DNA from: Trichosphaerium sp. ATCC 40318
Lineage: Eukaryota; Protista; Tubulinea
Assembly (NCBI GenBank): GCA_038496445.1
Contig: JALMLS010000011.1
Location: forward strand, 21,461-85,460
Direction of reading: 5' to 3'
Length of the DNA stretch: 64,000 bases
Shown: positions 1-64,000 of the stretch, one piece after another
How the letters are laid out: each line of letters begins with the position of its first letter
Position numbering within the stretch: position 1 is the first letter of the stretch
Made by a program: the position numbers and the translations under genes
The notes under the pieces: generated by a model
Told to the model about the DNA's origin: nothing
Seen by the model: only the letters and a program-made list of their open reading frames with translations
The model's database searches: none

Positions 1-741
1 CACTCCTAATAGAAGAGCACGTGCCATTGCAACGACCTGAGAGCAGTAGGAGCAATGGGCACTAAGCTGACATGACTTATCATTTTGACCAAATTGCAAA
101 GTTGTTACAAACCATTTCTTATGCGCGTCATTGCCCGGGTCCTTTATCAGTCTAGCTCATTTGGAAGGTGTAAACATTGTGAGATTCTACTATTTCAATG
201 AGTTGGCTTAATAACGGAATGACACACAAGACAAGAATAACATATGCGAAAAACTGGCTTGTTACTTTATCTTGTGGAGAAACTAGTGATTTTATTGGTT
301 TCTTGAGTACTCCCAGCGTACATAGCAATAGCGTGCTGGTTTTAAACTATACTTTAGGCTTTTTATTGCTGTCACAACATGTTGAGTTTGCCATTCTCTT
401 TTCGTTTGTAGCTGAAAATAGAAAGTGAGCACGAGTAGTTTGTAAATAGTTTTAGTCCAAAAAATCTTTCGTACGCTTGACGTGGAGGAGTAGCTCTTTT
501 TTGCCAAATGAACACAGATCAGTATCAAGATTAAGTAACCTTGATTCAAAGTAAAAGCTTACGTTCACACCTCTAAGTGAACTTGGCAAGAATTGTGTCA
601 AGTTTGCAATGGTATTCCCAGATACAAAGTTATGTAGACGTATAGTGTAATAGTTTTGAGCAAATCCACTAAATCCTAACATCACACTACAAGTCTGTGG
701 TGTACCCCGTTCTATACACGGTTACTATGAGCCAAAACAAA

Positions 742-3700
742 TCACGTACTTCTTTCAACTATCAAGACGTCCACCATAGTGGTGTCAGACTTCTTCCATT
801 GTTTTATCTCTGCTTGTGGTATTTCGTCGCATAGTTGAAGAGGGAGTTTAAAACTAACATCATGGATTTTGCTGTTGTATCCTTGAGCTGTTTGTAACAC
901 CTTTGCATAAAAACCTGACTGTGCTACATGATCCAAAAGGTGTATTTCCTCTGCTTTTATGCCAGTAAGAGGGTTTACTATGAGACTTGAGTAGTCCAAT
1001 TTGATGCACTCTAAACAAAATTATCAGTTGTTGGTTCTTAAATATCACGTGTAAATACTGTACTTTTAAAGTTCGGAATTATGACCATGTTTTTGGCATC
1101 AAAGTTAATGAGCTTGTCGCCATAAGAAATCAGAGAGGCAGAGTCGATACGCTCAGAATAATCTACAATGTTGCCGCTCTTATCATATTCGATTGGAAGC
1201 ATTCTCAATTCGATGTATAAATATGTGAGACAGTGACTTAACCTGTTGTGTTTGTCAATTTCTTTGGCTTCCTTTAAAATGTATTCTGCCAACATAGAAT
1301 AGTTCCATTTATCTGAAATTTCAAACTGAGCTTGCCAATGACACTTGTCTCCTTTGCAAATTTTACGAAAGTCCACTTTGAATGGCTCACAGTATGAGAA
1401 ACCTATACCACAGTTAAGTTTTACTCGTTGTCTATGATTTAGCAGTACGAAAATGCTCAGAATCTATCCAAGCCAAGTACTCAGTAATAGGAATATCGTC
1501 TCCTTTTTTAAAATAATCACATATCTAGTTACATAAATAATTTCATAACAATCAAGAATGCGTACAGGAGCTGACAAAAACTGCACCAAATCCTCCTCTC
1601 CAACAACGATAACTTCAGTAAGAGCATCAGGGATTATAATACTTGGATCAGTGCTTTTACCATCTTGATCTCGTTTGAAAACACATCCTTTTTTAATATT
1701 GCTGTGAAGTGTTGCAGCAATAATAATTGCAACACGTTTAATATCACCCTTTGGTGACTCAGAAAGGTGGAGTTTGTTGATCTCCTCCTGCACATTTTTC
1801 AGAGTTCTTGCTGTACCGCCTTGCTAAAAGAAAAAAACATAAGAGCTGGGAGTACATACAGGAGATAAAGTTGTGTACCTTAGTTCGAACAAAAAGTTCA
1901 TAATCGCTGTTCTTCACAAACATGTCAAAAGAATCTAAGTGTACTTAATACAATAATAAATCAGTTTAAGTTCGTACTTGACTTGTCACCAGGAACATAC
2001 ATGCCTGGGGGCAATGATAACCACATTCGCTCAAAGTCGCCCGGGGAAATAGAGGATTCATGTCTGAGCTCTTTGCTAAAGTTGCTTCAGTATTTGCCAG
2101 TATCAAGGTGTAGGTACGTTTCTACTTTCTTCACCGTGGATTCTTTTGATACTTTCTTGGACGCCTTCCTTGGTTGAGCTACTTTTGGTAGCGATTGTGG
2201 CTGTATAAAGGTCAGAATAGAGTCCAAGTAATGTAGACCCTTAAACTAAACGTACACCAATAGTTTCATCAAACTTCACTGCATGGACATGCTACTGAAC
2301 TATTATTACATTGGAACTTTATAGAGCATACCTCAAGACACGATCCCTTGAAGAAGGAGAAAATTTTGACGAGTTCCACTTTGTTTGAATTAAATTGCTG
2401 TAGCCGTTCGTGCATGTACGTTCCCATTCGCCAGTTTACAAACGATTCCATTTGTTTCCCTATAAATAGTTAACATGAGACAATGAAATTTCATCTCCAG
2501 TACATTTTGACGATGCACTCTGAACCATTTGTGAGAACTTCCTTGCTGACACCATTGTTATTATCGATGAAAATTTTGAGCAGCTTATTACCAAAGCTGT
2601 TGAACAGGTTAGCGCCCTTCTTTGACATGTAATCCATAATTAAGCTTGGAATCTTAACCAGTCTACATTGTTTTTCGTTTATGGTAGTATCAATGAAAGT
2701 TACAGGAGCTAAACTCAATATACGATGGAGAGGAATCTGTAACACAGTAAGTAAGAACTAGGTTTGTGAGTTATGTATGTCAAGTTATTCTTGACCTCGT
2801 CTACTATACCTTTGTAATCCTATTATTGTTATTTTTGGAGGGCACTCCTGAAATCATTTCACAGCCGTCAAACGCTTGACTAGGTAATGGAAACATGAAA
2901 GCTTCCAGTGCTAGTAGTTTGGACAAATACAACACAGCTTTTTTATCCCAAAAATACTGCAATGTGTTGGCGTTAATATACTCCATCATATTCTGTTCAG
3001 ACTCGGTTAAAATCCTATGACAGAATCATTAGTCATCGTATTTTTTCAAGATAATTGTACTTTTTCACAATAAGTTCTTTGCCTTTATTGTCAATGAGAA
3101 ATTTGGCGATATAACCGATGAACTTATTGGTCATCCGTGGCAGGCCAGCTACAAAAAACAGCTAAAAAACAAGTTGGTACCAGTACCAAATACCTGTTTT
3201 GGCGTGAACAGCAGCAATAAGCCTTTTTAGAGCGTCTAATTCTAGTGAGGTAAGCGCCATGTACAACTCCTTTTGTTCTGCTAAGTATTTGCTATGGTTG
3301 TCTTTTAGCATTGTCATTTTATCTACAATAGCTTGAAGAATATCTTCCTCACTCAAAGGCTACAACAAGTTATGGTTAAAGTTTAGCAGGGTTTTTATCA
3401 TACTGGCAACACGATCCATCTGGAAGCTGACGGGGACATTGAAGGAAAACCAATTGGCAAAAAAAGTGTTTCATGCCCAGAGAATAGTGGAAGTAACGTT
3501 TTGCTACCACTGCTGGGGATCAAGAGAGATGACCACAACGAATTAAGCCTTTGGGTCTTGGTGTCGTTGGTTACATTACCAGACCATTTGTATGCTAAGA
3601 GTCCGTTTACTTCATCTACAGCAACAACCACTGAGTGATCATGCTTCTTCCAATAATCTTCAAATATACCTTCTAGAGCCCTCGTTAAAAGTGCTTCAAG

Positions 3701-4380
3701 CTAAAAATCTAAACACAACGTACCCATTGTATCCTCTTTGCTAGACAAAGCGACTTGAAGGTGTTGAATAATAAACGTTTGCGAATCTGAAAGTAGCAAA
3801 AAAAATTAGTCTTGCTTGAAAACGTGATATTGATTTCGTACCATACCGGCCGTTTTGATTGCTCCCATCAATGTATACAAATTGTATTGAAAGCAGATTT
3901 TCTTTCACCCATTTTTGAAGAGCTTTATTTACGAACTTGTCCTCATCCACCATAACTTTTAAGGATTGCTGCAATTCATGGACAAAATAAGTTTTACCTA
4001 CACGTTTTAAGCACGAACCAAACAATCACTAGTGTTATATTTACTCAGATACTCTTTGGTTTCCCACAGAAACCCCCTTACAGTAATTTCGGGTACAAAG
4101 ACAGTATTTGTGGGCCGGAAAAGAAAAAGTGAAGAGTTTGAATGATTTGAAGACGGTCTCGTACCACTTCCATAAAATTGGGCGAGGAATGGCACAGGCA
4201 ATCTAGCTGCTTCTTTTAATTTTTCTTGTTTAGCATACTGATAGTCTTTCCAGCACTGTGCAAGTAACTCGTACGCTGCAAGGCGAGGTCTCAACTGAAA
4301 GGGAAGCTTGCCTATGAAAACGTTAAAACAGATCTCCCACAAAAGAGAGTACGCGTACCAATGGCGTTGTTTCCTAGCAT
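742..4380 (-). CDS. Multi-exon Crinkler/CR-effector-like protein: P-loop NTPase, restriction-endonuclease-like fold and unknown C-terminal domain
   Basis: Spliced translation gives a Walker A-like LPVPFLAQFYGS-G|KT (joined across the intron ending ~3998), Walker B VVVAVDEV and AGLPR. These are followed by DSFDMFV...FVRTK, VQEEINKL and EVIVVGEEDLVQFL. GT-AG introns link the ORF-track fragments in frame down to the stop at 742. Confidence 0.6.
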
Positions 4381-4583
4381 GGGTTCTTTTACTGTCTTAA
4401 CAGTCAGTCTACAAGTACAAAAAAAAAAGGTTCGTGCTCGAGCTGTTGCTGCGGCAACAATCAGAGTTTACAGATTACTGCATTTAGATGAAATAGCGTT
4501 GAGTGATTTACATCAATCAAAAAAAAGGTTTTGTATTTTTTTTGAATTTTATTAACGTTATTTTTATTACATAATTGATTCAA

Positions 4584-6385
4584 TTACTTTTTCTTATCGA
4601 AAAATGAACGAATTACTTTGCAAACATACTCAATATCACCCTTGTTGAGCCCGTGGTGAGCGCCGAGTAGGAAACTAAATTAACAGAAATTAGAAGGAGG
4701 AAAAAACCAGGAAAGTTAAAGTTCTGCTTACCCTTCTTTCATGAGCCTATCAGCAACTGGGTAATCTCCATAAAATTGTCTGTAAGCTGGGTGACGAGTG
4801 ATGTTACCAGCGAAGCATACACGTGTTTGAATATCGTGCTAGGAGTAACCAGTTAAAAAAACCATACATTACAAAATCAAGAACAAAAAAATACTTACGT
4901 CTTCGAGGTAGTGGAGGAGGGTGGATCTATCCTCGTACATAAATGGCATAGCGAGCCAATCTTGCATATCCTCAATTGGGACATCTTCAGGTACAACAAG
5001 ACCCTTTGATGATAAATCTAAAGGAAACACATGTTAGACCAAGCAAAGGATGGTTGGGTTTTTTTTTTTGCTTACCTTGGAGATTTTGAATGTAAGTCTT
5101 TACATTCACTCTACGTGTGTGCTTGAAGTGATCAAGCTTTGCGAATTGTACCAAACCAAAGGCACAGTTCATCTCACAACTCTTCAAGTTGTATCCCAAT
5201 TGGGAGTACAAGAATTTAAAGTCGTATGGAATTCCGTCGACGCTATGTTGAAAGCGAACTGACATATCCTATTTTAAGGTCAGGTTACAGCCTTTTTTTC
5301 TGTTGTAAAAATAAACAACACTGTACCTCGCTGTTATCACCAGTACGACCCCAATCTCTGATACAGAGAGCCTTCTTCTTTTGCTCCATAGTGTTGAACA
5401 TAACAATACCTGCAAAAGAATGTTAGAAATGATAAAAAACAGTTTTGTTTTTGTGGCTTTTTTTTTTGCTCACAAAAAGAATTAAGAGCGTACCTCCTGT
5501 ACCACCGCAGGTCATAATGTGAGAAGCATAGAAACTACAGATTGCTACATCAGTTTCAGGCGTGTTTGTGCATGTATCAGCTGAATCTTCAAACAAGAAG
5601 ATTTTTTTCAAGTCTGTGCCTTCACGGGCTTTGTTGACTAAAGTAAAGGCGTAAGAAGACAGTTTAAAAGGTAATGGAGAAGATTACTAACAAAAAGACA
5701 GTTTTTACACTCTAGACATAATAAAATAGCGTACTCTTGTCAGTCTCCTCACGGATCTTCTTCCAGTCTGGTTTAGAACCGACCAAGTTAGGGAGCATGA
5801 TTACCATTGTTTTATCGGTAACTGCGCCCATAACATCCTTGACACATGGTACAATAGTGCGAAATTGAACATCCTGAAGGCTATCAGCAAGTTTTTCGTA
5901 TTGCGAAAAAAACGACGCGTGTAAACATTGTTGCGACAGTGTTTACAGACACGTTACAAGCCTCTACGGCAAAATACGTACAACGAAAACTGGTGTGGCA
6001 CCGAGTTGAACTATTGGTGCTACAGTTGTTGCGAAAGTGCAAGCAGGAGTGACTACCTCATCACCAGGTCCGATACCGAGGGTGGCGAGACCGAGTAGAT
6101 TTGCTGAAGACCCAGAGTTTACAAAGACACCATGTTGCTTACCGAAGTGAGCAGACATCTAAAAGGACGCGTTAGCACAAAAAGCAACAGAAAAACAAAC
6201 AAAAAAAAAAATCTTCTACAAATCTCCTGCTGGGTTACCTTCTCTTCAAACTCGGCTGTCTTAGGGCCAGGCGCAAGCCATCCGTCGCGCAAACACTTGA
6301 GTACCGCTTGGATTTCATCCTCACCGTAAGCTTCAAATTTGTTTGGTGCATACCAGATCTTCTTTGTGTGTTTCAATTCAGCCAT
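4584..6385 (-). CDS. DegT/DnrJ/EryC1/StrS-family PLP enzyme, RfbH(E1)/ColD-like NDP-4-keto-6-deoxyhexose 3-dehydratase type (multi-exon)
   Basis: Motifs [81 protein letters not shown]. Confidence 0.88.
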
Positions 6386-6785
6386 GGTGCGTGTTAGATG
6401 TTTGTTATTGATTATAGCCAAAAGACTAAAAAAGGAATGCAGTCTCGAAAAGTAAAAAAGTCAAAACCCCATTCTTTCTGTCAACTGCTGAGTCACTACA
6501 TATTGCTGACTCATCACAGTTTTTATAACAGTAAAAAACGACGTTTCACTTGATTCTCCGCTAAACGTATCTACGGTGAACTGAATAACATGCTAATGAT
6601 GGTCTACGATGAGCGCTTTACTTATATAGGCAATAAAACCCGAAACAAAAACCAGGTAATCGTATTAAACCGATATTTCGTACAAATTGTTATTATTACG
6701 CTTAACGGCACAAAAAGTGACATGACGTATTAATAGAACGAAGTCATTATACCATCAACATCTAACATAGAGTTTTTATTTACGT

Positions 6786-9700
6786 TTAACAAGAAACAAG
6801 AGGTGTTACATCTCCTGTTACTAAAAATGCGGTTTTTAGAACTTTGTCATTGAACTCTGGTTGTCCTCCTCCGACTGACACAGTTATCTTTCCTGGATCT
6901 ACTACTTTACCTTGTTTAGAATCAAATCGGGCCTACAATTAAGGTAAGAGGAGGTAGGATTAAGGCAACATGAAGGAAAAATAAAAATACCATTTCTCTT
7001 GGCATTATCTCTAGTGTGACACGTTTTGATTCATTTGGTGATAAAGCGATCCTATCGAATTGTGCAAGTTGAATATTAGGTCCTTGCAAAGAAGAATCTT
7101 GCTGTAAATACACTTGAACGACTTCTTCTCCATAAAGGCTTCCAGTATTGGTTACTGTAACCTGTGACGAAAAAAGTTACAATGTAAAATTTGAAGCTAT
7201 CTCACCTCCACTTTGACGCTCTGACAAGGCTTAATACTTGTTGCATCGATTACCAAGTTCGTGTATTCAAACTGAGTGTAACTCATTCCGTAACCAAAAG
7301 GGAACAAAGGTTTGTATGTAGTCATATAACGGTATGTTCTATCTTTCATAGCAGGATCTAAAAAACAAATTACCAAAACTACTAAACCAACCAAAACATA
7401 GAGCAATCAAAACACGTGTTAGGCCCTTTAAACATACTCAAGTAGTCAGGTAAGTCAGTTTCAGACTTCACCCATGAAGTTGTAAGCCTACCACCTGGGT
7501 TATAGTCTCCAAAGAGTACATCGGCAATAGCATTTCCACCTAGATTACAAAAACAGTTAGCAAAGTTATCCTAGACGTCTAATAATTTTACCCTGCTCTC
7601 CAGGATAAAAGGCAGTAAACATAGCAGGTACGGATTCCAACCAACCATCCATAGTAATAGAACCTCCCTGTTGTTCGTATAAGCAATCTAGAAAGACTCC
7701 ATTCATAAAAAAACAAACTCACATTAATAAGGGCTACAGCAACAGGCTTTCCTTTAGCGGCTGCTAACACTTCATGTATGAGTTCCATTTGATATCCAGG
7801 TAGCTTCAAAGAAGTACGATCCTTTTGTTCTCCCTTGCACAACAGTATTAACAATACTCCCTCGTGCGTATTCAAACGTACCTCTATTTCCTTGATACCT
7901 ATCCAGCATATTGGATCGTAAGCACACGTTCTAATGCCCATAACAAGAAGAATAGCATCCGAGGATTGAGCAGCTGAAAAAAAATAAACAACTCACAACC
8001 ACGTGATTCACGTGCCTGAAACAGCGCTTGGAAAATTCGCCGTGCTGTCACACCTTTTTGTGGATTAATTTACAAAGTAATAATAAGCAAGGGGTTGTGT
8101 TTCGTACCAAACTTCATTACACCCTTTTTCCATTTGGATTTTTAGTGAAGGCAATTTTGATCTTATACCCTCAACAATTGAAACAATCTTCTTTGGTTGT
8201 GCAGCATAGTTACCGAGTAAATCAAACGTTGCATTAGCATTTGGACCTATAACCGCCAACTATAATATTGGTTATTACTCATCAAGACTTGAAGAACTAA
8301 GTTTAGTACGTACAGATGAAATAGTTTTTTTGAAAGGTAACATGTTGTTGTCGTTTTTTAAAAGTACAATAGATTGTCTAGCTGCTTCCAACGCTAGCTC
8401 AGTGTGTTCTTTGCTTACAACTATAAAAGTATTACTATTAGTGGCTATAGATTCAAGTACCTTTGGAGAAAGGAACCTTGTTGTAGGATACTTCCCAAGG
8501 GTTATCAAGAAGACCAAGTCGGATTCTAACTCTAAACAAGTTTGATAAAGACTCATCAATTAGATTTTCAGAAATATTTTTAGACTTCACAGCATCAACC
8601 TACTCATCGCTACATTAACAAAGTGGTGCTTTATATACACTATCACGTACTAATGAACCATATAAAAACTTTCCCAGGTCTTGATCACAACCAGCCTTAA
8701 CGGCCACTATGAAAAGTAAAACACAAATAAAAATGGAGGTTGCTTTTTGACTGTACCAATACTTGACTCTTCAGCAGTTTTAACAAAATGATGGTTTTCG
8801 TAAATATCATCAATAGCACCTATTTAAGTTATTATCTTTGTATTTAAACAGTCTCACCTTCGTCGGAAACTACAAAGCCATCAAACCCGTTTTTCTCACG
8901 AAGAAAAGTTCTTAGAATTTTTGGATCTGCACATGTCGGCACACCGTTGATTGCGTTATAACTACACATGACTGACTGAGCCTTGCCGTCTTATAACATT
9001 ATAAGATTAAGCTGCAAAACACTATTGTACCCCTGATACAAGCTTCAAAAGGCGTCAAGTACGTCATTGTGAGGTCTGCCTTAAAAACAAAGTTAACACG
9101 TTTTTTTTCAACGGTAGCTACCTCTGACAAGATTGCATTAAAGCTGTGTCTATCTATTCCGGTGGCATTGTCAAAATTATAAGCAGCGTAATGCTTACAA
9201 CAAGCAACTGCTTGATGGTACTTATCTTAAGAGCGTATTAGTTCGTAAAAACTTCAAGAAACACTTTACCATCAGGACCCTCTTGAACACCTCGAACGTA
9301 GTTTGTAGCATAAATACTAGTGAGGTAAGTATCTTCGCCCGGAGTTTCTTGACCGCGACCCCATCTTGGATCTTAACATAATAAACATCAACACGAGGCT
9401 AAAGAGTAGAAAAAAATCTACCTCTGTAAAGATTTATGTTTGGAGCATAAAATGTAACTCCACTTGTTTGGTCACCGTTTTGCATTGCCTGGAATAACAC
9501 AAAGTTGGTAAAAGTTGTAACACGCAACTATAGTTACATACGTGTGTATACTTAGCTCTGGCTTCATCTGATATTGCCCGCCCAATGGTGTGCCAAAGAG
9601 TCTTATTGAAAGTTGATCCCAAACCAATTACTTTTCAAGGTTAGCACGTGAATAGCCTGAGGTTTGTAAACGGTACCTTGTGGGTAATTCGTTGATAACC

Positions 9701-10282
9701 CAGTTTCACGAGCTACACCATGTAGCGCTTCATGCGCCCTAGGCAAAAAATAAGATCAAGGTTCAGCTAGAGCGATACAATACCAGTTGTATGGAGGTAA
9801 TCCTAAAAGAACACTGTTAGTGCTTAACGATTGCGTTACTAGTACTCACCAAGCCTCATAATACCAGGTACATTTGTAGTGAGTTGGTTTACCTTTTCCT
9901 CCAGAGTAAGTCTAGCGACAATATCTTTCACACGTGCTTCTGTCGAAAGCCTACGCCAAGCTTGAGTATAAGTAATCCTTAAAACGCCAAAAAAGTGCGT
10001 ACGACATGTTTTGGAAGGGCAACAAATGGCATGCATTGTAATCAGTAACACATTTACCGTCTAAAGGACATGCAAGGTACGCCGTAGAGCATGTAGTACT
10101 GTTTGGAAACAGGGAACAACCTGCAAAAAAAAACAATTGGCGAAAGTTTTACCTACTTGTCACGTGCCGCCCGATTTAGTTGTAACGTATGGTGGATAAC
10201 ATGTGAGTGCGTGTAGCGTTAAAGCGAACAAACTTAAGATAATAGCTGCAGTACTACTCTTTAATTTAATAAAACCTGACAT
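6786..10282 (-). CDS. Secreted glycoside hydrolase family 3 (beta-xylosidase/beta-glucosidase-like), many introns
   Basis: Signal-peptide-like N-terminus; [75 protein letters not shown], and an Fn3-like C-terminus. Confidence 0.92.
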
Positions 10283-10531
10283 TATACGGTTTGTAGGCCA
10301 AGCTCAGCGATTAAAAACAATTGTGATGTCACGCCAAAACTACTTAGCAACAGATTGTGTTAAGCCCTGTTACTCAGAAGATTACCCACAAAGACCTAAG
10401 AAGGATAATATTGTAAGGATAGTGGCTCAGTATAGGTGGCTTGTGTTCAGTGATTGAGCGCTGAGTAAGAAGGTTTTTATTACTTTGTTTTGAACGAAAT
10501 TGGACATACAACATCTTCGAACGTAAAATTA

Positions 10532-11850
10532 TTATTTAATCTTTCTTCCTCTACACCAATCCAAAATGAACGTAAAATTATCTCATATGCATAGCCGAGT
10601 TGTCTCCGTCCTACACCGGCTTCACTAAAATGAGAAAGTAAGAAAGAAAACTACAGCAACAAGCAATACTCACCCACTGTTGAAAGCAAAGAGTACAATA
10701 CATTCATGTGTCACAGCTACCTCTATAGCTTTCACACATATTTCTGATTCCTAATAGCCACTGTGAGTGCCATGTATAATTAGAAGGGCCGTACTGTTGG
10801 TTGTAGATTGTCCAAATCGTTTGCAGTTGATATGAAAATTACAATCGGTACTTCACTATTATGCCGTCTTATTCTCGTAACCAAATCATTTGTTTTCATG
10901 TGACTTGTCACGTGTATAATCACACCAGTCATCTGCAAAAATTTGAAATTGTTATATACAGTTTAAAGTAAGAAAAGGGACGTCGTACATCCTTGACACG
11001 TTGAGCAAAATTAGAGTCATATTTAAATTCCTCGATATCAAAACGGACGTCATAAAGAAAGACATGTTGTTCAAAATAACAAGCTGTGATATCTTGTAAT
11101 ACTTTGGAAGAATGAAACTGTGCTATCTCTACCTATTTTATCGCTGAGTCAAGTACAAAGCAATGAAGAAGAATTTTTTTTTCCCGAAACATGTGGAATT
11201 CTACCCAAATGTCAATGTACCTTGTGACGCTGTACGCGAAACGTTGCGTCATAATTCATTGGCACAGCCCAAGTCTTGTAATTTTCGAACAGCCGACGTG
11301 CAGCCGGTGTCCAGATGATTCGTGTTTCACATCTTCGCGACTGATCAATATCATGTTGTTTTATTATAGTTTCTGGAGCGCGAAGTAGTGTAATGGCGCC
11401 TAATCTTCAATTAGTTGGAGATACAGTTTGCCTCCTGGGTTTACCTTTTGTTATACCCGCTATAGCAAGGAACAACGTATGGGGTGCTTTGGAAATGTTT
11501 TTGACAGCTGTGAGTAGCTTATACCGTAAATCACTGGGAAACAATACTTGTAACTGGAATTGGTTATTTTCGAGCTAATTGGCGCGTTTTTGATGCAAAG
11601 AACGCTTATTTGGTGTGACACGGACCAATCTTGGCAGTCTTTCTTCTGATACGCTTCTCAAGCACTTGTTAGTTAATCTTGTGCCCAATATATCAGTTAA
11701 AGAGACAATATGTTCTAAAATTTCACCAACAATTTCGATTGGTAGTTGATTAAACGTGGCGCCTTTAGCACACTTTGGAGAGCGTTCGCCATTGCCCCAA
11801 TTACTTCGCGACCGTTTACCAGAAAATCGCTGTGATATTCGCCTAGACAT
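10532..11850 (-). CDS. F-box protein with uncharacterised C-terminal region (multi-exon; 3' end approximate)
   Basis: FNQLPIEIVGEILEHIVSLTDILGTRLTNKCLR is an F-box signature; downstream exons are bounded by GT-AG. Confidence 0.6.
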
Positions 11851-12416
11851 TGTGTAGCCTTTGTGTAGCTATGTTGTCGTGTACAAAACGAAAGCAGGAA
11901 TTGCTAAGGCACGACAATACCTAAAGCGACTTGTATTGTTCCTTGCGCCACGAGCAGGCGAAGCATTCTTTTCTACTTGAGTTTTTCAACTAGCGCTAAG
12001 TATGGAACGCATCACAGGAGGGAAGTTGCTTATACTACGCGAATTGATCACAGCCGGCCTTTGTACTTAGCCTAAGGCAAAATACGGCCTGTGTACAAAT
12101 ACGGTTAAACTTCTAAAACGGCTCATTTTCGTTTTTTCTTTTTCACGCCTTGGTTCATCTCCGCTGTCACAACGGCTCCTATCACAATACGCAAAACTTG
12201 CGTGTATGCGTCAACAAAGGTCAGAAATAGCGTACATGCCTTAGAAGGACAACAACACGGCCGATTTGTTGTACAGAAAAACAAACAACTAATTCTAGTA
12301 CGTAATCTGTCACAAGTACGCCTAGATTTTCGTTAACAAACTACAAAGTTTGCGTCCTCAACTCGCTTTTGAATAAAATAGCGTATTTGTAAGATAACGT
12401 TAAACTGCAATACATA

Positions 12417-12956
12417 ATGGCATCTAAACTTATACGTTCGAACTGGAATAGCATAATCGCTGTTACACCTCGAAATCCAAAACCATTACAGTACTTCTCA
12501 GCTATATTCTACGATACACTATTCAACGCCCACCCGGAATACAAAGCAGAATTATTCTACAACGCTGATATGTTCGATCAAGGTAATAAACTCGTTAAAA
12601 TTATAACGTTAGTCGTTGAAACAGTGGATACGTTGCACGCTAAGCGTGGAATTGTAATGGCGCTAGGAGCAAGACACGTGAGATATGGCGTACATAAACC
12701 TTCACAGTACGAGCATGTAGGCGCAGCTCTTGTTGCTACATTAAAGATGATTAGTGGTGATTCTTGGAGCAACTACGTTGAAGAAGCTTGGGTATCTACT
12801 TATACAAGATTGAAGGATCTTATGCTAGAAGGCGCGCAGAGAGAGATGAGAAAAGAACAATCACCTAAGTTATCAAAACGTAAAGGTCTGCGAACACAAT
12901 CAAAAAAGACTCTAAAAAGCGCTAACGCAGTAAAGAAAGAATGTACAATACTCTAA
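12417..12956 (+). CDS. Single-domain globin (flavohemoglobin/M-family type) with polybasic tail and CaaX box, intronless
   Basis: FYDTLFNAHPE (B10 Tyr), ELF (CD1 Phe), DQG (E7 Gln), LGARHVRYGV (F8 His), YEHVGAAL, EEAW; ends KKECTIL*. Confidence 0.9.
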   Translation: MASKLIRSNWNSIIAVTPRNPKPLQYFSAIFYDTLFNAHPEYKAELFYNADMFDQGNKLVKIITLVVETVDTLHAKRGIVMALGARHVRYGVHKPSQYEHVGAALVATLKMISGDSWSNYVEEAWVSTYTRLKDLMLEGAQREMRKEQSPKLSKRKGLRTQSKKTLKSANAVKKECTIL

Positions 12957-13159
12957 AACGTCAACTCTTTACCTAGTTTTACGCGTAGATACATAAAACG
13001 CTAAAACAAAAAAGAGAGCTTGTAAGTAGTAATGAATAAAATGTAATAACAGAAACAATTTATTTTACAATGCTTTGTAGAGATGTAATATTTCAAAAGA
13101 GGAAAGTTTTTGCATTTTTGGTTTTTTTTTTCCAATTTTTTCGGGTAACAACTTTAGCG

Positions 13160-16100
13160 TTAAACATTCTTATCTCCTCGACTTGTGTTGGTCATTGGGT
13201 CTATAGATGATGCTTCTGTATCTATAGACTCGTCTTCTGAAATATTAGAACTATCGCTTATCTAGGAAAACAATCAAAGACATGAACAAATAGGGTATGG
13301 TTCCGTAAACTTTTTGTTACGGCTAAGAATAGAAATTCGGTGAAGGACAAAGAAAACAAAACTACAACGTACATTAACTGATTCTCCATCAGCTTGCGGT
13401 TCAGGTGTATCATTATACTCTCTTGCACTTAATGTTTGATTTATATTATTACCAATGCTTGATAGAGTCCTTGAAGCAGCACCAGTTGTATCAGTGTCCG
13501 GCTTATTTCTCAAAATAGCAATGAACTTTGGCCAAAATAGGAGTACGACAACACCTTCAAGTAGCGTTAGTTTTGTTGGTTTTTCACCTATGTTCAGAGC
13601 ATACCTGTAGTTGCTAGAAGTACACCAACTGATACCATGACAAAGAGAACGTCAGCTGTTGTCTTGAGGACAAACCCAATTGGAATAAGAAGAAGAGCGA
13701 GGAATGTAATGTTGTATATAGACAATGTGATATAGTAACTCTCGTTAAAACGTAGGATTGACACCTTGCGTATTTGGTATGATAGTATGAGTCCAAAGAG
13801 TAGCCATAGAGCCTATTTTTGAGTTAATATATTGAATTATTGTCTTGTCCTTACCTCTACAACAAGAAGTACAACCTCCCATGCCAAATATCCATCTTTT
13901 TCATGAATACACTTTATACGTGCAATTGTTTTATCAGAATCATCAACAACACGTGTAGCAGTTCTTCTGTGGACTAAAAAAAAACCTCAAAGTTAGGAAT
14001 TTAAATTCTTTTCAAGTTTGGTTGATTTTGAAGGATATTTATAAATTGTTATATCAGCGTACTTGATGTATATACAGATAAATATACGATGACAGCAGAA
14101 ACCATAGCAGCAAGTGGTAGTAACAACTCAAAGTCGGTAATGACAACTTTTTTAAGTTTTCCCTTTCTTATGCTGAAAATACGCCATACACGGTATGTCT
14201 TGATGAACAAAGCGCTAGGAAATAACAAGTTAGAAACGGCGACAAGCCCATTTCGTATGAGAAATAGAAATTCAAGAATATTGGTGACGTACCCAAAGAC
14301 TAAAAAGAAACCAACATGAACAAGCCAAAATGGAATTGAACACAATGCTTCAGTCTTTTTGAATCCGTTGATAGGAATTGAAATGTACTGCATAATACAC
14401 CCAAACAATATAACGAATAGAAACAATGGACTTGCAGCCCTAGTTAATGAGTTAGAAAAGCACAATGAAGAGAGAAAACAAAAATAAATTACTGAAGAAA
14501 AAACAATTCTTCTTCCGGTTTAGGTTATTAAATGATGAGTAGTACCTTATACGTGGATGTTTCATATACACGATTGTCATAATACCACAGACAATACAGA
14601 GTAAGACACCAATAATTGCCAAAGCAAAGAAAGTATATCTCACTGATGCAATCAATTCAGGTTCTTTAATTTCCGGACTATCAGAAGGAGGCGTAAGAGA
14701 TCCTTCAGGCCAATTGTATGCATCTTTATACGAATTATAAGTAACCTCGCACTCACATATAAAAGAAAGGGGAGACGTACTTGATGGATCTGGTACATAC
14801 TCTGTACCTTCCCATACACCAACTTTTACATAGTTTCCGCCTTCTTGGTAATTAAATAAATCATATGGGAGAGATGATCTATCTCCTGTTGCTCCATCAA
14901 AAGCAATACTACCAGTAACTCCAGAAAACGTTTCATTCCACAACAAGTCTATTACACGTTAATAGGAACTAGACTACTTTATTTAAAGAACCTATAATCA
15001 CGTACCATTCACTTTTTTACCAAAATCAGAATCGCTATAGCTAAAACCTTGTACTTCTAACAATTCGTGAAAAACCCGTGCTATCATCCATGTAGCATCG
15101 TATGCAAATGCGGCGTATGTTTCTACTGTACTCAAACCAGTATATTGTAGGTAGTCAGTCTCAAATTGAGGATATCTTGGTCCCTAACAGTATATAAACA
15201 AAAATAGAAACGCTGGGTTTTTTTTGAAAGTCATCACCCTTTTTTTGGGTTGCAACCAAAACTAACGGCGGAGTTATTCTTTTCACGCCATAAAAATGTC
15301 GTACGCAAACACAATATATTTTGAATAATGATAGTCTTAACTAATACGGAAACTTTTGGTTTTCGAAAAGTTGGCCTTGTTTTCGGCAAAAAATCGATGA
15401 TCGTACGGTTGTTGGGTTAGGTTGGAATCCAACTGCTCCTGATATACCACGTTGTATTAAGCTTATTTCATCGGGATCAGTTACACCAGACTGAGTCCAA
15501 ATATCGCGAATAAACGACGCATCAGTAGCAATCCAAGCATAATCCTTTGATGCCATCTAATGAAAAATCGATAAATACTTCAATCGAAAACGCACGTCAA
15601 AAAAAAAACGCAAAAACGCGCTAAAAATTTTTGTACGTACATCTAAACTAACAGCAGTCTTAAAAGTTGTTACAGCATCAGAGGAATAACAAATAAGCAT
15701 AATAATGCGGATACCTACAAAACAATAAACGTAAGGCGCTTCTATCGGAGAAAAATCCAAATGAAATACAATAACGTATTGTGAAACACTCTGTAAAACA
15801 CAAATTGCACGCAGTAACCAGTTAGCGGTATTTTCCGAAAAAAGAAATTATATTGTTGAATTTCTTGCTCACCTAGATTCTTTAATCTGTTCATTGCAGC
15901 GCTTACATCAAACCCAGTCTGTCCAGGGAAACTTTCTGATGCAACGACATCAATCGAATACCCTGGCGCTTCTTCGACAATTTTATCTCTAATGAGTGTG
16001 TGGAGCTCCTCTTGAGAGTATAGAATACCCTAGGTATCATTTGAGATGAGAAAGGAAAATGCCGAAAAAGCCAACGAAACCCAAATACGTACAATACGAC

Positions 16101-16884
16101 TCCAACCATAATGCTTGCATAAATCGAGCATAGCGAGAGCTTGTTGATCATCTGGTAGTACAACGCGCTTAAAATACGGGTGTTTGGATTTTTCAGATAG
16201 TTTGGGACTTGTAGAACCTTAAAACGCTGTTAGATAGGAAACGGTAAACTTTCTGCAATTGCGTAAAAAATTAACTACGCGTAGCACTTGAAGTGTAAAC
16301 TAACCCCAAGATACCATAGGTATATTCCAGTAGGTTGCCAACGAAGATATAGGCGTAGATACTACAGAACAACCTGCCCCAACAATTGCTTGAATGCCCC
16401 GAGTGCGAAACTCGGTAAACTCCAATAAACCCTTGCCTACGAGTCATTAGCTCGTTTTCTATAATTGTACAAACAACACGTTCAAATTTATCCAACAGCT
16501 ACAAATATGGTTCAAGAGCGTTTAGTACCTTCGTCACACTCAGTATCATTAGCAACTGGCTCCAGGGTGTGGTTTGGAAGTATGGTGTTGTCTGCATTAA
16601 TGTCTAAAAAAAAAGGTAAACATTAATCTTTCACGTACACCTTTTGGTGTGCATAGTGAGCAAAGTAAAGATATAATACGTACCACGGACTGCTAGTTCG
16701 AAACCTGGAAGTGTCCTATCGCCAATAGACCAACCGCCGCTGTGTGGAAACAACCCACCAATTGGGATCGCTTTTGCTGTGACTTTTCAAAGGTTATTTC
16801 GTTCTTTTAGGCATTCTACTTTTACGTACAGGTTGCTGTAAGTAGGAAAAGGCACACAATAAATAATTTATGTGTGTCGCGCAT
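13160..16884 (-). CDS. Class C (GABA-B/Grl-like) GPCR with Venus-flytrap/ANF-receptor ectodomain, multi-exon
   Basis: Signal peptide; IPIGGLFPHSGGW, YAAFAYDATW, FSGVTGSIAFD..GDR; 7TM motifs RAASPLF, LFIKTYRVWRIF, FHEKRWIF; low-complexity C-tail. Confidence 0.88.
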
Positions 16885-17390
16885 AGCGAATATGGTACTG
16901 GTTAGGTTTTTTTTGATTTATGAGTTAAGCAAAAACTACAAGTTTGCTTAAAACAGCGGTTAGCAATTACGGCTTACTCTAATTCTCACGTTCTACACCA
17001 ACCGAACCAAGGCTAGTACAATTAACTTCAGTACACTCACGTGATAGATGAGGTTAAGAGGCTTCTTAACTGGGATGTGGTTCGTTGTTAACAAGTAACA
17101 GGAGTTTGTAGGTACTTCACAGCAATGTTTGACTCCGACTTAGTAACTGCGTGATAAGGAGGTTGAACACAAACGTGCATCAGTGTTAATGCTCTGAGGG
17201 AATTAGCGCTCGTTAACGGCTGCAACTTTTTAAACGGTGAAGCAATGTTCGATTGATAATTCGGCGGCTGTACATATATTCACATGTAGTTTTGAGACAG
17301 ACGAGCAAGTTGGCAGTTTGAGTTCAAGTAATCAAGAATATTATTTTGTTTGACTCTGGCTAAAAATTAGTTATTCAAAGCAAATACAAC

Positions 17391-17871
17391 ATGGTACGCG
17401 TTTACGCTCCTAAATATGATTTCTTGCTCATAGTCTTCCTTGAACGCTCTTTTTTGTGTTGAAAAATAGCTATTGAACGTTAACTCATGTTTCTATAGTC
17501 TAGCGCTTCCCATATTAGAGTAAAAAGAGCCAAGCAAACGATCTTCCTCTATGTAGAGCCTACTGATACTATTCTCGTTGTAAAGGCTAAAGTCGCCAAA
17601 ATAGATAGCGACTTACCTGCAGACAAGACCAAAATCCTTTACAAGGGAGCTGAATGCGACCCTAAAGCAACACTTCAATCTCTTCATATTACAGACTCAG
17701 ACGGCACAGCAGTGCACTTGATCACAACAAAGGACGACGGTGGGTGAAACAAACAAAATTGTTTTATTTTTCTTTCAAAAAAATTTGAAGAACGACCTGC
17801 AAACATCTTATACGACATTAGGTACCTGGGAAACCTTGGCAGATCTAGAAGCTGAACCAATGCAATCATAA
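17391..17871 (+). CDS. Small ubiquitin-like protein, Elongin-B-like (3 exons; absent from ORF track)
   Basis: ATG exon 17391-17393, then exon from 17499 SSASHIRVKRAKQTIFLYVEPTDTILVVKAKVAKID...ILYKGAECDPKATLQSL, then last exon GTWETLADLEAEPMQS*. This fits a ubiquitin-like beta-grasp pattern. Confidence 0.75.
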
Positions 17872-18001
17872 ATGCTTTAAATTGAAATAAAAACCTGCTT
17901 GTATTGCTTTGGTATTAGTTTTACGCCTTGAAATGGCGCAAGCGCTACAATGTGCGAGGGTTAAGTTATTTTGTTTCATTTTTCATCCAACCTCAACCGA
18001 A

Positions 18002-19707
18002 ATGGCGGGAACTGTCAATGACCCTATGGACGTTGAAGATACGTTTGATGCAACCAAATGCTCTATTCCTGAGCTGCCTTGGATAGAAAAGTACAGGCCA
18101 AAAGTGTTAAATGACACAGTCGGTAATGAGGATGCCGTTGCGCGTTTAAAGGTCATATCGAAAGATGGTAACATGCCTAACCTTATTCTCGCTGTACGCA
18201 CTTTAAATGGCACAACAGTACGCTAACTAATATACAGGGACCGCCGGGCGTTGGTAAAACTACTAGTATTATGTGTTTGGCTGTTGCTTTGCTAGGTGCG
18301 CCATACGTTATTATACACATGCACATACGCGTTGTGAAGAACTAGTGCAGCGTTTCTGATCATTATAACCACTTTGCGCTGATAAATTTACAAAGGTGAT
18401 GATTACAACAAAGCTGTATTAGAATTGAACGCATCAGATGATCGTGGTATTGCTGTTGTAAGAGAGAAGATTAAAATGTTTGCTAAGAAAAAGGTTGTTC
18501 TCCCGCCCTCTCGGTACATAGTTTTGAAAGTTTAACTTGCGACACTAATATTATGAGTAACAGACACAAGATTATTATATTAGATGAAGCAGACAGGTAC
18601 CACAACGCTCAAAAATCAAAGTAAACCAACACAAAACTAATTTTTTTTATAGCATGACATCCGCTGCTCAACAGGCGCTTCGCCGTATTATTGAGGAATA
18701 TTCATCTACCACACGCTTTGCGTTAGCGTGTAATCTTAGTAATAAAATTATTGATGCGATACAGAGTAGGTACGTGACGTATCAATGTTAGCAAGCCCAC
18801 ACCTAAAATTTTTGAGACGGACCAAGAGTTCGTTGAATGACTGTCTATCTTTTGAGCATTATAAGCAACTAATACGTTTTTACTCAAGGTGTGCTATATT
18901 ACGTTATGCTAAGATAGGTCAGCAAGAACTTATGCAACGATTAAAGGAGATTATAAAACTAGAAAAGGTCCGCCTTGTAATTTTGATTTTATTTTACAAA
19001 AAAATTACAAACTCTAGTTTCGACTTGTTCTAACTTTAGTAGGTTAATTATACCGATGATGGTATTGAAGCACTTTTATTTACATCCGAGGGTGATATGA
19101 GAACCGCCATAAATAACTTACAAGGTAACGAAAAGGCGTTAAAACGCTTTTTGCAGTTCAGAATCTAAACTTTTTTTTTTGCAGCAACACATTCCGGATT
19201 TGGTGTGATCAATGGTCGGAATGTGTTTAAAGTATGTGATATTCCTCACCCTGGTTTATTACGCTCTATTATTGTAAAGTGTACTAAAGGAGAAATATTC
19301 GACGCTGTAAAAGAAGTCAGAAGAAAACTATGGGAGAAAGGTGATTTACTTTTTATTTTTTTTTTCACTTTTTCTGACAATCTCTATTCTTGTTCTGACA
19401 TTCCTCTTTCTCCAGGTTATGCATCTTCAGATATCCTATCAACACTCTTCAGAGTTGTGCGATACATGCCAGATGAAGACTTACCGGAGGGACTGAAACT
19501 ATCATTTTTACGAGTACGCCCTTCAGAAAGTCAAAAAAAAAAAACTCACTTGTTCTCTTGTGTTTAAACACTATCACCTTGTATTTTACTCACTTCCTTT
19601 TTCAGGAGATCGGTATGTGTCAGAAGCGTAGTATAGAGGGGTGTCAATCTCTATGTCAATTGACTGGCCTATTGGCGCGGTTCTGTGCAGAGTCAAAAAA
19701 GCGATAG
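18002..19707 (+). CDS. RFC2: Replication factor C small subunit (human RFC2 / yeast Rfc4 type)
   Basis: [73 protein letters not shown]. Confidence 0.93.
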
Positions 19708-21795
19708 TTGTATGTACAATAAATTTTGAAACAAAGAAAAAAAACCAAAACCCGAGAAATTATCAATTTAACTAAAACATTGGCGACAGTATCAAAGGGG
19801 GTATTTATTACTTTGGCAAGAATTTCATTGCGACACTTTTACCTGAATTTGTTATTTTCGAGCTTTATGACTTTATTGCGCTATGCAATACGCTTTAATA
19901 GAAAATACGTTATTTGTCACCGTGTTTTTTGCTTTTGGGCTCTATTAGTGGACACCTGATGCAATTGTGTTAAACTTACACGAATTCGATCACAATCGCA
20001 CAAACAGTTTTGTTACGCAACAGTTAGTGTACTTTAAGGATAAACAAGGATGAATTATTGATTTTTAATGGAAAAAGATTTTATGACTATCAGAATTTGT
20101 GTTACGTACATGATGACGTTATTCCGTCGTTTCCGTCTTACTTCCGATCATAATTTGCAATACTTCTTAATACAGAAAGCACCTGTGACCGAAACGGTGT
20201 AACAAAAACAACAAAAAAGAGCCTCAACCTCTCGTGTAAACGAGTCGTAAGTTTCAGCGGACGTAGACTGCTAAGCACCCCTAATATAAACACATTAAAG
20301 TTTAATGTACCCATCGCACTCACTTTAATAACTGGATCATCTGCACATATAAATGAGAAGGACATTGTTTTCGTCAGAACATTGACGTTTTTTTTTTTCA
20401 AATTGCAAATTTTCGCGTGAGGTACGTACCTTTCATTTTTATTGTATAGATTAGACTGTACTTATTTTTCCTTCTAGAAGACCCATCAATCTCACGTGAT
20501 GCAAGCTGGCTTACGACTTGAAAGTGGATGCAAAAAAAACAACTATTGGTGTTTTTTTTTTTCATATTTCCTACAAATTAGTAGCATCTGAGTTTATATC
20601 AAATGTAATAAACTTGTTTACTTACTATCATGTGTTTTGGTAACCGTCGCAGTTTAGCAAACTCTTCAAATTAGTTTTTGTCTTGGGAGAGTGCTCTAGA
20701 CGCGTGAAGGTAGTTGTTTTTGTACATACCTTAGTTGCTATGAACACGCTCGTCAATTTGTTCGCCTTGAGGTTTAACTACAACCTAGTCATTGTACCTA
20801 ACCGGAACAATCTATGTACAGTTTCTCCTCCTACTCGGACGTTCTCGGCATGAGTTTTGGAATATTCACAAAACAACCTCGGTCATTCTTATAACCTTTG
20901 TGTTTCATTTTTTTGTCAAAAAAAAAGCTGTTGAACTGTATTATGCTAAGGTTTTGTCAGTGTGCAATGCCTTTAGACAGTGTGACGGATCGAGGTTCTC
21001 ATAATTTATACTTTGCTAAGAATTTAACAGTTACTCACATGAACCGCTGACCTTTCGTTTAAACTGAATACAAACACTTTGAATTGCACTTCTTTGGCAT
21101 ATCCTTTTAGAAAACCAAACATTTCTACGGATATCTTTCCGCAACGCTAACTTTGATTAAAGACAAGATGAGTTCACAATGTTTTGGTTTTGTCCAAAAT
21201 GCATGATGCATCTCTCGTAGCAACTGAACTAACAACGTATTCAACAATTCATGTGCCGTGTAAACAAGTGCTAGATTTGTTTCAAAGACTTTCTGCATAC
21301 GTTTCTTGATCTCGGAAAGCACGTGCATGAAACGATTTTTTTTGTTTAGGTGTAAACCGTGATTAAGTGATTTGAAGTATTTGGTTAACGGGGACACTTA
21401 TTCATGCACGTTAACACTTACAGGGCTATACAGTACTGAAAAAATCTGAACACGTGGATTTGTAGTTTTTAGACCAACAGATTGTATCTTAATCAATAAC
21501 TACCTTGTGTCTTGCTCCTGAACCTTTGTTTACACATAAACACCCGGTCCACACCACACGAGTACTTCCGCACGGCGTTTTAAGTGCTGCACGGGTCAAG
21601 TGCGGGTGGTGAACCTCCGGGATTTTTCGTGCGATTCATTAAATGCCGATTTTGTCGGCCGTTGGGTATATCGCTGAATATACAATTACAGAGCGTATGG
21701 TAGTGTTTTTAGCCAGTTTTAATAAAATTTAGTATTGAATCACATCTCTCGTCACATCACTTAGGTACTTCTATCATAAATACTAAACACATACC

Positions 21796-22197
21796 ATGTC
21801 TAAAGCAATGGAAGACTACAAAGCTTTTATTTTTCACTTCAGCTGCACTCCAGTATCAAAAGCAAAGAGCAACCAAAAGAGACGTTCCTGCATGGTTTCT
21901 AAGAGAGCACATTTCCGACAGGATAGGCAAAGAGTATTGAAGAGACGCTACCAGCTTCAACACGGAACATACAAGAGATACGAGGGCTACATCTTAGAGA
22001 GACAATTTGCACCTATGCCTACCCAAGTCCGATGTGTCAATATGGCTGTATATACCCAACCACGACCACAACAAAAGCAAGTATACCGGGCTATCATTAA
22101 AAAGACAATCCCAAACAATAGTATTACAACCATAACGAAACCTGCAAGATGCGCTGAACTTGATCGTCACATGAGATTGGACTTTATCCTAAACTGA
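21796..22197 (+). CDS. Small basic intronless protein with C-terminal MRLDFILN motif
   Basis: 133-aa ATG-initiated ORF flanked by AT-rich UTR-like sequence, with a basic middle region and terminal LxFILN. Confidence 0.6.
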   Translation: MSKAMEDYKAFIFHFSCTPVSKAKSNQKRRSCMVSKRAHFRQDRQRVLKRRYQLQHGTYKRYEGYILERQFAPMPTQVRCVNMAVYTQPRPQQKQVYRAIIKKTIPNNSITTITKPARCAELDRHMRLDFILN

Positions 22198-24965
22198 AAA
22201 AAAATACAAAAAACCCAAAACAAAAACTACAAATAATGTAATATAGTGTACAACAAAACCAATCAACTCTACCGCTCATTGAGCGCGTGTAAATAAATTA
22301 AATTGATACCAACCCAAGTGACTTAAACCTAGTTCTTTCCTGTACAATCTTCATTCATTCGTCTCCTACCGCTACCGCGTGTATGGCAAAGGTATCGTAA
22401 TGGACTAATTGTCATCATTTACTACTGGAGCATTATCTGTGCGCTTTTACAATTACTTTTTCAATAGGCGGAGTACTCTGCGACATAAACCAAAGAAAGC
22501 AAATCAACTTGTAAATATTTAGGCGCGAACTTACACGGAGCTATCTGCAATGAAGGTATACCAGAACAAGCAAGGTCAGATAGTTACGCGTATTCAAAAG
22601 CAACATAGAGGCAAAGTCACGTGATTTTGTCCAAAACAATATTTCACAGAACCTTTCGCTTCCTCAAAAAAAGCGAAATCTAGCATGACTTTTAAACCAC
22701 TTTTTTTTTCTAAGTATGTTTGGCTTCTTTATATACCGCTATGATCTACAATACTAATGGATAGTGAAAATAGGTGCAGTTCAATGCTTCTACATAAATA
22801 TATAACTCTACTACGTACTGAGTGTTCGTGTAAAGGAGTCTTAAAGAAGACATCCATGCACAATCTCTTAGCTTGGGTTTCGAGTTATTTCGCTGTGACA
22901 TCAATGTCACAAGTGGTAGTAAGCTATGACACGTCCCGTTGGTCCATCGGCAATACGCAAAATAAATACTTACTATTATTCCAGTTGCTGTACCAGCGAA
23001 AAGCGGACTGTACAAGACATGACTTACTACGACGAAATTTACTTCGAAATTCGAGCTTTGAGAGGTGCTATGTGGCCCTTTCAAGACTCCTACCTCCCTC
23101 CTCTTCGGGATTTCCCGGAGACTTACAACCAATTGACACGATCACCTTTCACATCCTTTTTTGTTGTTTTCCAAATTTTTGTATTGTAAAGAACGAAAGC
23201 GGAAGAACTAGTGCTAGAGGTATCGTGGTTCTGAGTTCAACACGATAACAGAATCTTAACTGTGTACAAAGTATCATGTGTGTATGTGCACTTTCGTGAT
23301 AGAAACCGGCTCGTCCAAGTTACACCCAAAATAATAATTCCATTTCAACACTTTATCACAACAATATAGGCTTGTATGTGATACAGTACACTAAAATACG
23401 CGTCTCTGTTGGTTATCAATAACGATAGTTACCTGAGGTTCCAAAAACATGTGAGTTACTTTATGTGCCATCTGTCGTTACACAATGAACAACCGAGTCT
23501 ATTTTTTGGTGACAAATATTTCATAGCAAAAAACCCAAATTAGTCTAACAAATCATTCAAGTTGGCAGACCTCTTCGAAAACCGACTTTCGAATCAGCTG
23601 GGAATGTCAATTTGTAACCGGTTCAGTTATGAATATACACGTAGTAAAATTAGTTTGTTTCTTACGATGCTTGAGCTTACCAAACGCGTGATATAGTCGC
23701 AATATCATATTTTCTCAGTGATAAAACGTAAAAGTTCATCACCCTGTTGAACCAAGCGTCTATGAGAGGGAAAATCCTCATGCGACAGCACAGTACGTAT
23801 GTGTCGCCAATATGACGGAGGCATATAACAAGAGGTGAGGTATATGTAAGTAAGGCATATTTGTGTTAAACATAAGTTTAGGTCTCTAAAAAGCGCTATA
23901 TCTTGAACTCACGTTGTCTCGGTAAAAACCGAATATCTTCAATCTTTGTTGCGTTATTGTCCGTTCAAGTTTGCAAAACTTTGCACCTTTTTGCTGTTTG
24001 TGACTTTTGGTTTTCGTGTTTTAGTCAGATCTGACATATCTTGCAACTTCTGTTAGTTCTTGCAAGGTCTGTTAAAAACTACAGGATATGACGGATCTTG
24101 TCAGTTCTGAAAAACCATAATCCACGTCTACAACGCATACATATTATTTGCGACACCACGTGTTTTTAACCATTATTTTATTTGGAACATTAGCTGTTCT
24201 GCTGACGTCCTATAAGGCCAGTTGTGGTGAGACAAAACGGCACAAATTAATTCCTTATTACTATCCTAAAACCATTTTTTTACATCCTCACAACGTCTGA
24301 GACTTTTTTTTAATACAGCAACTTGCAAATAAACTACAAAACTATGTTAAAGTATGTTTTACCTCTAGTGATGGCTATTTCTACGCGCGGGAGGTACTAA
24401 AAAGTGGGTTTGAGACAGCAAAAATAATAGATCACGTGGCGCGCTCAAGATTGGCTCGAATTGTCAAAAAAACGTCACCACTGGCCACAATTTCCAACAG
24501 AAGTGTCGGTTAGGCCTACTATGACTTAGTGTACCGCTAAAATGTAGATATCTGAAACTCACTCAATATAGGGCTTTCAACCACTCTATGTATAGAACTA
24601 TATTTTAGAACGTATGAGAGTAGTTTGGATGAAAAAAAAAGGACTTGGTGATTAAAAAAAAAGCCAACAACTGGAAGAGCGAAACAATTGCTCTTCTCTG
24701 AAAAGCTTGTGAAAACCAAATCGGAATATCGTCGCCTATTTCCAACTTTTTACGTTTTGGCGATAGATTCGGTATTCTATTCGTTTGGAACATCGCTAGG
24801 ACACTTTGTCACGAGTTATGTGATGCATTCACAATGCACTGGTTCCACCAAGTTGGTCACCAAACTGGCTGGATGATGTGGAATGCGAGTTCACTTTGAT
24901 CTAACTTGACTTATTTTCAGTTAACGACTGTTTGTTGAATATCAAGCCATAAAACAGTAACACAA

Positions 24966-27209
24966 ATGGCCGAACCAACATCGCTACAAGAATTACCTGA
25001 CTATGTTAATATGAAAGTTACCACCTCAAGCGAGTTTGCGTTGCGTGGTTTGTCAAATAAGATAAAGGTTGATAAAAATAGCTTAGGCGTGTGTAATAGG
25101 CACTAATGGTATCATTCATAGGTGTTATTTGAAATTAAAACGGACCATCCACCACAAGACCAAGAACCGAAAAAAAGGAGGCCTCTTAACCTTGCTATAG
25201 TACTAGATAGGTATTGTGTTTAATTCAAACGATTCTATTGTGTAATACCGGCGATAATGGCTAAAACGGCTTTAGGTCTGGTTCTATGCGTGGTGACAAA
25301 CTAACCAACGCTAAAAAAGCTATTTGTAAAGTCATTCAAAATTTGGGGACAGAAGATGTGTTACACTTTGTCGTATACGATTCAAAGGTGCAGACAATAT
25401 TCCAAAACGCTAGCGTCACCAAAGAGACAAGGTGAGTTTTCAGTTAAAAATGAATGTCTAAGTTGTCAAATCCTTCTAGAAGCTCCTTGGAAACTCAGGT
25501 TAAAGCTATAAAACCGAAGGGCATGACGAATTTATGGTATGGGTTTTTAATCGGATTAAAACCCTTAAGCGGCTGTAAAAATTTATTCTATGCGTAGGGG
25601 AGGTGTATCTCAGGCTGCAGAGTTAATAAAGGAACATAATAAAGAAGGAGCAACAAAACGGTAGGTTCAAAGAATTAAATCAATTCGCGAAAAAAAACTT
25701 TTCACATTTTTCTTAGTGGTCACTTTGTAATTTTTTTTTTTCAGGATATTTTTGTTCTCTGATGGTATTGTTAACAAAGGAGTGAAGAAAAGTACAGATA
25801 TTCATGAAATGTACGGATCACTAAGCCATGCGCTTGAATAGGTTTAAATGGAAAACGTCGCTTGCGCGATGTTTTTTTTTTTGTGTTTTTTTTTCTTTTT
25901 AGCGCTTTTATAACAAGTTCTGGTTTATTGGATGATTACTGAAAACGGATTTTAGGGTTTCTGATCTATACCATTCACAAGATGTAAAAGTATCCGCATT
26001 TGGTCTTGGAGAGGTACGCATACATTGTAAACTACACGCAATCTAAGAAGAAGTTTCTTCATTTTCGTTTTTTCGAAAATTTGATAGTTTGTTTAACAAC
26101 GGCCTTTTGTTTAGGATTTTGACGAAGACTTGATGAGAAACATAGCAGAATTTGGCACAGGCACCTACTTTTTTATAGAGGGCGCTTCAGGTACGTTTAC
26201 AAAGAACTAAGGTTCACGTCAAAGTGTCTAACCTAACATTTTTAGCTATCGTCAAATTTGTTGATTTTGCACTCACTGGCCTATTGAAGGCTATCGGATC
26301 TGATACAAAACTCAAAATTCGTGGCAAAAACTGTGCGTAATTTTAATTAAAGCAACAAAATATGTTGTTTTGATTGTCTATGACGATCTCTCTTCTAATA
26401 ACTATTTTTAGCAGCTACTTTGACGAAAATATACGGTCACAAAGATTTAGTACAAGGAGCACTCTTAGATGACCTTAAACAAGATAACTCACGTGAAGTT
26501 GTAGCTGTATTAGAGGTTAAACCTACAGAGCATGTTGTAGAAGAAGAGGTAACTCATTTTTTTGGATAATTTTTTCGTTTTCTTATTTTTCCAACTATAG
26601 CTACTCACTTGGGAGTTATCTTATGTTCCATCTGCTTTAAATGACGAAAAACCTTCTAATGAACGCGTTGGTACGCTTGCAACTTTTTTTTCGGATGTTC
26701 TAATTTTGGTTTTTTCTCATTTTTTTTAGTTGGTTCTGGTGTGGTTACTATCAAGTATACTGACGATGAAGACACTTTTAATTCATCTATGAATGTTAAC
26801 GTAGAAGTGGCAGAAGCGTTACAGATCGTAAGATAATAACGGTTTTTTTTATCAACAAATTCTAATTTTATTCCTATGTAGGCATCCGAGATTGACGCAG
26901 AAGTCATTACATTACTTGATAGCAAAAAAACAGACGAAGCTGTAGAATCACAAGAGCGTCAGATAACAATGCTTAAAGCACTCGTAGAGAAAGATGAGTC
27001 AGGTAGAGTTAAAGCTCTATTAGAACAGGTATTTTCAAATTTGTTTTATTAAACATTTATTTACCCTCCCTTCCTAGACTGAATCCGCTCTTGCTAATTT
27101 GAAGAAAGAAGGCAACTCTAGAAAGGTTAGAAAGCAAGTACAACACCAGGGATACATGAAGCGTCGTGCATCAATTGGATACACTGCTGGTTATTGTTCT
27201 TTTGATTAA
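24966..27209 (+). CDS. von Willebrand factor A domain protein (many short exons; absent from ORF track)
   Basis: Spliced RPLNLAIVLDR|SGSMRGDKLTNAKKA (MIDAS DxSxS), PKGMTNL, IFLFSDGIVN, AFGLGE|DFDEDLMRNIAEFGTGTYFFIE; stop TAA 27207-27209. Confidence 0.88.
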
Positions 27210-28714
27210 GATTACTCAGAACGTGAAGCACAATGTTTCATTTTTTTCACTTAGTTTTTACAAAAAAAGTGTAAAATAAATTATTACACTTGCCGTGATA
27301 GTAATAACCATTGTTTGACAGTATTAACAGAATATATATCATGGCCATTAGAAGTAGTTTAACAAGTGTCTCCTTAAACAAAGGTGACTTTGTGTTGGAC
27401 AGTACTTTTTGCTGTTTACTGCAATCAGTGCCATTTCTCATTCATGTTGATTACTGTGGATTTAAGCGCTTGATTGGTACGTTCACAAGTTGTCTAAAAC
27501 ATTATGTATTATTAGCATTTCTATTCCGTGTACTTTCGTGATTAAAAAAGAGGACGATGCCATTCCATGTTATAATCTGTAGCTTCCAAAAAGGCAGATA
27601 CAATTTTGGTCGAAAGTGTTAAACGACTTGTGAAAATCATAGGGCATAGTAAATTATTTACCTTCAACAATTGTCATACAGACTGAGGCATAAGCGAACT
27701 TAACTAATGTTTTTCCATTATGAATACAAGCAATATCATATTCATAGGCCCAAATTGAATATTCACAGGCGTTTGGTGACAGGAGCTTTAAATTTGTAAC
27801 ACCTATGGTGTTGACACTTGGTACAAGATTACATGGGTCTCAATAGAGTGGCGGAAAGCAAGCCAGGGTATTTTGTAACGACTGTTGCTTCCTTCGATGT
27901 CCACTATTCGCTTTGATTGACTGTGGCTACGGCTATGGAGTTTGCTATGGAGGACAATTGATCCGTAGATGCAGTAAAGACCTAGAAGAGGGAGAGTTCT
28001 ATGTTGACTGTGGTGAGAAGAAGCAATGTGAAAATACAGAAAAGGATTTAGCAGGAAGGGTTTAGTTTCCAAGTGGCAACTATGAAAGATATTCTTTGTT
28101 TTGTGCAGTGATTGACGGTGACAGTATCAACAATTTGGTTGTATTCATCCCAAAAAGTACAGCTGATTCTCCAACATACCAAGATTCAAGCACAGCATTA
28201 CAACTATTCACTTTATTTCGACAAAGTGTTAGGTATCTTAAATTATTTTAGAGTTTTTTGATTACAGACACGTGATATTTCCAGTTTTTAGATTGAATAA
28301 AATCGTTTACTGTTAATCACTTGTACTTTCTCATGTAAAGAATCGTGGTATTTGTTCACGATGTTTCCCGATGGGATTTACATAAATAACAGAGTTATTA
28401 ACAACCTATTGATAGTAGTGGCCTTCTAGTCACGTTCTTGCGTAAAGTGTGAGCGTGATTAACCCACAGAAGGCGTTTTAGTATGACTTTAAATATACAT
28501 ACCATTGAATAGGTTGATAACGCTCTAATACATTGTATTAATACTTACTAACACTAAAAATCGCGAAAGAAGTGCTCGTGCAGCAAGGTGTGTATCGAGA
28601 AGACCAAAGTTGGTTATCGCATCATTCTTGTTTTCACTGACTTGAAAAATAATCAAAATCAACAACAACCAACACACAACACAACAACAACCTTCAAAAA
28701 CAACCAACCCAACA

Positions 28715-29707
28715 ATGTCAAAACAAAGATCAACGACTGGAAACAAAAACAAGACAACAAAACGTGTTACTCAAAAGAAGAAACCAGCAAAGGCACCACC
28801 AACAGAGAAGCAACTTAGAATGAGAGAAGAAGCCAAACAACGAAAACAACAAATGCTTCAAAAGAAAGCTCATGGAGAGAAAGTGTACGTTGCCGTTTTT
28901 GCTCATTCAAGCATTGGTTACTAACGCTCTTCGTGATAGTACAAAGAAACCCTCAGTTAAACCTGCAACTGTTGGAGGAGGTGTCGGAGGAACATTCATG
29001 AAGTCACTGCGTATGTTCTCATATTTAGTGCTGTGAAATTTAGTCTAACAGTTTATGATAGCAAAACCTTGTGGTGTTGCTGGCTTGGGTCCGTGTGTCG
29101 GAATCATCAGCCCAAATCCAAATGGTACAAATTATTGTGCTCATATCAGCGACTCTTGTTCAATGAAGACGTGGTGGACAACATACGACAAGGTTCAAAA
29201 AGCAGTTCGAACTGCTTGGATTGAAGAAAAAATCAAATCTGGTTTAGGTACTTGTTGCTTTGTTACTTTTGATCGATGTATGACTCACCCTCTCGCCTAG
29301 GAAATCAACCAATCAGCAAAAGAACGTTTTACGTCATGACAGGAATGCCAAAAGCCAATGCAACACTTGCAGCTGTACTTGAGGTGTTGAAGGGTGCTCG
29401 CAAAGTGGTAAACAAAACAGGATGTCAAGGGTTTAAAAGTGGATTCTACTTGGATTCCAAGGGTTCTATTCATCCACTTGTTGAGCCTGATGCACTTTGG
29501 GCATGTGGTTGGGGTAAAGATACAAAACAAGCACAACGTTACAAGAAGATGCCAAATAACAAGATCAATGGAGATGGCGTATTTGAAGTACCTGATATGA
29601 AAAAGTTTGATAAAGTTGTTGAACAAGTTCGTAAAGCAAAGAAGGGTTTGGTCAGTAAAGATGACCCAGCACTCAAGAAATTCAGACCAGTGTTGGCCAA
29701 AGTATGA
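28715..29707 (+). CDS. Copy 1: 277-aa Lys-rich protein with CheD/CNF1-like Cys-His deamidase motif
   Basis: Exons 28715-28884, 28940-29010, 29062-29247 and 29301-29707 sum to 834 nt and are open. Contains GLGPCVGIISPNPNGTNYCAHIS. The gene model is supported by three conserved copies; the function is inferred. Confidence 0.8.
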
Positions 29708-30388
29708 ACGCACACCTAATTTCTTACCATTGACTGAATGTTATGTAAATACTGTTAATAAACACAACTTTAAATCAACATCAGTTTTTTACTAGCTATT
29801 TTTGTTCACTCAAACCGAACAACACTAACAAGTCTGAGCATTCATGACATTGTCTTAGGGATATGATTATTACTATGACGTTATCGGAAAATTACGTGCT
29901 GGGCAATATCAGCATGCGAAAAGAAGACTGAATCCAAAACATCCTTGTTGTAGAATGAATCAACTACTATCTACATAGCATAGTTCTATGATTCTGGCTA
30001 TGACGGTCTTTCTTTAACACTGGTTCTCGTAAACCCAAAAGTGTACAGCAAATATCCCTTTCCACATGGGTGCCCAAGTTGAAGATGTGGTGTCTAATAA
30101 GCGTTTATTGTCTTTGTTCAAATACGATTGATACCTATGAACTAAAAGGAAGCTCTGTGAGGTCTGATGCACTAATTATAAACAATGAAGGACATTGATC
30201 TCTGATTCTTCTCTTGCATCCTGAATTAAGCATTTTACTCCTTGTTTTGGCTTCATCTGGTGACCTACTGTCGTATCAACTCCTTGAATTCATTGCAGTC
30301 TTATTTTAATATGTACCACAAGACAATCACTGTTTTGCTATCGCTGGCACAAAATTCTACAGGCATAAAGTTTTGGTCTCAATCTTCT

Positions 30389-31005
30389 TTATACTCTTGC
30401 GTATATACATAAAGCTTCATCCTTGGGAAAAATATGAGCAAGAAATAAGAAAAAACAAAGAATCGCGTACTTTCGGGAAAATAGTCTGCACAGATGATTT
30501 CCCTTTACTATATATACGTGTATTTCAATATCATCTCTCGTTGTAGTTTTCAGTGACATCCAGTTATAACTTCCATGCAGGAGTTGATAGTACGTGAGCA
30601 AAACTTGATCTGTGATCAAGCCAGTCAAAATAATGCCACAGCTTCTCAAGATTAGATGAAGCTATAATCCTTTCTTCTTCTACAGGTGGCTTATTTAAAC
30701 CAGTTGTATAGAACTCTTTGAGATTTGAAAATACTTTCAATATCTGTGAGTGAATGCCCTCACGCTCCTCACCTACAAGAAAAGTTGATATTGAAATGTA
30801 ATGAAAATACTGAGAATGTGTTAGAACTAAAGCACGTACACATAGAACCGAAATACTGTTCCATTGCTTACAAACAGTTCTACTAACTCTTGCTAGCACT
30901 ACATTAGTTTGATTATGCGTATTACCCGACAATAAATAACGTTTTATCAGCCATACCAGAGAATAAGTGAAAAAACAACTCTAAAGGAAGCTGTGATATT
31001 TCCAT
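30389..31005 (-). pseudogene. F-box gene, probably truncated or frameshifted
   Basis: ATG at 31005 gives MEISQLPLELFFHLFS|VLARVSRTVCKQWNSIS. The frame ends at 30564 and downstream sequence has no clean continuation. Confidence 0.45.
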
Positions 31006-31671
31006 GAGAGGGTGGGCTGAGTTAGGTGTAAAGTTTGTTCATAAGGCACTTAACTCTACGCCTGATTTTTTCGGGACGGTTGGAACATATACAACCTTTT
31101 ACAACTCTGCAAGCTTACCAATAGTGTATCCTTATGGAGTACTTTACGTAAGCATAAGTACAGAAAGCCACGTGCCTGCTACTAATCGGGAGTGGTGTTT
31201 TACAAAGTAGTCTAAAGGTAAAATAAACTAGCAGGTTTATGTTGTTCTAAAACTCACACTAAAGGTGAAGCTAGTGTCAACAAATACAATTCAGTTATTA
31301 CCCCAACAAAAAATTAAGCATCCATGCTTACAACACAGGAAGGAGATTCAGACTAAACGTAGATAACAAAGTTCACTGTGTTTCAGTTTTAAGATTGAAC
31401 AAATGGAAACCTGCCTACAGCCGTACACTCTTGAACAAGTTGACATAGCTCCAGAGGCTGCAAATAATCAACAATGTTAGTATTTTAATGGCTCTCCCTT
31501 GATGCTGTACTTGTGGACCACCAAGCAGTAACTCATAGCATCAAGCTTCGAACATTTAACTGTCCGTGATTAACTAAGCTGAATAAAATAAAATAGTATT
31601 GACAAAAGGTTTCTTTATTTACAGTAGTATTTACAGACTTATCATCCAATGATACGAAATTACACGTCCGC

Positions 31672-32653
31672 TTATACCTTTGCTAATGCAGATCTGAACT
31701 TATTGAGTGCTGGATCATCTTTACTTGCCAAAGTCTTCTTTGCTTTACGAACTTGTTCAACAACTTTATCAAACTTTTTCATATCAGGTACTTCAAATAC
31801 GCCATCTCCATTGATCTTGTTATTTGGCATCTTCTTATATCGTTGTGCTTGTTTTGTGTCTTTACCCCAACCACATGCCCAAAGTGCATCAGGCTCAACA
31901 AGTGGATGAATGGAACCTTTTGAATCCAAGTAGAATCCACTTTTAAACCCTTGACATCCTGTTTTGTTTATCACTTTGCGAGCGCCCTTCAACACCTCAA
32001 GTACAGCTGCAAGTGTTGCATTAGCTTTTGGCATTCCTGTCATGACGTAGAACGTTCTTTTGCTGATTGGTTGATTTCCTAGACAAGAGGGTGAGTCATA
32101 CATCGATCAAAAGTAACAAAGCAACAAGTACCTAAACCAGATTTGATTTTTTCTTCAATCCAAGCAGTTCTGACTGCTTTTTGAACCTTGTCGTATGTTG
32201 TCCACCACGTCTTCATTGAACAAGAGTCGCTGATATGAGCACAATAATTTGTACCATTTGGATTTGGGCTGATGATTCCGACACACGGACCCAAGCCAGC
32301 AACACCACAAGGTTTTGCTATCATAAACTGTTAGACTAAATTTCACAGCACTAAATATGAGAACATACGCAGTGACTTCATGAATGTTCCTCCGACACCT
32401 CCTCCAACAGTTGCAGGTTTAACTGAGGGTTTCTTTGTACTATCATGAGTTAGAATACAAAATAGATGAAACCAAAGACGTACACTTTCTCTCCATGAGC
32501 TTTCTTTTGAAGCATTTGTTGTTTTCGTTGTTTGGCTTCTTCTCTCATTCGAAGTTGCTTCTCTGTTGGTGGTGCCTTTGCTGGTTTCTTCTTTTGAGTG
32601 ACACGTTTTGTTGTCTTGTTTTTGTTTCCAGTTGTTGATCTTTGTTTTGACAT
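31672..32653 (-). CDS. Copy 2 of the CheD/CNF1-like Cys-His protein (inverted relative to copy 1)
   Basis: Same four-exon structure and near-identical protein; variant C-terminus KTLASKDDPALNKFRSALAKV. Confidence 0.8.
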
Positions 32654-34012
32654 TGTTAGGTTGGTTGTTTTTGAAGGTTGTTGTTGTGTTGTGTGTTGGT
32701 TGTTGTTGATTTTGATTTTTTTCAAGTCAGTGAAAACAAATGATGCGACAACAAATTTTGTTTTTTTGTTTGCTCGATACACACTTTGTTACACGTCCAT
32801 TAATCTCGCGATTTTTAGTGCTACCAAGTGGCACTGCCTACGTAGAGCGTTATCAACCTATTCAATGGTATGTGTATATATTATTGTCTATACTACCGCT
32901 TTGATGGGTTAATAACGCTTATGTTGATACTAAAAACGCGACAAGAAGCCCACTACTATCGATAGGTTGTTAATAACTTATTTATGTGAAATCTCATCGG
33001 GAAACATCGTGAACAACGCGAATCTTTACATGCGAATGTACGATCCCACAAACCGATTTTGTACAATCTAAATAAGGGAAATATCACGTGTCACTGCGTA
33101 ATCAACACTTTTGGGATGAAAAATAATACTAAGTTAGTTTATGTCTCGATATTTGTAATGTACTTAGATAGAATAAAACACACTTAACTACAACTCGTAC
33201 CTCGCACCTTTTCTCGTAACATTTTAGGATTATAGACACCCAGTAGCGTTTGATGAATTGCTCGTTTTAAACTCGAGTCCAGAATCAGAATTAAACTATA
33301 CAAGTTTGTTAAGGTTTGAGCTTGTACTCATGTCACATACTTGGATAGAAGCACTATACTCCTCGTTGGCACGTTTAATGCCATTGTTTAAATTAGAAAA
33401 TACTATTGAATACACCTTACTTGTTTCAGAAAGGTTATATCCATACTGTTCATAGAAACCCTGTATCAGCGATGTGATACTACCATAATCTTTTGTTGGA
33501 GGAAATATTACATCATATGAGAACTGGAAGCTGTATTAAGCGTTGGTACATTGCAAGAATGACAAAGAATAAACGGTTGAGCATACACCAATCGGGATGA
33601 GTAAACTGCCAACACCACAAAGCTGTTACAATAAAGGTTGTCTTGCTGTGCTTGAATGTCGGTCAGAGAATCAGTTGTATGTTTTGGCTGCCACATGCTG
33701 GTGAGAGACCCATGTTTTCAGTTGTCTACAAACAGTCTAAAGCCAGGTTTTGGTTTAGGCAATTAATAGCAAGATAACGTTTGTTCCATAGTATTTTCAA
33801 TATCGGCATTGTACTATCCCCATGGTACATGAGATCTGCGAGGGTAATGTCATGAGTACTCAGCCTTGTTTACATTGTTCAGTTTGAGTTTACTCTGAAA
33901 AATCCTGCTAGTTTAATCAGCACCCAACAACAAGATAGACAAACTGATGTTGATTAAAGTTGTGTTTATTAACAGTATTTACATAATCAATGGTAAGAAA
34001 TTAGGTGTGCGT

Positions 34013-34988
34013 TCATACTTTTGCTAACACTGGTCTGAATTTCTTGAGTGCTGGATCATCTTTACTGACCAAACCCTTCTTTGCTTTACGAACTTGTTCA
34101 ACAACTTTATCAAACTTTTTCATATCAGGTACTTCAAATACGCCATCTCCATTGATCTTGTTATTTGGCATCTTCTTATATCGTTGTGCTTGTTTTGTGT
34201 CTTTACCCCAACCACATGCCCAAAGTGCATCAGGCTCAACAAGTGGATGAATGGAACCTTTTGAATCCAAGTAGAATCCACTTTTAAACCCTTGACATCC
34301 TGTTTTGTTTACCACTTTGCGAGCGCCCTTCAACACCTCAAGTACAGCTGCAAGTGTTGCATTGGCTTTTGGCATTCCTGTCATGACGTAAAACGTTCTT
34401 TTGCTGATTGGTTGATTTCCTAGGCGAGAGGGTGAGTCATACATCGATCAAAAGCAACAAGTACCTAAACCAGATTTGATTTTTTCTTCAATCCAAGCAG
34501 TTCTGACTGCTTTTTGAACCTTGTCGTATGTTGTCCACCATGTCTTCATTGAACAAGAATCGCTTATATGAGCACAATAATTTGTACCATTTGGATTTGG
34601 GCTGATGATGCCGACACATGGACCCAAACCGGCAACACCACAAGGTTTTGCTATCATAAACTGTTAGCTACATCACAGGTTTTAGAACATACGCAATGAC
34701 TTCATGAATGTTCCTCCGACACCTCCTCCAACAGTTGCAGGTTTAACTGAGGGTTTCTTTGTACTATCACGAAGAGCGTTAGTAACCAATGCTTGAATGA
34801 GCAAAAACGGCAACGTACACTTTCTCTCCATGAGCTTTCTTTTGAAGCATTTGCTGTTTTCGTTGTTTGGCTTCTTCTCTCATTCTAAGTTGCTTCTCTG
34901 TTGGTGGTGCCTTTGCTGGTTTCTTCTTTTGAGTGACACGTTTTGTTGTCTTGTTTTTGTTTCCAGTCGTTGATCTTTGTTTTGACAT
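34013..34988 (-). CDS. Copy 3 of the CheD/CNF1-like Cys-His protein (tandem with copy 2)
   Basis: Same four-exon structure; exon translations match copy 1 in the ORF track. Confidence 0.8.
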
Positions 34989-36543
34989 TGTTAGGTTGGT
35001 TGTTTTTGAAGCTTGTTGTTGTGTTGTGTGTTGGTTGTTGTTGATTTTGATTATTTTTCAAGTCAGTGAAAACAAGAATGATGCGATAACCAACTTTGGT
35101 CTTCTCGATACACACCTTGCTGCACGAGCACTTCTTTCGCGATTTTTAGTGTTAGTAAGTATTAATACAATGTATTAGAGCTTTATCAACCTATTCAATG
35201 GTGTATAAATTTAGTCCTATTAATTATGTGTGAAGACGCTCTAATCGTGGTTACAAGCCTTCTTCTATGCTAGCACAACACAAGACGAGCCAGCAGCAAT
35301 TTTTACGTGATGAAATATTTGTCGCGAAATGCCGTGAAAACCAAAAAATCACGTGATTTTTATTGCAACGATTCACCTTGCGCAACGCGGATTACATTGT
35401 TCTGTTGATCTTTTCCCAGTATCTACGCTGTGGTTAGTAAAAAAACACTTAAGTTTTTAATTGTTTCGAGTTGAGCGTACTCTACTCCAACCAATGCCTT
35501 GATGCCTTCAATTGCTACAACACCAATATATTGTTCGTATCAAGCAAGAACAGGTATAGGGCAAAATATGCAACCTGTCGTTTCAAGAGAAATAACAAAA
35601 CTTACGAAATAGCAGGTAGCATATTTTGTTGTAGATTTTTTCACACTTACGACGGTCAATATAACGTAACTTGGGGCTTTTGTTCGTGGTAATCACACTC
35701 GGCTTCAGTTGATTATTATTGCTTTCAACTATTAACACTGGCGCCGTAGAGTAATACAGTGGAATCAAGACCAACACAGGATGTCCGAATTAGTTAATTT
35801 GAAAATTTCTAACTCCTTATGTTAGAATTGCAGCGTCACCTTTCTTTTGTATTAGTGCTGGGTATAGACTACCTTTGTCTTTTTACTGAAACTATTAATC
35901 TAAAAGCATGTAGTTCTTGGTGCACCTAAAGGGGGTCAGGTATGTTAGTGCAAACAGCTCTCATAGTTTTTTCCAATATTGCAAATCTGTGGAGCATTGA
36001 AATAGGCTTCAATGAACTACAGGCCTGAACCTTGTAACCAACAAACATTTCAGCTCTGCGAGTTCTATCAGAAGTTCTGCAATTTAGCAGATCTCTCAAA
36101 TCTGCCAAATCTACTTGAAGATCTGTATGTTTCTTATTTTTCTCGACACTTGCTTGCAACAGACAATTATTGCCCAATTAATATTACGGCAGGAAACATT
36201 GGAGAGTATTTCAAATTTCGTTGGGATGTCCCAAAAACAACACATGTCATTGCATTAAGAGTTGTTGGCTCTTGACGTTTTGTTCTTTTCGACATTGCTT
36301 TAGAATAAAACCCGGCCCATCGAGTCGTCATCAAAAAAGTCAACTTATGTAAACCCAAAAATTGTGGATTTCACAATAAAGAACACGTAACTCCCCAATG
36401 TCGCAACAACGACTTGGCTTTTCCAACTATTATGGCAAACGCCCAAAGGAGCGTGTGTTGAAACGTTCAAACAGAGAATCCATACAGTATGTACTTCATA
36501 ACATCTGCGATACTGGCAACTAATATTTCTTTGGGCTCCGATT

Positions 36544-37710
36544 TTGACAGCAGCATTGAAGCCTTACGGATTTACCTATGTTGACTATCCCGTGGTAGAC
36601 GTTTGTACTAAACTTAAAATACAACGTAACATTATTGGTATTGGAAAAGCCAAGACACCAATGGCATTTTTCACCTTCAAGTGGGATAATAAGATTTTTG
36701 AAAACTTGTTATTCACAAGCACATATGAACAACATCACACTGACCTAAAAAATGGGATCACTACCCATATGACGAACTTCTCTGGCATAGTGATATGGCA
36801 TGGGATTATTGGAATATGGAAGATTTGCACATTGTGGAGCACAGGTGAAGCACAAATATTATTTACTGTGAAAACAGGTTTGTTGCCACTTAATCACTAC
36901 TTCAATATCTCTGCCAACATGAAATTTGATGCTAACAAGGTACATTCATTTCTAGTGATTGTCTTTAAGCGCCACATGGTACCAGGTTATTTCACTTGTG
37001 TTGATGATTTCAATTGCCATATAAAAACTCACAACATTAAGAAACCATACGCATGGGCCATAGAATTGAAGTGTCTCGATGATTCGAACTAGGCATCTGA
37101 TTGACTTTATGAATGCTTTGATATAGCCTCATCTCACACCAAAGGAATCCTTGTATCATGTGCAAAATGGTCGAAAACAATTGGAAGGTGCCATTTTTTT
37201 ACATGTGACTCTTATTTTTGTTCAGCCATGGATCTCAACAAGCCGGGGGAATATGGCTTAGACGCTACTGCATCATGTAATACTAACCACTGTCAGTGGC
37301 TTTGAAGCAATTACTTGCTAAAAAAGTGCCTGTGGGATACACAAGATTGGCACCATTGGACAAAACTGTTGCTGTTGCAATAAATAACAATGAAATCGTA
37401 AAGTTGGCCACCACTCTCTACTGTGGACATGATGACAAAAGTTCATTTGACAGTAGCAATAAAAGGTATGTTCAAAAATAAAAATGATGACACCAAGGGA
37501 AATAGTGATCAATTTGGCCAGCTGGTCAAGTCCTATTGTACCGATAGGCGGTTCAAAAAATGAAACATGACACTTCTTGATGGTTAGTTTTACTACACCC
37601 TCACAAATGCTTTTATTCTGTATAAGTGTCAAGACGGAGCCCTTACTCCCAAAGGTTTTTTACAAGAAATTGCAACGGAATTGCTTCTCACAGGGACAGG
37701 AAAATAACCT
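36544..37710 (+). mobile_element. Decayed piggyBac-family (DDD) transposase pseudogene
   Basis: Ordered piggyBac-like blocks: FSGIVIWHGI...LWS, YFNISANMKFD, PGYFTCVDD (D1 ~37003), KPYAWAIELKCLDD, HFFTCDSYFCS (D2 37207), VKLATT, TKGNSDQFGQLVKSY (D3 37507), TNAFILYK. The blocks are interrupted by stops and frameshifts. No TIRs were identified. Confidence 0.75.
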
Positions 37711-37752
37711 CCTAATAAATTTGTGACAGTTTTTTTTTTTTTGTGATTTTTC

Positions 37753-38609
37753 ATGACGACTCCTTTGGCCGGGTTTAAGACCAGAAACCCTGAGAAAGAC
37801 AAACGAAGTCAAGTACGCCTTTTAGCATTCTACAACTTAACTAAGCGCTCAAGTTTCGCCAACGAAGGAGCTAACTCCACCCAGATCCTACTAAAAAGCG
37901 TGTGACGTCGAAAAAAAAAGAACATGTCGAGGACGAAAGCTTTAATGACCGCTATAAGCCCACGTACCTCACTCAGCAAGGTATGTCGCAGTGTTTGCTA
38001 GAATATTGTTTGTTTTACAAGTTCATGTAACCGACACCTAGGCGAAGCGGTTTTCTGCTAGAAGAAGTACTAATAAGAACGTGTACGCAGCAAAACAATT
38101 AGTAAAAGAGAACGTGCGTAGAAGCATCATGTCTTTTTTTGTAAACTAACACTAAACGTACTACTGCCATGCTGACTATTGTATTTAGCTCCCTAGTGAG
38201 TGTAATAGTAAGAAAATAACTAAAGCTTACCTCGCTCAGCGTGTAGTCGCATTAGATAAGGCTATTGAGCGTAAGCAAGCTACGTTAAAAGCAAAACAAG
38301 CGCGTCTAGCTATTTTAAAAAGAGATCACTTTCAAACGGAGGAAACGCGCCACAGTCGCACTCTTTCAGATCATACAATACTCACTGACGAGAAAAACAG
38401 GGTAAAAACAGATATAGATAACATCAAGCCCGAAAAACAAAAAGCGGCAAACTTTTTTTTCTTTTCAAAAAACATTCTAAATATGACACTCTCACACTCT
38501 ATATTAGTTGCTCCTATCAACGGCAACAATAAAGACAGAGTATAAGAAGAAGAAAGCCCAGCTAGACGAGCTTACTAAGCCAAATCTGGCTCTCACAAGA
38601 TGGACTTAG
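37753..38609 (+). CDS. Hypothetical basic coiled-coil protein (multi-exon)
   Basis: ATG 37753 followed by GT-AG-bounded open exons, e.g. KAYLAQRVVALDKAIERKQATLKAKQARLAILKR and LLLSTATIKTEYKKKKAQLDELTKP...WT*. Confidence 0.45.
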
Positions 38610-38786
38610 TCCATAAAAAGGCTCATAAACGAAACGACATCTCAAAAAAAAATGCCTTGATTGAACTCAAAAAAGTCGTAGACTGATCGAACTGTAAATA
38701 AAAACGCTGTCTATACTGCGTTAGTTGATGTTTGTGCGTTGTAGAGGTTTGAAGGAACAAAAAAGTCCAGATGGCGGTGCATCACG

Positions 38787-38896
38787 TTTTCTTGCATGTA
38801 GTACTGTTAATGACTCAGTCTTAAGTCGAGTCGGACCGATTTTACAAAAAGTCGAGTTGAGTTGACGGACCGTTAACAGTACTACTTGCATGAAAA
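38787..38896. repeat. 110-bp foldback with 24-bp inverted arms (MITE-like or 3' hairpin)
   Basis: ttttcttgcatgtagtactgttaa (38787-38810) pairs with ttaacagtactacttgcatgaaaa (38873-38896), 22/24 complementary. Confidence 0.8.
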
Positions 38897-38902
38897 TCTT
38901 TA

Positions 38903-39433
38903 TTACATTCTACGACCTGCAATCGATAGAATTGTTAGGCTCTGTTCCTTTAGTATGCATCTTAGTATGTGTTGTAAAGTTTTGAGTACGCCATAGTAAG
39001 ATTTAACTGAGATATCGTAGTATTGAATGTTTTTTTTTCTGTGAAATAAGATGCTTGATGGCTTTACTGTACGTTCAGATACATCCACTTTGTTACCCAC
39101 TAAACACATAGGCAAATCTCTAGTGTTCTTGAATAGATTCGCATAATGTTGTTGTAGAGACTTATAGCTCATTCGACATGTTGTATCGAACATAAGCACT
39201 GCACCGTCGATATCTTGATAAGGTTCAGCGTTGTCAAAGCATTTTGCAACCATTTCCACGAGATTTATGTGAAAGTCGCCAACTGATGTCATAATGGGTA
39301 CTGTACGCGTCGCAACACCTTCTGAAGGCGTATGCTCCTTTATGAACTCGTTATCAATTAACCGGCTAATTAACGCCGTCTTTCCAATATTGTGGTCGCC
39401 ACATACAGCGATTGATAATGTTTTGGTTGTCAT
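38903..39433 (-). CDS. Divergent intronless Ran-like small GTPase lacking the G3 motif and acidic tail
   Basis: GDHNIGKT, GNKVD and the Ran-diagnostic FHRKKNIQYYDISVKS are present. WDTAGQE is replaced by VEMVAK, and the protein ends at 176 aa. Confidence 0.85.
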   Translation of the reverse strand: MTTKTLSIAVCGDHNIGKTALISRLIDNEFIKEHTPSEGVATRTVPIMTSVGDFHINLVEMVAKCFDNAEPYQDIDGAVLMFDTTCRMSYKSLQQHYANLFKNTRDLPMCLVGNKVDVSERTVKPSSILFHRKKNIQYYDISVKSYYGVLKTLQHILRCILKEQSLTILSIAGRRM

Positions 39434-39710
39434 CAGAGATATGTCGATGGTGTTGACTATGCCAAAATTTCAGATAATTTTGAAACAAAAAAATAGTTAA
39501 GTACTCCGCTTCAAACTTAACTATGGCCAGATGTGACAGTGTTTGATGACTAGTAGTACATCTTTTATAAGCAGTGTAAACTGATATTGATCTTAGTGTA
39601 TGTTTGATAAAGAGATTATCTTTTTTTTATTTTGTAATTAGTAAACTTTGTTGCAAACATACTTGTAACATTTTTTCTGACCTTGGTCTGATCATTCATA
39701 AGTCATTGTT

Positions 39711-40247
39711 TTAAGTATCTTGTAGTACATCATTGATATACTTGCCATAGTGTTGCAATTGCCCATTTTCACTCCACCACTTGAGCTCTCCCTCTAGTTT
39801 ACCATTAACATAGTGGCATTTCAACGACATCTGACCATTTTTATACCACTGCATGTACTCTCCGTCTTTCAGACCTTTGATATAAAAAGCTTGTTCTTGT
39901 AATTTTCTATTATCATACCACATCTTGTACTCACCCTCCTTAGCATCGTTTACATAATACATCTGTGTCTTTAGTTTACCGCTGTGCCACTCTTTATATT
40001 CTCCTTCTTTTTTGCCATTAACATATTCATGTTCTTCTAAAACATCAGTCACGTGTGTTAATGTGTTTAATAGTTTCGTGTATTGCTTTTTCCATTTGCC
40101 ATGTTTCTCAAACTCATCATCAAACCTTGTTGTTGTGGCAGTGTACTTTGATAAAAGAGGCCATGTGACATACAATCCAAAGTCTAAATCAATAATACAA
40201 AGATGTAACTCAACAGGAAGATGTAATAAATGACATGTGTCGTCCAT
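39711..40247 (-). CDS. F-box-like + MORN-variant repeat protein, intronless
   Basis: LLHLPVELHLCII...LLSK, then repeats YVNGKKEGEYKEWH / YIKGLKDGEYMQWYKNGQ / YVNGKLEGELKWWSENGQ. Confidence 0.82.
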   Translation of the reverse strand: MDDTCHLLHLPVELHLCIIDLDFGLYVTWPLLSKYTATTTRFDDEFEKHGKWKKQYTKLLNTLTHVTDVLEEHEYVNGKKEGEYKEWHSGKLKTQMYYVNDAKEGEYKMWYDNRKLQEQAFYIKGLKDGEYMQWYKNGQMSLKCHYVNGKLEGELKWWSENGQLQHYGKYINDVLQDT

Positions 40248-40606
40248 TTCTCTGGACTTTATCTATTTCATGAATTAGTAACATACTATTGTTTTCGTTA
40301 AACGTGGGCTGTTGTAATGTTACATTAATTCAACGATATCGCTCTTGTATACGCACGTAAGAGCGTAGTAGCTAAGTAGCAACAACACAAACGTGTTCTA
40401 CTCTGTAACGCAGATACAAATGGGAGCGTGATACCGATTTAGTCAAAACTTAGTGGTTTCGCAAGAACTGAGGGTAAAAAAGCTTGAAATCAAGTGGAAG
40501 AACGTACAGGTTACTGCTGTTTGCTAAATGTATTGCTGTAAGGAAACAATATGTACAGACTTAAGTTGTTTAAGCAACTATTGTTGGTTTATTGGCACTT
40601 GACAGT

Positions 40607-41581
40607 TCTACATGTTTATTGTGTAACACTGTGGTGAATATGCAATAGGCGAGTTAAATATTGTCTGATAGCTTTTTTAGACTCGTCGCACATTACTCGC
40701 TTTCTAGGTTGCCACGTGGTCATTATAAAGTAGTTATCTTCGTGAATCCTGTCGTCTATCTCCGTTATAACTTTACTTTTCATGTCTGGTGGGATGGTAT
40801 CGAGCCGGTTACGACGGTATTCTAATATTTCATGTTAAGGATCAGCAATAGCACGAAGTAGTATTACTTTCAATCCGGCGTATCATGTTTGATAAATTCA
40901 CAATAAATGCTACTGCCTCTGGAACTATCACGGGTTTGCGTTCAGAAGGGTACAACCATTGAAAACCCCATGTTGCTGGAATTCTGCAAAAATCTGTTAA
41001 CAACCATTATTAGGAACAAGCTACACCTACTCCATTTCCCGTACAAGCTCAGACGCGCTGATAACGATAGTCACTACGTCTATTTTGTTGTCTGGAACAA
41101 CATATTGATACAATTTTTCTGCAATGTTGCATTGTAATAGCTCAATTCCCTGTGGCAGATTAAAAACAAACCAATTAGGCAAACATTTGGACTCACTGCT
41201 TTACAGCCGTTTAAAAGACTTCTAATGAATAGAATTTGATCCTGGGTGAGTTTGGATGAAAAGCGACAACCACATGTATCAAAAATTGATAATTGCTTTA
41301 CAGCAAATTTGTTGTGGCTAGTTTCGCACGTAATAGGGCTACCATCAACTCGAAAAACCTAAAAAGCTGTTTAGGCTGCTTCGCAGTTCCTTTACCTTTT
41401 TTTTTTCGTAGAAGGCAGTTCCTGCAGTCCAATTTCTGCCCGTGAGTGCTATAGTCTGGTCGCCATCGCAAAACTCTTTGAATATACTGTTTATTAGAGA
41501 TGACCTGCCACTTTGTGGTCTACCCAATAGCAATATGTTGAGGTTAGCATGTTCCACAACTTCTCGTTTATCTTCTGCCAT
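40607..41581 (-). CDS. IFI44-like P-loop GTPase (multi-exon; 3' end approximate)
   Basis: NILLLGRPQSGRSSLINSI, AGT, IFDTCG, IRSLLNG, PDMKSKVI; the layout resembles IFI44-type GTPase domains. Confidence 0.55.
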
Positions 41582-41914
41582 GTCTGGCACGTGATTTTTT
41601 TTCAACTTACTATTGTTGTTGACCAAGCAACACAATGACTCAGTTGAGTTTGTGGTACTATATTTCCCGGTACTTCTCCGGGAGGTGATGAATTAAACTC
41701 ATATGTTGGACATTACCATAAAAAATAAACTGCTGTCGAAAAGCTTGTACCCTATATTGACATTTGTTTTCTACCATTGCATGGAAGATTGTTGGAGTAT
41801 GTCAACCTTAACTTGAATCACTGTACCCCAATTCGATTATATACATTAGACAATTCTTGAGTGCTTCATCAGTTATAGTAACATTATATGAACTTCTAGT
41901 ACAGTGCTCCTATT

Positions 41915-43128
41915 TCACATTACAGCACATTTTTTATTGGTTACTTCCGAGTTTTTTCCATCGCAACAGTTGAAAGTCCATGCCGCTGCTGATACTTCAT
42001 TGAGTACTAAGTGTTTAAATAAGCTAGAACTCATCAAATGCAAAACGTACATTCTCTTACCCCATCACCTGTTTTTGAACTCACTTCAACATAACTATGA
42101 GCCTAAAATAACATAATGTAAATGTGCAACATCTAGAAGTTTGGACGTACACCAATTCTTTTTGCTAAACTTATTCCTTCCTTTGTTGTTATAGCATTCT
42201 CTATACATTCACCCAATGTATGTCCTTCCCTCAAATCTAGCTTTGTGCCAACCAATATCACAGGTGCATCTGGGTTAAAGCGTCTCTTTTTTGGATCCCA
42301 CTTTATAAGACAAAAAAGATTAAATAAATATTGTGTAGCACACGATTAGCTACGCTTCTCATAGTATAATAACAACTGAGTATCTTATTTAACATACCTT
42401 TGTTGAAACACTGTCATAACTTGTCCTGTTTGCAAGACTGAACGAAAGTATAAATACACTCTACGGAAATAATACACGATTACTAAATGAAATAATGTCA
42501 AGCTTACATACTGCAGTAGCGTAGACTATGCGTTGCATCTGAATTATGTCATCAGGCTCTCTCATATCCCACAAGCCTATAAGGTATAAGGTACAACAAG
42601 AGTTCATCATCATTCGTTTTTTTTCACAATAAAAATAGACCAACTTATTTCTATCTTTTTTCCAAACCACGTGATAGGCATCCTACAGTCATTTAGAACA
42701 GGAAATCAGTACATAACAAACAGTGACATTGTTGTTAAATTTACACCAAAGAGCCACGTGATGCAATCAATTCACACACGTGCATGAGGAAAAAAACGTA
42801 TACGAAAGAAAACAAAGTAGCATACACATAATTATCTAATACCGTTGGGATATATTCCTGCGGAAACTTATCTTGTACTGTTTAAGTGTACGAGCAAATA
42901 CTCTAGACGCACTTAAAGCAATTCTGATGAATAAACAAGTTTTACCTATGTCAGATTCAGCTGTTAAAGTGTATATGCGTTGAAACTGATTTAGACACAG
43001 GATGGATCTAAGTTAAAGAATAATTATGTAAATTATCATTTACCAACAGCAAGATCTCCCATTACTACCAATTTAACTCGAGGAAGCTCGTCGCTTGAGA
43101 AGCTGTCATCGTTCTTTGAAGATGTCAT
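41915..43128 (-). CDS. Atypical Rho/Rac-family GTPase with CaaX (CAVM)
   Basis: Spliced VKLVVMGDLAVG|KTCLF...FPQEYIPTVLDNY, LWDMREPDD, APVILVGTKLDLR, ITTKEGISLAKRIG; ends KKCAVM*. Confidence 0.8.
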
Positions 43129-43347
43129 TCGGCTAACGTCACGTGTGGTTTAACTTTCGTTGACCACAAAAACAAACTTGGAAGACAAGAAGGCTACAAA
43201 AGTGACAAAAGTTTTCATTCTCACCAGTAGCTGTTGGCAAAAGGCTCACTTGACATAATGTTCGCTTCGAAGCAGACAATTTGTTTATACGCGTAGTTAC
43301 CACAAGTCCACAAAAGTTTTTTTTTTTTTTGAATTGTTTATTCAGTT

Positions 43348-45219
43348 CTATTCTTCCATTGGATCCTTCTCCTCTTTTACTTCTTTTTCTTCTGTTTCTT
43401 CTGTTTCACCACCAGTTGGAGCATCGCCAGCCAACCCATTATTATTCATCATATTTTGAACACCACTCATCTAAGCGGATAACAGTCAGTAAAAAAGAAA
43501 AAAAATAATTACAACACCCTTGAAAAAAAAAACGACAGTAAACATCACTGACTCGCTTAGTATGCATAAATAGCAAATAAACAAAAAATACGAGTACTAA
43601 ACCTGTAGCCACATTGCAGACGAACAGGAGTTCAATGTTTTTCAAAATTTGCCAAAAAGCAGCTGTTTTGTTTCAAAACACTTAAACAACGTACAAAGTC
43701 AGGACTCTGTGCCATATTCCTCAATGAGCTCATAACTTCTGGATTAGATGTCATACCCTTAATAGACTCCATTACATTAGGATTTTGAAGCATAGACGCG
43801 GCCATATTCATGAAATTAGGATCTTTCATAAATTGCATAAAATCGAAGCCAGCTAATGGATTAGCTCCAGCAGCAGGTGTGGCACCAGGAGCACTAGCTG
43901 GCGCATTTGAGGCCTAACAAAGAAATAAGTAAAAGCCTTCTTTCATTTATTTTATTACGCACATCGTTAGCACGTGCTTCAGCTGCACGAAGCGAGTTTT
44001 TGGTTGATTCATTAGATGGATCAAGTTCCAAAGCTTAAAAAAAAGTTATTCAACAATCAAATACTTCAAAATTCGAGTTGTTGTTTATTTACCTTTCTTA
44101 TAACTGTTTACTGCCTCTGTGAATTTGTTCAAGCTGAAATAAGCAAGTCTACGACGTGTAAGTACAAAAAGGGAAAATTTGCTCTTTTTTTTTTTGAATA
44201 AATTCATTCGCTCTCATTGAGTAAGTGCTTACCCTAGGCGGCTCCAAGCTTTTGCATAGTTTGAGTTAATTGTAATAGATGATAAGCAATCAGATACAGC
44301 TTTTTGGTGTTCGCCCAAGTGGCTATAAGAGGCAGCTCTGTTGGCATAGAAAATATGATTTTTGGAATCAAAGTCAATAGCTGTAGTGTACTCAGCTACG
44401 GCTTCCTTGTACTTTCTCTGTGCGAGGAATTGATTACCTATTACAAATCATCAGTAATAAGCACCTACAAACTCAACAAGATTGAATTGGGCGCCAGGAA
44501 AGGTCAAAAAAAAAAAAAAACTTCTCAGTGTTACAAACAAACAAATGAGGTTGAATACAGTTTTGGATGACTGTCACCGTACCGCGTGCTTTGTGCTCTA
44601 GTGAGAGTCTAGTACGCTCAGCTGGATCAGTGACATTTTGAGTAGTGGCAGTTGGGCTCGTTGTTGGTGATTGTTGAGCACTGTTTGAGGTGACGCCTTG
44701 TTTGTTCTCCGATTTGTATTTTGCAATAAATCGGATTTTGGCCTTCTTGTAGCGTTGCCAATACGCCTCAGAACCATCGTCTACGCCTAGAGACGTAATA
44801 AATTAGAAAAGAAAGGTTAAACGAGGAACATAAAGAAGAATTTCATTAGTTCGTAGATATTGCTCTTTTAAGGGCATGCAAGGCGTGGAATTACTGATCG
44901 TACCATTGAAAAAACCACGAGAGCTCAACAAAGCTAAGTATCTATCAAATTTTGTTTTAAGCTCTGGAGTCATGGACTCTTCCTAATACGCGTATTTAGA
45001 GGCGATTATTTTGGAAAAAAAAAGAATTGGTGTAAAACAACGTACCGGATTCAATTGATCGAGGCCAGCAGCGTACACTTCATCAAGGGTATGATCAGCC
45101 GTGCTGCTCTTGTCAATATTCCAAAGAGCCACAAGTTTTTCTGCTAGCTCATCGTTGGCATTCTCGCGCACAAAAGTGACCACGTCACGCTTTAGATAAA
45201 ATTTACGTTCTTCACTCAT
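43348..45219 (-). CDS. SGTA: SGT/SGTA(Sgt2)-like TPR co-chaperone
   Basis: N-terminal dimerisation-like helix; TPRs (FYANRAASYSHLGEHQKAVSDC...YAKAWSRLG); STI1-like MKDPNFMNMAASMLQNP. Confidence 0.8.
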
Positions 45220-45443
45220 TTTGTTGGTATTGTTCGATTAATCTACACCAAACTGTTACAAACACGTTATATTTTACACCTACGCACTCTAATTTCAAAC
45301 TACAAGCTGAACAGCGGTTCTGTACCTTAATATGAAGTGACTTATTCATTGCTTTGCCCAGAATTCAGTGACTGACACGCAATAACCTTCTTTGAGAAAA
45401 TAAACAGAAGATTCAAGAGCCTTCAAACAGTTATTTACAAATA

Positions 45444-48400
45444 ATGCAAAACGCAACACTACAATATAAAACCGGTGGTATTCAACCTCGAACGAATAAT
45501 AACATATTTAACAAACCTGTAATGGCAACTAAACATACAAACATTGCAAATATGTCTCTACCACAACAAAACCTGCTTCGCCTTCAACAAATGCAACGGC
45601 AAGCACCGAAATTCAGCTTGAATTTATCTAGGTTCAACCTGGCAGCTAAAAAACAGACTAAAACGAACTTCTCTAACCTCGCAAAGTCGCTGAACGCGCG
45701 CTTGGCAAAACCTTCAGCTACAAATACTCCTACACAACCATTATTAATTCCACAGTCGCCACAAACGCCAAGCTATAATATACAACCTATACAGGACATT
45801 TCGTATCAAGAACTATTATCAGAGGAGCTCAAATACCAAGGCGACGACCCAAAAGAAGCCCAAAAGGATAATTTCCGTCTCATAGGCCGGTTTGCGGCGG
45901 AAATACAAATTGGAATTTGGGCAACGCCCGAGGCAGTAAAACAAGCACAACGCGATACAATAACCTTCCACGCCAAAAAACATACAAATCGCCCTCCAAC
46001 AATTGAGGGCAAAGACTCTTTTGGCGGCGTTTTGGGCGTTATACCTACACAACTAGCCGTATGGCTAGGTCCGCTACTGGTGCGTGGGTTTACATTATTT
46101 AATCAAATAGTGCTTCATTTAATTCGTTACCGCTTTAAACTCACTATTCGTTTAGCTTAGCGGCTTTATAAAGCTACTTGGACAAATTACATCAGTAAAA
46201 TTATGTAAAGCATCTATTTTATTGGATGTATCACTACGAGCGATACTACAAGACGAATGGTACGTGTACCCACAAACGATTGGTTTCTGTTCACGTAAAA
46301 AACAAAAAAAAAAAACCAAAAACAAAACCTGCAATTCTACAAAAACAAACCCCTAACTTGTAAATAGGTCTTACCGTATCACATCTCACGACAGAGAAAG
46401 ACTACTACGCTTGGCTTCTACAGTTGGGTTACCTTCAAATCAAATAGTAACACAATCAGCTTCCGCTACATTTTCAGGCGCGAGAGAACCAAAGGTAAGT
46501 TTCTATTTAATACGAACACAAGATGCTCAGAAAAATATCAGAAATTGCGCACTTGACTGAACTTATTTGTTGAAAACTTGCAAAAATTTAATTAGCTAAT
46601 TTTGTTTTTTCGTATAGCTTGGTTCTGTGCTTGGTAAACGTGATGCTTCATACGAACTTGGTGGCTACGTTGGAAAGAAACAAAGGGTTAACAAAACGAG
46701 ACTTGTGTCTTCCGATCCTCGTTTGGTACAACTTGTATCAAGCAAGGTTGCGCAACCCCAAACATCATTTTCAGCCAAAACTTCGCCGTTTGCTTCCAAG
46801 ACGACACCGTTTGCCTCAAAGACCTCACCATTTACAGCGAACCCAATGTCCATTAGTGGTGGTATTGGCGGACCTACAAATGCACCTGGTGTTGTTCCAG
46901 CCGCTTCTGATAGCGAACTTCAAAATATTTTAGACAACTTAAAAGATTCTAAAGCACGCTTAACAGGTATGTTTTTTTTATGCTACTCACGGCCTCCTTT
47001 TCTTTCAATTGTATGCTTTTCTTTCAATTGTATGCTAGTGAATATTAACAAATGTTGTAGAAGAAATGAAAGCTGGACCTGGCCTTTTAGTAACCTTACG
47101 GCCCTATCAGCGGCAGGCCTTATCATGGATGGTAAATAGAGAAGCACCCGTAGCAAATGAAAACAAATCGAGTAGTAGTTCGAGTAGTAGTAATAGTCCC
47201 AGTAGCCCTTCTGGCGACCCTTCAACCCGGCTCCCACCTGGATGGCAAGAGCTAACAACGTCCACCGGCAAAAAATATTATCTAAACAAGACCACGAACC
47301 AGACGACCTGGCAGTTTCCGTACGCCGCGGCCGCTGATTCGCAACCGCGTAAAGCTTTGGTCCGCGGCGGCATTCTGGCAGATGAAATGGGAATGGGTAC
47401 GTTTTTTTTAAAGTCAGAGACATCTATTGCTATAATCTCGCGCGTTGCTTTTACATTTGATTCACGTGTTTTTTTTAGGAAAAACGATAGAAATTTTGGC
47501 GTTGTGCGCGACAAACAGACCCGATGCATCGGGTCCCCGCGCAACACTTATAGTTTGCCCCTTGTCTGTCCTTCATCAATGGAAGTCCGAGATTGAAAAG
47601 CGAGTATTGCCTAGAATGGCCTCCTTGTATGTCTATCACGGTACTAACAGAACAAGAGACACCGAAGCTTTCGAAAAATACGATTTCGTACTAACAACGG
47701 TATGTCTTCCTAGAGCTTTACATTTTTTCGCCCAATTTTTTCAATTTATCGCGTTTTTTTTCTCGTAGCTTACGCGTTTTTTTTTAGTACGCGACACTGG
47801 CGACAGAACTCCCAATCGCCACAAAGAAAGGTGTAACGCGCCTTGGTAGATGTGGCATGAAAAAGGGCCCTCTACTGAATGCATACTGGCTCCGTATTGT
47901 ACTTGACGAAGCCCACACTATTAAAGATCGCACTACGCGTACAGCTAAGGCTTCATTTGCCTTAAAAGCTGAAAGACGCTGGTGCGTCACTGGAACACCT
48001 GTTCAAAACAAACTGGATGATCTATTCAGTTTATTGCACTTTTTGAAGGTCGATCCTTATGGAGATTACACTTGGTGGAATCAGGTCATCTTGAGACCTA
48101 TCAGAAACAGAGATGAACGTGGTTTTATGAGACTTCAAGCTATTCTACAAACTGTATTGATTAGACGCACTAAGGATATGTTTGACGCTAATAATGCTCC
48201 TATTGTGGCTTTGCCACCTAGGATTGTAAAGCTGAGAAGAGATGAGTTTACAACAGCCGAAAAAGATTTTTACACAAATCTGTGGCGTTCGTCGAAAGTT
48301 CAATTTGAAGGATTTCAAAGAGAAGGAACATTGCTCAAGAATTATGCACATATCTTGGAATTGCTTTTGAGACTAAGACAGGCCTGTAATCATCCCGATT

Positions 48401-49577
48401 TAGGTAAGGACTTTTGAAGACTTTTTTTTTTGTAGCGTTTTCTTACCCTTTTTTGTAGTCTTGAATAGCAGCCGCAATAAATCTTTTGCCGCTTCAGAAA
48501 ATAAGCTCTCTGCTGTCGTCAATAGAGTCGCTTTGAGTTTGGAAGGCGAAGCAGAATGCTCCATTTGTTTGGAAGCCGTCTCTCTCGCTCAAAAACCAAT
48601 TGTGACAATTTGTGGCCATCTCTACTGCAAGCGCTGTATTGAAGCTAATGCACGCACAAGCAACAAGTGTCCCCTCTGTAGGCATCCTTTGAAGCCTAAT
48701 GATCTCATTTCCATCGATACCTCCGTCCTCACGAACCCTGAAGATAAAGGACAAATTAGAAGACATATCAAGTCTAATTTGCCTCAATGGAACAAGCATT
48801 CTACAAAAATTAATGCGTTGATGCAAGCCTTGGGTCAACTCGCTATTAATGAGAGAGGTAGTAAATCTATTGTTTTTTCGCAATGGACCTCGATGGTACG
48901 TTTTTCCGCTATTGATCATTTTTTGCAAACTCCTTTTTTTTTGTTTTCGGTGATTTTCGCTCGTGCTAACTGTTTGACTTTAGCTGGACCTTATCGAGAA
49001 ACCTCTACGTGAAGCCAATATTCGCTTTGTGCGTTTAGACGGCACCATGTCACAAAATCACAGAGAACAAAACGTTAATACCTTTAACACCAATCCTGAC
49101 GTGACCGTGTTTTTAATTTCGATGAAAGCCGGTGGTCTTGGATTAAACCTAACAGTGGCCAATTACGTGTTCTTGTTAGATCCCTGGTGGAATCGTACGT
49201 TTTTTTTTCTTTCGCGTAAACCAACAACAAGTAAAGCTTTCAAAATTTTTTTTTTCTTATATTTTGTCTAGCCGCTACTGAAGAACAAGCAATCGATCGA
49301 GTACATAGAATCGGCCAAAAGAAACCCGTTATTGTGACAAGATTTGTTATAAGGGTACGTTGTTGTTTTTTTCTTTATTTTTACCTTGTTATCTTTGGTA
49401 TTTGTGCTTACAAGCTGTTTTTAGGGTACTGTTGAAGAAAGGATTCTTGAGCTTCAAGATAAAAAGAGAATGCTTGCTCAAGGTGCTCTTGGTGTTAAGC
49501 GCAAGGAATTACAACAAATGCGTATTGACGAATTGAAGTTACTCTTCTCTGATGGCATGTCAACCAGTAGTATGTAA
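45444..49577 (+). CDS. RAD5: RAD5/HLTF-like SNF2 helicase-RING ligase with HIRAN-like region and an inserted WW domain
   Basis: [23 protein letters not shown]|[40 protein letters not shown]3HC4 [30 protein letters not shown]. Confidence 0.9.
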
Positions 49578-49955
49578 ATAAAATCAATGTATTATAAAAA
49601 GAACTATAAAGAACTATGTTAAAACCTAAGACGTTTGTTTCTTTTGTGTAAGTGTCAACGCGGATTTCAAATGTATTAGAATCACTTGTGTTTACCTTGC
49701 CTGGCAACAACTTGCTATATAGATAATTGTAATCGTACGCAATTGAGAACGCGGCGTTCTGGAAAATAAATAGAATGATTACACATTCGTAGTTCTTACC
49801 TTGTATTGGCTATATAATCGACCGAGCTGTTCATAAATGATAAGTAAAAATGAGCACGTGATTATGAATGAAATTTCTTAGCAATTCTGTGCAGCACAAG
49901 GTGTTCTGTGCACTACAAAAAGAGTGTGGCTTAAAACAAAACTGTGTAACACCGA

Positions 49956-50522
49956 ATGACCCAACACCTTCTCCTGTTTCTCGTATCAATACTGTCTATT
50001 GTTAATGGATGCGCTAAGTTCCATATCAGCTCTGAGGAATACCCTTTAGGAGTACCAAGCACCTCTTACGAGCCTTATCCAGTGAATGCGACTGCTGCTA
50101 CAGTAACATACTTCTGCTACTGTACTGGCAACCAGAACTTTACCGGTAACTTGCTTAAATCAACAGTTGGTCCTATTTGCGTTTACAACAAGATGCCTCA
50201 ATCCGGATCAAGCTACTGCGCTGTAGGCGCTTACTATGCTCTTGGACAAAAATTCAAGTTGTCAGATAACCCTCACCTCGAAGACACTTCAAAAGAAAAC
50301 CCACTTCCTGAAGGAACCTTTCCGGTGGACCCAAAGGCGGAGCAACAAAAATACCTTTGTGTAGTGGATGAGGGACCATATACACCAATTTCAGGCTCCC
50401 TGGTGAACGTTGAGAACGAGTGGAGATGCTATTATTCTTATACAACATCCCTTGGAATGGTAGGTGGCTTTAAAACACCTGGCTTTTACAAGGCAGTCGT
50501 TGGAACAGAATGTTTAATTTGA
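49956..50522 (+). CDS. Secreted Cys-containing protein of unknown function, intronless
   Basis: 188-aa ORF with a signal peptide (MTQHLLLFLVSILSIVNG) and spaced cysteines. Confidence 0.7.
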   Translation: MTQHLLLFLVSILSIVNGCAKFHISSEEYPLGVPSTSYEPYPVNATAATVTYFCYCTGNQNFTGNLLKSTVGPICVYNKMPQSGSSYCAVGAYYALGQKFKLSDNPHLEDTSKENPLPEGTFPVDPKAEQQKYLCVVDEGPYTPISGSLVNVENEWRCYYSYTTSLGMVGGFKTPGFYKAVVGTECLI

Positions 50523-50662
50523 ACAATAAAACAATCAATCAAGATCATAAAACTTATCGAAACTGTTGCTGGCGTTATAAGTAATAGTATCAAATCAAAC
50601 GTTACATATCACAATACAAAATATCTATGTTGAATAAAAGTCAATCATTACTCCGTACTGTT

Positions 50663-51355
50663 TCATAAATTATAAATGTGTTGCTTAACTAATTTACCGT
50701 TGACATAAGTGCATTGCTTAAATAATTTACCCGTACAGTACCACTGCGAGAACTTTCCATGTCGTCTATCATTAGCATAATGGCAAAGAATTGCTAACTT
50801 ACCATTGGCATGCCACTCCTTAAACTCTCCATCCCTTTTTCCATCAACATAAAAACAAATCGTCATTAATTTCCCATTCAGGTGCCACTCCTTATACTCT
50901 CCTTCCTTTTTACCATTGATATAATTACAAACTCTCTTTAATTGACCACGTGAAAACCACTCCTTTTTCTCTCCCTCTATCTGACCTTTTGAATAAGTAG
51001 CAAGCTCAGTCATCTTACCCCAGTAGGACCAACACTTAAACTCTCCATCAAGTTTGCCATCAATGTAGTTACACACGCTTATCAACTGAAGCTTGTCTAA
51101 ATATGGATAGTACCACTTCTTATGCTCTCCGTGAGGAACACCATGTTTCCAACAAGTTTGCTCGACTACTTTTGACTGTTTTAGTATACTTCTTCTTTTA
51201 AGCCATTTGCTGTGCTTGTTCAAGTTGACATCAAACCTTGTTGTACTTGCTGCTTGTTTTGATAGAAGAGGCCACTGTAGATAAAGATTAACGTCTAAAT
51301 CGATAATATCAAGCTGTAGCTCAAGTGGTAGGTGTAACAGAAAGCATGTATTCAT
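50663..51355 (-). CDS. F-box-like + MORN-variant repeat protein, intronless (paralog of 39711-40247)
   Basis: LLHLPLELQLDIIDLDVNLYLQWPLLSK...TTRFD, then about 6 repeats of YxxGKxxGExKEWxxNGKL. Confidence 0.85.
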   Translation of the reverse strand: MNTCFLLHLPLELQLDIIDLDVNLYLQWPLLSKQAASTTRFDVNLNKHSKWLKRRSILKQSKVVEQTCWKHGVPHGEHKKWYYPYLDKLQLISVCNYIDGKLDGEFKCWSYWGKMTELATYSKGQIEGEKKEWFSRGQLKRVCNYINGKKEGEYKEWHLNGKLMTICFYVDGKRDGEFKEWHANGKLAILCHYANDRRHGKFSQWYCTGKLFKQCTYVNGKLVKQHIYNL

Positions 51356-52044
51356 CTACTCGTGTTAATTGAGAAAGTGATTGTTTAAAAGAAAGCATAC
51401 AATATGTACCTTTACTGTAGATTAAAGAGAAAGAACAACTATAATAGTATCAAAAAACGTTCTTTTATGTCTATTTGATTGAGGCAAGTACTCACCAATG
51501 TAGTGCTAACTAACGTGTTATCTAAGGATTGAATTGTTTTGTTTTGATCACTAGTGAGAGCAAGTCAACTGGCTTCAAAGCTTTTAAGCCACTATAACTT
51601 GATTTGCTTCGAATTGACATCTTAGCAAGAATGCATACCTAGTTTGTTTTGGAACAATTCCAGGACTGGCAAACAGCTTACCAAACAAAACAATGGAATT
51701 TCTCGTTGAGCAGAAAGCTAAGTGATCGTGTAGGTGGCATACTCACCAGGACTGTTTTACCATAAACACTTATTGTGGAGTTCTCGCAAGTGTTCAGCTT
51801 CTTTTCAACTTTGCCATTGACAAGACAAAAAGAAAGATTCAAACAACTTCTAAAACAGACTACCCTGTGGAACGAACCACTAATAATCTGGTACAACGAA
51901 TTGTAAAAGCGATATTGAACAAAAGAACCTGTAAAAGAACAAGAATATACAAATAACAGCATGTTACTTAAGTAAACCTTTATAAAGCCTGTTACAACAC
52001 AGCTTCTTCAACAAAATGAACCGTGTTCTCAGTTTTTTCTAAGT

Positions 52045-52778
52045 TTAGTAGCGGCGCTTGTCTTCCTTATTGTTCCCATCTTTTTCCAATTCTCGTAGCA
52101 ATTTGTTGAGCTCCTTGACCTTATTTACCATCTTCAAGTGTTTTTCTTCATCTCTAGGAGTATCTCGCAGCGCAATCTGAATCCACTCAAGGTGTTTATG
52201 CAAAACCACAAGATTATTCCTAAAATATGTTAGATTTACACTAGATCAATGAGCGCTTACAAGAATTGTTCCAGTATTTCCACGATCTTCAAGCTGTCCT
52301 CAAAGTAGTCATATTTCATAGCTACCCGAAGCATGGTGTTGTTTAAATGAACAATCTCATAAAATGTTGAAAAGGTGTATTTTAGATTGTCATTGAATAA
52401 GTCTTCGATGTTGCTACATCTTGCATGCTCGTAATGACTCCTGATACAACCAACAGCAATGTAAGTGCTGTCTATGAAAGTTTCTGTTACTCTTAGAGTT
52501 GCTGTAACTGGCCTGAGGGATTTTCTGGGGCATTGAAATACATATTTCCTATCAGGTTCGGAGATTTTAATAGAGTACTGGTATGCTTGTACATAGCGAT
52601 GGTTTGTTCGAAATAGTGGATTAATTTCATCAATTATGACTTTGTTTATTGCCGCTTGTGTTTTTATACTATTTAGTGCCCTTGTTTTATCCATCAGTTC
52701 ATTCCTACGTGTATTCATTTTGTCGTAGTTGAAATACTTTTCCTGACCATCTCTCAGAGATTGATTAAGCTTAGACAT
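52045..52778 (-). CDS. Hypothetical protein, paralog A of a head-to-head pair (2 exons)
   Basis: Exon 1 ends ...IEDLFNDNL...LNNTMLRVAMKY...LEQFL| at a gtaagc donor; exon 2 ...PRDEEKH...LLRELEKD...RRY*. Confidence 0.7.
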
Positions 52779-52864
52779 CAAGTGTTTAAGACGTTCAACA
52801 GAAATATGTGACTCAATATCTCTCAGAGAAAAAACGACTTAACTCATGATGATCAACACTACTC

Positions 52865-53546
52865 ATGGACAACCTAACGCTACTAAAAAAAATTACTGCC
52901 CTTGCTGCTATTAATTCAGACATATACAGTGAGATTTCAGAAATTATGCAAAAAAGCTACAACATATGCACAGAGCATACTCTATACATCGATGTTGCCA
53001 AAAAGAATTCTAATTGGCATACAAACCAGCCAACGGACCCAAAGTTGGGCACCACAAACGATTTAACTATTTATCTCCACACAGGCAAACTACTTGCGTC
53101 CAAGCGCTCAATTGTGTCCTCCGTACAATTATCAAAACTACATGACATAGAAGACTTATTCAATGATAAATTGGACTACTCTTGCTCTTGTCGTCGCCAC
53201 TATATCACTAAGCTCAATACCATCAAAGATCTAAACAACGCCATGCTCCGTGTTGCTAAAAAGTACAGTATCTTTGGAAACAGTACAAAGGCTGCCACTG
53301 CACTGCGTCAATTTTTGTACGTCCACTTTTTGCTCATTATGTTAAATACCTGAAGTAGCTTGTAGGGATAATTTTGAGCTCATTCAAGTTTACTTGGGCT
53401 CGATTCACGAAAAGTTACAAAACGCCAAGCCAGATGAAGAAAAACATGCTCGATTTGAAAGAAATGCAATAAAGTTTGTAAAGCTTCTCCAGGAGCTAGA
53501 AGCTGATGATGTAAAAGTAGAGGTGTTTACGAAACAACTTTATTAA
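52865..53546 (+). CDS. Hypothetical protein, paralog B of a head-to-head pair (2 exons)
   Basis: Exon 1 ...IEDLFNDKL...LNNAMLRVAKKY...LRQFL| at a gtacgt donor; exon 2 ...KPDEEKH...LLQELEAD...LY*. The intron position matches paralog A. Confidence 0.7.
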
Positions 53547-54099
53547 ACAGTTCCCATTAACTGGCTGTTCTGGTCTCAAGTCATAAACTGTTTTATTGTT
53601 TGTCTCATTCAAGTTTTACTTTTATTTTTTGGAAACTTTTTAGCAATAATTGACACTTCTGTCAAAAGGTGTAGATCTACCGCAATGTGAACTATTGCGA
53701 AATAATGCTTTCCTGAATAGTTTGGCTTACGTAACTTAAGTGTAGCATTTGAACCTCCTGAATTACCGTCAAGACATTGAGTGTTTCTCTTTTGGTAAGA
53801 GTAGTATCCATTTCCTCGAGAAATCTCAACCCATTGCTGGTTTACATCATTTTTGATTGTATGCACCACTGCTTGGTACACGTTGACACATTGTTTTTTA
53901 AGGAAATGCACATAATATTATGCCTTCAAAGTCGAAAATATTTACTGTGACAGTTCCTGTACAATCTAACAGAAACACCCTTGATTTAAGGTTAACTGGA
54001 AACATTTTATTGAAGCCAATTGTGTTTGCCTCACAGGTACGCTACAGCATCACTGCCTATTTATTTTAACATCAACCAAAAAGGGTGCTAATACAAATG

Positions 54100-54900
54100 G
54101 AAAATTGACAGCTTCAGTACGCACCTCAACTGTCACTACATATCCAATCAACGTCACTATTTAATCCTCTTACATGTAACTTTGTATTAGGCAGAAGCGG
54201 ACCATCACCTTCTCCAGCACCTTCAAACAATATTTTTACTCTTCAAAAAGGAAACTCACTTTTCTATGCTCTTGATGCTCAACACGTTCTTTAGCTAAAG
54301 GAGAAGGCACAAAAGATAAAAAGCATCTTACCAGGGAAGTTTATTGTGGAACTACCATAGTCCATTGTCAATCGCAATGGGTAGTAAAAAGGAGCATTAC
54401 CCTGCAAAGACAAGTTAGTTGTTGTGATAGTAATTTAAATTGTATTTCAGTGTACCCTGTTAAACATCTTTACAGTAACTCTTAGCTGACCACCGCTTAC
54501 GGAAGTTGTAACTGATTGAATGTAGAACTTATATCCCACTGATAGCGCAGCCTATAACCAACACATTTAGTAAGTAAGAGGTCTAATCAGCTCTAGTATA
54601 GTATTTGAATTATTATGTATCCAAGGAATACTCAAAGAGCCTCCATTAATGAGTACAACGCAAGTGTTTGTAGCAGTCTCTATGCTCTCTACCAAGTCTT
54701 GTTGCGATCCAGGTAATCCTAACACCTTTCTATCACGTTCTAGATATATATTTAGATTAAAATAATGCCGTGCCTGCAGAAGGGTACCTGGAACTGCAAG
54801 CAACATTGTTCTTACAATAGCTGAAAAAGTGTTTATTGTAAGTAGTACGACAACCAAGAAGGATGAGTTGCATCAACAATTATTGAAACCTTGAGGATCG
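54100..54900 (-). pseudogene. Decayed GH3 C-terminal-domain fragment
   Basis: RDRKVLGLPGSQQDLVESI...VVLINGGSLSIPW parallels [16 protein letters not shown]...VALIN|GGSI of the intact GH3 at 6.8-10.3 kb. Flanks contain stops and no catalytic barrel was seen. Confidence 0.6.
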
Positions 54901-55200
54901 GCGCTGGCAAAATATGTTGCAAAATTCTTTTTACAGTTTTATCAAGCATATAAGTAATCCTTGAGTACCTTGTGTTAAATTTAACGTTTTTATTTATTTT
55001 TGATTGAATCTTGTGGACAACTGAGCACTAGACTGTATGAGACTTTCCTGCGTGTCTTTAAAGGCGAATAAGCCAATTTTAAAGTGTTGCATATTTTTAG
55101 TGAATCTTACAAATATATTCACCGCTTTTTGATTGTTTGGTATATACTTTGCCTGGCAAGCAAAACTGTTGCCATAAAAATTGTTAGCTGTACAGAAAAA

Positions 55201-55701
55201 CTAACCATAGCCTAGCATCACTGTAATCTGGTGGGCATCAGTCAATGCCTTGATGTGCTCTTTTGTCATACCAGAAAATGAGATAGTATGTACACCTGCA
55301 ATTACCTTTAAACCTTCATCTGTAACATTTGTCATTGACAAATCGATTTTATGTACACCTGCTAAAGCTTTGATGCCTTCATCTGTTATTGATTGGCAGT
55401 CCAATAGGTTAATAGTGTGTATGCCCGAAAGTAGCTGCAGATGCTTGTTCTTTGTATCATAGTTACAAAGAAAGATAGCTGTGTTCTTCAGTAAAGGACT
55501 TCCAGAAAGAATTTTCACTTCGGTTTCGCTCTTGACACTGATTTCGCCATAGCCAATGAACTTGTGAATGATATCTCGTAATAAGCAGCACGTTTGCGCT
55601 GCAAGGAGTGTAAATGTTCCTTGATTGAGGATATGAACTATTACTTCTACTGGAAGCGCTACAAGCTCGATTGGGGTATATTCCGTGTATTCCCTGTTCA
55701 T
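55201..55701 (-). CDS. F-box + leucine-rich-repeat protein, intronless (possibly truncated)
   Basis: LVALPVEVIVHIL...AAQTCCLLR, then LRRs LSGIHTINLLDCQSITDEGIKAL / AGVHKIDLSMTNVTDEGLKVI. Confidence 0.78.
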   Translation of the reverse strand: MNREYTEYTPIELVALPVEVIVHILNQGTFTLLAAQTCCLLRDIIHKFIGYGEISVKSETEVKILSGSPLLKNTAIFLCNYDTKNKHLQLLSGIHTINLLDCQSITDEGIKALAGVHKIDLSMTNVTDEGLKVIAGVHTISFSGMTKEHIKALTDAHQITVMLGYG

Positions 55702-56362
55702 TTTGTTAAAACAGGTTAGCCGTTTATCGTTGGTACGCTTTTGATTATTGTATGCCTGTTGAGATACAATAAAGCTATTTGTTGCAGTTGAAATGTGTAT
55801 GCTTGACTTCCCTAGAATTAGCAACCATTTATGTTGCATGTTCACTACTTTTTTATCAAAGCTTGAGATAATGACTAGACGGACAGTCTCCAGAGACAGA
55901 CTTAGTCTTCAACGGTACCTAATATATGGTCTTGCTGTTAGAACGTTTAGTGGTCGTAATAGAATTGCGGTTGAAGCACATAGCGCAGGAATAAAGTTTT
56001 TAAGAGCCAAGCCATTAGAAAGCAATCACTGCATGTTTCAGTTTCCCATGTTTTTCTTACTTACCTTGTTGTTTTTGCTGATACACATCCACTTGTACAG
56101 CGAAGTGGTCTTGAACGTCTTCTTCCTTGCACTTGCAAAGATCTAACTGTACATATTCTTCACTAAAATGCAAAACAAAAAAAATATCACGTGATCTGAA
56201 ACAGATTAGCCTACCAAAATCATACCATTCATTACTAGTACTTATCCACATCTATCGCCTAGAACTCTAAACTTCGTCGACTGTTCTTTCGAAAGCAAAT
56301 AATAAAACGGTAAGCTCATGTTTAAAACGACTATCTAATGCGATTTAGGATATAGATAAACA

Positions 56363-58072
56363 ATGTCTGAAGTGAAAAGCTTGCGTATTTATGACGAACC
56401 ACCCATAAATCATATTCAACAGCTTCCAGATGACATGCTAGCGTTACTACTGTTCGTTTTTAGCGACCCAGTGCGTGTTCCTATCATAATGAAGCGAACT
56501 TGCCATAGATTCCGCAAATACATCCAACACCTTCCCGACAGCTTCTTTGTCTTACTTTGCAAGCGGTTAAACATATATTTGATGTTCCCATTTTATAAAA
56601 ACCAAACAATACGGGAGTTTTGGTTTGATTACGTTCCAGTACACTTTAAATACACCGCATACCATCCAGAGAACTTCGCAATTGAAAGCACAGCATTTGG
56701 CACACTAGTTTCTAGCATCAGCAGGCTTATGATAAGGGGTTTTGTTTGGTCACCAGAAGCCTTGTTATTACTTCAAACAAGCGCTGAATCATACATAATA
56801 AAGCAATTCACGTGGTTTTCTGAAACGGCAGAATGTATCAAAGATGTAGATGTTGAGAATTTGACCCTACAAAGATCTCAATTAGAACGGCATTCAAGAA
56901 GTACTGCTATTAACTGGGATAGCTGTCAGGAATTCTGCAGTGTTTTTGGCGTTGAGTATAGTAACGAAAATGCAAAGGAAGATGAGGTATATGTATGTAG
57001 TGACCAAGAGGACGAAGAAGATGAGGTTGACCTGTACCAAGATGATTGTTATGTTTTAAAAGATGGATCAAACCAGTTTGCTTATGAAAGGTTCAGTAAT
57101 ATCACAGGATTGATTCAACACGCTCCACGTCATTTAACCAAGAAACTAAAGAAACTAGAAAAGATTCATGGAAATAGTATTTATACAAATGTTGATGTAT
57201 TTGGTATGACACCTTTACATGTTGCAGCTGATAGGGCTGAGGTGAGTGCTAGTGGTGAGGTATATAGTAAAATCTACAGCACTGTGAAAAAACACCAAAT
57301 CGACTTTAACCTTAGAGATAACTTTGGCAAAACAGTATTGATGTACATAGGGGAGGATTTATCAATAGACAACATTGATACATGTGAATCCTTTGATTTT
57401 AACCTTAGAGATAATAGAGGATGGTCTTTTCTGCACTATAGTCCCAGATATGATATATTAGTTAATGGATTGCACTTGTTTGATATTGATATATTTTGGA
57501 TGTGGTTTATTAGAGAGGATTATGAATTGCTACTTGATGAAGCAATTATTCCTTATTGGGAAAACCTCAATATTTTTGAACCTGATGAAGATGGACGGAC
57601 CATTGCTTTTAAGATTGCAGAGGTTGATGACAAACATCAAACATTAGAGTACGGTGAATTTTCTAAAATCATTTGCAAACACAAAAACTTCATACCTAAC
57701 CACCAAGATATTCTTGGTGACACTGCGCTCATTGCTGCTTGCAAAAGTTTTAATCCTCAAATGATTTTCCAGCTTGTTATGTCTGGTGTTGATGCTACAA
57801 TAAAGAATCATGAAGGCAAGACTGCCCTTGATTATATTTTGGATTGGCAGAAGTGTGATCCCTCTGAAGTAGATGAAGCGTTAGCTAATAGTGATGATGC
57901 TATTGATAAGGAAATAATAAATGCTCTCACAACTGGTGTTGTGTCAAAACAAGCTCTTTACTATATGTCCTTACTAGATGAGCAAGGTACCAATGCAGCA
58001 CCTTGGAGCTATGAACTTTCAAGGTATTTGTTGGTAAAGAAGATGGGCTTAAAATCGAGGCATCAACATTGA
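56363..58072 (+). CDS. F-box + histone-H3-like fold + acidic linker + ankyrin repeats, intronless
   Basis: IQQLPDDML...MKRTCHRFR (F-box); aa ~105-180 resemble the H3 core; DQEDEEDEVD acidic tract; ankyrin starts DVFGMTPLHVAA, DNFGKTVLMY, DNRGWSFLHY, DILGDTALIAAC, NHEGKTALDY. Confidence 0.8.
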   Translation: MSEVKSLRIYDEPPINHIQQLPDDMLALLLFVFSDPVRVPIIMKRTCHRFRKYIQHLPDSFFVLLCKRLNIYLMFPFYKNQTIREFWFDYVPVHFKYTAYHPENFAIESTAFGTLVSSISRLMIRGFVWSPEALLLLQTSAESYIIKQFTWFSETAECIKDVDVENLTLQRSQLERHSRSTAINWDSCQEFCSVFGVEYSNENAKEDEVYVCSDQEDEEDEVDLYQDDCYVLKDGSNQFAYERFSNITGLIQHAPRHLTKKLKKLEKIHGNSIYTNVDVFGMTPLHVAADRAEVSASGEVYSKIYSTVKKHQIDFNLRDNFGKTVLMYIGEDLSIDNIDTCESFDFNLRDNRGWSFLHYSPRYDILVNGLHLFDIDIFWMWFIREDYELLLDEAIIPYWENLNIFEPDEDGRTIAFKIAEVDDKHQTLEYGEFSKIICKHKNFIPNHQDILGDTALIAACKSFNPQMIFQLVMSGVDATIKNHEGKTALDYILDWQKCDPSEVDEALANSDDAIDKEIINALTTGVVSKQALYYMSLLDEQGTNAAPWSYELSRYLLVKKMGLKSRHQH

Positions 58073-58422
58073 TTGGATCGCCTCAGGACTACTAGTTGTG
58101 CGTTGTGTTATTTGCACCAGGTATCCTTATATGTTGAAGTCATTGTAATTCTTAAAATTTAATAAAAGTAACATACAGAATAATAGTTGAGTGAAAAAAC
58201 TAAAGCAGTTGTCAGAATAAAATCGACTGAGAATTTTTGCCAAAATAACTAAATACCTACATTCTCTCAAGTTGCTGCATTTATTTAACTACAAACACTG
58301 TAAATAATCTCTAAACAACTAAAACAATAGCAGAAGCGATACAGGTACTTACAAGCTTGTAACAGAGAATACCAATCACGTGCTTTCTAGGTCATGTTCA
58401 AAAAGGATTTTGAGTTATCCCT

Positions 58423-61400
58423 TCAGTTTGTTGAAGCGAATCGAGCCAAGTTTACTACAAAGGAAACATCCATTAATACTCAAGTTCAATGCCATTTTTA
58501 AAAAGAAGTACATACCAGTAGGATGGGTAAATTCTAAAGACTTTGGCACGTGAATCTATAAAAAAAAACAAGAAGTTAGCATACCATTGAAAACAAGCTA
58601 TCTGATAAAGCGTTCCGTTAAAAAGATGTAGTTGTAAAAACAAAGAACAGTATGAAAATGGACAACTCCAAGTGCAAGAGATGTGGGTTGATGGCGAACA
58701 CAAATGCTGGAACTCAAAGCACAGCGTACCTGGTGTTCTGGGTTTGATAAAACTATTGAGTTCATGTGAAGTATACTTTGTTCTACTAAGCTTGCGAATA
58801 ACTCACTAGATATTAGAATTTCTCTGTGTTTGCTTAGTTGTCCTGTAACACAAAAAGATATCGAATCATTCTTTATCATGTATCCAATACCTAAACAAAG
58901 TTAAACGGGTGGGAATAGTTTGTTGTGTTGAGAACAAAAAAAAGTCAGAAAAAAATGCGGAAAAAAAAAAGTCATACCAAACCCTCTAGTAACTACAGGT
59001 CCAAATCCAAAAGCACTTAAAGAAGGTGAACCACAATGACTAGAAGAAAGCTTCCAGTGACTTGATTTTTTGAAGTTAGGATCAGTAAACAGCTGAGGAA
59101 CCTCAATGTCTAAAAAAATCAATCGTGAGCCAAAACAAGAAACAAAACAATCCTGTTTTCTTACCTTCTCCTTTAGCTCGAAGTTCTTCCAGTATTTTAC
59201 CAAGACCAAATAAGTGCCTATCGACTCCCATACCCTTTAAGAAAAATTACATTGTACAAGGCTCCACAGAACAAAGAAAGTATTTTTGGTTTTTGATAAT
59301 TTCAATAAAGTTTCGTGCCTTCTTTGCTTTTCTCATGTACGCCACATGAGACTCAACAGCTTGTTTAAGCAGCGTTAATTGTGATGGTCTATTATCAAAA
59401 CCATAACTTAGAAGTGGTGCAAAAGAGCTTTTTACAAACTCTAAAGAAGCCAAACTACAGCTTCTTACAGTTTCAGTACGTCCATGGAAAAAAGTCCTTG
59501 TTGATGCCGACTCATACGTCCTAAGCACCATTACCTGTGAAAATCATGCTTCACTATGAGTAAAACTAGTACGTACGCGCAACAGTTACCAAACATCTTA
59601 TAGTAAGCCAATTGTATAGCAATTTGGATAAAGGCATCAGGAGACATTTTGTTTTCTTTTATCCATTTTCCACCAAATTTAGTAAACCTTAACATTGACG
59701 TTGCATTATTAAGAACGAGTTCTCTGTATTTAAGATATGCTGCTTTTATCGAGTCTTTGATATCTTCGGATAACTTGAATTGTAATCTCTCTGGGCGGTC
59801 TTGTTTTGCTGGAGGCTTTGTGTTTGGAACTTTTGAACCATATTTGCAACAGTGTTTATACATTGTATCAGCTAATCGAAGAGTTGATGTTCCATCAGCG
59901 GATGCGTGCTCCCATACCACACCAGCTTTGCCATTACGACATACTATGAGTTGATTTTTATCAAACCAACGGTTACTGCCATCACCTAAACGAACAAAAG
60001 TAAATATAAAGATAAATACAAAACAAGAGCATAAAACACGAAAACAGATCACTGTGCACGTGACAGTAAAAGGTGTTGATGTGCAATTAGTAGAATGATT
60101 TTTTAATAATAAATATTAGTTTTTGGTCAGTACCGTGAAGTGCAACACGACAGAGTTCCTCGACGTTTTGAGGTGTTTTATCATCAAGACAAAGTATGAT
60201 AAGAGCTGATTGTATAACCTTTAATATATCGGCATTCTTCTTACTATGCTCAATCAAATCTTCTCTTACAGTAGCCCATTGATCTCTTTCTTCAGATGTG
60301 AGTGTACCAATAGGAAGCTGAGTTTTTTGAGAACGAGCATCGGTTAAAATATACGACAAGCATCTATTTACAGAAGAAATATTATGAGCTTTGGTTTTGA
60401 GTTCTGTTAAATGTCTTACTGTTCTATGTACGATATAGAGCGTACAGATCCTTTATCTAATACACGCATACTGTAAAAGTTATCCTTATGTAACACGACC
60501 ACGTGTTTAGAGTCACAGTATTCATACTGCGTTGTTTTTGATCCGAAATCACGACCAATTGGTTCTTTCTGATACGTGATGAGGTGATCACGTTTCTTTC
60601 CAGGTACTCGAGAACATGCGAATAATCTTGGGTATTGACTCATACATAGAGGTGTACCACGTTCAGAATCAGGTGATAATGTTTTCGCTTCGATTTCTTG
60701 ACGGAATGTCAATGCGCCATGAAGAAGTCCTGCAGCTCGTGATACTTGATTTTGTTCCTCTACGATAGACGTTAACTTTAGTACTATAAATTGAGTAGTC
60801 TACGGTACCTGGACGAGGTTGATCTTCAAAAGTATAAAAGTAATTGACGTGTACACTAAAGCATCAAATAAGTTTAAGAGAAAAAAACAAACACTAAAGA
60901 ATCATGCTTTTCAAGGTTAGGTGAAGAGTGTAGAAGCTCAAAAGTTTATTCCCAGCAGAAGATACTGTGGTTACTCGATTGCAGGTCACAACACGTTGAT
61001 TCCAGGCAACTAAAGATAGAAAAAAAATAAAACTTAAAAAAACTTTCAAGAAAATAACAAATGAGTGAGTCTTTCTTCAGACTGAACCAAAGCGTTCAAC
61101 GCACCTAATGGGAGCTCTACCTTCACAATAACTATCATCCCACCAATCTTCAAGCCAGCTAGGACACCGAGTTTGGCTTTTTGCAACCAATTTTTTTTGA
61201 AGCTAAAAAGGGCGTTACAAGTTTATCCGGTATGCCTGTCGCTTATGGTACCATTTCTCCTACGCCTCCAGGCGCTATAAACTCATCTACAGCGGCTTTT
61301 GTCGTTATAAAGTCTTCTATCGTTGATAACGGTTTAACAGACTCCAAATACCTTTAATAATGTTACCGGAGCGCTTAGGAAGCGAAAAAAGCGATGATTG

Positions 61401-61689
61401 GGTGTTTGTGTCATCATGATGGGAATTCGCGTGTTGATGCCACGTACAGTTTACAAGTATCTTCTAACGAAGGTACTGGCAGTTTAGGCAAATCGCTTTG
61501 ATTAGAAAAGGTTCCCTGTAACGTCTCCTTCTTTTTTGGCTCTTTCTCTTCGCCACTACTCTGTGAAGAAGCGTCCTTGTTGTCTTGAACGTCCGTCCAA
61601 CCAAATACAGATCTTACTTCCTTTTTGTTGCCTATAACGCTATCGTTATAACCTGCGTATGTACTTAGATAAAATAACGCGTACGCCAT
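58423..61689 (-). CDS. Choline/carnitine O-acyltransferase family protein (multi-exon)
   Basis: QSDLPKLPVPSLEDT, PLCMSQY, NRWFDK, catalytic EHASADG, SPDAFIQIAIQLAYY, TYESASTRTFFHGRTETVRS, GFGPVV. Confidence 0.92.
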
Positions 61690-62217
61690 GCTATTCGCGG
61701 AGAGCTGACTTTTCTATTTCTGATAGTATTTTCGAACCGTTTATCCTTGTCCCTAGCGAATTATGGTAGCGCAAAGCAAGGTACAGTGAATTGTACCAAA
61801 ACGATAGTTCAAAGTCTTGTAAATCAGTTTGTGTGAGTGACCTTCGCACTAGAGCGTCTCGCTTTGCCATTTACCACAACTACTTCAATAAAAAAGCCAA
61901 AAAAAGCAGAATTCAGTCAACAGTATACTTGTGCACTATTTTTATACAAACCACCTTCTTTACGCGTAGAATAGTCTTGAGTCGGAAAAAGCTCAAAAAC
62001 TAAGGAAGAGGTTTTTCCCTTTAGCACGTGTGCGTGGCCTGATGACATAATGGCGTTTGCAGCGCGTATATCGCCCCCAAAGGCACCGAGAGCTTAGTTT
62101 ATTGGTAAATTGGGTACATATCACAACTGGGGCAAATGTTATTCCCTGCGACTCAATTTGGACCAAACTGTCTACAAATCTACTTCAACACAACAACGCC
62201 ACCACTTATCAATACAA

Positions 62218-63554
62218 ATGGGCAATACAGCAAGCACAGGAGAATTTACATGGAGGTCTACAGCAGGCGATATAGCCAAGAAGTACAACCCTGACCTTAC
62301 AGACAAGGTAGCTGTTGTAACAGGTAGTTCTTTAGGTGTCAACCAACCGACTAATCTTTTTAGGCGCAAACGTTGGTATTGGCTATGAAACAGCACGTTG
62401 CTTCGCAGGGCTAGGCGCTAAGACGTATTTGGCGTGCAGAAATGAAGATAGAGCGTCTCAAGCCATAGCTGACCTCAAAGCGAGTGGCATTGACGAAAAA
62501 TTACTACACTTCCTAAAAGTACGAAGATGATCTTTTTTCTGAAAAAAAACCGCCTCCTGAGTTTACTTTTCATATCCTAACCTCTTTTCTCTAAGCTTGA
62601 TCTTGGGTCTCTGGCATCTGTAAAGGAAGCTGTAGCTGAGTTACATACAAAGGAAGACAAACTAGACTTTCTCATCCTCAATGCGGGTACAGCATGACCG
62701 TTTTCTTATTCTGTTTTTTTTATTATTATTTGCGGAAGATCTTTGTTAAAATAACTCCGTTTTTAGGAATCATGGCTTGTCCTTTCGGCAAAACAGTAGA
62801 TGGGTTTGAAAAACAGATTGGTGTTAATCACTTTGGCCATTACGCATTTGCAACACGTCTTTTAGATCTCGTTGAACAAGGTGATAAATCAAGAATTATT
62901 GGTCTTTCTTCACTTGCACATACTTTCGGTACGTTTTGTTTATCACGTGTTACTGTTTTATTTCCTTTGTTTTAATGGCAGTATTTAGGCAACGGAGCAC
63001 CATTACAGTTAGACGATCTACAATGGGAGAAAAGAGATTATGCTACATGGAGCGCTTATGGAGCTAGTAAACTTGCTAATGTCCTTTTCATAAAAGAACT
63101 TCAACGTCAACTCACAGAGAAGAAATCCGAAGTCACGTGCCACAGTGTACATCCTGGTGCAGTGAAAACAAACTTGGGAAGACATCAATCATGGATAGGT
63201 TATCTTTCCCCAGTGCTGGGTGTATTTATGAATTTAAAGACACCTGAACAAGTACATAGCTTTTTTAGCTTGAACTTTTTGTTATTGTCTTTTTCTCACG
63301 TATTTTAAAGGGTGCCGCAACATCAATGTATTGCGCTTTGAATCCAGACCTACAAGACACTCCTGGACTATATTACAGTGACTCTTCAGTACGTGAAAAG
63401 AGAAGAATTAAATTTCTTTTTTTTTCCTATTTTTTTTTTTGGGTCTGATTGTTATTTGCAGGAGACGAAACCAATTGATAAAGCAAATGATGTGGAGTTT
63501 GCAAAGAAATTATGGGAAATCTCAGAATCATTGGTTGCTCAACACCTTGAGTAA
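62218..63554 (+). CDS. Retinol-dehydrogenase/WWOX-like short-chain dehydrogenase, possibly N-myristoylated
   Basis: MGNTAS start; AVVTG|ANVGIGYETA, LDLGSL, LILNAG|IMACP, VNHFGH, YGASK, VHPGAVKTNL. Confidence 0.92.
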
Positions 63555-64000
63555 CAATAATGTTCACTCGGGTAAACCTTTATGTAATAAGCTAAATAAA
63601 GATTGTTTTAAAAGTTGATCTAAATGTATTGCTGAAATGTTAAAGGGCACACGAAAGATGAGAATGGATATGTGGCCTTAGTTGTAGGATTAATAGCGTG
63701 TTATTAAAGGTTGCTACATATTCAGAGAACATATTTTATGTTCATTGCAGAGATATCTGTCATTAATCTCATTAAAAAATGTGATCAGAGAAATATACCG
63801 TTTGCTGTTGTACTATTCCAGTATGTTGTTTGAGTGTCGCATGAATACTATTAAATCAAAAGGGTGCTAATACCTCTTGCAGTAGTAAACGACATGAGGA
63901 TCATTACCAGGCTTAGCTCCAATAATAGTTGAAGTGACACATATACATACATGTGTTTTATCATTAATATCAAACTCCCTTTTATTTGATTAACTTCCAA

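Follow-up and report, generated by a model that had tools for sequence, protein, structure and literature searches.

A 569-residue protein encoded in the genome of the amoeba Trichosphaerium sp. ATCC 40318 carries a segment, aa 107-150, whose sequence similarity to histone H3 is well beyond chance, but for only half of the histone fold. With slightly better than even confidence, we read the gene as a functional, lineage-restricted amoeba gene whose product, combining an F-box-like motif, a diverged H3/CenH3 remnant, an acidic tract and about six ankyrin repeats, would serve as an SCF substrate receptor. The remnant would consist of alpha1, loop L1 and alpha2, possibly followed by a degenerate alpha3. 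Table 1 gives the positions of the features in the window, by which we mean the whole 64-kb stretch of DNA analysed.

Table 1. Features of the gene and of its predicted product, with nucleotide positions in the window
Feature	Residues (aa)	Nucleotides	Strand	Basis or remark
Whole gene body: intronless ORF, 569 codons plus stop		56363..58072	+	ORF listing of the 64-kb window
F-box-like motif, LPDDMLALLLFVF...TCHRF	21-50	56423..56512	+	Pattern, embedding lead
H3/CenH3-like segment	107-150	56681..56812	+	Corresponds to H3 alpha1, loop L1 and first two-thirds of alpha2
Predicted alpha2 continuation (to aa 160), short loop and third helix (aa 164-180)	151-180	56813..56902	+	
Model helix 1	109-123			
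Model helix 2	131-160			30 residues, the length of H3 alpha2; 10 past alignment cover, pLDDT 79-88
Model helix 3	164-180			Outside alignment cover, pLDDT 79-88
Model helix 4	185-194			
Acidic tract with internal 30-nt duplication	~203-231	56969..57055	+	Composition, repeat search
Ankyrin-repeat region, about six repeats in two blocks	~262-500	57146..57862	+	Pfam and PDB sequence search
C-terminal tail without assignable domain	501-569	57863..58069	+	No Pfam/PDB matches past aa ~521
AATAAA, possible polyadenylation signal		58161..58166	+	89 nt past the stop codon; function presumed

The H3-like segment

Natural H3-type cores were taken from giant-virus and environmental contigs, the query being the H3 fragment quoted in an earlier reading of this DNA made from the letters and translations (the sequence-only reading), with its 11-residue gap filled in with H3 sequence. 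A second viral scan, run with an H3 alignment, added only a few new cores, and a word search with divergent H3 variants yielded almost nothing but canonical H3 and was left out of the profiles. Profiles of the 70-residue core were built from 47 distinct cores and then from 53, with more divergent ones added. The 47-core profile gave 16.9 bits (P 3.6e-7) for aa 95-190 and 13.0 bits (P 1e-5) for the full protein; with 53 cores, the fragment rose to 20.5 bits (P 2e-8) and the full protein to 16.9 bits (P 3e-7). The 47-core score was attained by none of 20000 shuffles of the fragment and by none of 5000 shuffles of the full-length protein. In addition, none of 20000 shuffles that preserved residue class (hydrophobic, small or polar) attained 20.5 bits, the maximum being 15.6, indicating that the match exceeds an amphipathic-helix pattern. 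With hhalign, the probability of the match to the H3 cores was 68% (P 4.9e-5), and Smith-Waterman pairs scored 70 at best, compared with a shuffle mean of 29 and an SD of 4.7 (Gumbel P ~1e-5); MAFFT independently set the H3 pieces at the identical position, with 20-36% identity. The same ungapped pairing of aa 105-150 with H3 60-105 was recovered by hmmsearch, hhalign, Smith-Waterman and MAFFT, with 11 of 46 residues identical to the quoted H3 fragment. Of the alignment to the H3 core that had been drawn by eye over aa ~105-180, the part covering aa 105-150 was thus recovered, but the C-terminal half, corresponding to L2-alpha3, was not.

The match was specific within the window, where this ORF alone, of 723 in six frames, matched the H3 profile and the next best reached 4.4 bits. 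A genuine H4 scored only 9.9 bits against the same profile, below the query, which itself scored 0.3 bits against an H4 profile; a small NITGLIQHAPRHLTKK match to H4 was without significance, and H4 likeness of the segment was rejected. When aa 95-190 were compared with 7.7 million clusters by Atlas language-model embedding, all listed rows were histone clusters (PF00125), with scores of 0.90-0.85 and 163-188 of 256 shared features, and the ten best family-bearing matches belonged to one common family or clan. This search was steered towards no family, and it removes the worry that another one might fit better. The method was calibrated on whole proteins, and a score of 0.9 is attained by 4-10% of shuffled proteins; we therefore regard the embedding result as moderate evidence of histone likeness. 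The Pfam Histone model (PF00125) gave no match at E<=10 with aa 101-196 or aa 1-260, nor did any other Pfam family with these stretches or with aa 1-100, and a PDB sequence search with aa 1-260 listed no histone at E<=10. The best matches in that search were retroviral integrases at E 0.23-0.93, the one at E 0.23 lying over aa 44-135; they were treated as spurious and used as a yardstick of noise.

Each of the six basic residues in H3 60-105 was found to be replaced (R63E, K64S, R69T, R72S, K79I and R83V), which bears out the proposal that the DNA-contacting basic residues of H3 are largely lost, and no H3 N-terminal tail lies ahead of the segment. The H3 residues kept in aa 107-150 are F67, L70, V71, I74, A88, L92, Q93, E97, Y99 and F104, of which the hydrophobics are, as we take it from the established nucleosome structure and our reading of the alignment, those that are buried or face H4. 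The remnant would have lost all its DNA-contacting basic residues while keeping its buried and partner-facing hydrophobics. At the position of H3 F84, a tryptophan is present in the query and in all six best-scoring natural cores, and the segment shares 31-35% identity with CENP-A chains, compared with 25% with canonical H3, in agreement with the CENP-A flavour noted in the sequence-only reading.

The H3 aligners all ended at core positions 45-46, equivalent to aa 149-150, and the conserved L2-alpha3 sequence (RVTIxPKDIQLARR) was not found at aa 149-200. A profile of the C-terminal half of H3 (alpha2 end, L2 and alpha3) scored -1.7 bits on aa 149-200, with 28% of shuffles equally good; the alignment of NLTLQRSQLERHSR to RVTIMPKDIQLARR that had been put forward for L2-alpha3 is therefore unsupported. 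When the second half was aligned without gaps in the register set by the first, it scored -6.5 bits, compared with -15.2 +/- 5.7 for shuffles (P 0.05-0.07), and its best offset across the whole protein, one of 544, fell three residues (+3) from the expected one. We regard this near-register offset as no more than suggestive, the similarity of the second half to H3 being without significance by these measures (P 0.05-0.3).

Structure prediction was attempted with two inputs. A single-sequence AlphaFold model of aa 1-260 had a pLDDT of 34 and was unusable. The second model, of aa 95-200, was made from an input alignment containing H3 sequences over core positions 1-46 only and had a pLDDT of 78; its first half, having been shaped by that alignment, is not independent evidence. 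Foldseek placed H3 and CENP-A first among its matches, over only 44 columns at 0.6-0.8 A (E 0.07), and longer Foldseek alignments had an rmsd near 10 A. An aligner independent of Foldseek also placed histone folds on top (Z 6.6-5, values below 8 being common for helical models), with H3, trypanosome H3.V and CENP-A at Z 6.5-6.6 over 57-66 aligned residues, followed by H2B, TAF4/12, CENP-S/X and NF-Y. The structural alignments always spanned model residues 1-67, from alpha1 to the end of alpha2, and never helix 3; the third model helix superposed on no histone alpha3, so that no canonical alpha3 could be placed. Since alpha3 is unsupported, a complete histone fold is unproven, and we think it rather doubtful that the stretch of aa ~105-180 retains a full fold with which it could bind a partner.

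These results have to be weighed against chance, that is, against a lineage-specific F-box/ankyrin protein, or a plain ankyrin protein, in which a helical linker happens to match alpha1-L1-alpha2 of H3. A P value of ~3e-7 per protein corresponds to an E value of roughly 0.01 per proteome and, over millions of ORFs, permits a few chance matches; the aligned stretch is of 43-44 residues only, the C-terminal half of the core is at chance level, Pfam Histone is silent, and the spurious integrase match is of similar strength. Conversely, a chance match would hardly be expected to resist every shuffle, including the 20000 in which the hydrophobic pattern was kept, to climb in score as the H3 profile was broadened, to outscore a genuine H4 on that profile, to be assigned to histones by a hypothesis-free search of all the embedding clusters and to have its second half fall best so close to the expected register. 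We consider chance the most serious alternative, although an unlikely one, and on the sequence evidence a histone fold of the H3/CenH3 type is the probable ancestor of aa 107-150.

The F-box-like motif, acidic tract and ankyrin repeats

The textbook F-box begins with LPxE, continues with a hydrophobic ladder and ends with a cysteine, a basic residue, an arginine and a tryptophan or phenylalanine ([VT]C[KRH]R[WF]). Residues 21-50, LPDDMLALLLFVFSDPVRVPIIMKRTCHRF, match this core motif (LPDDML...CHRF), and none of 200000 shuffles carried the bipartite pattern, which had been written after the sequence was seen. In the Atlas embedding, the nearest cluster to aa 5-94 was an F-box cluster, with a score of 0.88 and 115 shared features, which we treat as a lead only; an F-box cluster was also nearest to aa 1-200, with a weak score of 0.77. 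The Pfam F-box models (PF00646, PF12937 and relatives) gave no match with aa 1-100 or aa 1-260. An F-box had been claimed here in the sequence-only reading; the core motif and the weak embedding lead favour it, but the Pfam models failed to match even at E<=10. Taken at the level of sequence, the N-terminus is reasonably likely to be a working F-box.

The ankyrin repeats are the sole part of the protein confirmed by both Pfam and PDB sequence searches. They form two blocks, aa ~262-362 and ~393-500, and matched Ank_2 with 36.2 bits (cut-off 27.3; E 9.2e-09), Ank_4 with 25.5 bits (cut-off 22.7) and Ank with 21.1 bits (cut-off 21.1). A PDB sequence search with the whole protein returned ankyrin proteins only, over aa ~232-362 and ~393-521, with E values down to 2e-9 and with Bd3460, DARPins and AnkX among the matches. 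The repeats predicted from the letters are thus real, with Pfam scores at or above the curated cut-offs and many solved ankyrin chains matched. The acidic tract predicted ahead of them was likewise found by composition, with 19 aspartate and glutamate residues present in aa 186-260, and its duplication is a 30-nt repeat at 56959-56988 and 56998-57027.

Relatives, known systems and a possible role

A word-index search found no relatives of the whole protein. In an exhaustive phmmer search of aa 1-200 against 1.84 billion representative proteins no match was returned, and the protein itself was absent too, which places this genome outside that library. No relative was found in the IMG/VR viral contigs or in the JGI metagenomes, and the 64-kb window contained no paralogue. 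The sequence-only reading knew of no described protein with this architecture, and our full-text literature search found no F-box protein with a histone fold and no description of such an arrangement.

Compared with H3, CenH3 and CENP-A (PF00125), the amoeba protein is alike in that aa 107-150 align without gaps on H3 62-105 (alpha1, L1 and most of alpha2), in its tryptophan at the F84 position, as in CenH3-like variants, and in a modelled alpha2 of about 30 residues, as in H3. It differs in that the segment lacks an N-terminal tail, the basic DNA-contact residues, a recognisable L2-alpha3 and a Pfam match, and in being embedded in a 569-aa non-histone protein. The histone-fold helix-loop-helix is also used for protein-protein dimerisation outside nucleosomes, in TAFs, NF-Y, CENP-T/W/S/X and Plasmodium ORP1/2, and the structural matches of the aa 95-200 model include TAF4/12, CENP-S/X, NC2, NF-YB/YC and ORP1/2. 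All three helices are present in these proteins, however, and their partners are known; the literature searched reports no fusion of any of them with an F-box or with ankyrin repeats.

Two further systems share other parts of the architecture. The ligases SCF-Ppa and Psh1 recognise the L1 and alpha2 region of CenH3, the part that is best conserved in the amoeba protein. They bind CenH3 as a substrate, whereas the amoeba adaptor would itself carry a CenH3-like surface. SCF-Ppa acts on Drosophila CID and Psh1 on yeast Cse4, both being CenH3-recognising E3 ligases (reviewed in PMC13079627 and PMC6847487). F-box and ankyrin domains, in turn, occur together in Legionella AnkB (PMC2790608) and in the Orientia Ank effectors (PMC11401901). 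Like these, the amoeba protein has an F-box-type motif for docking on Skp1 and ankyrin repeats as the substrate-binding part; unlike them, its F-box is recognisable at the motif level only, and motif and repeats stand some 200 residues apart, with the H3-like segment and the acidic tract between them. Sequence searches revealed no relationship to the AnkB or Orientia Ank proteins.

We infer an F-box function, histone-fold pairing and a substrate as follows. The protein would most likely recruit substrates to a ubiquitin ligase of the SCF type: it would attach to Skp1 through its F-box-like motif and hold the substrate mainly through its ankyrin repeats, and the H3-like module together with the adjacent acidic tract would offer a second interaction surface. 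Having lost its basic residues, the DNA-blind module may engage H4 or a histone chaperone that recognises the L1-alpha2 face of H3 or CenH3. The role put forward in the sequence-only reading, a bait for H4, chaperones or viral histones within an SCF ligase, is speculative. A more specific version, which we consider improbable, is that the protein belongs to an expanded SCF-adaptor family that has placed a DNA-blind copy of CenH3/H3 L1-alpha2 beside an acidic tract, where it would pair with H4 or capture, for ubiquitination, readers of the H3 surface, whether chaperones or histone-binding proteins of viruses or pathogens. Less probable still is a displayed bait, or integrated decoy, in which the H3-like surface, instead of serving histone metabolism in the cell itself, would capture a pathogen or viral factor targeting H3 or CenH3, for ubiquitination or sensing; that the family is fast-evolving and has no relatives elsewhere, as is often the case in defence families, would agree with such a bait, to which we give a low probability.

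Genomic setting and meaning

The ORF is the longest in the window, which has only eight ORFs of at least 180 aa, and its ATG start codon lies directly 3' of an in-frame TAA. The G+C content is 36-42% across the window, and that of the ORF is equal to its surroundings. The neighbouring genes are intron-split and typically eukaryotic; for example, successive parts of a carnitine acyltransferase are found in three consecutive minus-strand ORF pieces downstream (59531-60712), and a glycosyl hydrolase family 3 fragment is found upstream. The head-to-head neighbour of the gene, 517 bp upstream, is an ORF of 214 aa that matches LRR_6 and, weakly, an F-box-like model (E 0.089). Around the ORF, neither flanking direct repeats nor a poly(A) remnant, as signs of a retrocopy or transposon, were found. 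From these observations, the gene is intact and free of introns, in a nuclear genome rich in them, and the single intronless ORF of the sequence-only reading is real. In a search of public sequencing data, one low-coverage run from a second sample and no RNA run were found; three short contigs of this run were 95-99% identical to the gene, without indels.

Foreign or decaying DNA, inserted recently from a giant virus or a bacterium or as a retrocopy and forming no working host gene, is a very improbable explanation, since what would suit it, an intronless ORF in an intron-rich genome and the abundance of F-box and ankyrin families among the viruses and bacteria associated with amoebae (PMC5753266, PMC7830128), is opposed by the frame kept intact across all codons, the equal G+C content, the absence of repeats and of a poly(A) remnant, and the lack of relatives in IMG/VR and the JGI metagenomes.

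We return, then, to a functional amoeba gene encoding a candidate SCF substrate receptor. If the resemblance to H3 were only a relic or due to chance, the gene would be one more orphan F-box/ankyrin protein. If, instead, the H3-like segment works as a module, the protein would be the first known case of a histone fold, or part of one, in a ubiquitin-ligase adaptor and may point to an unexplored control, in amoebae, of histone supply, of centromeric histone deposition or of defence against chromatin-targeting parasites.

Neighbouring genes and genomic setting

The main gene, the intronless ORF whose protein carries an F-box-like motif, an acidic tract and ankyrin repeats, lies in an intron-rich host context, as shown by what flanks it: a carnitine/choline acyltransferase gene on one side and part of a family 3 glycosyl hydrolase on the other (see table). 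The 214-aa ORF placed head to head with it contains LRR_6 repeats (Pfam, 1.9e-05) and weakly matches the F-box-like model PF12937 (E 0.089), so that, given the spacing of 517 bp, one promoter region may be common to two putative F-box genes. A further ORF piece with an F-box-like motif gave no match in a Pfam search, and may represent an exon of an additional F-box gene. CACGTG occurs 44 times in the 64-kb window vs approximately 8 expected by our own estimate from base composition, with copies beside the main gene at 56187 and 58376.

Features of the main gene and its surroundings (window positions)
Feature	Position	Strand	Remarks
ORF piece, F-box-like motif	11578-11868	-	FNQLPIEIVGEILEHIVSL...KCLRSV
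Glycosyl hydrolase family 3 fragment	54567-54857	-	flanks main gene
214-aa ORF	55201-55845	-	intronless
30-nt unit, acidic tract	within 56959-57027	+	present twice
H4-start-like stretch, aa 246-261	57098-57145	+	NITGLIQHAPRHLTKK; 6/16 identities
20-nt unit, ankyrin repeats	within 57302-57414	+	GAYTTTAACCTTAGAGATAA; encodes DFNLRDN
Carnitine/choline acyltransferase gene	59531-60712	-	multi-exon; flanks main gene

Histone-like stretches

Among the natural H3-type cores compared, the sequence closest to the H3/CenH3-like segment of the main-gene protein (aa 107-150), with 36% identity, was a very divergent H3-like core at the start of a giant-virus MAG contig (IMGVR_UViG_GVMAG-M-3300014838-21_000001), which is incomplete because the contig end cuts through it. 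The likeness of a second stretch, aa 246-261, to the opening residues of the H4 fold (NIQGITKPAIRRLARR) was not significant (-1.7 bits, P 0.22).

Related sequences and internal duplications

Short contigs sharing 95-99% identity with window positions 57263-57383, 57723-57878 and 58264-58400 were found in one public sequencing run. The 3' flank, with 6 differences in 137 positions, diverges more strongly than the ORF, with 5 in 277; the contigs probably stem from a strain related to this one or from a second allele. Within the main gene, one unit is repeated in the acidic tract and another is common to two ankyrin repeats at 95% identity, and these two internal duplications suggest recent duplication or conversion of repeats.
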